A stretch of DNA of 64,000 nt from Rhodospirillales bacterium (GTDB taxonomy: Bacteria; Pseudomonadota; Alphaproteobacteria; Rhodospirillales; 2-12-FULL-67-15), in NCBI GenBank assembly GCA_016872535.1, contig VGZQ01000003.1, positions 9,856 to 73,855 on the forward strand. The letters run 5' to 3'. Both the position numbers and the translations under genes were made by a program. Positions 1 through 64,000 of the stretch are shown here, in pieces. The notes under the pieces are model-generated. The model ran no database searches. It was not told the origin of the DNA and saw nothing but the letters and a program-made list of their open reading frames with translations. How positions within the stretch are numbered: the first letter of the stretch is position 1; the number at the start of each line of letters is the position of its first letter.

Positions 1-301
1 CCGAGAGTCGCTTCACCAGGTTGAACTGCTGGAAGATCATGCCGATGCGCCGGCGCATGTGGCGCAGGTCCCGGCGCCCGCTCGGGGTCGGCGTGCCCTC
101 GAAGCGGATATCGCCGCCGCTCGGCTCGACCAGGCGGTTGATGCAGCGCATCAGCGTGGATTTGCCCGCGCCGGAACGGCCGAGCACAACGATGAATTCC
201 CCGGCGCGCGCGTCGAACGACACGTCGTGAAGCGCGGTGTGCGCCCCATAACGCTTGTTGAGGTTGCGGACCTCGAGAATCGGCGCGGCCGGGGCGGTCA
301 C
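1..301 (-). CDS. phnC: Phosphonate ABC transporter ATP-binding protein (PhnC-type), N-terminal part; gene continues beyond window start
   Basis: Minus-strand frame from GTG at 301..299 reads VTAPAAPILEVRNLNKRYG...GEFIVVLGRSGAGKSTLMRCINRLVEPSGG (Walker A; PhnC-like RCINRL). Absent from ORF track because it is truncated by the window edge. Lies 28 bp downstream of phnD on the same strand. Confidence 0.8.
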   Translation of the reverse strand, partial: MTAPAAPILEVRNLNKRYGAHTALHDVSFDARAGEFIVVLGRSGAGKSTLMRCINRLVEPSGGDIRFEGTPTPSGRRDLRHMRRRIGMIFQQFNLVKRLS

Positions 302-329
302 GATTCCACCCCGGCCGTGGACGTTTCGC

Positions 330-1199
330 TCACTTACCGGCTGCTTTCTTCTGCTGATCCTGGAAGGCGATCAGTTCGCGCACCGTGTCGTAATCCTTGT
401 CGGTCGCCGGATCCATCGCGTTGACGACGCCGAGCTTGCCGAACTGGACGTTGCTGATGGCCAGCAGGCCCTTGCGCAGCTTGTCCTGCAGGTCCTTGGG
501 CAGGTTGGTACGCACGACGAAGGGCGAGCCGGGGATCGGATCGGACTCGAACACGATCCGCACGTCCTCTTTCTTCAATTGGCCGCGGGATATGGCAAGA
601 TCGTAGACCTCGTCGGCGATGCCGGCGGCGTTGACCTTGCCTTCCTTGACCGCGATCAACGAGGCCTGGTGGGTGCCGGAATAATAGAGCGACTTGAAAT
701 CCTTTTCCGGGTTGATGCCGTTCTTGTGCAGCGCGAGCCGGGGCACGAAGTTGCCCGAGGTCGAGGCCGGATCGACCAGCGCGAAGGTCTTGCCCTTGAG
801 GTCGGCGAGCGAACGAATCGGCTGATCGGGATGCGCGATGATCAGCGCGCGGTAAGAGGATTTTCCCGTCTGCGCCATCACCCCGCGCGCGACCGGATCA
901 ACCCCCACCTTGACCTTATCCTTGGCCAGGATGTAGGCGGCCGGACCCAGGAACGCGACTTCGAGCTTGTCGGATTTCAGCGCCTCGACGACCGCGCTGT
1001 AGTCGAGGGCGACGAACGGCTTAACCTTCATGCCGACCGCGGCCTCGAACGCCTTGATGAACGGCTGCGAATCGGCGATCAGCTTGTCCGCGTCCTCGGA
1101 CGGGATCAGGCCGAAACGGATTTCGTTGGTTTGGGCGAACGCGGCCGGAGCGGCGAGCAGGCCGAACGCGGCGGCGGCCAACAGCGTGCGACGTAACAT
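330..1199 (-). CDS. phnD: Phosphonate/phosphite ABC transporter periplasmic substrate-binding protein (PhnD family)
   Basis: 289-aa ORF with signal peptide (MLRRTLLAAAAFGLLAAPAAFAQ). PhnD-family blocks IRFGLIPSED, EVAFLGPAAY, LVDPASTSG. Confidence 0.85.
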   Translation of the reverse strand: MLRRTLLAAAAFGLLAAPAAFAQTNEIRFGLIPSEDADKLIADSQPFIKAFEAAVGMKVKPFVALDYSAVVEALKSDKLEVAFLGPAAYILAKDKVKVGVDPVARGVMAQTGKSSYRALIIAHPDQPIRSLADLKGKTFALVDPASTSGNFVPRLALHKNGINPEKDFKSLYYSGTHQASLIAVKEGKVNAAGIADEVYDLAISRGQLKKEDVRIVFESDPIPGSPFVVRTNLPKDLQDKLRKGLLAISNVQFGKLGVVNAMDPATDKDYDTVRELIAFQDQQKKAAGK

Positions 1200-1255
1200 C
1201 TTTGGGGCCTCCCCTGTCTGGTTTGTCGACGACGTTTATACCGGCCATAGTAGCC

Positions 1256-2449
1256 TCAGGGCGCGCCGGATTTCACCCCTAATTCGCGCAGAGCGTTCCG
1301 CACGGCGGCCAGGGCTCCGCGCATTTCGCGTTGGCCAATGGCGCCAATGCACCCCATGCGGAAGGAATCGGCGACCGTGAGCTTGCCCGGATAGATGACA
1401 TAGCCCTGATCCTTCAGCAGATTGTAGAACCGCTCGAACTTGAAGTTGGGGTCTTTCGGCATGCGGAAGGTGACGATGATCGGCGCCTGCAGCTTATCCG
1501 GCAGCAAGGTGACGAAACCCATCTTGCGCATGCCGTTGACCAGGGTCCGGCAGTTGGCGGAATAACGCGCGTTGCGGCCCTTGACCCCGCCCGCCTTGTC
1601 GAACTGCTCGATCGCCTTGTCGAGGGCGACGATGACGTGAATCGGCGGGGTGAAGCGCCATTGCTTGTTGGCTTCCATCGCCTGCCACTGGTCGTAGAGA
1701 TCGAGGCTGAGCGAATGGGCGTTGCCCTTGGCGGCCTTGAGCGTCTCGGTCCGGACGATGACGAAGCCCATCCCCGGCACGCCTTCCAGGTTCTTGTTGG
1801 AGGACGCCATCACCGCGTCGCACGGCGTCGCCTTGAGGTCGAGCGGAATGGCGCCGAACGCGCTCATGGAATCGAGCAGCAGCGCGCGCCCGCGCGCCTT
1901 CGCGATCCGGGCGACTTCGTCGACGGGGTTGAGCAATCCCGACGTGGTCTCGCAGTGGATCATCAGCACGTGGGTGAGCGACGGATCGGCGGCCAGGCGC
2001 CGGTCGACCTCGGCCGGATCGGGCGGCGTGTCCTCGGCCGTCTCGTAGGCCGCATAGGCGCGGCCCATGTAGTCGAGAATCTTGCACATGCGCTTGCCGT
2101 AGGCGCCGTTGACCAGCACCAGCGCCTTGCCGTTCCTCGGCACCAGGGTTCCGATCGCGGCCTCGACCGCGAAGGTGCCGCTGCCCTGCATCGGCACGGT
2201 GACGTGGGTGTCGCTGGCGTTGACGATGGCGCGCAGCCGGTCGCGCACGCGGGCGTTGATGGCGATGAAGGTGGCGTCGCGCGAGCCCCAATCGCGCAGC
2301 ATGGCTTCCTTGGTCGCGCGGGTGGTGGTGAGCGGGCCCGGCGTCAGCAGAATGGGATCGCGAAATTTGGTTTTGGCGCGGCGGGTTTTTTTCGTGCGAG
2401 TGGGGGACTTGCGCGCGCGAAGCAGCGAGCGGCCGGCGGTGCGGGGCAT
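1256..2449 (-). CDS. phnW: 2-aminoethylphosphonate--pyruvate transaminase (PhnW), class V aminotransferase
   Basis: 397-aa ORF. Carries the LLTPGPLTT N-motif and a class-V fold (SSNKNLEGVPGMGFV around the PLP Lys region). It has an unusual basic extension of about 30 aa (MPRTAGRSLLRARKSPTRTKKTRRAKTKF), and no alternative canonical start lies before the conserved LLTPGP. Confidence 0.85.
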   Translation of the reverse strand: MPRTAGRSLLRARKSPTRTKKTRRAKTKFRDPILLTPGPLTTTRATKEAMLRDWGSRDATFIAINARVRDRLRAIVNASDTHVTVPMQGSGTFAVEAAIGTLVPRNGKALVLVNGAYGKRMCKILDYMGRAYAAYETAEDTPPDPAEVDRRLAADPSLTHVLMIHCETTSGLLNPVDEVARIAKARGRALLLDSMSAFGAIPLDLKATPCDAVMASSNKNLEGVPGMGFVIVRTETLKAAKGNAHSLSLDLYDQWQAMEANKQWRFTPPIHVIVALDKAIEQFDKAGGVKGRNARYSANCRTLVNGMRKMGFVTLLPDKLQAPIIVTFRMPKDPNFKFERFYNLLKDQGYVIYPGKLTVADSFRMGCIGAIGQREMRGALAAVRNALRELGVKSGAP

Positions 2450-2514
2450 GGCGGGTTCCCTGATGGGTGGCGGGACCCCGATTATCGAGGATATTTCCGC
2501 CTGAATCCAGACAT

Positions 2515-2543
2515 CGCCGGGTTCCGTCGAGCGGAACCCGGCG
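2515..2543 (-). terminator. Perfect 12-bp GC-rich stem-loop 24 nt after the cytochrome gene stop; no U-tract
   Basis: CGCCGGGTTCCG-tcgag-CGGAACCCGGCG read directly. It lacks a trailing T/U run on either strand, so it is either a U-less terminator or an mRNA 3-prime stabiliser. Confidence 0.3.
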
Positions 2544-2566
2544 GTCGGATCGAAAGCCCCGCCGGC

Positions 2567-3385
2567 TTACTTTTTCGCCGCGAATTCGCGCAGCGGCTTG
2601 AGCGAAAACAGGAAATCGTCCTTGTCCAACGGTTTATGGCAGGCGTAACACTCGGCCAGGTTGGCGGTGCCGCGCGGCGTTTTGTCGGCGTTGAAAATGC
2701 CGTAGTTCCAGTCGCCGTTCTTGAGCAGGTCCGGGATGTCCTTGCCCCAACCCGCCTGCATTTCCATCACCGTGGTGAAGGAAATCTTATCGGGTTCCAG
2801 ATGGCCGTCCTTGCCGGTCACCGGTTTGCCGGCGGAATCGAGCTTGGGCGTGAAGACATCGAGCACGAAGATCGCTCCGTTGGGCATGGGCTTGCCGTCC
2901 TTCGCCGCCTTGACGGCAACGTCGTTGGCATAGAGATGGCGCACCTGCGGCCGCTCGGGATAGTTGACCGTTTGATAGAGGGTGTACTTCGTGCGGTAAT
3001 CGTCGGGCAGCTTGACCCGGGTGTTGAGCAGAGTCGGGAACATGGACGAGGTGTCGGTGCCCTTGGACGCCCCCTGCAGGCCGGCATAGAAGGCGGCGAC
3101 GTTGGCAATGTCCGCCGGCGTGATCTGGGCGGCGATCGCGTTCATGACCGCGTTCTTGCGCGCGCCCGACTTGAACGCGGTCAGTTGCGAGGCGAGGTAC
3201 GCCTGCTTCTGGCCGGCGAGGTTGGGGATGGCGGCGCTGACGCTGACGCCGTTGGCGCCGTGGCAGGCGGCGCAAACCTGCTCGGCTTTGGCCTTGCCGG
3301 CGGCAAGGTCCGGCGTCGGCGCTTGGGCCAGGGCGAGGGCCGGTGCGAAGGCGGCGGCGCCGAAAACGAACGCGAAACGTTTCAT
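2567..3385 (-). CDS. Periplasmic di-heme protein: class I cytochrome c domain fused to a cytochrome P460-like domain
   Basis: 272-aa ORF with signal peptide MKRFAFVFGAAAFAPALALA. The N-half has CAACHG plus a candidate distal Met (NAVMNAI). The C-half has a second CXXCH (CYACH) near the C-terminus in a context (GDWNYGIFN...ECYACHKPL) that I recognise as P460-family-like. Confidence 0.8.
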   Translation of the reverse strand: MKRFAFVFGAAAFAPALALAQAPTPDLAAGKAKAEQVCAACHGANGVSVSAAIPNLAGQKQAYLASQLTAFKSGARKNAVMNAIAAQITPADIANVAAFYAGLQGASKGTDTSSMFPTLLNTRVKLPDDYRTKYTLYQTVNYPERPQVRHLYANDVAVKAAKDGKPMPNGAIFVLDVFTPKLDSAGKPVTGKDGHLEPDKISFTTVMEMQAGWGKDIPDLLKNGDWNYGIFNADKTPRGTANLAECYACHKPLDKDDFLFSLKPLREFAAKK

Positions 3386-3494
3386 GGCGAGATACCCCCT
3401 CTTGCGAAAGTTGGTCGTGAACCGCCGCGACTATGCCCAACCCGTATCGGGTCGAAAAGATACAGCCGTCGCGTTCACGCAAGAGTGAAGAAAG

Positions 3495-5219
3495 CTACCT
3501 TCGCCGCCACGCCTGGGTGCGAGCCAACACCCCCCGGGTCAGCGCGAAGTGGAGAATGCGCACCGCGGCCGAGGTGTAGACGATCATCATGCCCATGGCC
3601 GCGGCCGAGGCCAGTTCGCCCGCGTCGTCCATGTTGAGCACCGCGACCGAAGCGAGCGCCGTGTGCGGGGCGTAGAGGAACACCACCGCCGACACCGTGG
3701 TCATGGCGTTGACGAACAGATACATGCTGATGTCGAGCGCGGCCGGCGCGCACACCGGCACCGTGACCCGCGCGAAGGTCTTGTAGACCGGCACCTTGAG
3801 CGAGGCCGACACCGCCTCAAACTCGGCGTCCAACTGCTTCAGCGCGGTCACGGCGGTCAGGTGCGCGACGGTGTAGAAATGGACGACCGTGTTGATCACC
3901 AGGATCGCCATGGTGTGATAGAGGCCGCCGAGCGGGTTACTGGGCGCGTTGAAGAAAAAGACATAGGCGAGGCCCAGCACCAATCCCGGCACCGCCATCG
4001 GCATCATGGCGAGGAACTGGAGCGCGAGCCGCGCCGTGCGGAAAGCGCGGCATTTTTCGACCAGGTAGGCGCCGACGAACACGACCGTGGTGCCGATCGC
4101 GGCGGTCCACGCCGCCATGACCAGCGAATTGCGGTACGACGCCCAGCCGCCGCCGTCGCGCAGGTCGAACTGGTAGTGGTAGTTGGTGAGCGTCAGGTTG
4201 TAGGGCCAGAGCTTGATCCAGGACGCGTAGGCCGCGACCGCGAGCACGGTCAGGATCGCGGCCCCGACCAGGGCGCAGAACGCGAAAAACAGGGCGTCGC
4301 GGCCGCGCTTCGGTTTGGCTTCGTACGGCACCGCGCGCGCGGTCAGCGCCGCGCTCTGGCGCCGCTCCGCCAGCCGGTCGGCGAAGAAGGCGAGCACCGC
4401 CGGGCCGAGCAGGATCATGCTCACCACCGCACCCATCTCGAAATCGTGCCGCCCGACCACCTGTTTGTAGACGTCGGTCGCCAGCACGTTGTACTTGCCG
4501 CCGATCACCTTAGGCACGCCGAAATCGGTGATGACCAGGGTGAAGACGACGAAGAACGCGCTGATCAGGCCGTAACGCACGCCGGGAAGCGTGACGGTGA
4601 AGAAGATGCGCGTCTTGCTGGCGCCGAGGGATTCAGCCGCCTCGTAGAGCCGGGCGTCGCTGGTCGATAGCGCGATCAGAAGGATCGTCAGCGCGTGCGG
4701 GAAGACGTAGAACAATTCGCCCAGCACGATGCCGATCGGCCCGTAGATGGTTTCGCCCATGAGCAGGCCCTTGGCGAGCCCCTGGTTGCCGAACAGGTAA
4801 ACGAGCGAAATGGCGGGCAGCAGCGACGGCATCAGGATCGGAATCAGCGCGATCCCCTTGAACACGCTCTTGAACGACATGCAGGTGCGGGTCAGGCCGT
4901 AGGCGAACAGGAAGGCGAGCGGCAGCGCGATCAGGGTGGTGATGAAGGTGACCACCAGGCTGTTGCCGATCGAATAGAACAGCGCCGGGGTCGAAAAATA
5001 AGTCCGGTAATTGGCGAGCCCGACGAATTGGCCGTCGGCGTTCTGGAAGCCCTTGGCGAGGAGGGCGTAGAGCGGCGCGGCGATCCCGATCAGGAGCGCG
5101 CCGACGATCAGCGCGGTCGCGGCGAGAAGGATCTTGTCGTCGGCGGACATGCGCGCCCGGATCGGCCCCCGCACGGGGGCGAGGCCCTCCGGGGAGACCG
5201 CGATGACGGGCCGGCTCAC
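3495..5219 (-). CDS. Fused (duplicated) ABC transporter permease of the Fe(III)/2-aminoethylphosphonate type (PhnU/PhnV-like)
   Basis: 574-aa polytopic ORF with two permease halves (about 12 TM). It lies directly downstream (9 bp) of the ATPase gene in the same operon. Confidence 0.85.
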   Translation of the reverse strand: MSRPVIAVSPEGLAPVRGPIRARMSADDKILLAATALIVGALLIGIAAPLYALLAKGFQNADGQFVGLANYRTYFSTPALFYSIGNSLVVTFITTLIALPLAFLFAYGLTRTCMSFKSVFKGIALIPILMPSLLPAISLVYLFGNQGLAKGLLMGETIYGPIGIVLGELFYVFPHALTILLIALSTSDARLYEAAESLGASKTRIFFTVTLPGVRYGLISAFFVVFTLVITDFGVPKVIGGKYNVLATDVYKQVVGRHDFEMGAVVSMILLGPAVLAFFADRLAERRQSAALTARAVPYEAKPKRGRDALFFAFCALVGAAILTVLAVAAYASWIKLWPYNLTLTNYHYQFDLRDGGGWASYRNSLVMAAWTAAIGTTVVFVGAYLVEKCRAFRTARLALQFLAMMPMAVPGLVLGLAYVFFFNAPSNPLGGLYHTMAILVINTVVHFYTVAHLTAVTALKQLDAEFEAVSASLKVPVYKTFARVTVPVCAPAALDISMYLFVNAMTTVSAVVFLYAPHTALASVAVLNMDDAGELASAAAMGMMIVYTSAAVRILHFALTRGVLARTQAWRRR

Positions 5220-5228
5220 GGCGACGAC

Positions 5229-6341
5229 CTATGATTTGCCGTTGAAGACGAGAATGCGCTCGGGCGGGACGGCGACGAGGAACTGCGCGCCCTCGCGCAC
5301 GCCGAGGTCGCGCACGAGGTTGGTGGAAAAGTCGGCGAGCAGTTCGAATCCGCCGTCGCCTTCGCTCCTAAGCGTCGCCCGCCAGAACGAGCCCAGGAAT
5401 TCGATCGTGGCGACGGAAACCGGAAACGCGTTGGCGTCCGCCGCCGCGATGCCGCGCACCGTCACGTCCTCGGGCCGGACGCAGACGGTCGCGGGTTGGC
5501 CCGCGCGGAGCCCTTCGCCGGCGGCGAATTCGACCGCGCCGACGCGCACGCGCCCGCCTGGGGTCACCGTACCCTTGAGGAAGTTCATCGAGCCGACGAA
5601 ATCGGCGATGAACGGCGTCGCCGGACGGCCGTAGATGTCCTCGGGCGTGCCGACCTGCTCGATCCGGCCCTGGTTCATGACCACGATCCGGTCGGCCATG
5701 GTCAGTGCTTCCTCCTGGTCGTGGGTGACCATGATGGTGGTGACGCCGAGCTTTTCCTGCAGCGCCTTGATTTCGCGGCGGAGATGAACGCGCACCTTGG
5801 CATCCAGCGCGCTCAGCGGTTCGTCGAGGAGCAGCAGGCCGGGCGACGTGGCGAGCGCGCGGGCAAGCGCGACCCGCTGCTGCTGGCCGCCGGAAATCTG
5901 CGAGGGATACTTGTCGGCGTGTTCGGTAAGCCCGACCAGGTCCAGCAATTCGTTCACCCGTCGCGCGGTCTCGGCGCGCGCCGCGCGCCGCGATTCGAGG
6001 CCGTAGGCGACGTTCTTGCGGACCGTCAGGTTGGGAAAGAGAGCGTAGGACTGAAAGACGATGCCGAAATCGCGTTCCGCCGGCGGCAACGCCGAAATAT
6101 CGCGTCCGGCCTGGATGATTTGGCCCCGGGTCTGGATATCGAGCCCGGCGATGGCGCGCAACAGCGTCGTCTTGCCGCACCCCGAGGGCCCGAGGAAACA
6201 GACGAAATCGCCCTCGTGGACGTCGAGCGACACGTCGCTGAGCGCGGCGAACTCGCCGAACATCTTGCTCAGGCCGCGGATCGAGAGATAGGGGGCGCGC
6301 TCCGTTCGCGCTTCCCGTACATTTTCCTCGAGTGCCGTCAT
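5229..6341 (-). CDS. phnT: ABC transporter ATP-binding protein, putative 2-aminoethylphosphonate importer ATPase (PhnT-like)
   Basis: Walker A GPSGCGKTT, signature ISGGQQQRVALARAL, Walker B LLLLDEP, C-terminal TOBE-like domain. I place the start at ATG 6341 (MTALEENV...); the track ORF start at 6380 lies inside the G/C repeat. Confidence 0.85.
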   Translation of the reverse strand: MTALEENVREARTERAPYLSIRGLSKMFGEFAALSDVSLDVHEGDFVCFLGPSGCGKTTLLRAIAGLDIQTRGQIIQAGRDISALPPAERDFGIVFQSYALFPNLTVRKNVAYGLESRRAARAETARRVNELLDLVGLTEHADKYPSQISGGQQQRVALARALATSPGLLLLDEPLSALDAKVRVHLRREIKALQEKLGVTTIMVTHDQEEALTMADRIVVMNQGRIEQVGTPEDIYGRPATPFIADFVGSMNFLKGTVTPGGRVRVGAVEFAAGEGLRAGQPATVCVRPEDVTVRGIAAADANAFPVSVATIEFLGSFWRATLRSEGDGGFELLADFSTNLVRDLGVREGAQFLVAVPPERILVFNGKS

Positions 6342-6367
6342 CGAGAAATCCCAACCCCCCACCCCAA

Positions 6368-6428
6368 CCCTCCCCCGCAAGGGGGGAGGGGACTTTTATA
6401 GTAACCCCCCTCCCCTTGCGGGAGGGGG
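6368..6428. repeat. Pair of 9-bp G/C-homopolymer hairpins (REP-like intergenic element) flanked by G-/C-tract runs
   Basis: H1 at 6368-6390 is CCCTCCCCC-gcaag-GGGGGAGGG. H2 at 6406-6428 is CCCCCTCCC-cttgc-GGGAGGGGG. They are flanked by C-tracts (6350-6376) and G-tracts (6420-6440). The element lies in the 148-bp phnS-phnT spacer. Confidence 0.7.
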
Positions 6429-6489
6429 TAGGGGGAGGGGTCGCTTTCGCCTGGACGAAAACCGACGAGGAGCGGCGATAACGAAACCG

Positions 6490-7530
6490 TCACTTCTTCG
6501 GATCGGATTTGGAGTCGTAACGCTTCTGCCATTCGTTGAGGATGCGGATGCGGTTATCCGCCGCCCAGCCGAAGTCGTTCTTGGCGAACCTGTTCGGGAT
6601 ATCCTGCAGCTCCTTGGTCGGGTTGGGAACGCCGGGCATGGAAACGGCCTCGTAGCCGGGGGCGTAGAGGTCCATGGCCTGGCGGCTGACCGACCAATCG
6701 GCGACCTTGCGGGCGAGGTCGAGCTTCTTGGTATTCTTGACGATGGCGAAGGCTTCGAGTTCCCAGCCGAGTCCCTCGGACGGGAACACGACCTCGAGCG
6801 GCGCGCCCTCGGCCTTGGACTTCACGCCGCGGTAAGCGAAGGAGACGCCGAGCGGCACTTCGCCCGAAGCCGCGAGCCGGCACGGCGCCGAGCCCGAATG
6901 GGTGTAGCGGGCGATGTTCTCGTGCAGCTTGTCCATGTACGCCCAGCCGTCCTTCTCGCCCCACATCTGCAGCCAACTGGAGACGTCGAGGAAGCCGGTG
7001 CCCGACGAATTCGGATTGGGCATGACGACGCTGCCCTTGTAGACCGGCTTGGTCAGGTCCATCCACGACGCCGGTATCGGCAGGTTCTTCTTTTTGGCCT
7101 CGACGGTGTTGACGCAGACGGCCGCCGCGTAGACGCGCTGGCCGATCCACTGCGGCGGGTTGTTCTTGGTGTCGTAGTAGCGCTTGTCGAGCTTGTCGAG
7201 GCCCTTGGGCGCGTAGCCCTGGAAATAACCCTGGTTGGCGAGCAGCACCAGGCTGGTGGCGGCCAAACCGTAGACCATGTCGGCCTTGGGATTGTCTTTC
7301 TCGGCGAGCAGCTTGGAGGTGACGATGCCGGTCGAATCGCGCACCCATTTCACGTCCACGTCGGGCACGGCGTCCTCGATCGCCTTCTTGAACTTGGCGA
7401 GCTCGTCGGCCTCGATCGCGGTGTAGATCAAGAGATCGGTCTTGGCGGCGGCGGGTTGGGCCGCGAAGGCGGCCAGGGCCACGCCGGCGGCCAGGCCCCA
7501 GGCGATTTTGGCGGCGCGTTGAAAGGTCAT
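6490..7530 (-). CDS. phnS: Periplasmic substrate-binding protein, putative 2-aminoethylphosphonate ABC transporter (PhnS-like, Fe(III)-SBP fold)
   Basis: Start placed at ATG 7530, preceded by AAGGAGG (MTFQRAAKIAWGLAAGVALAAFAAQPAAA signal peptide). Conserved blocks LLIYTAIEADE and WVRDSTG. Confidence 0.85.
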   Translation of the reverse strand: MTFQRAAKIAWGLAAGVALAAFAAQPAAAKTDLLIYTAIEADELAKFKKAIEDAVPDVDVKWVRDSTGIVTSKLLAEKDNPKADMVYGLAATSLVLLANQGYFQGYAPKGLDKLDKRYYDTKNNPPQWIGQRVYAAAVCVNTVEAKKKNLPIPASWMDLTKPVYKGSVVMPNPNSSGTGFLDVSSWLQMWGEKDGWAYMDKLHENIARYTHSGSAPCRLAASGEVPLGVSFAYRGVKSKAEGAPLEVVFPSEGLGWELEAFAIVKNTKKLDLARKVADWSVSRQAMDLYAPGYEAVSMPGVPNPTKELQDIPNRFAKNDFGWAADNRIRILNEWQKRYDSKSDPKK

Positions 7531-7747
7531 TGGTCGGATCCTCCTTGTCGATGATGTTGTTGGCGTGTTGCGGCCGTGCGCGGAAAGCCGGGTTTTTTCA
7601 GCACCACATAGTTCCACAATATTCCTCACTTCGCCACTACCCCAGGGGAGTGCCGCGCCCGCCGCCATTCTACCTTGCTATGGTGATGCATAAACGGGGA
7701 AAAAGTGATATTTTCTTGATACTTCCGGGAACGCTAGGATTTTAGCC

Positions 7748-8506
7748 ATGCTCGCGGAACGCCGCCGCGCCCTGATTCTCGACGTCATCGCCCGTCACGG
7801 CTCGGCCAGCGTCGCCGAACTCGCCCGTCGGCTGAAAGTGTCGCGCGAAACCATACGGCGCGATCTGCTGCGCCTCGAGGCCGACAACAAGCTCGCCAAG
7901 ACCCACGGCGGGGCGCTGGCGCTCGGCGCGGTCGAGCCGGCGGTCGCCGACCGCATGAAGGTCAACATCGCGGGCAAGCGCGCGATCGCGCGCGCGGCCG
8001 CCGAAACGGTCGCCGACGGGGCAAGCGTGATTCTCGATTGCGGCACCACCGCGCTCTGCCTCGCCGAAATGCTGGTCGCGCGGCGGCGGCTCACGATCCT
8101 GACCAACGATCTGGAGGTGGCGGGACGGCTCGCCGGGCGCAACGACAACAAGGTGTTTCTCCTCGGCGGCGAGCTGGCCGGCAACCAGAGCGCCACCTTC
8201 GGGCGCGACGCGCCCGCCATGCTCGCCGGCCATCTCGCCGACATGGCCTTCGTCAGCCCGGCGGTGGTGTCGGATCACCCGTGGCTGATGGACTACACGC
8301 GCGAGGCGGCGGCGCTGCACGAAGCCATGATCGCCCAGGCCCGCGCCGTCGTCCTCTTGGTCGACGGCACCAAGTTCGGCCGCACCGCGCCCGCGCGCGT
8401 CGCCGCGTTCGAGCGCGCCCACACCTTGATCACCGATATCGATCCGCCCGCGGCCCGCCTGCGCGCGCTGAAAACGATCGCCGGCAAGGTCGTGGTGGCG
8501 AAATAA
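7748..8506 (+). CDS. DeoR family transcriptional regulator
   Basis: 252-aa ORF. N-terminal HTH (SVAELARRLKVSRETIRRDLLRLE) plus a DeoR C-terminal sugar-phosphate-binding-like domain. Divergent from phnS across a 217-bp AT-richer spacer. Confidence 0.85.
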   Translation: MLAERRRALILDVIARHGSASVAELARRLKVSRETIRRDLLRLEADNKLAKTHGGALALGAVEPAVADRMKVNIAGKRAIARAAAETVADGASVILDCGTTALCLAEMLVARRRLTILTNDLEVAGRLAGRNDNKVFLLGGELAGNQSATFGRDAPAMLAGHLADMAFVSPAVVSDHPWLMDYTREAAALHEAMIAQARAVVLLVDGTKFGRTAPARVAAFERAHTLITDIDPPAARLRALKTIAGKVVVAK

Positions 8507-8524
8507 CGAATAGATCGGCGACCT

Positions 8525-9055
8525 TTACGGCATCTTCGATTGCAACTTTACGATCTTGCCGTCCACGGCGAACACGCCGTCGCCGCGATGATGGAGGATC
8601 TTTGGATTTTTCCGTTTCGGATCGATCCACGCCTTGACCGCTTCGAGCACGAACAGATTGTACTTCTTGACGAAGCCCGTATCGACCACCTTGCACTCGA
8701 TGTTGGCGAAGCATTCGGCGATCAGCGGCGGTTTCACGCGCTTGGCTTGAAGCGGCGTCAGGCCGAACTTCTTGAACTTGTCGATCGTGCGGCCCGAGCA
8801 ATTGCCGACCGCCACCATCTGGCGCGCGAGGTCGCGCGCGGGGATCGCGATCACGCATTCCTTGGTCGCGCGCAGGGCGGCGAAGCTGTGGTTGGCCTCG
8901 CTGACGATACAGGCGATCAGCGGCGGCTCGAATTCCATCGGCGTCAGCCACGACATGGTCATGACGTTGGCGCAGCCCTTGTGCGCGGTCGTCAGCAGGA
9001 CCACCGGACCCGGTTCGAGCAGTTGGTAGACCTTGGCGAGGGGGAGGGCTTTCAT
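8525..9055 (-). CDS. Flavin reductase-like (FMN-binding split-barrel) domain protein
   Basis: 176-aa ORF with GGAGG upstream of the ATG. Flavin_Reduct-like sequence (PVVLLTT...NVMTMSW...ACIV..NHSF..L). Confidence 0.75.
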   Translation of the reverse strand: MKALPLAKVYQLLEPGPVVLLTTAHKGCANVMTMSWLTPMEFEPPLIACIVSEANHSFAALRATKECVIAIPARDLARQMVAVGNCSGRTIDKFKKFGLTPLQAKRVKPPLIAECFANIECKVVDTGFVKKYNLFVLEAVKAWIDPKRKNPKILHHRGDGVFAVDGKIVKLQSKMP

Positions 9056-9132
9056 CGGGAGCCTCCACCGATGCGGATAGAGCTACAATTTTCATATATG
9101 GTTTGAGACGAAGCTGGGCGCTATACGGTATC

Positions 9133-9161
9133 TTGACAATATTCCTATTACCGGCTATATT
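9133..9161 (+). promoter_or_regulatory. Near-consensus sigma70-type promoter TTGACA-N17-TATATT with no obvious downstream gene
   Basis: TTGACA at 9133-9138, exact 17-nt spacer, TATATT at 9156-9161, read directly. It points toward the 3-prime end of the convergent SDR gene (stop at 9371). Confidence 0.35.
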
Positions 9162-9370
9162 TTCCGATAAAATAATCCCGCGTTCTTGGACAGGTGAATA
9201 GGTCTCAGATTTCTGGCGCGCGCCGGATGTCGCGCTTAGGACCGTTTTTCCGCCCGCGCCGCAAAAACGCCTACAAATGTCTACATGAATCGGGCTGTTT
9301 CGAAGGATATCAACGCGTTAAGCCCGATTTACCCGCTGTTAGCTTGGCGCAAGCGAGCGGAATGTGGGTG

Positions 9371-10096
9371 TCAACGTGGCGCGAGCCGCCCAAGTCGAAT
9401 GACCGTTCCGCTCTCCGGCGCGTCCGCCGCGCATATAAGTTCGACGATCGCCTCGGCCGCCGCTTTCGGCTTGGGCAGCCCCGACGGAGCTTCGCCGGGA
9501 AAAGCCTTGGCGCGCAGCGCCGTGCGCGTCGGGCCGGGGTCCACCAGGTGGACGCGCACCTTGGCGTGGGCCACCTCGGCGGCGTAACTGCGCACCATCG
9601 CCTCCAACGCGGCCTTGGCGGCGGCATACGGCCCCCAATAGGCCGCGTGCGCGCCCTCGGGCACCCCGCCGGTGAGAAAAATCGCGCAGGCTGAGGCGGA
9701 CGCGCGCAGCAGCGGATCGAGCGAGCGGATCAGGCGGTAGTTGGCGGTGAGGTCGATTGCGAGGGTGCGCTCGAAATCCTCCGGCTTGACATGGGGGAGC
9801 GGACTGAGCGGGCCGAGTTCGGCCGCGGCGGCGACCAGAAGGTCGAGTTTCTTGTGGCGTTGGAACAGGGCTGCGCCCAGCCGGTCGATGCCGGCGAAAT
9901 CGAGCAAGTCGAGCGGCACCAAGGTTACGGTTTTGCCGAGCGCGCGGATTTCGTCGTCGAGTTCCTCGAGCGCGCCCTGGGTGCGGGCGAGCGCGATCAC
10001 GTGCGCCCCTTCGCGCGCGCAGGCGAGCGCCGTCGCGCGGCCGATCCCGCGCGAGGCCCCGGTGACGAGGGCGATGCGGCCCTCGAGGCGTTTCAT
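9371..10096 (-). CDS. Short-chain dehydrogenase/reductase (SDR) family oxidoreductase
   Basis: 241-aa ORF with TGASRGIG Rossmann motif and YxxxK (YAAAK). Ends the purF operon-like run. Confidence 0.8.
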   Translation of the reverse strand: MKRLEGRIALVTGASRGIGRATALACAREGAHVIALARTQGALEELDDEIRALGKTVTLVPLDLLDFAGIDRLGAALFQRHKKLDLLVAAAAELGPLSPLPHVKPEDFERTLAIDLTANYRLIRSLDPLLRASASACAIFLTGGVPEGAHAAYWGPYAAAKAALEAMVRSYAAEVAHAKVRVHLVDPGPTRTALRAKAFPGEAPSGLPKPKAAAEAIVELICAADAPESGTVIRLGRLAPR

Positions 10097-10097
10097 G

Positions 10098-11564
10098 TCA
10101 GGCCCGCTCGGCCAGCAGCGACAGCTGCCTCGGCACGTCGCCTTCGTTCTGGTCGGAAAGGGCGATCGGGTATTCGCCGCTGAAGCAGGCGTCGCAATAC
10201 TGCGGCGCGTTCGACAGGCGGTGCGGCTCGCCGACCGCGCGGTAAAGTCCGTCGAGGGAAACGAACGCGAGCGAATCGGCGCCGATGAACCGACGCATGC
10301 CTTCGACGTCGTGGCGCGCGGCCAGCAGCTTGTCGCGCTCGGGCGTGTCGATGCCGTAGAAACAGGGGTGCGTGGTCGGCGGGCTGGAGATGCGCATGTG
10401 CACTTCGCTCGCGCCGGCGTTGCGGACCATTTCGACGATCTTGACCGAAGTGGTGCCGCGCACGATCGAATCGTCGACCAGGACGACGCGCTTGTCCTTG
10501 AGGTAGGCGGCGTTGGCGTTGTGCTTGAGCCGGACGCCCAGGTGGCGGATCTGGTCGGTCGGTTCGATGAAGGTGCGGCCGACGTAGTGGTTGCGGACGA
10601 TGCCGAGTTCGAACGGCACCCGCGACTGCTCGGCGTAGCCGATGGCGGCGGGCACGCCCGAATCCGGAACCGGCACCACCACGTCGGCGGACACGTGGCT
10701 TTCGCGCGCCAGCTCGCGGCCGATGCGCTTGCGCGTCTCGTAGACGTTGCGACCCTCGATCGAGCTGTCGGGGCGGGCGAAATAGACGTACTCGAAGATG
10801 CAGAAGCGGCGCGGCGCGCGGGCGAAGGGCTTGTAGCTCTTGAGTCCGTCCTTGTCGATCACCACGATCTCGCCGGGCTCGACGTCGCGCTCGTACGTCG
10901 CGCCGATGATGTCGAGGGCGCAGGTTTCGGAGGCGAGCACGTAAGCCGGGCCGAGCCGCCCCAGCACCAGCGGGCGCACCCCGTACGGGTCGCGCACGCC
11001 GATCAGCTTGGCGCGCGTCAGCGCGACCAGCGAGTAGGCGCCCTCGACCTGGCGGAGCGCGTCGATCATGCGGTCGACCACGCGCGCCTGGTCGCTGATG
11101 GCGATCAGGTGGACGATGGTCTCGGTGTCGGTGGTCGACTGGAAGATGCAGCCGCGCTGGACCAGCGCGCGCCGGAGGGTGTAGGCGTTGGTGAGGTTGC
11201 CGTTGTGGGCGATGGCCAATCCGCCGAAGGCGAAATCGGCGAACAGCGGCTGGACGTTGCGCAGTACCGTGTCGCCGGTGGTGGCGTAGCGGACGTGGCC
11301 GATGGCCATGTCGCCGACCAGGCGGCGAATGACCGATTCCTGGTCGAAATTGTCGCCGACCAGGCCGAGCGCGCGATGACTGTGGAAATGGGCGCCGTCG
11401 TAACTGACGACGCCGACCGCCTCCTGGCCGCGATGCTGGAGCGCGTGCAGGCCGAGCGCGGTGTGGGCGGCGGCGTCGGCGAGGCCGTAGATGCCGAACA
11501 GGCCGCACTCCTCCTTCGGATGATCGTCGTCGACCCGATCGGCGAAGGGGTGGTGTCGGATCAT
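10098..11564 (-). CDS. purF: Amidophosphoribosyltransferase
   Basis: 488-aa ORF. Ntn Cys after a short propeptide (EECGLFGIYG), PRTase motif VVLVDDSIVRGTT. Confidence 0.95.
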   Translation of the reverse strand: MIRHHPFADRVDDDHPKEECGLFGIYGLADAAAHTALGLHALQHRGQEAVGVVSYDGAHFHSHRALGLVGDNFDQESVIRRLVGDMAIGHVRYATTGDTVLRNVQPLFADFAFGGLAIAHNGNLTNAYTLRRALVQRGCIFQSTTDTETIVHLIAISDQARVVDRMIDALRQVEGAYSLVALTRAKLIGVRDPYGVRPLVLGRLGPAYVLASETCALDIIGATYERDVEPGEIVVIDKDGLKSYKPFARAPRRFCIFEYVYFARPDSSIEGRNVYETRKRIGRELARESHVSADVVVPVPDSGVPAAIGYAEQSRVPFELGIVRNHYVGRTFIEPTDQIRHLGVRLKHNANAAYLKDKRVVLVDDSIVRGTTSVKIVEMVRNAGASEVHMRISSPPTTHPCFYGIDTPERDKLLAARHDVEGMRRFIGADSLAFVSLDGLYRAVGEPHRLSNAPQYCDACFSGEYPIALSDQNEGDVPRQLSLLAERA

Positions 11565-11646
11565 GGAATTCCGGCGCCTACTACGTTTGGCGAAGCGTTC
11601 TTGTACTCCTCCGGGGGCGCTCTGTCACTCGCCTATGACCGTAGAG

Positions 11647-12310
11647 TTATTGGCGTTTTCCGGTGCTGTCGATCAGGCGCTGCATGTCCTGGCGCTCCTT
11701 CTCGGTATAGCCCTCCGGCGGGTCGCGGTCCGGGGCCTTGGGGCGGGGTTGCAGCAGATCGCGAATCGTGGGCTCGGGCGCCGCACCGTCGCCGGTTTTC
11801 GGCCGGCGCAGGCCGAGACGGTCGGCGGTCGAAGGCGGCAGCGCGCCGATCAGCAGGTTGGCGCCCGCGCCCATCCAGGGCGTCGTGCGCGCCTTGGCGA
11901 CCCATTCGGGCCGTTCCTTGGGCGGGACCGCCAGCATGTAGACGACGAAGGCGAGCACCGCGATCAGGGCGCCGCGCGCGAGCCCGAACAAAAAGCCGAG
12001 TGCGCGGTCGAGGGCGCCCAACGCGCTGTCCTTGACCCGGCGCGAAATCATGCGCGCAAGCAGGGAGAGGACGACCAGCGCGACCAGGAACAGCGCCGCG
12101 CCGGCGGCGATGTCCGCGAACAGGGCGTTGTCGATGAACTGGCGAAAGTACGGCTTGGCGTGGGGAAAGCCGTAGATCGCCGCCGCCGCCGCGCCGATCC
12201 AGCCGGTGATCGAGAGAACTTCGTGGACGAAGCCGCGGAAGTAGGCGAACCCGGCCGATACCAGCAGCAAGGCCGCGACCGCGAGATCGAGTCCGTTGAC
12301 GCCGGCCAAA

Positions 12311-12318
<8 letters not shown>
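11647..12318 (-). CDS. cvpA: CvpA family membrane protein (colicin V production protein homolog)
   Basis: 223-aa ORF with 4 TM segments, in the conserved cvpA-purF pairing. Overlaps the radA stop by 8 bp. Confidence 0.85.
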
Positions 12319-13717
<1,399 letters not shown>

Positions 13718-13729
13718 GACCCGCGCTCG

Positions 13730-14521
13730 TCAGGCCCTGACGGCCATCTTGATCGGGCCCTCGGCGCGGCCGTGCACGAATTGATCCACGTACGGATTGC
13801 CGGATGTGTCGACCGCGACGGGGGGGCCGTTCCAGATGATGCGGCCCTGGTGCAGCATGGCGATGCGGTGCGCGATCTTGCGCGCGCTGGCCATGTCGTG
13901 GGTGATGGAAAGGGCAGTGGCGCCGACCTCGCGCGTGGTCTTGACGATCAGGTCGTTGATGACGTCGGCCATGATCGGATCGAGGCCGGTGGTCGGCTCG
14001 TCGAAGAAAATGATTTCGGGATCGGAGGCGATGGCGCGGGCGAGCGCGACGCGCTTCTGCATGCCGCCCGAAAGCTCGGCGGGCGAAAGCTGGCCGACCT
14101 CGGCGCCGAGCCCGACCTGGGCGAGCTTGGCGACGGCAATCTCGCGCGCGCGCGCGCGGTTGACCTTCTTCTGGGCGAGCAGGCCGAAGGCGACGTTTTC
14201 CCACACCGGCAGGCTGTCGAACAGGGCCGCGCCCTGGAACAGCATGCCAAACTTGCGGTTGATGCGCTCGCGCCCGTCGGCGTCGATACCGACCACTTCC
14301 TCGCCGTCGACCTCGATGCTGCCGGAATCGGGCTGCAGGATGCCGAGCACGCTCTTGATCAGCACCGACTTGCCGGTGCCCGAGCCGCCGATCACGACGA
14401 GCGATTCGCCGACGCCGACGTCGAGATCGATGCCGTCGAGCACCACCTTGCGCCCGAACGCCTTCTTCAGGCCGCGAATGCGGATCTTCGGTCGGGCGGG
14501 GGTGGCGGCGCGGTCGCTCAT
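13730..14521 (-). CDS. MlaF-type ABC transporter ATP-binding protein
   Basis: Start at ATG 14521 overlaps the upstream permease stop (ATGA). Walker A GGSGTGKSV, LSGGMQKRVALARA, IIFFDEPTTGLDP. Confidence 0.8.
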   Translation of the reverse strand: MSDRAATPARPKIRIRGLKKAFGRKVVLDGIDLDVGVGESLVVIGGSGTGKSVLIKSVLGILQPDSGSIEVDGEEVVGIDADGRERINRKFGMLFQGAALFDSLPVWENVAFGLLAQKKVNRARAREIAVAKLAQVGLGAEVGQLSPAELSGGMQKRVALARAIASDPEIIFFDEPTTGLDPIMADVINDLIVKTTREVGATALSITHDMASARKIAHRIAMLHQGRIIWNGPPVAVDTSGNPYVDQFVHGRAEGPIKMAVRA

Positions 14522-15294
14522 TTTCCGGCGAAGAACATTTCGGTCAGGATGTAGTCGAAGCAGAGGATCAGGATCGAGGCGGCGACCACGGCGTTGGTGG
14601 TGGCGGCGCCGACTCCCTGCGCGCCGCCCTTCGACGTGTAGCCGTGATAGCAACCCATCAGGGTGACGATGAAGCCGAACACGCCGGCCTTGACCAGCCC
14701 CGAGATCACGTCCTCGGCCTCCATGAAATCCCAAGTGCTTTGCAGGTAATTGGCGGGGTTGAAGCCGAGCTTGTAGGTGGCGACCAGGAATCCGCCGAGC
14801 ACGCCGATGATGTCGGCGATCAGCACCAGAATCGGCAGCATGGCGACGCCGGCGATCAGGCGCGGCGCGACCAGGTACTTCATCGGGTTGGTGGAGAGCG
14901 TGGTCAGCGCGTCGATCTGCTCGGTCACGCGCATGGTGCCGATCTCGGCGGCCATGGCGGCGCCAACCCGGCCCGCGACCATCAATCCGGCGAGCACCGG
15001 CCCCAGTTCGCGGGTGACGGCGACGACGACGACGTTGGCGATCGCCGCCTCGGCCGAGAAGCGGGCGAAGCCGGTGTAACTCTGCAGCGCCAGCACCATG
15101 CCGGTGAAAATCGCGGTCAGGCCGACCACCGGCAGCGAAAAGTAACCGATCTCCACCATCTGGCGGACGATCATGCGGCCATAGAAGGGCGGGCGAAAGC
15201 AATGGACGACGCCCGCGAGCGCGAACAGCGTGAGGCGCCCGGCGGTGGCGAGAAAGTCGAGAAAGACATGACCGATCGGCTGGAGGAAATTCAC
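14518..15294 (-). CDS. MlaE-type ABC transporter permease
   Basis: Permease with the conserved RQMVEIGYFSLPVVGLTAIFTGMVLALQ block. I prefer GTG 15294, which makes a GTGA overlap with the alr stop, over the track's TTG at 15315. Confidence 0.8.
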   Translation of the reverse strand: MNFLQPIGHVFLDFLATAGRLTLFALAGVVHCFRPPFYGRMIVRQMVEIGYFSLPVVGLTAIFTGMVLALQSYTGFARFSAEAAIANVVVVAVTRELGPVLAGLMVAGRVGAAMAAEIGTMRVTEQIDALTTLSTNPMKYLVAPRLIAGVAMLPILVLIADIIGVLGGFLVATYKLGFNPANYLQSTWDFMEAEDVISGLVKAGVFGFIVTLMGCYHGYTSKGGAQGVGAATTNAVVAASILILCFDYILTEMFFAGK

Positions 15295-16427
15295 GGCGCG
15301 TCGCCTTCCAGCCAAACGCGATGGGCGCGGTGCCCCAGCCGGGTCAGCAGTTCGTAGCCGATGGTGCCGGCCGCGGCCGCCACGTCGTCGAGCGGGTTAT
15401 GGGGGCCGATCAGGTCGACGAGGGTCCCCGGCCGGGCGAGTTCTTCGGGCAGACCGGATACGTCGATGGTCGTCAAGTCCATGGAGACCCGTCCCACCAC
15501 GGCGGCCCGGTGTTCGCCGATATAGCAGATTCCGGCGTTGCTCAACGCGCGCGGATAACCGTCGGCGTAGCCGGCGGCGATGGTGGCGATCCGACTCGGC
15601 CGGGCGAAGCGGTGCGTCGCACCATAACCAACGGTCTCGGCAGCGTCAACGTCGCGCACTTGCAGGACTTTGGCCTGCACGCGCACCACCTGCGCCATCG
15701 GATTGGGCTCGCCCGGCACCGGCGCGATGCCGTAAAGCGCGGCGCCGGGGCGCGCCATGTCGAAGTGATATTCAGGGGCAAGAAAAATGCCGGACGAATT
15801 GGCGAGCGACACCGACGGGGCGATGCCGGTGGTGGCGAGCCGGGACTTGGCGGCGATGAACTGGGCGAGCTGCTTGGCGTTGAGCGGATGATGGGGCTCG
15901 TCGGCGCAGGCGAGGTGGCTGAGAAAAAGCCGCACGTCGATCCCGGCCAGGCGATCGGGCTCGCTGGCGAGCGTCGCGACTTCGGCCGGCGTCAGCCCCA
16001 GCCGGCGCATGCCGGTGTCGGCGTGCAGCGCGGCGGGAAGCTTGCGTCCCCGGCCGCGGGCGAACGCCGACCAGAGGGCGACGTCGCCGAGCGTATTGAG
16101 TACAGGGATTACGCCCGCGTCGGCGATCGCGGCTTCGTTGCCGGCAAGCGGCGGCGCCAGAACGTAGACCGCACATCCCGCCAACGCGGGCGCGAGACCG
16201 AGTCCCTCGTCGAGGGTCACGACGAAGAACGTCCGGCAGCCGGCCTTGGCCAGCGCGGGCGCGACCCGCGAGGCCCCCAGGCCGTAGGCATCGGCCTTGA
16301 CCACCGCGGCGCATTCGGCGCCCGGCGCGAGGCGCGACCGCAACGTTCGCCAGTTGCCGGCGACGGCGCCGAGGTCGATGGTGACGATGGCGCCCGCGGT
16401 TGCCGGCGTGGTCGCGTGCGTCGTCAT
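15291..16427 (-). CDS. alr: Alanine racemase
   Basis: 378 aa from ATG 16427. PLP-Lys motif AVVKADAYGLG and C-terminal YGxxxR/GYELLT blocks. The rest of the 900-aa track ORF upstream is an out-of-frame artefact over dnaB. Confidence 0.9.
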   Translation of the reverse strand: MTTHATTPATAGAIVTIDLGAVAGNWRTLRSRLAPGAECAAVVKADAYGLGASRVAPALAKAGCRTFFVVTLDEGLGLAPALAGCAVYVLAPPLAGNEAAIADAGVIPVLNTLGDVALWSAFARGRGRKLPAALHADTGMRRLGLTPAEVATLASEPDRLAGIDVRLFLSHLACADEPHHPLNAKQLAQFIAAKSRLATTGIAPSVSLANSSGIFLAPEYHFDMARPGAALYGIAPVPGEPNPMAQVVRVQAKVLQVRDVDAAETVGYGATHRFARPSRIATIAAGYADGYPRALSNAGICYIGEHRAAVVGRVSMDLTTIDVSGLPEELARPGTLVDLIGPHNPLDDVAAAAGTIGYELLTRLGHRAHRVWLEGDAP

Positions 16428-16456
16428 GGGCCGCTGTCCCCTTGCTCCGGCCCGGA

Positions 16457-17956
16457 TCAGGCTTCGGGCGAATGCTCGCGGTCGAGGTCGCCGAACCGGG
16501 TGAAGCGGCCCTGGAACATCAATTCCACCGTGCCGACGGGGCCGTGGCGCTGCTTGGCGACGATAATCTCGGCAAGGTTGCGGACTCGTTCCATGCGCTC
16601 TTCCCACTTGATGTGGCGTTCGGCGAACTTGGAGGAATCCTCGTCGTCGCGCTGGGTCGGCTTGCGCAGGTTGACGTAATATTCTTCGCGGAAGATGAAC
16701 ATGACCAGGTCCGCGTCCTGCTCGATCGAGCCGGATTCGCGCAAATCGGCGAGTTGCGGCTTCTTGTCGTCGCGGGCTTCGACCTGGCGCGAGAGCTGCG
16801 ACAGCGCCAGCACCGGCACGTTCAATTCCTTGGCCAGGACCTTGAGGCCGCGCGTGATCTCGGACACTTCCTGCACGCGATTGTCGGGGCGCGCCGCTGC
16901 GCCGCCGGAGATCAATTGCAAGTAGTCGACCACGATCAGGCCGAGATTGTGCTGGCGCTTCAGCCGCCGCGCGCGGGTGCGCAGCGCGCTTACCGTCAAG
17001 CCGGGCGTGTCGTCGATAAAAATGGGCATCCGGTTGATTTCCGGCGCGATGGCGGCGAGCCGGTCGAATTCCTCGTTCGACAACTGGCCCTTGCGCATGG
17101 CGTCGGACGAAATATTGGTGGCTTCCGACAGGATACGCGCGGCCAATTGCTCGGACGACATTTCGAGGGAGAAGAAGCCGACCACCGCGCCCTCGGCGCC
17201 TTTGGACCGGATAAAGGCGCTCGCCGTATTGAAGGCGATGTTGGTGGCGAGGGCGGTTTTGCCCATGGCCGGGCGTCCGGCGAGAATGACGAGATCGGAC
17301 GGATGCAGGCCGCCCAGCAACTGGTCGAGGTCGCGAAAGCCCGTGGTGACGCCGGCGAGCTTGCCTTCGCGCTTGTGGGCGCGCTCGGCCATTTCGAGCG
17401 CCTTTTCGAGCGAGCGCGAGAACGCCTCGAAGCCGCGCTCGTACTCGCCGGTGGTGGCGAGGTCGTAGAGGCGCTGCTCGGCCTGTTCGATCTGGGTGCT
17501 GGCGGTGCGGTCGACCTCGGCGGCGAAGGCGTCGTTGACCATGTCCTCGCCGATGCCGATCAACTCGCGCCGCAGGTGCAAATCGTGGATCAGGCGGCCG
17601 TATTCGCCGGCGTTGATGACGGTGGTGGCGCTTTCGGCCAGCTCCATCAGGTAGGCAGGCCCGCCGATCTCGGCCAGCGCCTGCTCCTGCTCGAAATAGC
17701 GCCGGAGCGTGACCGGATCGGCGATCTGGCCGCGCTCGATCAACAGGCCGATGGCGGCGTAAATGCGCCCGTGCTGCGGAATCGCGAAATGCTCGGGCCG
17801 GAGGAATTCGGACACGCGCTCGAAGGCGCGGTTGTTGACGAAAACCGCGCCAAGCAGGGCCTTTTCGGCCGGAATGTTGTGGGGCGGCTGGCGGCGCGCG
17901 ATCTCGGATGAATCGTCGCGGAGCGCCGGCAGCGCGGCGGAAAGGGCGATCGGCAT
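16457..17956 (-). CDS. dnaB: Replicative DNA helicase DnaB
   Basis: 499-aa ORF. PPHNIPAEKALLG N-domain, Walker A GRPAMGKTA, VVDYLQL, SQLSR motifs. Confidence 0.95.
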   Translation of the reverse strand: MPIALSAALPALRDDSSEIARRQPPHNIPAEKALLGAVFVNNRAFERVSEFLRPEHFAIPQHGRIYAAIGLLIERGQIADPVTLRRYFEQEQALAEIGGPAYLMELAESATTVINAGEYGRLIHDLHLRRELIGIGEDMVNDAFAAEVDRTASTQIEQAEQRLYDLATTGEYERGFEAFSRSLEKALEMAERAHKREGKLAGVTTGFRDLDQLLGGLHPSDLVILAGRPAMGKTALATNIAFNTASAFIRSKGAEGAVVGFFSLEMSSEQLAARILSEATNISSDAMRKGQLSNEEFDRLAAIAPEINRMPIFIDDTPGLTVSALRTRARRLKRQHNLGLIVVDYLQLISGGAAARPDNRVQEVSEITRGLKVLAKELNVPVLALSQLSRQVEARDDKKPQLADLRESGSIEQDADLVMFIFREEYYVNLRKPTQRDDEDSSKFAERHIKWEERMERVRNLAEIIVAKQRHGPVGTVELMFQGRFTRFGDLDREHSPEA

Positions 17957-18065
17957 GGCGGCGAATAAACACCTCGGCGCGTCGCAATCTCAACGCGCGC
18001 AGGTCTGTTAGAAATGTGTATAACGGGGACAGGCGGTGAAAAACAGGACTTGACTTCTGTCGTGC

Positions 18066-18083
18066 GAAAAGCCGCGCCGGCCT
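18066..18083 (-). terminator. Weak hairpin + U4 just after the cfa stop
   Basis: Minus strand reads GGCCG-gcg-CGGCT followed by TTTT, 8 nt after the stop at 18090. The stem is short (4-5 bp). Confidence 0.25.
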
Positions 18084-18089
18084 TAGCTC

Positions 18090-19340
18090 TCAAGCCGCCC
18101 GCGGATCGCTTTGCCGGGGCATCAGCCGGAGCTTCGGGCCCGAATCGGGACCGTAGAGGTAGTCGCGCACCAACGGCACCGCGTCCCGGCGCTTCGCCAT
18201 TTGCACCTGGAACACGACGGAATCGAGGTGCCGGAAGGAAACCTCGCTGATGGCGAGGTAAAATTCCCACATCCGACAGAACCTTTCGTCGTAGATCGCC
18301 GCCGCGCGCGCGCGGTTGGCCAGGAAGCGCCGCCGCCAATGGCGCAGCGTTTCGGCATAATGCAACCGAAGGATCTCGACGTCGGTGGTCTCGATGCCCG
18401 TGTGTTCGACCGCGCGGGCGATCTCCGACAGCGCCGGGATGTAGCCCCCGGGAAAGATGTATTTGCGGATCCAGGGGTCGGTGCGGCCCGGCCGCTGGGT
18501 GCGCCCGATGGTGTGAAGCAGAGCGATCCCGTCCGGGGTCAACCGATCGCGGATTTGGGCGAAAAATTGCCGATAGTGATTGACGCCGACATGTTCGAAC
18601 ATGCCGACCGAAACGATCCGATCGTAAATGCCGGTTTCATCGCGGTAGTCGCGCAACGCAAAACGGACCCGGTTGGCGAGGCCTTCGCGCCGGGCGCGCG
18701 CCTCGGCATAGGCGAGCTGTTCGGACGACAACGTAAGGCCGGTCACCTCGACGCCGTGCTCGCGGGCGAGATGAAGCGCGAGTCCTCCCCAACCCGAGCC
18801 GATATCGAGAACTTTCTGACCCGGCTTGAGCAGAAGCTTGGCGGCGATGTGGCGTTTCTTGTCGATCTGGGCCGTTTCCAGGTCTTCTCCGCCGGTTCGG
18901 AAATATGCGCAACTGTATTGCCGGTCGGAATCGAGGAAGAGTTCGTACAGCTCGCCCGACAAATCGTAGTGGTGAGCGACATTGGCGCGGGCTTTTGTGA
19001 TCGGATTGAACTGATCGAAACGGCGGAACAGGCGCTCGATGGCAATCCGCGCGCGGTTGAAGGGGTGCAATCCCACCCGGCCGACGTTGAGGCACAACAA
19101 ATCGAGCAGGTTGTAAAGACTACCGCCGTTTTCGATGGTGAGCGTGCCGTCGGTGTAAGCTTCGCCGAGGGCGAGACTCGGGTTGAAAAACAGCCGACGC
19201 GGCAACGCGGGGTCGTGCAGGCGAATGGCGACCGCCGGTCCGGGCGCGCCGGAAAATACATGACGGCCTCCACCCGCGTCGGTCACTGTCAACGTGCCGA
19301 CGCGGATCAGGTGGGTGAGCAGCCTCGACAGCAAGAACAT
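18090..19340 (-). CDS. cfa: Cyclopropane-fatty-acyl-phospholipid synthase family SAM-dependent methyltransferase
   Basis: 416-aa ORF. CMAS-family blocks HYDLSGELYELFLD, SCAYF, VLDIGSGWGGLA, FEHVG. Confidence 0.85.
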   Translation of the reverse strand: MFLLSRLLTHLIRVGTLTVTDAGGGRHVFSGAPGPAVAIRLHDPALPRRLFFNPSLALGEAYTDGTLTIENGGSLYNLLDLLCLNVGRVGLHPFNRARIAIERLFRRFDQFNPITKARANVAHHYDLSGELYELFLDSDRQYSCAYFRTGGEDLETAQIDKKRHIAAKLLLKPGQKVLDIGSGWGGLALHLAREHGVEVTGLTLSSEQLAYAEARARREGLANRVRFALRDYRDETGIYDRIVSVGMFEHVGVNHYRQFFAQIRDRLTPDGIALLHTIGRTQRPGRTDPWIRKYIFPGGYIPALSEIARAVEHTGIETTDVEILRLHYAETLRHWRRRFLANRARAAAIYDERFCRMWEFYLAISEVSFRHLDSVVFQVQMAKRRDAVPLVRDYLYGPDSGPKLRLMPRQSDPRAA

Positions 19341-19581
19341 GGCGAATCCCTCGGGCCACGGCCGCGCTTAGTCGTTCGAGCAAGTCCTACGTTGTTTTTT
19401 TGGCACGCGATCTATTCCCGGGCCATTTTCCGAGATAGGCGGCCCACCAATATTAGGCGAAATACGAATAAGGAAGAACCCGGGAAAAGGTTCAAATAAA
19501 CCCGGGCATTAAAGACCGAGAAGGAGAGTCAGGTTTGGCGCGGGACCGGCGGAAATCCGGCGGGCGGGTCGGCAACCGGGG

Positions 19582-20283
19582 TTATTCGGCCTTTTTCGAT
19601 TTCTTGGATTTCGCCTTCGGCTTGGCTTCGGCTTCGGCCCCGGCCTCGGCTTCCGCGGGTGCGGCGACTTCGGCCTCCGCCGCGCCTTCGGCGCCGGGTT
19701 GTTCGCCCTTGGGACCGGCGCCTTCCTCGAACAGGGCCTCGGCGCGCTGGCGCGCTTCCTCGCGCGCGAGTTTCTCATCTTCGGCCTGAGCGCCGTAGAC
19801 CACCGCGGTGCCGGTGCGGGCCTGGATTTGCGCTTCTTCGGCCGAGCGGGCGACGTTGACCGTGATCGTCACCGCCACTTCGGGGTGAAGATGGACGGGA
19901 ACCTGGACGAGGCCGAGGGCCTTGATCGGCACGTTCAACTCGACTTGCTGGCGTTCGACGGTGAAGCCCGCGTCCTTGACCGCCGCGGCGATGTCGCGGG
20001 CGTTCACGGAACCGTAGAGTTGCCCGGCTTCGCCCGCTTGGCGGATAAGGACAACGGCGAGACCTTTCATCTTTTCGGCGACGCGATCGGCGTCGGACTT
20101 GCGCGCGAGGTTTTGCGCTTCGAGCTGGGCCCGGCGCGTTTCGAACAGTTTTTTGTTTTCATCGGTCGCGCGCAGCGCCTTCTTGCGCGGCAACAGGTAA
20201 TTGCGCGCATATCCGGCCTTGACCTTCACCACCTCGCCCATTTGGCCGAGCTTGGCGATGCGTTCCAGCAGAATGACTTCCAT
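19582..20283 (-). CDS. rplI: 50S ribosomal protein L9 with long acidic/Ala-rich, Lys-terminated C-terminal extension
   Basis: Start at ATG 20283 ([32 protein letters not shown]). Length is 233 aa, versus about 150 aa that I recall as typical for L9. Confidence 0.9.
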
Positions 20284-20308
20284 CGTACGTTCTCCTTCAT
20301 GCCCTCGT

Positions 20309-21298
20309 TCAGGCTTGCGGCTCGTTCGATCCGGGCCGAGGCCCGCCGGGCAGCCTGTTGCGTATTCCGATCCAGTGTTCCAGCACGCCCACCGCCGCCA
20401 CGACCAACAGGGCCCAGGCGGAGATGAACAAAACAACGTAAAAACCGACAAGCAGCGCCCGGGGTTGCGGGGTCCGGTTTGCCAGCCCGTGCACGACCGC
20501 AAGCCCGAGAAGGAAGTGCGGGAACGCCAGCGCGAGCGCGAGGTTGCGCCCCGTATACCCCACATCCCCCGGCCCGATCAACGCCAACAAGGCCGCCCCG
20601 ACCAGCAGCCAGGAAAGCCAGTCGGGCAGCGTTATTTCGGACCAGACCGGTTTCGGCCTGAGCGCCCGCCCGGTCCGGATCAGGACGGCTTCGGCCATAA
20701 CGGCGTTAACCGCCCCCATCGCCACCCAGGACACTCCGATCCAGCCCGGAAACAGCCCGATCATGGTGGCCACAAGAGGTGAACGCTCGGCCCCGCCGAG
20801 GGTGGGCAACAGGGCGGCCATGCCTTTTTCGATGTGCGCGGCGACGGCCGCCTGGAACCCTTCGCCAGAGGAGAGCGCCAGCGCGGCGGCGGCGATCAGG
20901 GCCGCCGCCAGGGCGGCAAGCCACGCCACCACGTGTCCATGCGGGTACCATTCGGCCGGGGTGATGGTCGATCCGTTTCCGGTTTCGTCGCCGACCACGA
21001 TATCCACTTTGGGTTGACGGCTGAGCCCGAGCCACACCACCAGCGCGCCGGGTAGGGCATGGCCGACGACATAGAGCAGCATGGCCAAAGGCCCTGCGAG
21101 CAGGCCGGCGACCAGCGCGCCGACGCCGCACGCGGCCAAAGCGGGACGAACGCCGAGAGCGAGTCCGGTCAACATCAACGGCAGCGGACCAAGATAGATC
21201 AGCAGGAGAGTCGCGCCGGGAGCGCGGGCGAGAAACGCGAGGCCGGCGAGCGCGCTGGCCACGCCGGCGGCCACGGCGAACAGCAGGTCCCTGGTCAT
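20309..21298 (-). CDS. Polytopic membrane protein (DUF2232-like) embedded in the rpsF-rpsR-rplI cluster
   Basis: 329-aa Ala/Leu/Gly-rich ORF with multiple TM helices. Its position between rpsR and rplI matches an arrangement I recall in Alphaproteobacteria. Confidence 0.7.
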
Positions 21299-21357
21299 GG
21301 CACGCCCATCCCCGACGGCCCATCCCCGAAGTGAAGTAACGAGCCGCCGTCCGCGCC

Positions 21358-21609
21358 TCAGCGCACCGCGTAGGGAATCAGCGCGAGGAAACGGGCGCGC
21401 TTGATGGCGTTGGCGAGTTCCCGCTGCTTCTTGGCGGACACGGCCGAAATACGGCTCGGCACGATCTTGCCGCGCTCGGATACGTAGCGCGACAGCAGAC
21501 GCACGTCCTTGTAGTCGATCTTCGGCGCTTTGTCGCCGCTGAACGGGCAGCTCTTGCGCCGGCGGAAAAACGCGCCGCCGCGGCCGCCGGGTTTACGCGC
21601 GCCGTTCAT
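21358..21609 (-). CDS. rpsR: 30S ribosomal protein S18
   Basis: 83-aa ORF ([21 protein letters not shown]...). ATGA overlap with the rpsF stop. Confidence 0.95.
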
Positions 21610-22088
21610 GAACCGCCTCCTTCGCCGTCATCGGAACCGAGATCGCGGGGCGCGCCTTCCTCGCCGCGGGAGCGGCGCGGCCGGTCGCGATCGCCCCCGA
21701 AGCGATCGCCACCGAAGCGGTCGCCACCGAAGCGGTCGCCGCGCCCGGGGCGCTCGTCGCGTTGGTCGCGCGCGCGCATCATGGCGGACGGGCCTTCTTC
21801 CAGCTCCTCGACGCGGACGGTCAGATGGCGGATGACGTCCTCGTTGATGCGCATTTGACGTTCCATCTCGTGCACGGCCGCGGCCGGCGCGTCGATGTTG
21901 AGCAGCAGGTAATGGCCCTTGCGGTTTTTCTTGATGCGGAAGGCGAGGTTGCGCAGGCCCCAGTATTCGCGCTTGGTCACTTTGCCGCCGAGGTCGGCGA
22001 CGACCTTGGCGAACGCCTCGCCGAGCGCCTCGGCCTGCGGCTGCGAGATGTCCTGGCGGGCGATGAAAACGTTTTCGTAGTACGTCAA
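21606..22088 (-). CDS. rpsF: 30S ribosomal protein S6 with RGG/GDRFG-repeat C-terminal tail
   Basis: I place the start at TTG 22088 ([15 protein letters not shown]), preceded by AAGGGAG. The track ORF start at 22151 adds a non-homologous extension. Confidence 0.9.
21690..21740 (-). repeat. 15-bp tandem repeat (3.4 copies) inside the rpsF 3-prime end, encoding (GDRFG)n
   Basis: Plus-strand units ATCGCCCCCGAAGCG / ATCGCCACCGAAGCG / GTCGCCACCGAAGCG plus a partial GTCGCC. They translate to [18 protein letters not shown]. Confidence 0.85.
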
Positions 22089-22308
22089 AGTCGGTGGCTC
22101 CCTTCGGGTTGTCTCAGCCCGCGCCGGGACGAGCATGTCCGGGCCGGGCATAGCCGGACGCGATAGCGGCCGGCAAGGAGGTTAAGAGGGCGCGCACTAT
22201 ACACGAAGACCCTCTTGAGGCAAGGGCGCCCGGCCGATATCACTCCGGTCCTTGCCACCCCCGCGAACGCTCGCCAAAGTGGCCGGAAAACAAGGAGAAA
22301 CTTCGCCC

Positions 22309-23250
22309 ATGACCCGCGCGCTCGTGTTCCCCGGACAAGGCTCCCAGGCGGTCGGCATGGGGCGCGAATTGGCCGAGGCCTTCGCCCCCGCCCGCCAAGT
22401 GTTCGAGGAGGTCGACGAGGCCCTCAAGCAGAACCTGAGTCGCCTCATGTTCGAGGGCCCCGAGGCGGATTTGACCCTGACCGAAAACGCCCAGCCCGCG
22501 CTGATGGCGGTCAGCCTCGCGATCGTGCGTACCCTCGAGCGCGAAGGGGGTCTCGATCTCGCGCGCCACGTGTCGTTCGTCGCCGGTCACAGCCTCGGCG
22601 AATATTCGGCGCTCGCCGCCGTTGGCGCTTTTTCGCTCGCCGATACCGCCCGGCTGCTCAGGACGCGCGGCCGCGCCATGCAGGAAGCGGTACCGGTCGG
22701 CGTCGGTGCCATGGCGGCGCTGCTTGGGCTCGATCTCGACGGCGCGCGCGCGGCCGCCGCCGAGGCCGCGCAGGGCGAGGTGTGCGACGCCGCCAACGAC
22801 AACGCCCCCGGTCAGGTGGTGGTGAGCGGCCACAAGAGCGCGGTCGAACGCGCGGTCGCGATCGCCAAGACCAAGGGCGCCAAGCGCGCCATGCTGTTGC
22901 CGGTGAGCGCGCCCTTCCATTGCGCCCTAATGGCGCCGGCGGCCGAGGTCATGGTCAAGGCGCTGGCGGACGTGCAGATGCACGCGCCCAAGGTTCCGGT
23001 GGTCGCCAACGTCACCGCCGGGCCGGTCAGCGAGATCGGCGATATTCGTCGTCGCCTCGCCGAGCAGGTCACCGGCATGGTTCGTTGGCGCGAAAGCGTC
23101 GAATTTCTGAAGGGCAGCGGGGTGACCCAGGCGGCCGAATTGGGCGCGGGCAAGGTTCTCGCCGGTCTCGGCAAGCGGACCGCGCCCGAGATCGCGTTTA
23201 CCAGCGTCGGCGTTCCGGCCGATGTCGAGGGCTTTCTCAAAGCGCTGTAG
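22309..23250 (+). CDS. fabD: Malonyl CoA-acyl carrier protein transacylase
   Basis: Start at ATG 22309 after AAGGAG (MTRALVFPGQGSQAVGMG). Active site GHSLGEYSAL. Confidence 0.95.
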   Translation: MTRALVFPGQGSQAVGMGRELAEAFAPARQVFEEVDEALKQNLSRLMFEGPEADLTLTENAQPALMAVSLAIVRTLEREGGLDLARHVSFVAGHSLGEYSALAAVGAFSLADTARLLRTRGRAMQEAVPVGVGAMAALLGLDLDGARAAAAEAAQGEVCDAANDNAPGQVVVSGHKSAVERAVAIAKTKGAKRAMLLPVSAPFHCALMAPAAEVMVKALADVQMHAPKVPVVANVTAGPVSEIGDIRRRLAEQVTGMVRWRESVEFLKGSGVTQAAELGAGKVLAGLGKRTAPEIAFTSVGVPADVEGFLKAL

Positions 23251-23278
23251 ACGGCTACCGTGGATGGGACAGGGAACG

Positions 23279-24016
23279 ATGTTTGATCTTCAGGGCAAGC
23301 GCGCGTTGGTGACGGGAGCGTCGGGCGGCATCGGCGGATCGATCGCGCGCGCGTTGCAGGCTCAAGGCGCCGTAGTCGGATTGTCGGGCACCCGCGTCGA
23401 CGCGCTCAACGCGCTCGCCGCCGAGTTGAAGGAACGCGCGCACGTCCTGCCCGCCGATTTATCCGATCCGGCGGCGGCGGACGGATTGATCAAGGCGGCG
23501 GACGCGGCTCTCGGCGGCGTCGATATCCTGGTCAACAACGCGGGCCTCACCCGCGACGGACTCGCGGTGCGGATGAAGGACGAGGACTGGCAGAAAGTCC
23601 TCGACGTCAATCTTACCTCCGCGTTCCGTCTCAGCCGCGCGGTGCTGCGCGGCATGATGAAAAACCGTTGGGGGCGGATCGTTTCCATTTCGTCCGTGGT
23701 CGGCGCGACCGGCAACGCGGGCCAGGCCAACTATGCCGCTTCCAAGGCCGGCCTGTTCGGCATGTCGAAGGCGCTTGCCCAGGAAGTCGCCTCGCGCAAC
23801 ATCACCGTCAATTGCGTCGCGCCCGGATTCATCGTCACCGCCATGACCGATTCGCTTTCCGAGGAACAGAAGCAAAAGCTCGCCCAGAACATTCCCGCCG
23901 CGCGGCTGGGCACCCCCGCCGACGTCGCCGCCGCCGTGGTGTATCTGGCGAGCGAGGAAGCGGCCTACGTCACCGGCCAGACGCTGCACGTCAACGGCGG
24001 CTTGGCCATGATCTAA
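23279..24016 (+). CDS. fabG: 3-oxoacyl-ACP reductase
   Basis: Start at ATG 23279 (MFDLQGKRALVTGASGGIGG). NNAG and YAASKAG motifs. Confidence 0.95.
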   Translation: MFDLQGKRALVTGASGGIGGSIARALQAQGAVVGLSGTRVDALNALAAELKERAHVLPADLSDPAAADGLIKAADAALGGVDILVNNAGLTRDGLAVRMKDEDWQKVLDVNLTSAFRLSRAVLRGMMKNRWGRIVSISSVVGATGNAGQANYAASKAGLFGMSKALAQEVASRNITVNCVAPGFIVTAMTDSLSEEQKQKLAQNIPAARLGTPADVAAAVVYLASEEAAYVTGQTLHVNGGLAMI

Positions 24017-24078
24017 GGCCCGCCGGGCGGCTTTGGGGCCTTCGGGCGCCTAGCCAAGGGGGGTAGATTGTGTTAGGA

Positions 24079-24101
24079 AACCGCTACCGCGGTGGTTTTT
24101 T
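24079..24101 (+). terminator. Weak hairpin + T6 between fabG and acpP (possible partial terminator/attenuator)
   Basis: AACCGC-tacc-GCGGT(G) followed by GTTTTTTC. The stem is only 5 bp. Confidence 0.3.
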
Positions 24102-24139
24102 CGAACCGACGGACATCAACGAATTCGAGGTCTAGAATC

Positions 24140-24379
24140 ATGAGCGACGTTGCCGAGCGCGTGAAGAAAATCGTTGTCGAGCACCTGGGGGTCGATGCCT
24201 CGAAGGTCGTGGAAGGGGCGCACTTCATCGAGGATTTGGGGGCCGACAGCCTCGATACCGTCGAATTGGTCATGGCGTTCGAGGAGGAATTCGGCATCGA
24301 AATCCCCGACGACGCAGCCGAGAAAATCCAGACGATCAAAGACGCGATCGGTTTCATTCAGTCTCAGTCGAAGAAGTGA
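24140..24379 (+). CDS. acpP: Acyl carrier protein
   Basis: Start at ATG 24140. Phosphopantetheine site [19 protein letters not shown]. Confidence 0.95.
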
Positions 24380-24424
24380 GCGGATCGGAGCGCCGCCGCT
24401 TCGGTCGTCGTCGCGGGCACAGCG

Positions 24425-25708
24425 ATGGGTCAGGTAGATAATTCCCTGAGACGCGTGGTCGTCACCGGGATCGGGATTGTGTCCCCGCTCGGCGTCGGCA
24501 TTAAGACGAACTGGGATGGCTTGATGGCGGGCCGTTCCGGTATCGGTTCGATTCAATCCTTCGACACCTCCGACCTGCCGGCCAAGATCGCGGGCCAGGT
24601 GCCGCGTGGCGAAACGTCCTCGGGCCTCTTCAATCCCGACGACTGGATTCCGCCCAAGGACCAGCGGCGGATGGACGACTTCATCATCTACGGACTTGCC
24701 GCCGCGAACCAGGCGATCGAGGATTCGGGCTGGAAACCGGAGAGCGAGGAAGGCCGCTGCCGCACCGGCGTGCTGATCGGCTCGGGCATCGGCGGTCTGC
24801 CGGAAATCGCCCGCACCGCGTCCATCGTCGAAAAGGGCCAGTCGCGCAAAGTGAGCCCGTTCTTCATCCCGGCGAGTCTGATCAATCTCGTTTCCGGCCA
24901 CGTGTCGATCCGCCACGGGTTCAAGGGCCCGAATCACGCGGTGGTGACCGCGTGCTCGACCGGTGCGCACGCCATCGGCGACGCCGCGCGGTTGATCATG
25001 TGGGACGATGCCGACGTGATGATCGCGGGTGGGGCCGAAGCCGCCGTCTGCCGCATCGGCATGGCCGGCTTCTGCGCCGCGCGCGCGCTGGCGACCAAAT
25101 TCAACGACACGCCGGAAAAGGCGTCGCGGCCCTGGGACAAGGATCGCGATGGCTTCGTCATGGGCGACGGCGCCGGTGTCGTGGTGCTGGAAGAATACGA
25201 ACACGCCAGGAAGCGTGGCGCCAAGATTTACGCCGAGGTGGTCGGCTACGGCCTGTCCGGCGACGCCCACCACATCACGGCGCCGGCCGCCGACGGCGAC
25301 GGGGCGCAGCGGTGCATGAAAATGGCGCTCAAGCGCGCGAAGATGAACCCGGACGAAATCGACTACGTCAACGCCCATGGCACCTCGACCCCGCTCGGCG
25401 ACGAGATCGAACTGAACGCGGTCAAGAAGGTGTTCGGCGACGCGGCGTATAAGATTTCCATGTCGTCGACCAAGTCCTCGATCGGACATCTGCTCGGCGC
25501 GGCGGGGGCGGTCGAGGCGATCTATTCGATTCTCGCCATCAATCACGGGGTGGCGCCGCCGACGCTCAATCTCGACAATCCCTCGGACGGCTGCGACATC
25601 GACCTGGTTCCCCACCAGCCCAAGGAACGCCCGATCCGCGCCGCGCTCTCCAATTCCTTCGGCTTCGGCGGCACCAACGCCTCGCTCGTGTTCAAGGCCG
25701 TCAACTGA
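24425..25708 (+). CDS. fabF: 3-oxoacyl-ACP synthase II
   Basis: 427-aa ORF. RRVVVTGIG N-terminus, active-site ACSTGAH, HGTSTPLGD, NSFGFGGTNA. Confidence 0.95.
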   Translation: MGQVDNSLRRVVVTGIGIVSPLGVGIKTNWDGLMAGRSGIGSIQSFDTSDLPAKIAGQVPRGETSSGLFNPDDWIPPKDQRRMDDFIIYGLAAANQAIEDSGWKPESEEGRCRTGVLIGSGIGGLPEIARTASIVEKGQSRKVSPFFIPASLINLVSGHVSIRHGFKGPNHAVVTACSTGAHAIGDAARLIMWDDADVMIAGGAEAAVCRIGMAGFCAARALATKFNDTPEKASRPWDKDRDGFVMGDGAGVVVLEEYEHARKRGAKIYAEVVGYGLSGDAHHITAPAADGDGAQRCMKMALKRAKMNPDEIDYVNAHGTSTPLGDEIELNAVKKVFGDAAYKISMSSTKSSIGHLLGAAGAVEAIYSILAINHGVAPPTLNLDNPSDGCDIDLVPHQPKERPIRAALSNSFGFGGTNASLVFKAVN

Positions 25709-25720
25709 CGGGACCCGGCG

Positions 25721-26773
25721 GTGGCGCTTCGGCCCGCCCGTACGTTCCTAATCGTTCTGCTTCTTCTCGCGCTCGGGCTTGCGTTCGGCGGGGCCGTCGC
25801 CTGGTCCAGGCTCGACGGGCCGGGGCCGCTCGCCCGGCCGCACGCGGTCGTCATCCCCAAGGGCGCGGGCGGCGAAGGCATCGCGCGGCGCCTGCATGAG
25901 TCGGGCGTGATTGCCGATCCTTGGCTGTTCCGTCTCGCAGCGCGAATCCTGGGGCGCTCGAAACCCCTGCGCGCCGGCGAATACGAATTCCCCGCGCGCG
26001 CGAGCGCGTTCGAGGCCATCCGTCTGCTGCAAAGCGGGCGCACGGTGGTGCGGCGCCTGACCGTGCCGGAAGGGCTCACGGTCCGGCAGGTGATGGGATT
26101 GCTGATCGACGCCGAGGGGCTCGAAGGACCAGTCACGCGCCTCGCGGGCGAGGGCTGGCTGTTGCCCGAGACTTATCATTACTCCTGGGGCGACACGCGC
26201 CAGGGATTGGTGGAGCGGATGGAAGCGGCCATGCGCGATGCGCTTGCGCGCGCCTGGGGCGCGCGCGCGGGCGAATCCCCGCGCGCAACAGACAATGCGC
26301 CCCTATCGGGGCGCTCGGCGCCGCCCATTCTCAAAACGCCGGAGGAAGCGTTGACGCTCGCCTCCATCGTCGAGAAGGAAACCGGCGTCGCCGCGGAACG
26401 GCCGCGCATCGCGGCGGTGTTCCTGAACCGCCTCAAGGCCAACATGAAGCTGCAATCGGACCCGACCGTGATTTACGGCATCAGCCGGGGCGAGGGGAAC
26501 TTCAACCGCGCGCTCGCTCGCGCCGATCTGGAGGCGGACACGCCCTACAACACCTACACCCGCGCCGGCCTGCCGCCGGGGCCGATCGCCAATCCGGGAC
26601 GGTCGTCGATCGAGGCCGTGCTCAATCCGGTTGCGTCGGACGAACTCTATTTCGTCGCCGACGGCACGGGCGGCCACGCTTTCGCTAAGACCCTCGACGA
26701 GCACAACCGCAACGTCGCGCGCTGGCGCCGGATTCGGGACGGGCGGGACGGGAACGCGGTGCCGCCGAAATAA
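25721..26773 (+). CDS. mltG: Endolytic murein transglycosylase MltG (YceG-like)
   Basis: 350-aa ORF (GTG start) with an N-terminal TM helix. YceG blocks LASIVEKET, LQSDPTVIYG, YNTYxxxGLPPGPIANPG. Confidence 0.85.
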   Translation: MALRPARTFLIVLLLLALGLAFGGAVAWSRLDGPGPLARPHAVVIPKGAGGEGIARRLHESGVIADPWLFRLAARILGRSKPLRAGEYEFPARASAFEAIRLLQSGRTVVRRLTVPEGLTVRQVMGLLIDAEGLEGPVTRLAGEGWLLPETYHYSWGDTRQGLVERMEAAMRDALARAWGARAGESPRATDNAPLSGRSAPPILKTPEEALTLASIVEKETGVAAERPRIAAVFLNRLKANMKLQSDPTVIYGISRGEGNFNRALARADLEADTPYNTYTRAGLPPGPIANPGRSSIEAVLNPVASDELYFVADGTGGHAFAKTLDEHNRNVARWRRIRDGRDGNAVPPK

Positions 26774-26779
26774 CGGCAC

Positions 26780-27550
26780 TCAATCCTTCTTCGGCATCCG
26801 CGTCAGCAGCGGATCGGTCCAGGCGGGCGGGAGAGCCGCGAACAGCCAGGTCAGGAACGCGGTCGGGCGGGGAAAGCTGATGCGCGGTTTATTGCGCCGC
26901 AAGCCGGCGACGATGATGTCGGCGGCGCGTTCCGCATCCATTAGGAATGGCATCGGGAAACGATTGTTCGCCGTCATCCGCGTCGTCACGAAGCCCGGGC
27001 AGACCACGTTGACCGAAATACCTTCCGGTTTCAGCCACCCGCGCAAACCTTCGCCCCAGGTCTTGGCCGCCGCCTTGCTCGCCGAATAGGCCGGCGCGCC
27101 GGGCAGACCGCGATAGCCCGCGAGCGAGGCGATGATCGCGATCTGGCCCGCGCGCCGCGCCCGCATCGCCCGGATCGCCGGCCACACGGTGTTGACCACG
27201 CCGTCGAGGTTGATCGCGAAGATGGCGCGCGTCTGATCCTCGTTCTCGCCGCTGCCGCCGGTACCGCCAGAAATGCCGGCGTTGGCGACGACGAGATCGA
27301 GCGATCTCGCGGCATCAGCGCGCGCGATCCAGGCATCCATGGCCGCCCGGTCGGCAACATCGATCGTTTCGGCTACGACCTCCGCGCCCTTGGCGACGCA
27401 CGCGGCGTGGGTTTCCGCGAGTCTTGCCGAATCGCGGCCGGAAAGAAAAAGCCGCGCGCCGGAGCAGGCGTAGCGGAGCGCCAACGCCCGGCCGAGCCCG
27501 CTGGAGGCGCCGGTGATCAGAATGGACGACGGTTCGGGGCGCAGAGTCAT
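26780..27550 (-). CDS. SDR family oxidoreductase
   Basis: 256-aa ORF. TGASSGLG, NAG, YSASKAA motifs. Convergent with mltG (6-bp gap). Confidence 0.8.
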   Translation of the reverse strand: MTLRPEPSSILITGASSGLGRALALRYACSGARLFLSGRDSARLAETHAACVAKGAEVVAETIDVADRAAMDAWIARADAARSLDLVVANAGISGGTGGSGENEDQTRAIFAINLDGVVNTVWPAIRAMRARRAGQIAIIASLAGYRGLPGAPAYSASKAAAKTWGEGLRGWLKPEGISVNVVCPGFVTTRMTANNRFPMPFLMDAERAADIIVAGLRRNKPRISFPRPTAFLTWLFAALPPAWTDPLLTRMPKKD

Positions 27551-27616
27551 GGATTATCCTAGCATTGGCGGGTCCGCGCGGCGCGGGCTATAAACGCCCA
27601 AAGCGGAGAAGTCTCC

Positions 27617-28507
27617 ATGACGCTCTATTCCATGACCGGGTTTGCCCGTGCCGAGGGCAAGGACGACCAAGCCGCTTGGGCGTGGGAAGTCCGCAGCGTC
27701 AACGGACGTGGGCTCGATTCCCGGCTGCGCCTGCCGCCCGGCTACGAGCGGATCGAGGGGCCGGCGCGGGATCTAATCGCCAAGCACCTGAAGCGCGGCA
27801 ATGTCCAAGCGACGTTGACCGTGACCGCCGCGGGCGGGGGCGCGAAAATCGCCGTCAACCGGGACGTGCTGGAGCAGGCGATCCATCTCGCGGGCGAATT
27901 GGCCCACCGCCTGCCGTCGGCCAGGCCGCCGTCGGTCGATGGCCTCTTGGCCTTGCGGGGCGTGATCGAAACGGTCGATCACGAACCGAGCGCGGAAGAA
28001 CGCGAGCGGCGCGATACGGCGATCCTCGGCGATCTCGACCAGGCGCTGCTTCGCCTCGTGCTCGCGCGCGGGGGCGAGGGTCGTAAGCTGGCCGAGGCGC
28101 TCCGCGCGCGTCTCGACGAAATCGAAGCGTTGACGCGCGCGGCGGAAAAGCTCGCCGCCATCCAGCCGCAGGCGATTCAAGCCCGCCTCAAGAAAAACGT
28201 CGCCGAACTGCTGGAGGCATCGCCGGGCATGTCGTCCGAGCGGTTGGCGCAGGAGGTGGCGTTGCTCGCCGCCAAGGCCGACCTGCGCGAGGAATTGGAC
28301 CGCCTGAAGGCCCACGTCGGCCAGGCGCGCGAATTGATCGCCGCCGGCGCGGGCGTGGGGCGCCGGCTCGATTTTCTCTGCCAGGAGTTCAACCGCGAGG
28401 CCAACACGCTCTGCTCCAAGTCCGAGGAGATCGAGCTGACCCGCATCGGCCTCGACCTCAAAGCGGCGATCGAGCAAATGCGCGAGCAAATCCAGAACAT
28501 CGAATAG
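27617..28507 (+). CDS. yicC: YicC family stress-induced protein
   Basis: 296-aa ORF. MTGFAR start region and C-terminal DFLCQEFNREANTLCSKS...EQMREQIQNIE, typical of YicC/DUF1732. Confidence 0.85.
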   Translation: MTLYSMTGFARAEGKDDQAAWAWEVRSVNGRGLDSRLRLPPGYERIEGPARDLIAKHLKRGNVQATLTVTAAGGGAKIAVNRDVLEQAIHLAGELAHRLPSARPPSVDGLLALRGVIETVDHEPSAEERERRDTAILGDLDQALLRLVLARGGEGRKLAEALRARLDEIEALTRAAEKLAAIQPQAIQARLKKNVAELLEASPGMSSERLAQEVALLAAKADLREELDRLKAHVGQARELIAAGAGVGRRLDFLCQEFNREANTLCSKSEEIELTRIGLDLKAAIEQMREQIQNIE

Positions 28508-28542
28508 GCCAGAACATCGAATAGGCCAGAACATCGAATAGG
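28492..28542 (+). repeat. Perfect 17-bp tandem repeat x3 (CCAGAACATCGAATAGG) spanning the yicC stop codon
   Basis: Units at 28492-28508, 28509-28525 and 28526-28542 are identical. The first encodes the last yicC codons plus TAG. Confidence 0.95.
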
Positions 28543-28551
28543 AACGACCGG

Positions 28552-29187
28552 ATGCAGCACGGAATCCACCGCCGCGGCCTGATGCTGGTGTTGTCCTCGC
28601 CGTCGGGCGCGGGTAAGACGACGATTTCGCGTGAGTTGTTGAAACGCGAGCCCGGCCTGGTCATGTCGGTGTCGGCCACCACCAGGTCGCCGCGCCCGGG
28701 CGAGGTTGAAGGCAAGGACTATTTTTTCAAGACCGTTGCCCAATTCGAGGCGATGGTGAAAAAAAACGAGTTTCTCGAACACGCCCGGGTGTTCGACAAC
28801 CTCTACGGCACGCCGCGCGCGGCGGTGGAAACGGCGCTGGCCGCCGGCCGCGACGTGCTGTTCGACGTCGATTGGCAGGGAACGCAAAAGCTCAAGGAAA
28901 CGGCCCGGTCGGACTTGGCGAGCGTGTTCATCCTGCCGCCGTCGATGGCGGAACTGGAGAACCGCCTGCGTGCGCGCGCCCAGGATTCGGACGACGTGGT
29001 GCGGAGCCGCATGGCCCGCGCCGCGTCCGAGATGAGCCATTGGGCCGAGTACGATTACATCGTGGTCAACGTCGACGTGGAATCCTCGGTCGCGCGCGTG
29101 CAAGCGATCCTCGCCGCCGAACGGCTACGGCGCGACCGTCAGACGGGCCTCTCGGACTTTGTCGGCGAGATGTGCGGGAAGGAGTAG
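28552..29187 (+). CDS. gmk: Guanylate kinase
   Basis: 211-aa ORF. P-loop SSPSGAGKTT and TTRSPRPGEVEGKDYFF. Confidence 0.95.
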   Translation: MQHGIHRRGLMLVLSSPSGAGKTTISRELLKREPGLVMSVSATTRSPRPGEVEGKDYFFKTVAQFEAMVKKNEFLEHARVFDNLYGTPRAAVETALAAGRDVLFDVDWQGTQKLKETARSDLASVFILPPSMAELENRLRARAQDSDDVVRSRMARAASEMSHWAEYDYIVVNVDVESSVARVQAILAAERLRRDRQTGLSDFVGEMCGKE

Positions 29188-29197
29188 GCGTTTCGCC

Positions 29198-30274
29198 ATG
29201 TGGCCCGACCGGCGATTGACCGAACTGTTCGGAATCGAGCATCCGCTGATCCAGGCGCCGATGGCGGGCGCCATGGACGGCGCGCTCGCGGCCGAGGTTT
29301 CGGCGGCGGGCGGCCTCGGTTCGTTGCCGTGCGCGATGCTGAACGCGGCGCAAATCCGCGCCGAGGTCGATAGGATCCGCCGGCGCACCGATAAACCCTT
29401 CAACCTCAATTTCTTCTGTCACACACCGCCCGAATTGAACAACGCGGGCGAGGCGGCCTGGCGCGACCGGCTCGCGCCTTACTACCGCGAATACGGGCTC
29501 GATCCGGCGGCGCCGGTGGCGGCAAGCCTGCGCCTGCCGTTCGACGCTGCGATGTGCGAGCTGGTGGAAGAATTAAAACCGCGCGTGGCGAGCTTCCATT
29601 TCGGCCTGCCGTCGCCCGAGTTGCTCGCGCGCGTCAAGCGCGCCGGTTGCGCGGTGATGAGTTCCGCGACCACGGTCGCGGAAGCGCGCCGGCTGGAAAC
29701 ACGCGGGGTCGACGCGATCATCGCGCAAGGAGCGGAAGCCGGCGGCCATCGCGGCATGTTCCTCGACATGGATATCGCCGGCCAGGTCGGCACGTTCGCG
29801 CTGGTGCCGCAGGTCGTCGATGCGGTCAAGGTGCCGGTGATCGCGACCGGCGGCATTTCGGATTCGCGCGGGATTGCGGCGGCGCTGGCCCTCGGCGCGG
29901 CCGGCGTTCAGATCGGCACCGCCTATCTGTTCACGCCGGAAGCGAAAATTTCCACACCGTATCGCGCGGCACTGAAATCCGCGCGCGACGACGCGACCCG
30001 CATTACCAACGTCATGACCGGCCGTCCGGCGCGGGGGATCGTCAATCGGGTGATGCGCGAGGTCGGCCCGATCACCGCCGTCGCGCCCGAATTTCCGCTC
30101 GCGGCGGGTGCCTTGGCGCCGCTCCGGGCCAGGGCGGAAGCGGCGGGTTCGGGCGATTTCTCGCCGTTGTGGTCCGGCCAGGCGGCGGCGCTCGGTCGGG
30201 AAATGCCCGCGGCCGAGCTAACGGCCGCGCTCGCGCGTGAAACGCTCGCCCGTCTCCGCCGCCTCGCGGACTGA
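29198..30274 (+). CDS. Nitronate monooxygenase (NMO / 2-nitropropane dioxygenase family, FMN TIM barrel)
   Basis: Start at ATG 29198 (MWPDRRLTELFGIEHPLIQAPMAG). GAEAGGHRG and ATGGI motifs. Confidence 0.85.
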   Translation: MWPDRRLTELFGIEHPLIQAPMAGAMDGALAAEVSAAGGLGSLPCAMLNAAQIRAEVDRIRRRTDKPFNLNFFCHTPPELNNAGEAAWRDRLAPYYREYGLDPAAPVAASLRLPFDAAMCELVEELKPRVASFHFGLPSPELLARVKRAGCAVMSSATTVAEARRLETRGVDAIIAQGAEAGGHRGMFLDMDIAGQVGTFALVPQVVDAVKVPVIATGGISDSRGIAAALALGAAGVQIGTAYLFTPEAKISTPYRAALKSARDDATRITNVMTGRPARGIVNRVMREVGPITAVAPEFPLAAGALAPLRARAEAAGSGDFSPLWSGQAAALGREMPAAELTAALARETLARLRRLAD

Positions 30275-30280
30275 AACGCC

Positions 30281-31108
30281 TCAGTCCGCCGCCAGCGCCG
30301 CGAACTCCTCGACCGTGAGCGTTTCCGCGCGCCGGGTGCCGTCGATGCCCCGGGCCTCGGGGTCGAGGCCGATCCGTTTCAGGGACTGGCGCAGCATCTT
30401 GCGCCGTTGGCCGAACGCGGCGGCGACGGTTCGTTCCATCGCCTCCCACGGCACGTCGGCGCCGCGCGGCCGGGGTCGCGGGTCGAGGTTGACGACGGTC
30501 GAGACGACCTTGGGCGGCGGCACGAAAGCCTTCGGCGAAACGTCGAATTCGCGCTCGACTTCGCACAGCCATCGGGTCATCACGGAAAGCCGCCCGTAGG
30601 CTTTCGTGCCGGGTTCGGCGAGCAAGCGTTCGGCGACCTCCCTTTGGAACATCAACGTCAGGCGCGCGTACGCATGCGCATCCTCGCGAATGTGGCGGAG
30701 CCAGCCGATCAGGAGCGGCGTCGCGACATTGTAGGGCAGGTTGGCGACGATGCGTCGGGGCGCGGGAACGAGGGCGCGCGGGTCGACGGCGAGGGCGTCC
30801 GCCTCCACCACGCTCAGCCTTCCCGGGTGGGCGGTTTCCAGTTCGGCGAGCGCGGCGACGCAGCGAGAATCTTTTTCCACCGCCGTCACCTCCGCTCCGG
30901 CTTCGAGCAGCGCGCGGGTCAACCCGCCCGGGCCGGGGCCGATTTCGACAACGCGCTCGCCCCGGACGACGGTTGCCGCGCGGACGATGCGCGCGCACAA
31001 GTTGGCGTCGAGCAGGAAATGCTGGCCGAGCGCGCGCCGGGCGCCGAGGTCGAAACGGCGAATCACATCGCGGAGCGGCGGCAGGACTTCCGACGGCGCT
31101 TCGCTCAT
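30281..31108 (-). CDS. rsmA: 16S rRNA (adenine1518/1519-N6)-dimethyltransferase
   Basis: 275 aa from ATG 31108. LGQHFLLD, VVEIGPGPGGLT, NLPYNV. ATGA overlap with the pdxA stop. Confidence 0.9.
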   Translation of the reverse strand: MSEAPSEVLPPLRDVIRRFDLGARRALGQHFLLDANLCARIVRAATVVRGERVVEIGPGPGGLTRALLEAGAEVTAVEKDSRCVAALAELETAHPGRLSVVEADALAVDPRALVPAPRRIVANLPYNVATPLLIGWLRHIREDAHAYARLTLMFQREVAERLLAEPGTKAYGRLSVMTRWLCEVEREFDVSPKAFVPPPKVVSTVVNLDPRPRPRGADVPWEAMERTVAAAFGQRRKMLRQSLKRIGLDPEARGIDGTRRAETLTVEEFAALAAD

Positions 31109-32220
31109 ATCCCGTCGCCGGTGAAGGCGGCGGCGCCGGCGCCCGAGGTCATGTCGACCCGCGCGCGCATCGCCGCCATGCGCGCGGCCATGCGCAGCGC
31201 GGCGATCAGGCTCGCGGGCCGCGCCGTGCCCCGGCCCGCGATGTCGAACGCGGTGCCGTGGTCGGGCGATGTGCGCACGAACGGCAATCCCAGCGTCAGG
31301 TTGACCGCTTCGTCGAAGGCGATGGTCTTGATCGGGATCAGCGCCTGATCGTGATACATGCAAATGGCGGCGTCGTATGATTCGCGCGCGGCGGGGGCGA
31401 ACATGGTGTCCGGCGGCCACGGCCCGGACACGTCGATGCCGCGTTCCGTCAGCCGCTCGATCGCGGGGCGGATGACGGTTTCCTCCTCGGTGCCCAAGCG
31501 GGACCCTTCCCCGGCGTGGGGATTGAGGCCGGCGACGGCCAATCGCGGCGCGCGGATGCCGAAGTCGCGGGCCAGCGCCTTGGCGGTGATCGCGGATTTG
31601 GCGACGATGGCTTCCGTGGTCAGGCTGCGGATCGATTCGATCAGGCTGACGTGAATCGTCACCGGCACGACGCGGAGCGCGTCGCATGCCAGCATCATCA
31701 CCGGCGGCGTCGCGACTTTCGCCAGCGCCGCCAGGAATTCGGTGTGCCCGGCGTGAGCGAACCCACCCCGGTAGAGCGACGCTTTATGGATCGGATTGGT
31801 GACGACGGCGGCCGCGCGCCCGGCCTGAACCAGTTCGACCGCGCGTTCGATCGAGCGAAGCACCGCGCGGCCGTTGGCCGGATCGGGTCGGCCCGGCTCG
31901 ACCGCCTTAGGCAGCGGTTCGGGCAAAACGGGGAGCGCCGAGCGAAACGCGCCACGCGCGTCCTCGGGACCGGCGATCGCCTTGATCGGAACGGCAAGAG
32001 CGAGGCGCCGCGCGAGCGCCGCCAGCCGATCGGGGTCGTCGATCAGGAAAAACGGCGGCAGGCGCTCGGGATCGCGCGCGAACCAAGCCTTGAGGGCGAT
32101 TTCGCCGCCGATGCCGGCGGGCTCGCCCATGGTGAGCGCGAGCGGCGCGCCGCCCGCGGACGCCGGTCCGACGGTCGTCGAGGCCCTCACATTCGACGGC
32201 GTTGCCGAAGCGGGGGGCAT
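31105..32220 (-). CDS. pdxA: 4-hydroxythreonine-4-phosphate dehydrogenase
   Basis: 371-aa ORF. LALTMGEPAGIGGEI, GHTEFLA, NPHAGE, RTSPDHGTAFD. The N-terminus may be shorter than the ORF. Confidence 0.9.
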   Translation of the reverse strand: MPPASATPSNVRASTTVGPASAGGAPLALTMGEPAGIGGEIALKAWFARDPERLPPFFLIDDPDRLAALARRLALAVPIKAIAGPEDARGAFRSALPVLPEPLPKAVEPGRPDPANGRAVLRSIERAVELVQAGRAAAVVTNPIHKASLYRGGFAHAGHTEFLAALAKVATPPVMMLACDALRVVPVTIHVSLIESIRSLTTEAIVAKSAITAKALARDFGIRAPRLAVAGLNPHAGEGSRLGTEEETVIRPAIERLTERGIDVSGPWPPDTMFAPAARESYDAAICMYHDQALIPIKTIAFDEAVNLTLGLPFVRTSPDHGTAFDIAGRGTARPASLIAALRMAARMAAMRARVDMTSGAGAAAFTGDGI

Positions 32221-32221
32221 G

Positions 32222-33529
32222 TCAGACCCGCACGTCGATGAAAGCGGAGCGACGCAGATCGCGCAGGTATTGGCGCGCGCCGAGCTGGAGGCGCTCCTCG
32301 ATCAGCATGTTCATCACCCGATCGCGCTGTTCGGCGGCGGCAGAGGGTATTTCACGCTTGCAAACCATCATAACGATGAAGGCGTCCTTGGCTTGCAGGG
32401 CTTGGCTGGGGGTATTGACGGGAAGATTTTCGACCAACGCGCGGGTCTCCGGCGGCAACGAACTCAACTTGACCGTGCCGAGACTGCCGGACATGGGTGA
32501 GCCGGAAGCCTTGGCGGCGCGCTCCATGTCGGCGCAGGACTTGGCATCGCCGACGAGGGATTCGGCCTGGGCGAGCTGGACCCGGATTTGTGCCGGTGTC
32601 GGGTTGGGCGGCAGCGGTACCAAAACTTGGTGCAGAGTGAGCATGGGCTCGGCCTCGGGCAGGGCCGACCCGGCGCGGCGCTCGCGCAGCAACAAGATGT
32701 AGTAGCCGTTTTCGCCGCGCACCGGCGGCGTGATTTGCCCGGGCTGCAGTTGGGCAAGCGCCTGGTCGGCCGCCTGCTCAAGCTGTCCGGCCGAGACCCA
32801 ACCGAGATCGCCGCCTTGGGCCGCCGAAGGACTGTGGGAAAAATTCTGGGCGATGGCGCGAAACGGCACGCCGCCCCGGATCTGGTCGATCAGCCGGGCG
32901 GCCAACGCCGCCGCTTCCCGCTCCTTGGCCGGATCGTCGGCGGCAATGAAGATCTCGGCGGCGAGACTCTGCGGCTTGCCGGCGTTGGCGCGGATACGGG
33001 CCAGATGCTCGTCGATTTCCTCGTCGCTGATGCGGATGCCGCGACGGTAGCGCCGATTGACGATTTGGCGCCACAGAACGTCGGACTCGATCCGATCGGT
33101 CAGGGTATCGATGGCAATCCCAACCCTGTTCAGATAATCCTTCATGCCGCCGGGCGGCATGTTGGCTTGCGATTCCATGCGCGCCAGAATGCTTTCGATT
33201 TCCCCTTTTTCGGCTTTGATCCCGATACGCTTGGCTTCTTGGATTTTCAGGCGCTCGTCGATCAGCGATTGGATCGCATCCGGTATCAAGCGACGGCGAG
33301 TCTCGGCCGTGTCGGGAAGGCCGGCGGTCAACATGGTGAAGCGGAGACGGTGCTCGAGATCGAGGCGGGAAATCGGTTCGTCGTTGACGACAGCGGCAAT
33401 CCCCTCGACCGTTGTGCGCGCCTGGAGCGGCTGGACAATTCCTTGCTGGGCCCCGGCCGGCCAAGCGGCGGCCGTGGCGCCGGTCGCGATCATTAAAAAG
33501 ACAAGAGCAGTTCGCGAAATCATCATCAC
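32222..33529 (-). CDS. surA: Periplasmic chaperone / peptidyl-prolyl isomerase SurA family
   Basis: 435-aa ORF with signal peptide, SurA_N-like domain and a parvulin domain (GGDLGWV). Confidence 0.85.
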   Translation of the reverse strand: MMMISRTALVFLMIATGATAAAWPAGAQQGIVQPLQARTTVEGIAAVVNDEPISRLDLEHRLRFTMLTAGLPDTAETRRRLIPDAIQSLIDERLKIQEAKRIGIKAEKGEIESILARMESQANMPPGGMKDYLNRVGIAIDTLTDRIESDVLWRQIVNRRYRRGIRISDEEIDEHLARIRANAGKPQSLAAEIFIAADDPAKEREAAALAARLIDQIRGGVPFRAIAQNFSHSPSAAQGGDLGWVSAGQLEQAADQALAQLQPGQITPPVRGENGYYILLLRERRAGSALPEAEPMLTLHQVLVPLPPNPTPAQIRVQLAQAESLVGDAKSCADMERAAKASGSPMSGSLGTVKLSSLPPETRALVENLPVNTPSQALQAKDAFIVMMVCKREIPSAAAEQRDRVMNMLIEERLQLGARQYLRDLRRSAFIDVRV

Positions 33530-33570
33530 AAATAATAATCCCGCCGCCGGCGCTTTGCCACCGCCGCCGA

Positions 33571-35715
33571 TCAGGGCGCGACGGAGGTTCCGATTTCGCC
33601 GAGGGTCTTGAAGGTCAGGCGGAAGGTGATCGAATCGTCGGTTTTGAGGTCGCGGTCATAGAAGAACGAGCGCCGCGCGTCGGCGGAAAAGATGAAACAC
33701 TCGTCCTCGTACGTGGCGTTAAACGCCAGGGCCCGCAAATCGTCGGTTTCGAGATCCTGAAGCGATGCGAAACCGAAGCGCCAGTTCCGCGAAATTTGCG
33801 ATCTGAGGGAAAGGCTCAGCTGTTCCAGGGTCGGAAGGCCGCTGTTGGCGGCTCTCTCGGCCGAGAGATAATTGGCGCTGACGGAAAAAGCCTGCGGGCC
33901 GACGCTGGCGCCGATCTCGCTGCGCGACGGGCTGAAGTTTTCTTTGTCGATCCGAGTCCGGTAATCGAAGGTTATGTGTTTCAGGGGGCGCACATTGATC
34001 CTTCCGACGAAATCCGACAGGTGGTCCTCGAGACCGGTGCCCGAAGCAAAAGTGCTGTCGTCGCGGACGCGGACCGACTGGCCGAACAGCACCGACGTGC
34101 TGCCGCCGCGATCGCCGAACACCCCCCAACGCAGGCCGTAGTTGAACCGCGGGCCGGTTTCGACCCGGTCGAGGCCGGCGAAACGCCGTCCGGTGAACAG
34201 GTTGGTTTCGTCGAACTCGACTTCGCGGCTGTCCTCGTTCGGGATTTTCGCGAGATTGCCGCCGTAGGGGCTAACCACAAGGGAAGTGATCGGCTCGAAA
34301 ACCTCGCTGACGCCCTCATGACGGCGCACAAAGGGGTAGCGCCACTCGAACGCCGCTTCCGGATAAAAGCGTCCCGTGGCTCCGGTGAACGTGTTGCTGC
34401 GCCCGGCGATCACGTGGTCGTCGACATGGTAGAGATCGCCCCGCAACGTGAACGACAACTTGTAGATGTCGCCGGCGGGTCCGACATAGGGGAGATCCCA
34501 TCCGGGGGCGACGGACAGGCGCCGGACGTCGGTTCCCTCGCTGCGGGTGAAGGCGAGCAGGTTGGCGTCCATTCGGGTGCGGCCGCCGCCCGCGCCCGGT
34601 TCGCCGAGGTGGGAATAATCGATCGAAGGCAGGACCAGGGGCGCTTGACCGGGTTTGTCCTCCGCGCGCAGTCCCTGGAAAGCATAAGCGTTGGCGACCG
34701 CATAATTACGCCCGCGGAAGCCTTCGGCGTATGCCCGTGAGATCAAGGTCGGCGGTGTCGTGTAGCGGTATTGGCGGGTATAGGTGTCGTCGGTCGAGCG
34801 TTGGGCGTCCAGGCCCCATCGCCAGGTGTCGTTAACATTGAATCGGCCCTTCATGTCGATGTGGCCGCGCAGGTCGCTGTCGCCGTCGACCGCGCCGCTG
34901 AATTTGCCTTTGATTTCGCTGTTATGGCCGATGAAACGGTGCTCGGCGCCGACCCCGACGTTTTGCTTGGTGGAAAACAAGGGGGTAAGGGTCAGGTCGT
35001 GATTGGGCGCGATATCCCAGAAAAACGGCGTCTGCACCATGGCGCCGAAGAAATTGGAGCCACCGTAATGGGGCGCGAGGAATCCGGTGCGGCGCTTCAC
35101 GGTCGGGTCGGGGTGGGAGAAGTAGGGCGTATAGGCGACGGGTACGCCGTACATTTCCATCCAGGCGTCCTTGTATTCAACCGTTTGACGGTCGGCGTCG
35201 TGGATTACACGCACGGCTTTCACCTGCCAGAGCAGGGGGCGCGACGGGTTGGTCTTGCACGGCTCGCACGGGCTGTAGACCGCCCGATCGAAGTCGTGGC
35301 GCGTGCCGTCCGAGCGGCGGGCCGAGGCGGCGGCCACGCGCGAGCGGTCGGCGAGCAGCAGGCGCAGGCTTTGCATGGTGCCTTCGCGCATGTCGCCGGT
35401 CAGCTCGACGTAATCGGCGAAGATGACCTCGCCGGTCGATTCGTGAAGACGGACGTTGCCGCTGGCGCTGATCAGGTCCTGGCGTTGGTTGTAGGTGACG
35501 GTGTCGGCGTAAAGGGTGCGTGGGCCGTGGACGATCTCGACGTTGCCGCTGGCGGTGACGACGCCGAGGTCGCGGTTATGGATGACCTCGTCGGCGGTGA
35601 GGTTGGCCGGCACGGCGGTGTCGGGGCGCGGCTGCCCGGCGGCGGGCGCGGCGGCGAACAGGAGCGCGGCCAGCACGAGCGCTTCGGTCGTGCGCGAGCG
35701 GAGGTAGGCGCGCAT
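33571..35715 (-). CDS. lptD: LPS-assembly outer membrane protein LptD
   Basis: 714 aa from ATG 35715 (MRAYLRSRTTEALVLAALLFAAAPAAGQ signal peptide), with OstA-N and LptD C-domain-like sequence. The track ORF start at 36186 is an out-of-frame extension over lptG. Confidence 0.9.
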   Translation of the reverse strand: MRAYLRSRTTEALVLAALLFAAAPAAGQPRPDTAVPANLTADEVIHNRDLGVVTASGNVEIVHGPRTLYADTVTYNQRQDLISASGNVRLHESTGEVIFADYVELTGDMREGTMQSLRLLLADRSRVAAASARRSDGTRHDFDRAVYSPCEPCKTNPSRPLLWQVKAVRVIHDADRQTVEYKDAWMEMYGVPVAYTPYFSHPDPTVKRRTGFLAPHYGGSNFFGAMVQTPFFWDIAPNHDLTLTPLFSTKQNVGVGAEHRFIGHNSEIKGKFSGAVDGDSDLRGHIDMKGRFNVNDTWRWGLDAQRSTDDTYTRQYRYTTPPTLISRAYAEGFRGRNYAVANAYAFQGLRAEDKPGQAPLVLPSIDYSHLGEPGAGGGRTRMDANLLAFTRSEGTDVRRLSVAPGWDLPYVGPAGDIYKLSFTLRGDLYHVDDHVIAGRSNTFTGATGRFYPEAAFEWRYPFVRRHEGVSEVFEPITSLVVSPYGGNLAKIPNEDSREVEFDETNLFTGRRFAGLDRVETGPRFNYGLRWGVFGDRGGSTSVLFGQSVRVRDDSTFASGTGLEDHLSDFVGRINVRPLKHITFDYRTRIDKENFSPSRSEIGASVGPQAFSVSANYLSAERAANSGLPTLEQLSLSLRSQISRNWRFGFASLQDLETDDLRALAFNATYEDECFIFSADARRSFFYDRDLKTDDSITFRLTFKTLGEIGTSVAP

Positions 35716-35717
35716 GG

Positions 35718-36818
35718 TCAGCCGTCCTCCAAGTGAAGCAGAAGCGCGGCGCCGATCAGGCCCGCGACCCCCGACGGCGACCAGGCGGCGAGCATCACCG
35801 GCACACCGCTCGACAAACCGAGGGCCAGCGAAATATCGGAAAAGAAATAAACCAGAAAGCCGGTCAGCACGCCGAGGCCAACAATCGCCGTGGTTCCCCC
35901 TTGTCGGACGTGTCGCAGCGTGAACGTCGCCGCGAGCAGCACCATCGCCATCATCAGGAACGGAGCGGCGAGAAGGCTTTGCAGGTGCAGGCGATGGCGA
36001 AGCGCCGAGAAGCCGGCGGCCCTGAGCGAGTCGATGAACTGGGGCAGATCCCAAAACGACATGGTTTCGGGCGGAGCGAAGCTGTCTTGAATGCGTTCGA
36101 GCGTCAGGTCGGTGGCCAGGCGATAGGACGGCGTGAAGGCCGGAGGCTCCCCCGGGCGATGCACCCAGGCATCGCGCAGGGTCCAATGGCCGAGACCGAG
36201 GACCGCATTATCCGCGTCAATTCGCCCGGCGAACCGGTCGGTGCCCTGATGAAGGAAAGCGATCACGGATTTGAGTTCTACTCGCTCGCCGGCGACCGAA
36301 ATGCCGGTCGAGCGGATCACCACTTGGCCCGTGTCCCCGCCTTGACGCAGCCATACCCCTCCGCCGCTGAGCGTCAAGGCACTGGCGCCGGATTTCAACA
36401 GTTCGGTGTCCATCCGTTCGTACCGCGCCAACAGGATCGCCGAGAAGGGGTTGATCGCGCCGATGCGAAACGCCCCGATCAGCAGCGTGACCACCAGCAC
36501 CGGCATCAGGAATTGCCATGCGGATACCCCAGCCGAGCGGGTCACGACCAGTTCGTGGCTGCGTGTCATCCGCCAGAAGGTCGCCATGCTGCCGAACAGA
36601 ACGGCGAACGGAAATGTCAGCTGCATGGCGTGCGGAAATTTGAGCGCCGCCATCTCGAAAATGAGCCGCATGCCGACCCCGGGCTTGCCGGCGGCGCGAC
36701 GCATGAGTTCGACGACGTCGAATACGAAAATCAAAAACACGAACAGGCCGAGGACCGCAATGAAATGGAGGGCATAATGGCGGGCGATATAGAGAGACAG
36801 GGTCTGGGAAAAACGCAT
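35718..36818 (-). CDS. lptG: LPS export ABC transporter permease LptG
   Basis: 366-aa YjgP/YjgQ-family permease, immediately upstream (2 nt) of lptD. Confidence 0.85.
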   Translation of the reverse strand: MRFSQTLSLYIARHYALHFIAVLGLFVFLIFVFDVVELMRRAAGKPGVGMRLIFEMAALKFPHAMQLTFPFAVLFGSMATFWRMTRSHELVVTRSAGVSAWQFLMPVLVVTLLIGAFRIGAINPFSAILLARYERMDTELLKSGASALTLSGGGVWLRQGGDTGQVVIRSTGISVAGERVELKSVIAFLHQGTDRFAGRIDADNAVLGLGHWTLRDAWVHRPGEPPAFTPSYRLATDLTLERIQDSFAPPETMSFWDLPQFIDSLRAAGFSALRHRLHLQSLLAAPFLMMAMVLLAATFTLRHVRQGGTTAIVGLGVLTGFLVYFFSDISLALGLSSGVPVMLAAWSPSGVAGLIGAALLLHLEDG

Positions 36819-36826
36819 GGCGGATC

Positions 36827-37939
36827 TCAGGCGGCGGCAACCGCTGCGCGGCGTCGGCGCGGGGTTCGGATCGTGAACCAGTAGCCGAGGACGATCGGTA
36901 TGATGGTGTTGAAGTAGATCAGCGGGGCGAACGAAGGCCGTTTGACCACGTACCCCTCGACCCCCATCGCCGCGGCTTGGGCGGCGATCATGAGGGCGAC
37001 CGCGAGCATCACGCGCTTGGTTTGCGCCCGGCGGCTGAAGGGGCCGGAAATCAGGCAGGCGAGCGCGATCAGTGAAAATCCGAAAGCCGAAAAAGGTTGC
37101 GTCAGGCGCTTATGCCCCTCGACCAGAAAGCGCCCCTTGTCGCGCGGCGAGAGACCGGAGTCGCCCGCCGCGTTGAACAACTCGGGGAGAGTACGTTCGC
37201 GCGGCTCACGGAAACGCGCGTCGGTCGTCCCGCGCGCCGGTTCGATGTCGAACGTGTAGCGGTCGAAATAGAGTACCGACAACTGGTGCGTTTGCGCGTC
37301 CATTTCCTGACGATTGCCGTCGAATAATACGATCCGCGAACCGTCGTCGGCGTTCACCATCGCGCCGCGCGCGGCCATCAAGGTCGAAGGCCTGCCCGGG
37401 CGGCGCTCGTCATGGACCAGGACGCCGTGCAGCTGTTCGTCGGCCGTCCGTTCGCGGACGTAAACCGTGATGCCGGGTCGGACGAGGGTGAACATGCCTT
37501 CGCGCAGCAGGACGTGCGAAAAAGTATGGCGGATGGTCCACTGCAACTCCTTGAACGCCGTGTAGGACCTGGGTAGGACGTCGATGTTGAGCACGAACAA
37601 TACGGTCGCGACGCCGGTGGCGACCATCAGCGCGGGACGCATCAGTTCCTGCTGGCTCATGCCGGCGGCGCGCATCACCACCAACTCGCGATCGGCGATC
37701 ATCTTGCCGTAGACGAAGGCGACGGCGATGAAGAGCGCAACCGGCAGAATGATCGACAGCAGGTTAGGCAGCAGCAGGGCGGTGAGGTACAGGAATCCCC
37801 CTACGCTGAGCCCGCGATTGACGATCATTTCGACGAAGCGGAGCGATTGGGACAGCCACATGACGCAGACGAGCGCAAGCGCGACGAGGACAAGCCCCAT
37901 CGCCAGCTGGTGCAGCACGTAACGCGTCAGGCCGTTCAT
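36827..37939 (-). CDS. lptF: LPS export ABC transporter permease LptF
   Basis: Start at ATG 37939 (MNGLTRYVLHQL...). YjgP/YjgQ family, paired with lptG. Confidence 0.85.
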   Translation of the reverse strand: MNGLTRYVLHQLAMGLVLVALALVCVMWLSQSLRFVEMIVNRGLSVGGFLYLTALLLPNLLSIILPVALFIAVAFVYGKMIADRELVVMRAAGMSQQELMRPALMVATGVATVLFVLNIDVLPRSYTAFKELQWTIRHTFSHVLLREGMFTLVRPGITVYVRERTADEQLHGVLVHDERRPGRPSTLMAARGAMVNADDGSRIVLFDGNRQEMDAQTHQLSVLYFDRYTFDIEPARGTTDARFREPRERTLPELFNAAGDSGLSPRDKGRFLVEGHKRLTQPFSAFGFSLIALACLISGPFSRRAQTKRVMLAVALMIAAQAAAMGVEGYVVKRPSFAPLIYFNTIIPIVLGYWFTIRTPRRRRAAVAAA

Positions 37940-38052
37940 GGTGTGTGCCCGATTCGGGGTTCGCCCAAGGTGGGCGAAGTATGCCGGAAAAGCAAGAAAC
38001 AACGGGCTTTTTGGCAAACGCGGCGTTAACCGAAATCGCCTGTATGCCGAGA

Positions 38053-39858
38053 TCAGATCGCAAAAAGGCCCGTGTCGGCGACGGTGGCGCCACCCTCAAT
38101 CACGATTCGAGCCAAAACCGGGGCCGACACCAGATCTTGTTCGGAAAAAAATCTGGCACACACGATCTTGCTTTGGAGAAATTCCGCGGTGTAAGGCGAT
38201 TCGCCGCCCCGATCGAGCAGCGCCTGGGCGGCGAGCGCCGCGCGGATGGCCAGCCACCCGCCGACCACCGTTCCGAACAGCTTGAGATAGGCCGTCGCGC
38301 CGGCGGCGACATGGGCCGGATTGTCGGGCCATGTCGTGGCGATCCAGCGGGTCGCGCTGTCGAGCGCGGCGACCGCGGCTTCGAAGTGGACGGCGGTCGA
38401 AGCGAAGTCAGATCGAGCGGCGCGCGCCGCCAGTTCCGGGCGGAGCAACGAGAGTTCACCGATCAAACTCAGCGCCGCGCGCGCCCGATCGCGTCCGACT
38501 TTGCGGCCGACGAGATCGAGGGCCTGGATGCCGTTGGTACCTTCGTAGATGGCGGTAATGCGGGCATCGCGCAGGTGCTGCGCCGCGCCGGTTTCCTCGA
38601 TATAGCCCATGCCGCCGTGCACCTGGACGCCGATATCGGCGGCGGCGATGCCGGCATCAGTGCACCAACCCTTAACCACCGGTGTCATCACTTCGACCGT
38701 GGCGTGATGGCGAGCGCGCGCGACGGGGTCGGGATGACGGCGCGAGAGGTCGATCTGGGCGGCAACGAAGAGAGCGAGCAGCCGGCCGACCTCGGCACGG
38801 GATTTCATGAAGAGAAGCATCCGCCGGACGTCGGGGTGGCGCTCGATCGGCTGCGGGGTGTGATCGGGAGAACCCGCCGCGCGGCTTTGCACGCGCTCGC
38901 GCGCATAAGCCCGGGTGCGTTGGTAGGCGCGCTCGGCGCAAGCGACGCCCTGCAGGCCGATCGCCAAGCGCGCGTTGTTCATCATCAGGAACATGTTTTC
39001 GATGCCGCGGTGTTCCTCGCCGACCAGATAACCCTCCGCACCGCCGTTTTCGCCGAAAGCCATGACCGCCGTCGGGCTCGCATGGATGCCGAGTTTATGT
39101 TCAAGTGACAAGGCGCGGAGGTCGTTGCGCGCACCCGGTTTTCCATCGGGGTCGGGGATGAACTTGGGCACCAGGAAGAGCGACAGGCCTTTGATGCCCT
39201 CGGGCGCGCCGGGGGTGCGGGCGAGAACCATGTGGACGATGTTCTCGGCGACGTCGTGATCGCCCCAGGTGATGAAAATTTTCTGTCCGGTAATGCGCCA
39301 TGCCCGGCCATTCGGCACAGCCCGAGTGCGGATGCGCGCCAGGTCGGAGCCGGCCTGCGGTTCGGTAAGCACCATGGTGCCGGTCCATTGGCCGGACACC
39401 AGACGAGGCAGGAACGTCGTTTTGAGTTCGGGGGAACCGTGCGCGCTTAGCACCTCGATCGCGCTTTGAGTGAGCAGCGGGCAGAGCGCAAACGCCATAT
39501 TCGCGGCATTCCAAATTTCTGAAACCGCCGTCGCCACCAGCCACGGCAGATCCTGGCCGCCGAACTCGGCGGGAGACGGCACCGCGTTCCAGCCGCCGGC
39601 GATAAACCGGGCGTAGGCGTCGGCGAACCCCTCGGGCGTACGGACAACCCCGTTCTCAAGACGAGAGCCTTGCCTATCGCCGATCCGGTTGAGTGGCGCG
39701 AGCACGTCGGCGGCGAAGCGCCCGGCTTCGTCGAGAACCTGGGCGACAAGGTCCTCGTTCACCTCCTCGCAGCCGGGCAAAGCCCGCACTTGGGCCAAAT
39801 TCGCCACTTCAGTCATGGCGAACAGCATGTCGGCGGCGGGCGCGGCGTAATCGCTCAT
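38053..39858 (-). CDS. Large acyl-CoA dehydrogenase (about 600 aa, DmdC/AidB-like architecture)
   Basis: 601-aa ORF. ACAD middle-domain motif MVLTEPQAGSD, KIFITWGDHD, and an extended C-terminal domain. Confidence 0.85.
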   Translation of the reverse strand: MSDYAAPAADMLFAMTEVANLAQVRALPGCEEVNEDLVAQVLDEAGRFAADVLAPLNRIGDRQGSRLENGVVRTPEGFADAYARFIAGGWNAVPSPAEFGGQDLPWLVATAVSEIWNAANMAFALCPLLTQSAIEVLSAHGSPELKTTFLPRLVSGQWTGTMVLTEPQAGSDLARIRTRAVPNGRAWRITGQKIFITWGDHDVAENIVHMVLARTPGAPEGIKGLSLFLVPKFIPDPDGKPGARNDLRALSLEHKLGIHASPTAVMAFGENGGAEGYLVGEEHRGIENMFLMMNNARLAIGLQGVACAERAYQRTRAYARERVQSRAAGSPDHTPQPIERHPDVRRMLLFMKSRAEVGRLLALFVAAQIDLSRRHPDPVARARHHATVEVMTPVVKGWCTDAGIAAADIGVQVHGGMGYIEETGAAQHLRDARITAIYEGTNGIQALDLVGRKVGRDRARAALSLIGELSLLRPELAARAARSDFASTAVHFEAAVAALDSATRWIATTWPDNPAHVAAGATAYLKLFGTVVGGWLAIRAALAAQALLDRGGESPYTAEFLQSKIVCARFFSEQDLVSAPVLARIVIEGGATVADTGLFAI

Positions 39859-39889
39859 GGTCGCAGTATGGGGGCGCCGTCGCGCGCGT

Positions 39890-41020
39890 TCAATCCCGCG
39901 GCCGAACCAGAATTAACGCGGGCACGAGGGCGGCCGCCGACAGCGCGACCATGGCGAGGAACGCCACGGCGGAAGAGGCGGCATAAAGCGGCCCGACGGC
40001 GTACACGGCGATGCCGAGGCCGAGACCCATCACGGTCGCCGAATAGTAGCTCTGGGCCGTCGCCGACACCGACGGCGAAACACGCTGGGCGATGAAATGG
40101 ATGGCGCCAAGATGGGCGGCACCGAAAGTAAAGGCGTGTAGCGCCTGCGTGACAATCAGCACCGGCAGCGCCTCGCTCGCGGCAACGGCCGTCCAGCGGA
40201 TGATACCGGCGGCACCCGCCAGCGCCACCAGCGCCGACGGCGAAATCCGGCGCAGCACCGCCGGGCCGAACGCGAACAGGATTATTTCGGCGATGACCCC
40301 TTCGGCCCAGAGCGCGCCGATCACCGTTTCGGAATGGCCGGCCGCGCGCCAGTGCAGGGTACCGAAAGCGTAGTAAGCGGCATGGCTCGCCTGGACGAGC
40401 GAACACGCGAGCAACATGGCGAGAAACGGGCGATCACCGAGAAGTTCAAGCGCGGCCGGACGCCCGACGGCCGCCGGCGCGCGCGCGTCCGGTACGGCGG
40501 CGACCGCGCCGACCACCAGCGCCATCGCCGGCACCAGCAACGCGAGAACCGTTTCGCCAGGGCGTCCGGCCAGCCAGGCGCCGCTACCGGCGGCGGCGGC
40601 AACAAATGCGATCGAGCCCCACAGCCGAACGCGGCCATAATCGAAATCCCCCGCCCGCGCCGCGAGCAGGGTCAGGCTTTCGCCGAGCGGCATCACCGGC
40701 GCCCACAGGGCGAGGAACAGCAGGTTGACGAGCAGGATTGCCGTAAATCCCTCGGCGACAAAAAAAGCGGCGAAGACCATGCTCGCGCCGAGGACGAGGG
40801 CGAGCATGATCGGCCGGCGCGCGCCGCTTCGGTCGGCGAAATGGGCGATTAGCGGATTGACCGCGACCTTAACGACGATGCCGGCAGCGATGATGAGGGC
40901 GATCCCTTCCGCATCGATCCCCTTGGCCGCGAGCCACACCGGCCAGAACGGCAGATGGATGCCGGCGAACACGAAGAAGGCGGCGTAGAAAAAGGAGAGG
41001 CGAATCGCGTCGCCGCGCAT
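39890..41020 (-). CDS. MFS transporter (MFS_1_like / 3-phenylpropionate-transporter-like)
   Basis: 376-aa ORF with about 12 TM helices. Confidence 0.75.
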   Translation of the reverse strand: MRGDAIRLSFFYAAFFVFAGIHLPFWPVWLAAKGIDAEGIALIIAAGIVVKVAVNPLIAHFADRSGARRPIMLALVLGASMVFAAFFVAEGFTAILLVNLLFLALWAPVMPLGESLTLLAARAGDFDYGRVRLWGSIAFVAAAAGSGAWLAGRPGETVLALLVPAMALVVGAVAAVPDARAPAAVGRPAALELLGDRPFLAMLLACSLVQASHAAYYAFGTLHWRAAGHSETVIGALWAEGVIAEIILFAFGPAVLRRISPSALVALAGAAGIIRWTAVAASEALPVLIVTQALHAFTFGAAHLGAIHFIAQRVSPSVSATAQSYYSATVMGLGLGIAVYAVGPLYAASSAVAFLAMVALSAAALVPALILVRPRD

Positions 41021-41148
41021 GACGATTTTCCGCTAAAGTGGACCGGGCCGAAGATAGGGCCGCGCGCCGGAAAGGGAAACAGCGGGTTGCGGAGGTCGCG
41101 ACTCCCGCTACGACGATCTACCGGACCCGCGATAGAGGGAAATGATCG

Positions 41149-42099
41149 ATGCGAATCGCTTTTGTCGGCGCGGGCGGAGTCGGAGGATATTTCGGGGCTC
41201 GGCTGATGGCCGCCGGGAACAGCGTCGCCTTCGTCGCGCGCGGCGCGCACCTGGCGGCGATGCGCCAAAATGGCCTCGAGGTGAAAAGCGCGCGCGGCGA
41301 TTTGCGCCTTCACCCGGTCGAGGCGAGCGAAGACGCGCGGGCGATCGGTCCGGTCGACATCGCCGTCGTCGCAGTCAAGTTGTATGACACCGAGGCGGCG
41401 GCGGAAGCCTGTTGTCATTTGATCGGCCCCGGCACGGCGGTAGTGTCGCTGCAAAACGGCGTCACCGGTGCCGACACGTTGCGGAAAGCGGTCGGCCCCG
41501 AGCGCGTCTTCGGCGGCATCGCCTACATCATGGCGACGATCGATCGACCCGGAACGATCGTCCACACCGGCACGATGGCGCGGATCGTGCTTGGGGAATT
41601 CGGCGGCGGCGGAAGCACCCGCGTCACCACGTTCGCACAGGCCCTGCGCGGCGCCGGGGTTGATGTCGAGGAAAGCTCCGACATCGACGCCGCGATCTGG
41701 GGTAAATTCGCCTTTCTCGCGCCGTTGAGCGGCATCACGTCGCTCGCGCGCGCGACCGTCGGGCCGATCCGGCGGGATCCGGGAACGCGCGCACTGTTCG
41801 AACGGGCGATCGCCGAAACGGTGGCGGTGGCGCGCGCCCGCGGGATCGCGTTGCCGGAGGATGCGGTCGCGCGGACGATGGCGTTTCTCGACGGGCTGCC
41901 GGACGACATGGGCTCATCCATGTATTATGACCTGCGCCACGGCAAAAGGCTGGAGCTTCCGCATCTCTCCGGCGCGGTCGTACGTCTGGGGCGCGAGGCG
42001 GGCGTGGCGACTCCGACCCACGATTTCATCGTTGCCGCGCTTGGGCTTCACGCCGCCGGTGCGCCGGCCGCTATTTCCGAAGCCAATTCGCGCAAATAA
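41149..42099 (+). CDS. panE: 2-dehydropantoate 2-reductase (ketopantoate reductase family)
   Basis: 316-aa ORF. MRIAFVGAGGVGGYFG Rossmann motif and ApbA_C-like domain. Confidence 0.8.
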   Translation: MRIAFVGAGGVGGYFGARLMAAGNSVAFVARGAHLAAMRQNGLEVKSARGDLRLHPVEASEDARAIGPVDIAVVAVKLYDTEAAAEACCHLIGPGTAVVSLQNGVTGADTLRKAVGPERVFGGIAYIMATIDRPGTIVHTGTMARIVLGEFGGGGSTRVTTFAQALRGAGVDVEESSDIDAAIWGKFAFLAPLSGITSLARATVGPIRRDPGTRALFERAIAETVAVARARGIALPEDAVARTMAFLDGLPDDMGSSMYYDLRHGKRLELPHLSGAVVRLGREAGVATPTHDFIVAALGLHAAGAPAAISEANSRK

Positions 42100-42866
42100 T
42101 CGAGGCCGGCGACCGCCCGGCTGCCGTACCAGGACAGCAGATCGCCCTCGACCAGATGTGCTTTGCCGGTCGCGCCCGGAAACTGCCGGACAAAGTCGTC
42201 GACATGCCGCTCCTTGAAGGGGAACGGTTCGGTCGCGAATAGGATCAAGTCGGCGTCGTCGACGGTGGGCGGATCGATCCCGATTTTCGGATAGCGCCGT
42301 TCCGGGTCGTGGCCGAGCGTGTGCCAGTTTGCGGCGGCCAACATGCGCGCGATGTACGTGTCGTGGGAAACGGTCATCCACGGGTTCATCCAGATCAAAT
42401 AAATGGCGCGGCGGGCGGGAAAAGCTTTCGCCGCTTGGGCGAGGCGCGCGCGCGCGGCGGCGAACCGTTCGGCCAGCGCTTCCGCCTCGCGCGTCCGGCC
42501 GAACATACCGCCGATCAAGCGATAGAGCGGCAAGTTATCCTCCGGCGTAATCGGGTAGGTCACCACGGTCCGGATGCCGAGGCGGGCGATTTCGTCGGCC
42601 ATCTCTTTGGGATTCTCGTCGATATTGAGCAGGACATGGGTGGGCGCGAGCGCCGCTAGCCGACGCATGTTGATCCGCTTCGGGCCGCCGAGGCTCTTGA
42701 TTTTGCGGGTCGCGGGCGAAGGGCGTACGCACCAGGCGGTCCGCCCCACCACTTGCGCACCGAGCCCAAGGTCGAACAGCAGCTCCGTCAGGCTCGGCAC
42801 CAAGGACACAATACGCGCGCCCGGTGCCGGTTCATGGTTTTGTCCGATCGCGTCGATCAAGTCCAT
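42048..42866 (-). CDS. Peripla_BP_2 / helical-backbone metal-receptor-type (BtuF-like) binding protein, no signal peptide
   Basis: 272-aa ORF. RIVSLVPSLTELLFDLGL...VVGRT motif typical of the cobalamin/siderophore SBP fold. I see no N-terminal signal sequence. Confidence 0.7.
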   Translation of the reverse strand: MDLIDAIGQNHEPAPGARIVSLVPSLTELLFDLGLGAQVVGRTAWCVRPSPATRKIKSLGGPKRINMRRLAALAPTHVLLNIDENPKEMADEIARLGIRTVVTYPITPEDNLPLYRLIGGMFGRTREAEALAERFAAARARLAQAAKAFPARRAIYLIWMNPWMTVSHDTYIARMLAAANWHTLGHDPERRYPKIGIDPPTVDDADLILFATEPFPFKERHVDDFVRQFPGATGKAHLVEGDLLSWYGSRAVAGLDYLRELASEIAAGAPAA

Positions 42867-42912
42867 TTTGGAACACTTTTAGTTTATCTCCGCCACAACA
42901 CCGTCGCGGCGT

Positions 42913-42943
42913 AATGCATTAACATCCTCGAGCATTCATTAAC
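42913..42943. promoter_or_regulatory. Two copies of CATTAACA spaced exactly 20 bp apart in an AT-rich divergent intergenic island
   Basis: aatgCATTAACAtcc at 42913 and cattCATTAACAccg at 42933, read directly. Local GC is far below the window average. Confidence 0.25.
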
Positions 42944-43104
42944 ACCGATCGCGCCGCTAAAAATTCTTTTGAATACAGCGTGATAACGTCTTCGAAGCGG
43001 GCTTGCATGGACATGCTCGATGGCGTTGGACATACTTTCACATTGGCTAAAATAATCCAGGATTGCACCTGGGTCCAACCGAAGCGGTTCATCGCGATAA
43101 ATCA

Positions 43105-44913
43105 ATGCTCCAGTCCGCCAGGGGAAAAAAATCGTTGAGTGCCCGGAACGGCAAGGCCGCCCACGGTGGTCCCGAGCGGCGGAAGTCCAATCGCCCTTGG
43201 AGTAAGCGAATGGCGGCGAAATCCGCCGGCCACGACGCGAGATGGTCGGCGGGATTCGCCGAGGAGTGTCCCGAGCCTATCTTGCGTGTTTCGCCGGAAG
43301 GGCGGGTCCTGTTCGTCAACGATCCGGCCAATTTCCTCCTTGGCTTTTGGCAAGTCGGCCTCGGCGACACATTGCCGTCGCCGTGGCCGGGAACCCTCGG
43401 CGCGCTGTTCGCCGGCACGGAAATGATATCCGCCGTCGAGATGGAATGCGAAGGGCGCGTGTTCGCGTTGACCCTGCAACCCGTCCGCGCGCAGGGGTAT
43501 ATTAATATTTGGGGCCGTGACGCGACCGCCGCGCGCCGCGCCGAAGCCGAAGTCCAACGCGTCGTTCATCACGATCCGCTGACGGGCCTGCCCAACCGGA
43601 CGCTGTTTCTGGACCGCCTCGAACAAACCGTTCTGCAGGCGCGCCGCGCCCGCACCCAGGCCGCGGTTCATCTTGTCAACCTGGACTTCTTCAAGGAGAT
43701 CAACGATACCGCCGGCCACGCGGTCGGCGACGGGATTCTGAAAGCCATGGCAGAACGCCTGCTCGCCACGGTGCGCGATACGGACACCGTCGCGCGCCTC
43801 GGTTCGGACGAATTCGCCGTCATCCAGGGCGAATTGCGCGAAACCGACGGCGCGGACGTTCTGGCGCGGAAGATTCTCGAGGCGTTCAAGCCGCCGCTGG
43901 CCGTCGACGGCCAGGTCCATAAGTGTTCGATCACGGTCGGGGTCAGCCTGTTTCCCGACGACGGCCAGGACGCGCCGGAACTTCTTCGCCACGCCGATCT
44001 TGCCCTGTTCCACGCCAAGAAGGAGGAGCGCGGCGGCTATCGTTTCTATACCGCGAAGATGAACGAAACGCTGCAGCGGCGACGCAGCATCGAGCAGGAT
44101 CTCAGCGGCGCGCTCGACCGCCAGGAATTCGTCCTCCATTACCAGCCGAAAATGAACGCCCGCACCGGCGAGGTGTGCGGCATGGAAGCGTTGATCCGCT
44201 GGCGCCATCCCGAAAAGGGCTTCGTATCGCCAGGCGATTTCATTCCGGTGGCCGAGCGTTCGCGCCTGATCATCCCGATCGGCGAATGGTCGTTGTTCGA
44301 GGCCTGTCGCCGGACCAAGGCGTGGCACGACGCCGGCCTGCCCAAGGCCAAGGCAGCGGTTAATCTGTCGGCGGTGCAGCTGCGCGACAAGTCCTTGGTT
44401 GAATCGGTAACCTGGATTCTCGATGGCACCGGCCTCGCCCCCGAATTCCTGGAGTTGGAGATCACCGAAAGCGTCGCCATGCGCGATGTCGACGAAACGA
44501 TCCGGCTGTTCAAGCAACTGGCCGATCTCGGAGTTTCGCTGTCGATCGACGATTTCGGCACCGGTTATTCGAGCTTGAGCTATTTGAAACGGTTTCCGGT
44601 CAAGCGCATCAAGATCGACCGCACGTTCGTTTCCGACATCGGCACGGACCCGACATCGGGCGCCATCGCCCGCGCCGTCACGACGCTTGGCCACGGTTTC
44701 GGCATGGAGATCACGGCCGAGGGAATCGAAACCCGTGAGCAGTTGGAGTTTCTCATCGACATCGGCGTCGACGAGATCCAGGGCTACTTTTTCAGCAAGC
44801 CGCTTGGCGCGGAAGATTTCGCCAAGTTTGTCGGCGCGCCGGATCCCCGCCATCCCGCGATCGAGGTGGTGCGCGGCCGCCAGAGCCGGATCGATGCTGA
44901 CATCGCCGGGTAG
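43105..44913 (+). CDS. PAS-like / GGDEF (degenerate GSDEF) / EAL c-di-GMP signalling protein, probable phosphodiesterase
   Basis: GGDEF domain (DPLTGLPNR ... RLGSDEFAV with RDTD five residues upstream). Intact EAL domain (EALIRW, NLS, EITE, DDFGTGYSSL, KIDR, EGIE, QGY). The start is ambiguous: TTG 43063, ATG 43105 or ATG 43210. Confidence 0.85.
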   Translation: MLQSARGKKSLSARNGKAAHGGPERRKSNRPWSKRMAAKSAGHDARWSAGFAEECPEPILRVSPEGRVLFVNDPANFLLGFWQVGLGDTLPSPWPGTLGALFAGTEMISAVEMECEGRVFALTLQPVRAQGYINIWGRDATAARRAEAEVQRVVHHDPLTGLPNRTLFLDRLEQTVLQARRARTQAAVHLVNLDFFKEINDTAGHAVGDGILKAMAERLLATVRDTDTVARLGSDEFAVIQGELRETDGADVLARKILEAFKPPLAVDGQVHKCSITVGVSLFPDDGQDAPELLRHADLALFHAKKEERGGYRFYTAKMNETLQRRRSIEQDLSGALDRQEFVLHYQPKMNARTGEVCGMEALIRWRHPEKGFVSPGDFIPVAERSRLIIPIGEWSLFEACRRTKAWHDAGLPKAKAAVNLSAVQLRDKSLVESVTWILDGTGLAPEFLELEITESVAMRDVDETIRLFKQLADLGVSLSIDDFGTGYSSLSYLKRFPVKRIKIDRTFVSDIGTDPTSGAIARAVTTLGHGFGMEITAEGIETREQLEFLIDIGVDEIQGYFFSKPLGAEDFAKFVGAPDPRHPAIEVVRGRQSRIDADIAG

Positions 44914-45065
44914 GGGCGCATTCCGCGCCACCTCAACGCGCTGATTCGACAACGAAAAAACCCCCGACGGCGCCGTTGCCGCTCATCCGACGCGTCCGGT
45001 TGTTTCGGCGGTCGCGAACGGCTATAAGCGCCGCCTTCACGACCCTGTAAGGCGGAATACAATCC

Positions 45066-45488
45066 ATGGTGAAAGAGCGTACCCTTTCCATCATCAAGCC
45101 GGATGCGACGCGGCGCAACCTGACCGGGCAGATCAACGCCCGCCTCGAACAAGCCGGCCTCGCCATCGTCGCGCAGAAGCGCATTCGTCTCACCCGCGCC
45201 CAGGCCGAAGCGTTCTACGCCGTTCATGCGGAGCGCGCGTTTTACCGGGATTTATGCGACTTTATGACCTCGGGCCCGGTGGTCGTGCAGGTGCTGGAAG
45301 GCGAAAACGCCGTTGCCCGTAATCGCGAGGTGATGGGGGCGACCAATCCGGCCAACGCTGCCGCCGGCACCATCCGCAAGGATTTCGCCGAAAGCATCGA
45401 GGCCAATTCGGTTCACGGGTCCGATTCGCCCGAAAACGCGGCTCGGGAAATCGCCTTTTTCTTCAGCGAGTGCGAAATCGTCGGCTGA
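45066..45488 (+). CDS. ndk: Nucleoside diphosphate kinase
   Basis: 140-aa [14 protein letters not shown] and NSVHGSDS active-site region. Confidence 0.95.
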
Positions 45489-45582
45489 TCGGCCGCGCCG
45501 CTTTCGACTTTCCCGTTTTTTTGTTCTTTGGATCGCAGAGCGATCCCCAGCCGCAATTCTTCTAATAACCTGAAAAATAATA

Positions 45583-45599
45583 GCAATATTATATATTGC
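45583..45599. promoter_or_regulatory. 17-bp AT-rich palindrome GCAATAT-TAT-ATATTGC overlapping a candidate -35 of the Fe(III)-SBP gene (Fur-type operator candidate)
   Basis: Perfect 7-bp arms read directly. A TTGCAA (45596-45601)-N17-TAATAA (45619-45624) candidate promoter follows. A further GATAATAAC Fur-hexamer-like stretch is at 45616-45624. Confidence 0.35.
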
Positions 45600-45663
45600 A
45601 ATTAGTTCTCATTTGCGATAATAACGCGTTGGTATGTAAGTGAAACACTGTGGAGATTGTGCG

Positions 45664-46689
45664 ATGCGTTCGTTCCTTTCGATTTGTTGCGTAATGGTTC
45701 TGGCTGGTGCGGCGCCCATGGCCCCGGCGATGGCGGCGGAACTCAACATCTATTCGGCCCGCCACTATCCCTCCGACGACGCGCTCTACGCCGGCTTCAC
45801 CCAGGCGACCGGCATCAAGATCAACCGGGTCGAGGCGAGCGGCGACAAACTGCTCGCGCGCCTGCGCCAGGAAGGACGCAACAGCCCGGCCGACGTTCTC
45901 ATGGTGGTGGACGCGGGCAATCTCTGGCTCGCCGAGAAGGAAGGATTGTTCCATCCGGTGAAGTCCGAGGGACTTGTGGCGCGAATCCCGCCCAACCTCC
46001 GCCACCCGGACGGCTTGTGGTTCGGCTTTTCCACCCGCGCCCGGGTGATCGTCTACAACAAGTCCCAGGTCGGTGCGGCCGACGCGCCCAAGCGCTATGA
46101 AGATCTCGCCGATGCCCGCTGGAAGGGCAAGGTGTGCATGCGCTCGTCGTCCAACGTCTACAATCTCTCCCTGATGGCGTCGCTCGTGCACCACCTGGGC
46201 GAGGCCAAGGCCGAAGCCTGGGCGCGCGGCGTGGTCGCCAATTTCGCCCGCGATCCCAAGGGCGGCGATACCGACCAGATCCGCGCCGTCGCCGCGGGCG
46301 AATGCGCCGTCACGCTCGCCAACACCTATTACGTCGTGCGTCTGATGAAATCGGACAAGGACGCCGACCGGGCGGTGGCGGAGAAAATCGCTGTCGTCTT
46401 CCCGAATCAAGGCGATCGGGGTACCCACGTCAACGTCTCGGGCGCGGGCATGCTCAAGCACGCACCGCACCCGGAAAACGCCGTGCGTTTCCTCGAATAT
46501 CTGCTCAGCCCCGAGGCGCAATCCTTGTTTGCCGTCGCCAACAACGAATATCCGGTGGCCGAGGACGTCGCCGGCGACGCGACGCTCATCAAGCTCGGCC
46601 GCTTCAAGGCCGACGATCTCGGGATTCATATCCTCGGCGAAAACCAGCCGCGCGCGCAGATGGCCTACGACCGGGCCGGGTTCAAATAA
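45664..46689 (+). CDS. Fe(III) ABC transporter periplasmic substrate-binding protein (FbpA/AfuA-like)
   Basis: Start at ATG 45664 after GGAG (MRSFLSICCVMVLAGAAPMAPAMA signal peptide); GTG 45640 is an alternative start. LNIYSARHY and VVFPNQ blocks. Confidence 0.85.
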   Translation: MRSFLSICCVMVLAGAAPMAPAMAAELNIYSARHYPSDDALYAGFTQATGIKINRVEASGDKLLARLRQEGRNSPADVLMVVDAGNLWLAEKEGLFHPVKSEGLVARIPPNLRHPDGLWFGFSTRARVIVYNKSQVGAADAPKRYEDLADARWKGKVCMRSSSNVYNLSLMASLVHHLGEAKAEAWARGVVANFARDPKGGDTDQIRAVAAGECAVTLANTYYVVRLMKSDKDADRAVAEKIAVVFPNQGDRGTHVNVSGAGMLKHAPHPENAVRFLEYLLSPEAQSLFAVANNEYPVAEDVAGDATLIKLGRFKADDLGIHILGENQPRAQMAYDRAGFK

Positions 46690-46700
46690 GTCGGGCGCCC

Positions 46701-48428
46701 TTAAGGTAATGCCGGTTGCGTTCCCGCGCGGCCGCGGGCGGCCGCGCGGGCGAGCATTACGATCGGCAGAAGCCCGACCAAGACGATGCCCAGCGACGCG
46801 GCGGCGGCCTCCGCCAGCCGTTCGTCGGCGGCGAGATTGTGCGCTTGCACCGCGAGGGTGTCGAAATTGAATGGCCTGAGCAACAGCGTCGCCGGCAGCT
46901 CCTTGGTGACATCGACGAACACGATCAGCAGGGCGGCAAGCAGGCTCGGGCGCAGCAGCGGCAAATGCACGCGCGCGAGCACGCGTCCCGGCCGGGCCCC
47001 GAGGGTGCGGGCGGCGCCGTCCATGCTGGGAGTGATCTTGGCAAGGCTCGCTTCCACGGTTTGCAGCGACACGGCGAGAAAGCGGACCAGGTAGGCGAAT
47101 ACCAGCGCGACGATGGTTCCGGTCAGGATCAATCCGGTTGAAATTCCGAACGTCGCGCGCATCCAGGAGTCCACGGCGTTGTCGAAGGCGCCGAGCGGGA
47201 TCAGCACCCCGACGGCGATCACCGATCCGGGCATCGCATAGCCCATGCCGGCTAGGCGTCCGGTTCCGAAGGATACCGGACCAGGATTTAAGCGCTGCGC
47301 GTAGGCAAGCAGCAGGGCGACAGCCAGCGCCAGCACCGCCGTGACTGCGGCGAGCGTCAGGGTGTTGGCGGCGAGACCGGCGAAGCGCGCACCCAAGTTC
47401 ATGCCATCGCCCGCAAACGTCAGGCCGGCGAGGATCGCGGCCGGCAACGCAAACCCGAACAGCAGCGGCAGGGCGCAGGCAAGAATGGCGAGCGCAGCGC
47501 GAGTTCCGCCAAGCACGTAGCGCGGCAGCGGCTTTGATCGTCCGGCGGTCTGGAAATAACGCGCTTGGCCGCGGTTGCGGCGCTCGGCCGCGATCAGCAC
47601 GACGACGAACGCCAGCAGCGCCAGCGACAGTTGCGCCGCCGCCACCGGGTCGTTCATGGAGAACCACGCGCGATAGATGCCGACCGTGAATGTCGGCACG
47701 CCGAAATAGGCGACGGTGCCGAAGTCGGCGAGCGTCTCCATCAGCGCCAGCGCCGCGCCGGCGACGATGGCCGGCCGCGCGAGCGGCACCGCGACCCGGA
47801 CGAAAGCCTCCCAGGCGTTGCATCCGAGCGCTCGGGCGGCCTCGATCGGGCCCGCGGACTGTTCCAGGAACGCGGCGCGGGCGAGCAGATAGACGTAAGG
47901 GTAAAGCACCGCGACGAACATCGCCGCGGCGCCGAGCAACGAGCGGATGTCGGGAAACCAGTAATCGCCCACCGACCAGCCGGTCAGCGCGCGCAGCGCA
48001 CCCTGCACCGGACCGGCCGGCTGGAAAAAATCGGTGTAGGCGTAAGCCGCGACATACGACGGCGCGGCAAGCGGCAACACCAGCGCCCATTCGAAGATGC
48101 GCCGGCCGGGAAACTCGCACATGGCGACGATCCAGGCGGCCGGCACCCCGACGATCACCACGCCGACGCCGACCATAACCACCAGCGCGAGCGTGTTGCC
48201 GATATAGGAGGGAAGAACCGTATCGGCGAGGTGCGCCCAGGCGCCTTGGCCGGGCGCGAAGGCATATAGGGCGACGGCGGCGATGGGCAGGATCAGGAGG
48301 CCGCCGACGAGAACCGCGAGGACGACAAGCGGGGACGGGCGCGCGCGGGACCGGGACGCGGACGCGGCGGGCGATGCGGCGGGAGAGACACTCATGCGTG
48401 CGGCATTGTCCGGGAAAAATCCCGGCAT
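46701..48428 (-). CDS. Fe(III) ABC transporter fused permease (FbpB-like, duplicated 6-TM halves)
   Basis: 575-aa polytopic ORF. Convergent with the SBP gene (11-bp gap) and 19 bp downstream of purN on the same strand. Confidence 0.85.
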   Translation of the reverse strand: MPGFFPDNAARMSVSPAASPAASASRSRARPSPLVVLAVLVGGLLILPIAAVALYAFAPGQGAWAHLADTVLPSYIGNTLALVVMVGVGVVIVGVPAAWIVAMCEFPGRRIFEWALVLPLAAPSYVAAYAYTDFFQPAGPVQGALRALTGWSVGDYWFPDIRSLLGAAAMFVAVLYPYVYLLARAAFLEQSAGPIEAARALGCNAWEAFVRVAVPLARPAIVAGAALALMETLADFGTVAYFGVPTFTVGIYRAWFSMNDPVAAAQLSLALLAFVVVLIAAERRNRGQARYFQTAGRSKPLPRYVLGGTRAALAILACALPLLFGFALPAAILAGLTFAGDGMNLGARFAGLAANTLTLAAVTAVLALAVALLLAYAQRLNPGPVSFGTGRLAGMGYAMPGSVIAVGVLIPLGAFDNAVDSWMRATFGISTGLILTGTIVALVFAYLVRFLAVSLQTVEASLAKITPSMDGAARTLGARPGRVLARVHLPLLRPSLLAALLIVFVDVTKELPATLLLRPFNFDTLAVQAHNLAADERLAEAAAASLGIVLVGLLPIVMLARAAARGRAGTQPALP

Positions 48429-48447
48429 TACAACCGCTTCGAGGACA

Positions 48448-49098
48448 TCACGGCGCCGGGTTGACCAGCGCGCCGGTAGGGGTTCGCGCGCGCTCGATGA
48501 CGGCCCGCTCGCCCTCGATCCTGACGCGGCCCTCGGCGATCAGGCGGACGGCGTGCGGATAGATGACATGCTCCTGGGCCAGGACCCGGGCGGCGAGGGT
48601 TTCGGCGGTGTCCTCGGGGCGCACCGGCACCGCGGCCTGGGCGATGATCGGGCCCTCGTCCATGTTCTCGCGCACGAAATGGACGGTACAGCCGGCGAAT
48701 CGCGCGCCGGCTTCGATCACGCGCTCGTGGGTGTGCAGTCCCTTGAAGGCGGGCAGCAACGACGGATGGATGTTGATCATCCGGTCGCGCCAGCGCCGCA
48801 CGAATCCGGCGCCGAGCAGGCGCATGAATCCGGCGAGGCACACCAGACCCGCGCCCGAGGCCTCGATCGCCCTGGTCAATTGGTTTTCGAACGCGGCGCG
48901 GTCGGGAAAATTACGGTGATCGATCACATGGGTCGCAACGCCCGCAGCCTTCGCCCGTTCGAGACCGAGGGCGTCCGGCTCGTTGGCGAGGGTGAGGACG
49001 ATCTCGGCCGGATAGGCGGGATCCCGACAGGCGTCGATCAGGGCCTGAAGGTTGCTGCCCCGGCCCGAAATCAACACCGCCAGCTTCAATCGCGCCAT
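48448..49098 (-). CDS. purN: Phosphoribosylglycinamide formyltransferase
   Basis: 216 aa from ATG 49098 ([21 protein letters not shown]). NIHPSLLP and GCTVHFV motifs. Confidence 0.9.
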
Positions 49099-50177
49099 GC
49101 GCCGTCGAGTCCTTCGAGAACGACCGCCGGGCCGGTCGCGCGTGGAATGATTTCGCCGATGGGGTAAACAGTTTCGCCGTGGTCGCGCAAAATCCCGACG
49201 ATTGCGTCGGCCTCCGACGCAGCGACGATGGCGATCATGCCGATGCCGCAATTGAAAGTGCGCGCCATTTCCTCCGGCGCCACGTTGCCGGTCGCCTTCA
49301 GCCAGCGGAACACGGGCGGAATCCGCCACTTCTTCATATCGATCCGCGCCGCGAAACGGTCGGAATAAACGCGCGGCGGATTTTCGATCAAACCGCCGCC
49401 GGTGATGTGGGCGAGCGCGTGCACGCCGTTCGCCTTGAGCGCGGCGAGGCCGCTTTTGACGTAAATCCGCGTCGGCGTCAGCAGCGCCTGGCCGAGCGAC
49501 TGGCGCGCGTCAAACGGCGCGCGCGCGTCGAAGCCGAAGCCGGCACGCTCGACCACGCGGCGCACGAGCGAGAAGCCGTTAGAGTGAACGCCGTTCGAAG
49601 CGAGCCCGAGAATGGCGTCGCCGGCGGCGACGTGGGCGCCGGTCAACACCCGGTCGCGCTCGACCGCGCCGACGGCGAAGCCGGCGAGGTCGTAATCCTC
49701 GCCTGCGTACATGCCGGGCATTTCGGCGGTCTCGCCGCCGACCAGCGCGCAACCCGCTTGGCGGCAACCCTCGGCGATCCCGGCGATGACCGCGCGACCG
49801 ACGGCGACGTCGAGCTTGCCGGTGGCGAAGTAATCGAGAAAGAACAGCGGCTCGGCGCCCTGGACGAGCAGATCGTTGACGCACATGGCGACCAGGTCGA
49901 TGCCGATGCCGTCGTGCATGCGGGCTGCGACGGCGATCTTGAGCTTGGTACCGACGCCGTCGGTACCGGAAACCAGGATCGGATCGCGATAACCCGCCGC
50001 CTTGAGATCGAACAGCGCGCCGAAGCCGCCGAGCCCGCCCATCGTCCCACGCCGGTCGGTCGAACGGGCGAGCGGCTTGATTGCCTCGACCAAGGCATCA
50101 CCGGAATCGATGTCGACACCCGAGTCGCGATAAGTAAGACCGGGGTCGGTTTGCGGATCCTGGCGCGTCGTCGCCAT
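49086..50177 (-). CDS. purM: Phosphoribosylformylglycinamidine cyclo-ligase
   Basis: 363-aa [13 protein letters not shown] and [10 protein letters not shown]. 13-bp overlap with purN. Confidence 0.95.
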
Positions 50178-50289
50178 GCTCGAAAATCCCCCGGTTCACC
50201 GGCCCGCGTCGGCTTTGCACGCGGGCGACCTGTGCTACATTGAGCGCCCTTCGGGCGAGCCGAAGATAGACCTTTTGCGAAGGTTTTCA

Positions 50290-51402
50290 ATGCGCGAGAT
50301 GACCGGCTTGACGGTGCTGCGGATCGCGCTCGCGGGTGCGATTCTCGCCTTTTGGTTCGCGCCGGTCCGGGCGGCGTCGGTCTTCGACGTGGCGGGCGTG
50401 GCAGTGGACGTAACCGCCGATACCGCCGCCCAGGCCCGCGAACGGGCCTTGGCCGAGGGCGAGCGCGTCGCCTTTCGTCGCCTGCTGGAGCGGCTGACGC
50501 TGCGGTCCGACCATTCGCGCCTCCCGAACCCGCCGCGCGCCGAAATCGGCAACTACCTGCAGGATTTCTCCGTCGCCGACGAGAAAACCTCGCCGGTCCG
50601 CTATCTCGCCAAGCTCACGTTCCGCTTCAAAGCCGAGGAAATCCGCCGCTTGCTCGATCAGGTCGGCATCCCGTTCGCCGAAACCATGAGCAAACCGGTC
50701 TTGGTGCTACCGGTTTATCAGTCCGCCGGTGCGCTCCTGTTGTGGGACGACCCCAATCCGTGGCGATCGGCTTGGAGTCAAGTGACGGTGCGCGAGGGGT
50801 TGGTTCCATTGGTGTTGGCGGCTGGCGATTTGCAGGACGTGGCGGCGATCGGTGCCGAACAGGCGGCGGCCGCCGACGAAACGCGGCTTGCGGCGATCGC
50901 GGGCCGTTACGGCACCACCGACACCGTCGTTGCCGTCGCGACCATGGGCTACCAGCCGCAGCAGTCGGTTCCTTATGTCCGGGTCTTCGTGTCGCGCCAC
51001 GGTCCGACCGCGCCCAAGGGGCGGACGGAAATTGAGATTACCGCGCAGGCCGGCGAAAACACCGGGCGTCTTCTCCAGCGCGCCGCCGCCGAGACGACTC
51101 GGCTGATCGAAGACGGCTGGAAGCGCGAAAACCTGCTCAGCCTCGGCCGCGCCTCGGTCGCGGCGGTGTCGGTGCCGATCGGCTCGCTCGCCGACTGGCT
51201 GGCGGTGCGCAAGAAGATGGGCGAAGTTTCGGTCGTGCGGCGAGCCGAGGTGATCCTGATGTCCAAGGCCGAAGTACGGCTCGCGCTTCATTTCATCGGC
51301 GAGGTGGACCAACTCGCGCTCGCGCTCGGTCAGGCGGATCTGCATCTTCTGCGCGAGGGCGACCTATGGGTCCTCACCTCCTCTCGGCCGGCGCGGGGAT
51401 GA
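50290..51402 (+). CDS. Secreted protein of unknown function (DUF2066-like)
   Basis: Start at ATG 50290 (MREMTGLTVLRIALAGAILAFWFAPVRA signal peptide). I recall the position divergent from purM and upstream of a CDP-alcohol phosphatidyltransferase gene as conserved in Alphaproteobacteria. Confidence 0.65.
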   Translation: MREMTGLTVLRIALAGAILAFWFAPVRAASVFDVAGVAVDVTADTAAQARERALAEGERVAFRRLLERLTLRSDHSRLPNPPRAEIGNYLQDFSVADEKTSPVRYLAKLTFRFKAEEIRRLLDQVGIPFAETMSKPVLVLPVYQSAGALLLWDDPNPWRSAWSQVTVREGLVPLVLAAGDLQDVAAIGAEQAAAADETRLAAIAGRYGTTDTVVAVATMGYQPQQSVPYVRVFVSRHGPTAPKGRTEIEITAQAGENTGRLLQRAAAETTRLIEDGWKRENLLSLGRASVAAVSVPIGSLADWLAVRKKMGEVSVVRRAEVILMSKAEVRLALHFIGEVDQLALALGQADLHLLREGDLWVLTSSRPARG

Positions 51403-51415
51403 CGGACGGTATTTC

Positions 51416-51967
51416 GTGCTCGCGCACCTGCCCAACCTGATCTCGCTGATGCGCCTGCTGATGGTGCCGCTGGTGGTGTACCTGATTCTGCACGAACGCC
51501 TGATTGCCGGGTTCTGGCTGTTCGTCGCCGCCGGCATCAGCGACGCCATCGACGGCTACATCGCCAAGCGATTCAACGTTTCAAGTCCGCTCGGTCGCTA
51601 TCTCGATCCACTCGCCGACAAGGCGCTGCTGGTCGCGTTATTCGTTCTCGGCGGCTATCTGGATTTTCTGCCCGACTGGCTGGTGATCCTGGTGGTATTC
51701 CGCGACGTGATGATCATCGGCGGTGCCATCCTGTTCTATACGCTCGACCTGCCACCGAAGATGCCGCCCTTGGTGGTTAGCAAAATCAACACCGCATGCC
51801 AGATCGTGCTGGTGGCGGCGGCGCTCGCCTTTCGCGGCTACGGACTGGACTTGGCCCCGCTGCAATCCGTGCTGGAATACCTGGTAGCGGCGACGACCCT
51901 CGCCTCCGGCTTGGCATATCTGGTGAAATGGGGCCGCTTGGCGGCGACGATCGAGGAGGATCGCTAA
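51416..51967 (+). CDS. CDP-alcohol phosphatidyltransferase family protein (PgsA-like)
   Basis: 183-aa ORF (GTG start). Motif DAIDGYIAKRF...G..LDPLADK. Confidence 0.8.
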   Translation: MLAHLPNLISLMRLLMVPLVVYLILHERLIAGFWLFVAAGISDAIDGYIAKRFNVSSPLGRYLDPLADKALLVALFVLGGYLDFLPDWLVILVVFRDVMIIGGAILFYTLDLPPKMPPLVVSKINTACQIVLVAAALAFRGYGLDLAPLQSVLEYLVAATTLASGLAYLVKWGRLAATIEEDR

Positions 51968-51969
51968 TC

Positions 51970-53028
51970 ATGAACCGGCGAACCGTGTTTCTGCTCGCGC
52001 TAATCGGCGGGGTCGGGCTGCTGCTCTACGGCCTTTCCGGCGTGCTGCTGCCTTTCGTCGCCGGGCTGTTGGTCGCCTATTTCCTCGATCCGGTCGCCGA
52101 CCGGCTGGAAAGCGCCGGGTTCTCGCGCACGCTCGCGACCACGGTCATCACTATCGCCTTCTTCGTGCTGGTGGCGGCAGTCTTGACGGTGCTGGCGCCG
52201 CTGCTGCAAGGGCAGATCGTCGGCCTCGTCGCCAAGACGCCGACGGTGGTCGAGGCACTGCGCGAGCAGGCCGCGCCGCTGATCGAGCGTTTCCAGGCGA
52301 CACTGACCCAGGAGCAAATCGCGCGTCTGCGCGAGGCGGCCGGAACCTACGCGGGCGAAGCGGCCAAGCTGCTCGGCACCATGGTCGGCCGGGTGCTCAG
52401 CGGGGGCGCGGCGTTTCTCCAGCTTCTCTCGCTCGTGATCATCACGCCGTTGGTGTCGTTCTACCTGCTGCGCGATTGGGACCGGATCGTCGCCCAATTC
52501 GACGACTTGCTGCCGCGCGATATGGCGCCGACGGTGCGCGAGGTCATGGGCGAGATCGACCGGACCATCGCCGCATGGGTGCGCGGCCAAGCGACGGTGT
52601 GCCTGCTGCTGGCGACGTGGTATGGGCTCGGCCTGACCTTGGTCGGCCTCGAATTCGGCCTGGTCATCGGCTTTCTCACTGGCCTGATCTCGTTCGTGCC
52701 TTATTTCGGCATGGGCATCGGCCTCGCGGTCGCGCTCGGCGTCGCCTTCGCCCAGTTTTCCGGCGTGATGCCTTTCGTCCTGGTGGCGGGCGTCTTCGCC
52801 GTCGGTCAGGTGGTCGAAGGTTACGTTCTCACGCCCAAACTGGTCGGGGATAAAGTTGGGCTGCACCCGGTATGGGTGATCTTCGCGTTGCTCGCGGGCG
52901 GCGCGTTGTTCGGCTTCACCGGGGTGCTGCTCGCGGTGCCGGTCGCGGCGGTGATCGGCGTGTTGCTGCGCCATGCTCTCGCGCGCTATCGCGCCAGCGC
53001 CTATTGGCGCGGCGAGGGTCGTTCGTGA
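51970..53028 (+). CDS. AI-2E family transporter (PerM/YhhT-like permease)
   Basis: Start at ATG 51970 (MNRRTVFLLALIGG...). About 8 TM helices and a FVPYFG motif. Confidence 0.8.
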   Translation: MNRRTVFLLALIGGVGLLLYGLSGVLLPFVAGLLVAYFLDPVADRLESAGFSRTLATTVITIAFFVLVAAVLTVLAPLLQGQIVGLVAKTPTVVEALREQAAPLIERFQATLTQEQIARLREAAGTYAGEAAKLLGTMVGRVLSGGAAFLQLLSLVIITPLVSFYLLRDWDRIVAQFDDLLPRDMAPTVREVMGEIDRTIAAWVRGQATVCLLLATWYGLGLTLVGLEFGLVIGFLTGLISFVPYFGMGIGLAVALGVAFAQFSGVMPFVLVAGVFAVGQVVEGYVLTPKLVGDKVGLHPVWVIFALLAGGALFGFTGVLLAVPVAAVIGVLLRHALARYRASAYWRGEGRS

Positions 53029-53747
53029 CCGCCGCGACTGCCGACGCGGGGCGGCAGCTCGCGCTCGCTTTTGCGCACCGGGCCGCCTTCGGCGCCGACG
53101 ATTTCCTGGTCGCGCCGTCGAACGCGGACGCGGTCGCCTGGGTCGATCGCTGGCGGACGTGGGCCCGCCCGGTGCTGGTGCTGCATGGTCCCCCAGGCTG
53201 CGGCAAGACCCATCTCGGCCATGTTTTTCTCGGTCTCGCCGACGGCATCGCAATTGCGGCCAAGGATTTGGGCGCAAGCGACTTCGCCCGCCTTGTGGAC
53301 GAACGCCGCACCGACACGCCCGCGATGCTGGTGGAGGACGCCGACCGAATCGGCGATCCGGCCGCCGAGCACGCGCTTTTTCACTTGCACAATCTGATCG
53401 TTGAGGCACGGGGATATCTGCTGCTGACCGCGCGCGTGCCGCCCGCGCGTTGGCCGATCCGGCTGCCCGATCTCGCCTCGCGGGTACGCGCCGCCCCGAC
53501 GGTCGCCATAGCACCGCCGGACGAGGCGTTGATCGGCGCGGTATTGGTCAAGCAGTTCGCCGACCGCCAGGTGCGGGTCGATCCCGCCGTGATCGCGTTC
53601 TTAATGGCGCGCATGGAGCGCTCCTTCGACGCGGCGCGGCGGCTGGTGGACGCCCTCGATGCGGCCGCGTTGAGCGAAGGTCGCGCCATCACTGTTCCGC
53701 TTGTGTCGGCGGTTCTGGCACGTCTCAGTGATGAGACGAAAGATTAG
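53025..53747 (+). CDS. hda: DnaA regulatory inactivator Hda (HdaA)
   Basis: GTG 53025 overlaps the upstream stop (GTGA). QLALAF N-terminal clamp-binding-like motif, Walker A GPPGCGKTHL, DnaA-domain-III-like remainder. Confidence 0.8.
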   Translation: MTAATADAGRQLALAFAHRAAFGADDFLVAPSNADAVAWVDRWRTWARPVLVLHGPPGCGKTHLGHVFLGLADGIAIAAKDLGASDFARLVDERRTDTPAMLVEDADRIGDPAAEHALFHLHNLIVEARGYLLLTARVPPARWPIRLPDLASRVRAAPTVAIAPPDEALIGAVLVKQFADRQVRVDPAVIAFLMARMERSFDAARRLVDALDAAALSEGRAITVPLVSAVLARLSDETKD

Positions 53748-54925
53748 GCGCGCGCGAGCTTGATCTTGCGCCCTTCGGCCGAGAGTGCGATCCGGCCCCG
53801 GATCAGACCGAGCGCGTCGTCGCCGAACACTTCGCGCCGCCAGCCGGAGAGCGCGGCGACGCCCGCCTTTTCGCCGAAGGCGGCGATGCGTTCCAGGTCG
53901 GACGCCGAGGCCAGCAGCTTCGGCGCCACGCCCGAGGACTCGGCGGCGTGCTTGAGTAGCACCTTGAGCAGGTCGGTCACCGGCCCGATACCGCCCGGTA
54001 GGTCGGTCTTTTCCTCCATATGCGGGCACTCCCTGTCCGGTACGGCAATGCCGGCGGCGATGGCCTTCAGGAGCCCGGCGCCCATGGACCCCTCGGCCAT
54101 CTTGGCGCTCAAGCCCCGAGTGCGCGCGAGCGCGTCGACCGACGTCGGCCGGTGGTGCGCGATCTCGATCAGGGATTCGTCGCGCAAGACGCGCCCGCGC
54201 GGAATGTCGCGGCGCTGGGCCTCACGCTCGCGCCAGGCGGCGACCTCGCGCAGGACCGAGAGGAAGCGTCCGCCGCCGCGCGCCTTGAGCCTGAGCCACG
54301 CGCGCGCCGGATCGACGTCGTAGGTGGCCGTGTTGGTTAGCACCGCCATTTCCTCCGCTAGCCACGATTCGCGGCCATTGGCGGCGAGCCGGCGGCGTAG
54401 TTCCTCGTAGACCTTGCGCAGGTGAATCACATCGTCGAGGGCATACGCGATCTGGCGTTCGCTCAAGGGTCGCGCCGACCAGTCGGTGAAGCGCGAGGAT
54501 TTGTCGATCCGGGCGCGGGCGAGCGAGCCGACCAGGGTTTCGTAGCTCGCCGAATCGCCGAAGCCGCAGACCATCGCCGCGACTTGGGTGTCGAATACCG
54601 GCGTCGGCAGTTTCTTGGTCAAGTAATAGAAGATTTCCAAATCCTGGCGCGCGGCGTGAAAGACCTTGAGCACGCCCGGATCGTCGAAAATCCGAAGGAG
54701 CGGGGCGAGATCGATTCCCGGTGCGAGCGCGTCGATGGCGGCGGCTGCGGCGGGGTCGTCATCCATGCCGCCGCCGGCCACCTGCACGACGCAGAGGATC
54801 GGCCAATAGGTCCGCTCGCGCATGAATTCGGTGTCAACGGTGACGAACGGCGCGCCGGCGATGCGCCGGCAGAAATCGGCGAGGACTTCGCTGTCGGCGA
54901 TCAGGGCGGGGCGGGATGGACTCAA
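53744..54925 (-). CDS. rnd: Ribonuclease D
   Basis: 393-aa ORF. DEDD exonuclease motifs (VDTEFMR, HAARQDLE, YALDDV) plus an HRDC region. The only available start is TTG 54925, preceded by GGAG, and it overlaps the upstream ORF stop (TTGA). Confidence 0.9.
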   Translation of the reverse strand: MSPSRPALIADSEVLADFCRRIAGAPFVTVDTEFMRERTYWPILCVVQVAGGGMDDDPAAAAAIDALAPGIDLAPLLRIFDDPGVLKVFHAARQDLEIFYYLTKKLPTPVFDTQVAAMVCGFGDSASYETLVGSLARARIDKSSRFTDWSARPLSERQIAYALDDVIHLRKVYEELRRRLAANGRESWLAEEMAVLTNTATYDVDPARAWLRLKARGGGRFLSVLREVAAWREREAQRRDIPRGRVLRDESLIEIAHHRPTSVDALARTRGLSAKMAEGSMGAGLLKAIAAGIAVPDRECPHMEEKTDLPGGIGPVTDLLKVLLKHAAESSGVAPKLLASASDLERIAAFGEKAGVAALSGWRREVFGDDALGLIRGRIALSAEGRKIKLARA

Positions 54926-55230
54926 CGACGACTCCGCCGTTCCTCGGGAGCTAGGCCGGCGACGAACTCGCGGCGGGTGAAGGCGTGGCCGCAGACCATG
55001 CAGTTGAGCGGGCCGAACGGCTCGCGCGCCGGGTCGAATTCGCCCTGGGCGACGTTTTGTCGTTCGCCGCAGTTGGGGCAGCGTGCCGGTCCCATGCCGG
55101 GTGCGAGGGGGCCGGTACGTTCGCCGGATTCGGACCGGGATGGGGTGGCGGGGGGCATGGGCGTCGTGTCCTCGAAGTCTAAGATGTGGCGCTTCGCGGG
55201 CCCGAGGTCAATGTCTTCGCGTTGTGTCAT
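54922..55230 (-). CDS. Hypothetical 102-aa zinc-ribbon protein translationally coupled to rnd
   Basis: ATG 55230 to TGA 54922. Two CxxC pairs (CPNCGERQ ... CMVCGHAF). Third-codon positions are strongly G/C, consistent with the host coding bias. The SD is weak. Confidence 0.5.
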   Translation of the reverse strand: MTQREDIDLGPAKRHILDFEDTTPMPPATPSRSESGERTGPLAPGMGPARCPNCGERQNVAQGEFDPAREPFGPLNCMVCGHAFTRREFVAGLAPEERRSRR

Positions 55231-55259
55231 CAGTCCACTGTAACTTGACAAACGGCGCC

Positions 55260-55288
55260 GGGCGGTCGAGCTTTCGCCCGCCCTTTTT
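55260..55288 (+). promoter_or_regulatory. Terminator-like hairpin + T5 lying 12 nt upstream of the aspS start codon
   Basis: GGGCGG(t)CGA-gctt-TCG(c)CCGCCC followed by TTTTT, read directly. TTGACA lies at 55245-55250. No SD is evident before the aspS ATG. Confidence 0.3.
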
Positions 55289-55299
55289 AGTTCGACCCG

Positions 55300-57093
55300 A
55301 TGCATCCTTACCGCACCCACACCTGCGGCGCACTGCGCCCCGCCCACGTCGGCGAAACCGTCCGGCTGTCGGGCTGGGTCCATCGCAAGCGCGACCACGG
55401 CAACCTGCTGTTCGTCGATCTGCGCGACCATTACGGCCTGACCCAGTGCGTGATCGACAGTTCCGCGCCGCCCTTCAAGGTCGCCGAAGGCGTGCGCCCG
55501 GAAAGCGTGGTCATCGTCACCGGTCGCGTGGTCAAGCGCGCGCCGGAAACCGTGAATCCCAACCTGCCGACCGGCGAGGTCGAAGTGGCGATCGCCGCGA
55601 TCGAGGTGGAAGGCCCGGCCGAGGTGCTGCCGATCCAGGTCGCGGGCGACATCGAATACCCCGAGGATTTGCGCCTGACCTATCGCTTCCTCGATCTCCG
55701 GCGCGAAAAGCCGCACCGCAACATCCTGCTCCGCAGCCAGGTGATCGCGAGCATCCGCCGGCGCATGACCGAACAAGGCTTCGTCGAATTCCAAACCCCG
55801 ATCCTGACCGCCAGTTCGCCCGAAGGCGCGCGCGACTACCTGGTGCCGTCGCGCAACCATCCGGGCCAGTTCTACGCGCTGCCCCAGGCGCCGCAGCAGT
55901 TCAAGCAGTTGATCATGATTTCGGGCTTCGACCGCTATTTCCAGATCGCGCCCTGCTTTCGCGACGAGGACGCGCGCGCCGACCGCTCTCCGGGCGAGTT
56001 CTACCAGCTCGACTTCGAAATGGCGTTTGTCACCCAGGATGACGTGTTCGCGGCGATCGAGCCGGTATTGGCCGGCGTGTTCGAGGAATTCGCGCGCGGG
56101 CGCACGGTGACCAAACCACCGTTTCCGCGCGTCCCTTACGCCGATTCCATGCTGAGGTACGGCAACGACAAGCCCGATCTCCGCAATCCGATCGTGATGA
56201 GCGACGCGACCGAGATCTTTCGCGGCTCCGGCTTCGGGCTGTTCGCCAACCTGGTGGCCAAGGGCGCGGTGGTGCGCGCGATTCCCGCGCCGGGCGCCGG
56301 CGCGCAACCGCGCAGCTTCTTCGACAAGCTCAACGATTGGGCCAAGGCCGAAGGCGCGGGCGGCCTCGGCTACATGGTGATGGAGGACGGCGGCGCCAAA
56401 GGCCCGATCGGCAAGAACCTGGATGCCGAGCGCATCGCCCGCGTGCGCCAGACGACCGGTGCCAAAGATGGCGACGCCGTGTTCTTCGTTTGCGGCGACA
56501 AAGCCAAGGCGGAGAAATTCGCCGGCCTCGCCCGCACCCGCATCGGCGAGGAACTCGATCTGATCGAGAAAAATGCCTTCCGTTTCTGCTGGGTGGTTGA
56601 TTTTCCGATGTACGAGTTGAATCCGGACACCCAGAAGATCGAATTCAGCCACAATCCATTCTCGATGCCGCAAGGGGGACTGGAGGCGCTCAACACCAAG
56701 GCCCCACTCGACGTCCTCGCCTTCCAATACGACATCGTCTGCAACGGCATCGAGCTTTCGAGCGGCGCGATCCGCAACCATCGCCCGGACATCATGCTGC
56801 GCGCGTTCGAGATCGCGGGATATGGTAAGGAGGAAGTCGAACGCCGCTTCGGCGGCATGCTGTCGGCGTTCCGCTACGGCGCGCCACCGCACGGCGGTTC
56901 GGCCCCGGGCATCGACCGGATCGTGATGATGCTGGCGGACGAACCCAACATCCGCGAGGTGATCGTGTTCCCCATGAACCAGCAGGCCCAGGACCTGCTC
57001 ATGGGCGCGCCTGCGCCGGCCGACCCGGCGCGGCTCAAGGAACTGCACCTGAAGCTCGATTTGCCGAAGCCGAAGGGCAAGGACGAGCGTTAA
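55300..57093 (+). CDS. aspS: Aspartate--tRNA ligase (bacterial type, about 600 aa)
   Basis: 597-aa ORF. OB-fold N-domain, class II motifs ([10 protein letters not shown], [12 protein letters not shown], GGSAPGIDR), GAD insertion. Confidence 0.97.
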
Positions 57094-57116
57094 TCCCGCG
57101 TAGCCCCAATCGGCGC

Positions 57117-57147
57117 TTGACTTTGCCGGTTCCAGCCCCCATATAAC
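57117..57147 (+). promoter_or_regulatory. Candidate sigma70-type promoter TTGACT-N19-TATAAC for rhlE
   Basis: Hexamers read directly. The spacer is long (19 nt). If used, it implies a 5-prime UTR of about 170 nt. Confidence 0.3.
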
Positions 57148-57272
57148 GCGCGACCGATTTCTCGCGATCGCGCGGACAGCGCCCCGCTTCGGCGGCAGCT
57201 CTTCATTCATCCCGAGACAATCTTTGCAACGTCGCCGGCCCCGGAAGCGCGTGGGGCGGGCCAAAACGCCGG

Positions 57273-57309
57273 TTAGGCGCGCGACTTGATTCGCGCGCCC
57301 GGCGCCTAA
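57273..57309 (+). promoter_or_regulatory. Mutually exclusive helices in the rhlE leader adjacent to the SD
   Basis: Helix A is GGCGCGCGA(57276-84)/TCGCGCGCC(57291-99), 9 bp. Helix B is TTAGGCGC(57273-80)/GCGCCTAA(57302-09), 8 bp. The 3-prime arm of helix B abuts and overlaps AAGGAA upstream of GTG 57324. Confidence 0.4.
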
Positions 57310-57323
57310 GGAAATATTTTAAC

Positions 57324-58649
<1,326 letters not shown>

Positions 58650-58916
58650 GCTTTTTTCTCGACGTAGAGAAATCCCCGCATCGGCCGGCCGGTGAAATCC
58701 ATCGGCCGGACGTCGGGCGGCGCGAGCCATTTCCGTGCATCGTCCGGCGCGACCCGGACGACCAATTTGTCGTCGAGCACGCCGCAGCACATGTGGTCTT
58801 TGACCATGAAGGCGAGGCCACCGAACATTTTGCGCTCGCTCGTGCCCGGACGGCGAACCATGAGACGCCGGATTTTTTCCGCGAGTTTCGCGTCGTAAGC
58901 CACGGCGCCTTGCCCC

Positions 58917-59576
58917 TCAGCGCCAGTGGGGCGGATAGGTTTTGTCGTATCCCGGCAGCGCCCGAATCCGCTCGCGCCATTTTTCGATCGCCGGATAGCG
59001 TTCGGCGAACGGCAACAGGCCGAGGCCGAGCGGCTGGGCGCTGTCCTTGCCGGCGGCGCGCAGCAGGATTTCGATGGAAGGATAAACCGCCAGATCGGCG
59101 GCGCTGAGCCGGTCGAGGGCAAGCCAATCGTTGTCGCTCAAGCGGCGTTCCATGATCCCGAGCTCGTCGTGGGCCTCGGGAACGGCGGCGCGGATGTCGT
59201 CCGTATTGTCCTCGACGGTCCCGAACAGGACCGGAACAACGATCCGAAGGCCGGCGGGCTCCAGGTAGTAGACCAAATCGGATATCGCCTTCCACACCCG
59301 GCCGGTTTCCTCCGCGCTCCGCCCGAACAGGGGCGGGTCGGGATATTTGCGGTCGAGATAGGCCATGATGGCGATGGATTCGGCCAGCACGTAGTCGCCG
59401 TCCTTGATCGTCGGCACCTTGCCGCGCGGATTGAGGGCGAGGAACCCGGGCGCCTTGTGCTCCTCCTTCGCGAATTGGAGCAGGCGCGAAACGTACGGAA
59501 TTTTCTTCGCTTCGAGCGTCAACAGCACGCGCCAGGCGGGCGGGCTGCCGCTGCCCCAATAGACTTCGAGCGTCAT
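58917..59576 (-). CDS. Glutathione S-transferase
   Basis: Start at ATG 59576 (MTLEVYWGSGSPPAWRV...). Thioredoxin-like N-domain with LNPRGKVPT and ESIAIMAYL. Confidence 0.85.
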   Translation of the reverse strand: MTLEVYWGSGSPPAWRVLLTLEAKKIPYVSRLLQFAKEEHKAPGFLALNPRGKVPTIKDGDYVLAESIAIMAYLDRKYPDPPLFGRSAEETGRVWKAISDLVYYLEPAGLRIVVPVLFGTVEDNTDDIRAAVPEAHDELGIMERRLSDNDWLALDRLSAADLAVYPSIEILLRAAGKDSAQPLGLGLLPFAERYPAIEKWRERIRALPGYDKTYPPHWR

Positions 59577-59637
59577 GGTTTTCTCCTGTCGTGTCGTCAA
59601 CGGCTCGGCGGCGGACTATACTGGGGGCGGCGTGTCT

Positions 59638-59662
59638 AGTCACTTGCTTTTTACAAGTTACT
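59638..59662. promoter_or_regulatory. Imperfect inverted repeat AGTCACTTG-N7-CAAGTTACT in the GST/hxlR divergent spacer (candidate HxlR operator)
   Basis: 8 of 9 arm positions are complementary. It ends 8 nt upstream of the hxlR ATG. Confidence 0.3.
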
Positions 59663-59669
59663 GATCGGA

Positions 59670-60122
59670 ATGCGATTCATGGCGAGGGTGGCGACCGACA
59701 AACCGGCGAAACGGGGGCGCAAGGGCGGATTCCGCTCCGGGTGCCCGATCGTCTGCGCGCTCGATCTGGTCGGCGACAAGTGGAGCCTGGTCGTCGTGCG
59801 CGACATGATGCTGGGCAAAAGGAAATACCGGGAATTCCTGGAATCACCCGAGGGCATCCCGACCAACATCCTGGCCGACCGCCTGAAATCTCTCGAAGGG
59901 CAGGGGATCGTCCGCCGCCGGCGCTACCAAGCGCACCCGGTCCGCCACGAATACGCGCTCACCCGGAAGGGGGCGGAGTTGCTGCCGGTGCTGCAGCAAT
60001 TCGTGATCTGGGCGCGCAAGCACGTGCCCGGGCGCTGGGGCGATCCGCCCAAGGGGTTTTTCGGGGCGACGCCCGACGACCTTCTGAAACCAAAATCGAA
60101 AACGCCCGGCGGAAAGAACTAG
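59670..60122 (+). CDS. HxlR family (winged-helix, MarR-like) transcriptional regulator
   Basis: 150-aa ORF. CPIVCALDLVGDKWSLVVVRDM ... YALTRKG, typical of HxlR. Confidence 0.85.
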   Translation: MRFMARVATDKPAKRGRKGGFRSGCPIVCALDLVGDKWSLVVVRDMMLGKRKYREFLESPEGIPTNILADRLKSLEGQGIVRRRRYQAHPVRHEYALTRKGAELLPVLQQFVIWARKHVPGRWGDPPKGFFGATPDDLLKPKSKTPGGKN

Positions 60123-60125
60123 GTT

Positions 60126-60953
60126 CTACTTTCCGAGCAGCTTCTTCATGGTGTCGCCGGCGGCGCCGGCCGCCCCTTCGAGCGCCTTGGTCGCTCCTTG
60201 CGCCGCTTCACCGGCCGCCTTGGCGGCGCCTTCGGCCGCGCCCTTGGCGAGGCCGCTCGCCTCCCCAATCAGCTTATCGATGTTGAGGGTCCCGGCTGCG
60301 TTGCGTGCGCCCTGGGAGATGGAGGCCATCAATCGTTCGCCCACCTCCTCGGGCGTGGCGCCCTTCTTTTCCTTGCCGATGTCCTTCAAGTGGATGTTGG
60401 GCAGCGGCGCGTCCAGCTGCTTACCCTTGAGCAGCGCGTGGCTGACACCGACCTTGCCGTCGCGCACGTAAAGATTGTCGATGATCAGTTTCGGTCCTTC
60501 GCCTTTTTTCTCGTCTTTTTTCGCGCCGCCCGCGCCCATCTTTTGGGCGTAGCTTTGCGCGTTTTTCTGGAGGGCGTCGAAGTTGGAGCCGCCGGAGGCC
60601 ATCTCGTAGGTCACCTGCGGCGCAGCGATCAAAACCTCCTTCAGCACGATGACATCCTTGGTGGTGCGGGCGGTATCGAGCGTCACCTTGACCTCGCCCA
60701 GCCTGAGGGCCGCGGGAGTGGCGAACCCTTGCGGATTTCCGACCACTAGGCCGGCGAGGCGGCCTTGACCGTTCTTCACTGAAACGTCGGCTTCGGCGAG
60801 CGTCACCTTCGCCTGCAACGCCTCGCGGCCGTAGGTTTCGACCGCGGCCTTGATCAGCGAGCCGATGTTGGACAACAGCACCGTGACCGCGATGGCGGCG
60901 ACCGCGATCAGGGCGACCGCGCCGCCGCCGACAATCCATAAGGTGCGTTTCAT
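60126..60953 (-). CDS. Membrane-anchored hypothetical protein: AsmA-N-terminal-like region plus Ala/Lys/Gly-rich low-complexity tail
   Basis: 275 aa from ATG 60953 after AAGAGGAA, with a single N-terminal TM helix (LWIVGGGAVALIAVAAIAVTVLL). The tail is GLAKGAAEGAAKAAGEAAQGATKALEGAAGAAG. Confidence 0.55.
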   Translation of the reverse strand: MKRTLWIVGGGAVALIAVAAIAVTVLLSNIGSLIKAAVETYGREALQAKVTLAEADVSVKNGQGRLAGLVVGNPQGFATPAALRLGEVKVTLDTARTTKDVIVLKEVLIAAPQVTYEMASGGSNFDALQKNAQSYAQKMGAGGAKKDEKKGEGPKLIIDNLYVRDGKVGVSHALLKGKQLDAPLPNIHLKDIGKEKKGATPEEVGERLMASISQGARNAAGTLNIDKLIGEASGLAKGAAEGAAKAAGEAAQGATKALEGAAGAAGDTMKKLLGK

Positions 60954-61124
60954 GGGCGATGTTCCTCTTTCCCGGGCTATATAGACGATTCGGCGGTCCC
61001 TATGGTAGCCTCTTTCGGTCGGGCCACGGCAGGCGCCCGGCGACACCAAGACGAATCCCCGCATAAGTTTTCCCGCGAAGGTCGTCCAAGCTCTGCCCTG
61101 CTCGTGCATCGAGGAGGGTAATCC

Positions 61125-61943
61125 ATGTCTGCGTCCAATTCGTCCGCGTCTTCCGCCGCTCCGTCCATCGCCCCCACCGAACTCTGCGCGCTGCTCGACC
61201 GCGGTGGGGCGATTTTCTATGACGTCCGCCGTCGCGTCCGTTACGAAGAAAGCGGCGAAGCGATCCCCGGCGCCCCCTGGCGCGATCCGAGCGAAATCGA
61301 ATCGTGGTCGCGCCATTTGTTGCCCAGTCGCGCGGTGGTGGTGACCTGCGTCCACGGCCACGAGGTGAGCCAGAACGCCGCCGCCGTGCTCAAGGCGCGC
61401 GGGCTCGATGCGCGCTATCTCGCGGGTGGTGTCGAAGGCTGGCGCCAGGCGGGACTGCCGCTCGTTCGCCAGGCGCCGCCGGCCAAGGGTTCCGCCTGGA
61501 TCACCCGCGGGAAACCGAAGATCGATCGCATCGCCTGCCCGTGGCTGGTGAAGCGTTTTTACGATCCTTCCGCGCGCTTTCTTTACGTGCCGGCCGATCG
61601 CGTGCTGGCCGAGGCCGAGGCGAACGGCGCGATCCCCTACGACGTGCCCGGCGTCGAAATGAGCCACGACGGCGAGCTGTGCAGTTTCGACACCATGATC
61701 CGGCGCTTGGGACTGAAGGAACCCGCGCTCACGGACCTAGCCGTGATTGTGCGCGGCGCCGATACGGGGCGCCCCGAGTTGTCGCCAGTGGCGCCGGGGT
61801 TGCTCGCGGTGTCGCTCGGGCTTTCGGCCATGTTTGCCGACGACCAGGAAATGCTCGGTCACGGCATGGTGGTGTATGATGCGCTCTACGCGTGGCTCTT
61901 AAGGGCACGGGGCGAAACCCACGGCTGGCCGTCGAAGGCCTGA
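61125..61943 (+). CDS. chrB: Rhodanese domain fused to ChrB C-terminal (chromate resistance) domain
   Basis: 272-aa ORF after GAGGAGGG. The rhodanese-like N-half has a CVHGHEVS active-site loop. The C-half has IDRIACPWLVKRF...LCSFD, typical of ChrB_C. Confidence 0.8.
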   Translation: MSASNSSASSAAPSIAPTELCALLDRGGAIFYDVRRRVRYEESGEAIPGAPWRDPSEIESWSRHLLPSRAVVVTCVHGHEVSQNAAAVLKARGLDARYLAGGVEGWRQAGLPLVRQAPPAKGSAWITRGKPKIDRIACPWLVKRFYDPSARFLYVPADRVLAEAEANGAIPYDVPGVEMSHDGELCSFDTMIRRLGLKEPALTDLAVIVRGADTGRPELSPVAPGLLAVSLGLSAMFADDQEMLGHGMVVYDALYAWLLRARGETHGWPSKA

Positions 61944-61970
61944 AGTGGGAGATGGGAGGGGGAAAACAGC

Positions 61971-63332
61971 ATGACGCAGGCGGTAAAACCCGACGCGGTG
62001 CCGATGGCCGACGCGCTCAAGGTCTGGGTCCGGGTTGCGGCTTTGAGCTTCGGCGGGCCGGTGGCGCAGATCGCGGTCATGCACCGCATCGTGGTCGAGG
62101 AAAAACGCTGGATCGGCGAGGAGCGATTCCTGCACGCGCTCAACTACTGCATGCTGCTGCCGGGGCCGGAAGCGACCCAGATGGCAGTCTATCTCGGCTG
62201 GCTGCTCAACAAGGCGTGGGGCGGCTTCCTCGCCGGCTTCCTGTTCGTGCTGCCCGGCGTTGTCGTGATGATGGTCTTGAGCGTGATTTACTCCGGCTAC
62301 GGCGAAATGCCGGTGGTGGCGGCGGTGTTCTACGGCATCAAGGCCGCGGTGCTCGCGATCGTGATCGAGGCGATGGTGCGCATCGGCAAGCGCGCGCTCA
62401 AGACCGAGGCGCAATACGCCATCGCCGCGCTCGCCTTCGTCGCCATCTTCTTCCTCGATGCGCCGTTCCCGCTGATCATCGTCGCCGCCGGCGTCGCCGG
62501 ATACCTGGGCTCGCGCGCATGGCCGGCACAGTTTTCGCCGGGCGCCGGCCACGGTAAGAAAGCCAACATGCCGCCCCCGGTGATCGCCGAGGAGAGCTTG
62601 CACGAAGTCGCGCCGAGCACGCGCCGGACTCTCTGGATTTCGCTTCTGTTCGCCGTGGTCTGGCTCGGGCCGGTGGTCGCAGTCATGGCCTGGCTCGGGT
62701 TCGCCGACGTCTTTTCACAGATCGGATTCTTCTTCAGCAAGCTTGCGGTGGTGACCTTCGGCGGCGCCTACGCGGTGCTCGCCTATATGGCGCAGCAGGC
62801 GGTCGAGACCTACGGCTGGGTCACGGCGGGCGAGATGCTGGACGGGCTCGGCTTGGCCGAAACCACGCCGGGGCCGCTGATCATGGTGACGCAGTTCATC
62901 GGCTTTCTTGCCGCCTTCCGCGATCCGGGCGGCTTGACGCCAATCACGGCAGGGGTGCTGGGTGGCCTGATGGCGACCTGGGCGACGTTCGGGCCGTCGT
63001 TTTTCCTGATCTTTCTCGGCGCGCCGTACATCGAGGCGCTGCGCCAAAATAAGGCGCTCTCGGCCGCGCTCGCCGCCATCACCGCGGCGGTGGTGGGCGT
63101 GGTGCTCAACCTCGCCGTCTGGTTCGCGGTCCACGTCATGTTCGCCGACGTGCGCGAAGTGGCCCTCGGCCCGTTCAAGGCGCCGTGGCCCGCATGGGCG
63201 AGCCTGGATCCCATGACCGCGATTCTCTCGCTCGCCGCGCTCGTCGCCATGCTCCGCTTCAAGATCGGCATGCTGACGACGCTGGCGGCGGCCGCCTTGA
63301 TCGGGGTGGTGTGGAAACTGGGGTCGTTGTAG
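61971..63332 (+). CDS. chrA: Chromate ion transporter ChrA (CHR family, two-domain)
   Basis: 453-aa polytopic ORF. FGGPVAQIAVMH and TPGPL motifs repeated in both halves. Confidence 0.9.
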   Translation: MTQAVKPDAVPMADALKVWVRVAALSFGGPVAQIAVMHRIVVEEKRWIGEERFLHALNYCMLLPGPEATQMAVYLGWLLNKAWGGFLAGFLFVLPGVVVMMVLSVIYSGYGEMPVVAAVFYGIKAAVLAIVIEAMVRIGKRALKTEAQYAIAALAFVAIFFLDAPFPLIIVAAGVAGYLGSRAWPAQFSPGAGHGKKANMPPPVIAEESLHEVAPSTRRTLWISLLFAVVWLGPVVAVMAWLGFADVFSQIGFFFSKLAVVTFGGAYAVLAYMAQQAVETYGWVTAGEMLDGLGLAETTPGPLIMVTQFIGFLAAFRDPGGLTPITAGVLGGLMATWATFGPSFFLIFLGAPYIEALRQNKALSAALAAITAAVVGVVLNLAVWFAVHVMFADVREVALGPFKAPWPAWASLDPMTAILSLAALVAMLRFKIGMLTTLAAAALIGVVWKLGSL

Positions 63333-63369
63333 AAAGAAGGTTGCATTCTCGCGATCGAAAGCTGCGATC

Positions 63370-64000
63370 ATGTGCCGCTGGCTCGCCTATCTCGGACGGC
63401 CCGTTTTCCTCGAAAAATACCTGTTCGAGCCCGAGCATTCTTTAATCGCGCAGAGCCTCAACCCGGAGCGCACGGCCGTCACCGCCAACGGCGACGGCTT
63501 CGGGGTCGGCTGGTACGGCGAACGCGACCAGCCCGGGCTTTACCGCGAAATCCTGCCCGCTTGGAACGATCCCAACCTCCGGAGCCTCGCGGCCCAGATC
63601 CGCTCGCGGCTATTTTTCGCCCACGTGCGCGCCTCGACCGGCACCGAAACCTCGCGCGCCAACTGCCATCCGTTCGTGCACGGCAAGTGGATGTTCATGC
63701 ACAACGGCCAGATCGGCGATTACGAACGGGTGCGCCGGGCGTTGGACGCGCTGCTGCCAGATTCGCTATACGCGCACCGGCGCGGTACCACCGACAGCGA
63801 GACATTCTTTTATCTGCTGCTCCATTTTGGACTCGAATCCGATCCGGAAGACGCCTGGCGCAAGACGGTCGCGGCCGTGCTCGAAGAAATGAAGCGCGCC
63901 GGCGCGACGCAGCCCTTCCGCATGACCGCGATCCTGACCGACGGCAAGGTCCTCTACGCGCTCCGCTACGCGACCGACCCGGTGCCGCCGAGCCTTTATT
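63370..64000 (+). CDS. Class II (Ntn) glutamine amidotransferase, YafJ/EgtC-like; 3-prime end beyond window
   Basis: ATG 63370 gives MCRWLAYLG... (Cys2 nucleophile), GDGFGVGWY, HVRASTG, NCHPF, HNGQI. Absent from the ORF track because it is truncated by the window end. Confidence 0.8.
   Translation, partial: MCRWLAYLGRPVFLEKYLFEPEHSLIAQSLNPERTAVTANGDGFGVGWYGERDQPGLYREILPAWNDPNLRSLAAQIRSRLFFAHVRASTGTETSRANCHPFVHGKWMFMHNGQIGDYERVRRALDALLPDSLYAHRRGTTDSETFFYLLLHFGLESDPEDAWRKTVAAVLEEMKRAGATQPFRMTAILTDGKVLYALRYATDPVPPSLY

Follow-up and report, generated by a model that had tools for sequence, protein, structure and literature searches.

In the stretch of Rhodospirillales DNA analysed here (64,000 nucleotides, hereafter the window), a gene for a secreted 272-aa protein with two CXXCH sites lies between genes for phosphonate uptake and breakdown, which raises the question of whether the encoded cytochrome belongs to phosphonate metabolism or is only its neighbour. 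The original prediction described a class-I cytochrome c half and a P460-like half, embedded in a phosphonate operon, and left two options, either an unrelated gene that had come to lie between the phosphonate genes with structured spacers of its own, or a hidden redox step in the periplasm. The features discussed below are listed in Table 1. We consider it likely that the gene encodes an exported di-haem c::c'-beta cytochrome, that it is self-contained and that it is a neighbour, not a component, of phosphonate catabolism.

Table 1. Positions in the window of the cytochrome gene, its domains and motifs, the flanking phosphonate genes and the spacer elements
Feature	Position (nt)	Strand	Basis or remark
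Cytochrome CDS	2567-3385	minus	272 aa; exported di-haem protein, class-I cytochrome c and cytochrome c'-beta (P460-superfamily) domains
Predicted Sec signal peptide, residues 1-20	3326-3385	minus	MKRFAFVFGAAAFAPALALA, cleavage after ALA; by inspection
Class-I cytochrome c domain, residues ~26-104	3074-3310	minus	phmmer vs PDB, Foldseek
Cytochrome c'-beta domain, residues ~123-268	2582-3019	minus	Pfam PF16694, 7s5o match, Foldseek
CAACH, residues 38-42	3260-3274		direct reading
Putative axial Met81 of class-I domain	3143-3145
Leu175 codon	2861-2863
CYACH, residues 246-250	2636-2650		direct reading
Upstream unit phnS2-phnT2-phnU2, AEP-type ABC transporter	3495-7668	minus	NCBIfam, JGI gene calls
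phnS2	6490-7668	minus	upstream unit; as listed, probable start 7530
phnT2	5229-6380	minus	upstream unit
phnU2	3495-5219	minus	TIGR03262, 800 bits
Downstream unit phnW-phnD-phnC	1-2449	minus	NCBIfam, translation, relatives
phnW	1256-2449	minus	542 bits
phnD	330-1199	minus	downstream unit
phnC, first 100 codons	2-301	minus	translation; with Walker A motif, runs off the window edge
Perfect dyad TTCAC-N6-GTGAA, candidate operator/activator site	3474-3489	minus	conserved in clade
Promoter-like element of cytochrome gene	3430-3459	minus	CTTTTC (3454-3459), N18, CATAGT (3430-3435); conservation
Perfect hairpin, 12-bp stem, 5-nt loop	2515-2543	minus	one copy in window
Promoter-like element of phnW	2481-2509	minus	TGGATT (2504-2509), N17, GATAAT (2481-2486); conservation

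Two fused haem domains

Direct reading of the sequence confirmed the predicted ORF and both of its CXXCH sites, and the N-terminus, in which MKRFAFVFGAAAFAPALALA is followed by QAP, has the appearance of a Sec signal peptide. A Pfam scan matched Cytochrom_C over residues 28-99 (E 3e-10) and Cytochrome_P460 (PF16694) over residues 127-261 (E 3.6e-24; 86 bits for a cutoff of 27), the latter along the full 125-position profile, so that the HMM search proposed earlier did return a significant P460-family hit. The AF2 model has a pLDDT of 86.4 and a pTM of 0.73, with pLDDT values below 50 at residues 1-16. The same protein occurs, identical, on eight independent metagenome contigs. Comparison with the orthologues of its clade (see below) gave dN/dS values of 0.13-0.34, which rule out a decaying or pseudogenised passenger and because of which the gene is, to judge from its substitution pattern, functional.

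The N-terminal half has the CXXCH, the downstream Met and the all-alpha fold of class-I cytochromes c of the c4/c552 type. A phmmer search of the PDB matched it to cytochrome c4/c552 (E 1e-25 to 1e-21), and Foldseek aligned it to 4o1w with a target-normalised TM-score of 0.94 and 54% identity. Monohaem c552/c554 and the half-domains of cytochrome c4 (4o1w, 1cno, 2zzs, 6q2u, 8uf3) are 40-55% identical to residues 26-104 and share the CXXCH and the downstream Met with them, target-normalised TM-scores being 0.86-0.95 for the single-domain c552/c554 chains. Residues C38, C41, H42 and M81 do not vary among 57 homologues, and in the alignment Met81 falls on the Met that is conserved in c4 domains. 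Haem 1 would be held by Cys38, Cys41 and His42, with Met81 as its probable sixth ligand, and the domain would serve as an electron relay. Whereas c552/c554 are free carriers and c4 is a tandem, here the class-I domain forms the N-terminal module of a fusion.

A cytochrome c'-beta haem pocket

The best match of residues 123-268, in sequence as in structure, is the N. europaea cytochrome c'-beta (NeCP-beta, a c'-beta-Met; 7s5o), with E 1e-23 and ca. 30% identity in an alignment ungapped over 100 residues, and with E 2e-13 and a target-normalised TM-score of 0.76-0.79 in Foldseek. Both have a C-terminal CXXCH and a C-terminal helix. Further Foldseek matches were 6hiu, 9hrk and 2je2; among these, the cytochromes P460 of N. 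europaea (2je2) and M. capsulatus (6hiu) have PF16694 and the beta-sheet fold in common with the C-terminal half, but their sequence similarity to it is weak (E 1e-4 to 0.1).

Cytochromes P460 sensu stricto oxidise NH2OH and show a Soret band at 460 nm, and the haem of c'-beta proteins is five-coordinate, high-spin and able to bind NO/CO. By definition, a c'-beta protein combines the P460-superfamily fold with a canonical c-haem that is not cross-linked to a Lys (PMC11928373). In cytochromes P460, the cross-link is made by Lys70 (NeP460) or Lys78 (McP460) and a distal carboxylate (Glu96/Asp102) is required for NH2OH oxidation, at which every characterised protein devoid of the cross-link fails (PMC11928373, Table 2). 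The haem-pocket positions were mapped from the same table, and the column in which Leu175 falls is exactly where the wild-type and F61V chains of McCP-beta diverge. At the cross-link position, neither NeCP-beta nor the C-terminal half has a Lys: Leu175 aligns there to Met79 of NeCP-beta and Phe61 of McCP-beta, and the column holds L (27), V (12), M (8), I (6) or A (4) in 57 homologues, never K. The distal carboxylate is likewise missing from both, with Ala109 in NeCP-beta and Thr205 here (T, A, S or V among homologues). On these residues, the second half is a cytochrome c'-beta and not a true P460; having neither the Lys cross-link nor the distal Glu/Asp, it should carry no P460 cofactor, and with Leu175 and Thr205 in their place hydroxylamine or P460 chemistry is therefore not expected. 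The label "P460-like" thus fits the Pfam family and the fold, but the cross-link Lys, by which P460 is defined, is missing; the earlier premise that tied the domain to hydroxylamine chemistry fails because this Lys and the distal carboxylate are both absent.

A genuine cytochrome P460, turning hydroxylamine into NO or N2O and handing the electrons to the c-domain, would agree with the Pfam match and with the fold shared with McP460 and NeP460, and a fused electron acceptor would fit an oxidase. Such an enzyme is extremely improbable here given the pocket described above, in which the homologues never have the Lys and Thr205 replaces the carboxylate, as well as a nearest structure that is a c'-beta and not a P460; in addition, no nitrification genes were seen among the window ORFs scanned.

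Haem 2 would be attached through Cys246, Cys249 and His250 in the beta-sheet c'-beta domain, and its open distal site would bind NO, H2O2 or similar small ligands, while the fused relay domain would shuttle electrons to or from periplasmic carriers. With H2O2, NeCP-beta yields a ferryl species and shows peroxidase-like activity, and hydrophobic c'-beta proteins bind NO (PMC11928373). We infer that the cytochrome probably handles NO or peroxide with a built-in electron relay, in which case it would be a peroxidase-like or NO-detoxifying enzyme, not a passive gas binder. Peroxidase chemistry is the uncertain part, because at the cap position Tyr142 (Y in 23, R in 18 and F in 16 of 57 homologues) aligns to Arg46 of NeCP-beta, the residue credited with the peroxidase-like activity of that protein. 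The Phe32 that caps the haem in McCP-beta falls in a six-residue insertion not present in the cytochrome.

Passive binding or sensing of NO/CO, as proposed for single-domain c'-beta proteins, would involve no turnover and leave to the c-domain only the tuning or reporting of redox state. The hydrophobic Leu175 and the aromatic Tyr142 aligned to the cap position do resemble the gas-binding pocket of McCP-beta (PMC11928373). However, a fused His/Met electron-transfer domain that is invariant in the family is hard to account for in this way, and NeCP-beta, to which the protein is most similar, is peroxidase-like, so that we regard a passive role as unlikely. In the favoured role of an NO- or peroxide-handling enzyme, the protein would have a functional analogue, though not a relative, in CcpA/MauG, which are periplasmic and have two c-type haems, a His/Met electron-transfer haem and a ligand-binding one. 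Membership in these di-haem cytochrome c peroxidases was ruled out, as the Pfam scan of the cytochrome gave no PF03150 (CCP_MauG) match and the fold and family are unrelated.

Position between two phosphonate units

Profile matches bear out the predicted arrangement, in which the cytochrome gene is separated by 109 bp from the AEP permease gene phnU2 and by 117 bp from phnW, with phnD and phnC following phnW and all genes on the same strand. The phnS2-phnT2-phnU2 calls correspond to NCBIfam TIGR03261, TIGR03265 and TIGR03262, all over cutoffs, and full phnC and phnE are present at the related loci L012 and L018. To call the gene embedded in an operon is to interpret what was observed. Motif searches and tblastn of the window detected no PhnX, PhnA or PhnY, and a nearby aldehyde dehydrogenase was rejected as PhnY (222 bits for a cutoff of 636). 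Because the cluster is devoid of phnX, phnA-phnY and phn_lysR, the phosphonate pathway here is not the canonical one.

The canonical AEP loci, located on plasmid AZO_p2 of Azospirillum lipoferum 4B and on a plasmid of Ruegeria sp. AD91A, resemble the window in that phnS2-phnT2-phnU2 are followed, after a break, by phnW on the same strand. What occupies this break is a divergent phn_lysR in the canonical loci, which have no cytochrome there, and the cytochrome gene in the window; downstream of phnW come phnX or phnA-phnY in the former and phnDCE in the latter. Since the canonical loci carry a LysR at this point, the phnU2/phnW junction is probably a seam between two transcription units, and in one freshwater Rhodospirillales clade the fusion sits there, between phnS2T2U2 and phnW-phnDCE. 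Unlike the canonical loci, relatives in the clade also carry a GcvA-type LysR and a small ORF in the break. This LysR was ruled out as an ancestral phn_lysR, for it scores 378-389 bits as GcvA-type and 85-90 bits on the phn_lysR profile, on which the Azospirillum and Ruegeria regulators reach 331 and 293 bits. The small ORF (orf83/orf94) gave no Pfam match and was ruled out as DUF1127.

Across relatives, PhnW occurs 3' of the cytochrome gene in one clade only (at least 73% identity, dS 0.5-0.9), where the adjacency is kept in all seven lineages under three upstream contexts, namely phnU2, the GcvA-type LysR with the small ORF, and MatE. Outside the clade, 96 other loci were available; none of the 44 with at least 1.5 kb of downstream sequence has PhnW or PhnD downstream, and none of the 49 with at least 2 kb upstream has PhnU2 upstream. 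No neighbour family recurs across 62 loci, and the five Pfam-annotated contexts of the fusion gene are all different. Adjacency to phosphonate genes, which the original prediction proposed to check in other genomes, thus extends to seven lineages of a single clade and to none of the 44 other loci.

The dyad upstream of the cytochrome gene starts 104 nt ahead of the ATG, 5 nt beyond the stop codon of phnU2. It is found at -102/-104 in all clade loci, whatever gene is upstream, and L030 and L032, two non-phn loci with 68% identity, have a similar dyad at -95. The dyad is present once in the 64-kb window, and neither this dyad nor the CCGATAATCGG palindrome is common to the other phn promoters of the window beyond chance. 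Both hexamers of the promoter-like element and their 18-nt spacing are kept in seven clade lineages while the spacer letters vary; a generic sigma-70 scan did not flag this element. Dyad and CTTxxC-N18-CATAxT are together retained below phnU2, the orf83/LysR pair or MatE, and also in a non-phn relative.

On the other side, the perfect 12-bp hairpin that had been noted before was recovered 24 nt past the cytochrome stop; it has no T-run and the cytochrome-phnW spacer folds at -64.4 kcal/mol (z -4.7). Being single copy in 64 kb, it is not a REP-type repeat, and it probably acts as a weak terminator or stabilises the mRNA at its 3' end. Orthologous loci have, at the same position, non-homologous GC hairpins and then T-runs, a predicted terminator with T-run being found in five loci. 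The phnW hexamers and their 17-nt spacing are kept in six clade loci, again with varying spacer letters, and in L029 TTGGAA-N18-GATAAT before phnW was flagged by the promoter scan. These elements suggest that the cytochrome gene has its own promoter, dyad and terminator and that phnW has a separate promoter. The varied neighbourhoods, the LysR at the canonical junction and these cis elements support the first of the two original options, an unrelated gene between phosphonate genes.

A co-option of the cytochrome for phosphorus acquisition in this clade, in which it would be co-expressed with phnW-phnDCE and perform or assist a redox reaction of a reduced-phosphorus or aminophosphonate substrate in the periplasm, would draw on the cytochrome-phnW adjacency kept in seven lineages under three upstream contexts, on the absence of phnX, phnA or phnY nearby and on the window hairpin, which has no T-run so that read-through into phnW may occur. 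Against this, the clade is so little diverged (dS 0.5-0.9) that common synteny is expected from descent alone, and the adjacency is missing from the 44 informative loci outside it. Relatives have predicted terminators and a separate phnW promoter-like element between the two genes, and the phn region contains no second copy of the cytochrome dyad. Furthermore, no cytochrome is present in the canonical AEP loci or in a published survey of AEP-cluster accessory genes, literature searches in a limited library found none in AEP clusters, and the chemistry of PhnW is cytoplasmic. Taken together, co-option appears quite improbable. In its fuller form, the fusion would be expressed with phnW-phnDCE under phosphorus limitation and carry out oxidoreduction of reduced-P compounds or aminophosphonates in the periplasm, with electrons passing to the respiratory chain; this is very doubtful, and if true would be a previously undescribed link of c-type cytochromes to phosphonate or phosphite use. 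The second original option, the hidden periplasmic redox step, has no positive evidence and is disfavoured: as the gene appears self-contained and lies between phn units in only one lineage, nothing ties the cytochrome to phosphonate breakdown.

The fusion family and its significance

The search for relatives returned 2643 homologues; of the 120 best, almost every one combines the two domains in this way. At E <= 1e-30, 174 representatives (50% identity) were obtained, and full-length fusions account for at least 34 of the best 150. A single-sequence search of genome contigs gave 11 loci, the alignment-based metagenome search being far more informative. The plasmid collection held no full-length fusion, and among solved structures Foldseek found no chain spanning both halves. 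The characterised c'-beta members are all single-domain proteins of ca. 135-170 aa, NeCP-beta included, whereas the cytochrome described here has 272 aa and adds the N-terminal class-I cytochrome c domain. Literature searches in a limited library found no characterised member of the fused family, and c::c'-beta fusions are mentioned neither there nor in a 2025 review of the P460/c'-beta superfamily. The homologues form a large proteobacterial family of stand-alone fusion genes without conserved neighbours. That this whole family consists of periplasmic di-haem enzymes of an uncharacterised class, with a built-in electron relay and a part in peroxidase chemistry or NO turnover, is more likely than the reading as a phosphonate redox step.

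For phosphonate biology these data are a negative result, and the cytochrome should not be annotated in AEP catabolism. PF16694 matches are sometimes tallied as P460/N2O-related genes; members such as this one should not be so counted in metagenome surveys, since the cross-link Lys is missing. For haem-protein biochemistry, the interest lies in a large and highly conserved family in which a c'-beta domain is fused to a dedicated electron-transfer cytochrome c. The built-in redox partner argues for catalytic turnover over passive gas binding in c'-beta proteins, and the fusion offers a convenient single-polypeptide system in which such turnover may be tested.

Two haem domains in one secreted-type protein

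The cytochrome had been predicted as a secreted-type ORF of 272 aa with two CXXCH sites, and both can be read from the DNA, CAACH at residues 38-42 (nt 3260-3274) and CYACH at residues 246-250 (nt 2636-2650). The proposed HMM search against Pfam matched both expected domains, Cytochrom_C over residues 28-99 (E 3e-10) and Cytochrome_P460 over residues 127-261, with all 125 profile positions covered (E 3.6e-24, 86 bits for a cutoff of 27). By inspection, the N-terminus MKRFAFVFGAAAFAPALALA/QAP (cut at the slash) resembles a Sec signal peptide. The AF2 model, built with 57 homologues as input, is confident (pLDDT 86.4, pTM 0.73), with low confidence across the putative signal peptide (residues 1-16), and Foldseek found no solved chain spanning both halves. 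The N-terminal half resembles cytochrome c4 half-domains and monohaem c552/c554 proteins (E 1e-25 to 1e-17, PDB sequence search; target-normalised TM-score 0.94 and 54% identity with 4o1w, Foldseek). Cys38, Cys41, His42, Met81, Cys246, Cys249 and His250 are invariant in 57 family members. Eight contigs, drawn from several samples, encode the identical protein; it is entered at NCBI as 'MAG: c-type cytochrome [Rhodospirillales bacterium]', and its gene is under purifying selection.

The best PDB match of the C-terminal half is 7s5o, the cytochrome c'-beta of Nitrosomonas europaea (NeCP-beta), with E 1e-23 over more than 100 ungapped residues (Foldseek E 2e-13, target-normalised TM-score 0.76-0.79), while matches to true P460 proteins are far weaker. 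By the definition in the 2025 review of the superfamily, cytochrome P460 has a haem-Lys cross-link and c'-beta lacks it (PMC11928373). In the P460 proteins of N. europaea and M. capsulatus and the c'-beta proteins of the same species, respectively, the cross-link position is occupied by Lys70, Lys78, Met79 and Phe61, the distal carboxylate position by Glu96, Asp102, Ala109 and Gly82, and the cap position by Phe41, Arg50, Arg46 and Phe32 (PMC11928373 Table 2). Wild-type and F61V chains of the M. capsulatus c'-beta differ exactly at the column of Leu175, which independently supports the cross-link mapping. Among the 57 family members this position is L/V/M/I/A and never Lys, and the carboxylate position is T/A/S/V. 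The half originally termed P460-like thus does carry a P460-superfamily Pfam domain with its CYACH, but a true cytochrome P460 was rejected, with Leu175 and Thr205 in place of the two defining features. Because its best match is 7s5o and it has neither the cross-link Lys nor the distal carboxylate, this half is, judged by its sequence, a cytochrome c'-beta, which places the protein among the c'-beta members of the P460/c'-beta superfamily. Since NH2OH oxidation is absent from every characterised protein without these features (PMC11928373 Table 2), the hydroxylamine chemistry that had been associated with it would not be expected.

Characterised c'-beta proteins have no fused class-I domain, whereas this one does. 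A word-indexed search returned 2643 homologues; of the 120 best, almost all share the two domains and have a length of 260-300 aa. They stem from soil and freshwater Alpha- and Betaproteobacteria and carry the names 'cytochrome c553' or 'cytochrome P460 family protein'. When 1.84 billion representatives at 50% identity were searched exhaustively, 174 matched at E <= 1e-30, and the best 150 include at least 34 full-length single-stretch fusions. The c + c'-beta fusion is common and conserved; no description of it was found in the literature, and the superfamily review covers single-domain proteins only (PMC11928373). The representative search also returned longer variants of 330-470 aa in which a c'-beta domain is joined to extra cytochrome c domains (P0126, P0153, P0151, P0213, P0235), and many proteins of ca. 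570 aa with six separate stretches matching the cytochrome c domain.

Features of the cytochrome locus and of related loci (window coordinates unless a locus is named)
Feature	Position	Strand	Remarks
phnC	2-301	minus	first 100 codons only
phnD	330-1199	minus	250 bits, just below equivalog cutoff, over subfamily cutoff
phnW	1256-2449	minus	NCBIfam above cutoff
phnW promoter-like element	2509-2481		TGGATT-N17-GATAAT, ca. 45 nt before phnW ATG
Hairpin	2515-2543		perfect 12-bp stem, unique in window
Cytochrome	2567-3385	minus	ORF, 272 aa
Cross-link position	Leu175		aligned to Met79 of 7s5o, ungapped
Distal carboxylate position	Thr205		aligned to Ala109 of 7s5o, ungapped
Cap position	Tyr142		aligned to Arg46 of 7s5o, ungapped; less secure
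Promoter-like hexamers	3459-3430		CTT(C/G/T)(C/T)C, variable 18-nt spacer, CATA(A/G/C)T; all seven clade lineages
Dyad	3474-3489		TTCAC-N6-GTGAA, perfect, ca. 104 nt before cytochrome ATG; all seven clade lineages
phnU2	3495-5219	minus	NCBIfam above cutoff
phnT2	5229-6380	minus	NCBIfam above cutoff
phnS2	6490-7668	minus	NCBIfam above cutoff
Junction, L018 and L113	LysR/small-ORF relatives 8599-9893 (L018), 3954-5315 (L113)		phnU2, opposite-strand GcvA-type LysR (378-389 bits), conserved small ORF, cytochrome, phnW
Junction, L001	7914-8258 (L001)		phnU2, LysR remnant only, cytochrome, phnW
Junction, window, L029 and L022			phnU2, cytochrome, phnW
Junction, L115 and L116			MatE, cytochrome, phnW, phnD

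The phnU2/phnW junction

NCBIfam matches and ORF coordinates agree with the predicted gene order, the cytochrome lying between the permease gene of the AEP (2-aminoethylphosphonate) transporter and phnW, followed by phnD and phnC on one strand, with spacers of 109 and 117 bp. To assess the conservation of this neighbourhood, 116 loci were gathered and queried with the window's Phn proteins. In every lineage with a cytochrome at least 73% identical (the clade: the window, also fetched as L012, L029, L018, L001, L115, L022 and L113) and with sufficient flank, phnW follows the cytochrome. Among the 96 other loci (at most 69% identical) PhnW or PhnD is found downstream in 0 of the 44 with at least 1.5 kb of downstream sequence, and PhnU2 upstream in 0 of the 49 whose upstream sequence extends over at least 2 kb. 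No neighbour family recurs among 62 loci, and five Pfam-annotated contexts are each different. Since dS between clade members is only 0.47-0.87, shared synteny is expected from common descent. In one relative 63-65% identical (L026 6643-8816), the first 4 bp of the cytochrome gene coincide with the end of a gene for a class-V PLP enzyme, with TauD-like and AP-endonuclease-2 genes further upstream; the best NCBIfam match of this enzyme is periplasmic PvdN, far below threshold, and the overlap is probably a coincidence because the enzyme is not PhnW.

The annotated loci of Azospirillum lipoferum 4B, also of the Rhodospirillales, and of Ruegeria sp. AD91A consist of phnS2-T2-U2, an opposite-strand LysR gene and then phnW-phnX or phnW-phnA-phnY; this LysR best matches TIGR03339 phn_lysR (331 and 293 bits, respectively). 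Such a gene order indicates that the transporter genes and phnW are normally separate units. The gap between phnU2 and phnW is also variable within the clade, and neither the GcvA-type LysR nor the small ORF remains in the window lineage. The latter is Arg-rich (83-94 aa, 83% identical between L018 and L113) and has no Pfam match. In one clade member (L115 534-2935, L116) a MatE efflux gene, and not phnU2, stands upstream of cytochrome-phnW-phnD, so it is the phnW side with which the cytochrome travels. The junction is best read as a seam between units and not as the interior of an operon. The phosphonate link of the cytochrome would then be a matter of where, in this one lineage, the gene has been placed.

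Other features of the cluster were recorded. Downstream of phnW, phnD-phnC-phnE in place of phnX or phnA-phnY is non-canonical (window 1-7668; beyond the edge from L012, L018 and L022). The 64-kb window has no homologue of PhnX, PhnA, PhnY or phn_lysR, a nearby aldehyde dehydrogenase being rejected as PhnY (222 bits for a cutoff of 636). Before its family-model match, PhnW has an Arg/Lys-rich extension of ca. 30 aa (MPRTAGRSLLRARKSPTRTKKTRRAKTKF..., 2360-2449, minus strand) whose ATG and basic character are kept in clade orthologues and most of which is apparently missing from the 372-aa Azospirillum PhnW. Just after the binding-protein gene, the phnS2-phnT2 spacer (6363-6450) contains two tandem G/C-rich hairpins, CCCTCCC-GCAA-GGGGAGGG and CCCTCCCCC-CTTGC-GGGGGAGGG, which may be intercistronic mRNA stabilisers and have no further copy in the window. 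The start of phnS2 is most likely at 7530 and not 7668, giving 346 aa behind an AAGGAGG ribosome-binding site; the region 7531-7747, up to a divergent DeoR-family regulator (7748-8506, plus strand), is AT-rich with two ATCAC repeats ca. 22 nt apart. Elsewhere the window carries ordinary chromosomal genes (radA, purF, dnaB, rplI, fabG/fabF, ksgA, lptF/G, purM, aspS), with an Rfam chrB-b cis-regulatory RNA at 61019-61096 (plus strand, 45.9 bits, over the gathering score) followed by a 272-aa ORF (61125-61943, plus) and a chromate transporter gene (61971-63332, plus; Pfam Chromate_transp).

Candidate regulatory elements

Cis elements were inferred from sequence with comparative support. The dyad, the hexamers and a GGGAGG-type ribosome-binding site are kept before the cytochrome in all seven clade lineages whatever gene stands upstream, the centre of the dyad lying ca. 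58-62 nt before the predicted start of transcription. A similar dyad occurs at -95 in L030 and L032, 68%-identical loci without phn linkage, and in L111, which is one contig with L032, the cytochrome is flanked by opposite-strand genes and CATAAT is retained; the dyad is thus conserved with the cytochrome even outside the phn context. No second copy was found in the 64-kb window, nor a match to a known regulator's site. The predicted 12-bp hairpin is indeed perfect, and the window has a single copy of it. It has no T-run; in L029, L018, L022, L113 and L115 the cytochrome is followed by a GC-rich hairpin with a T-run, different in each (flagged by scan in L022, found by folding in the others). 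The phnW element has a counterpart in L029, TTGGAA-N18-GATAAT, flagged by scan; its spacing is fixed and its spacer sequence variable. The simplest reading would be three units, phnS2T2U2, the cytochrome alone and phnW-phnDCE, with possible read-through from the cytochrome into phnW in the window's own lineage. The suggestion of an unrelated gene with its own structured spacers is in this respect supported by the dyad, the hexamers, the T-run hairpins of the relatives and the separate phnW promoter-like element.

Proposed function of the fusion

The protein would be exported via Sec and both haems attached in the periplasm, the first as a low-spin His/Met electron relay and the second as a five-coordinate haem binding small ligands. 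Its sequence combines a c4/c552-type domain, in which a Met is invariant, and a c'-beta domain without cross-link Lys or distal carboxylate. NeCP-beta, the closest solved homologue of the C-terminal half, reacts with H2O2 to give a ferryl species and shows peroxidase-like activity, and hydrophobic c'-beta proteins bind NO (PMC11928373). Permanent fusion of a relay domain suggests turnover, either peroxide reduction or NO processing; di-haem cytochrome c peroxidases offer a loose functional parallel, with unrelated folds. The peroxidase reading is uncertain because Tyr142 replaces the Arg46 cap. Catalytic detoxification is put forward tentatively, and a role as binder or sensor seems unlikely. 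The significance of these data lies in an uncharacterised fusion family and in the caution that PF16694 matches are not to be counted as P460.
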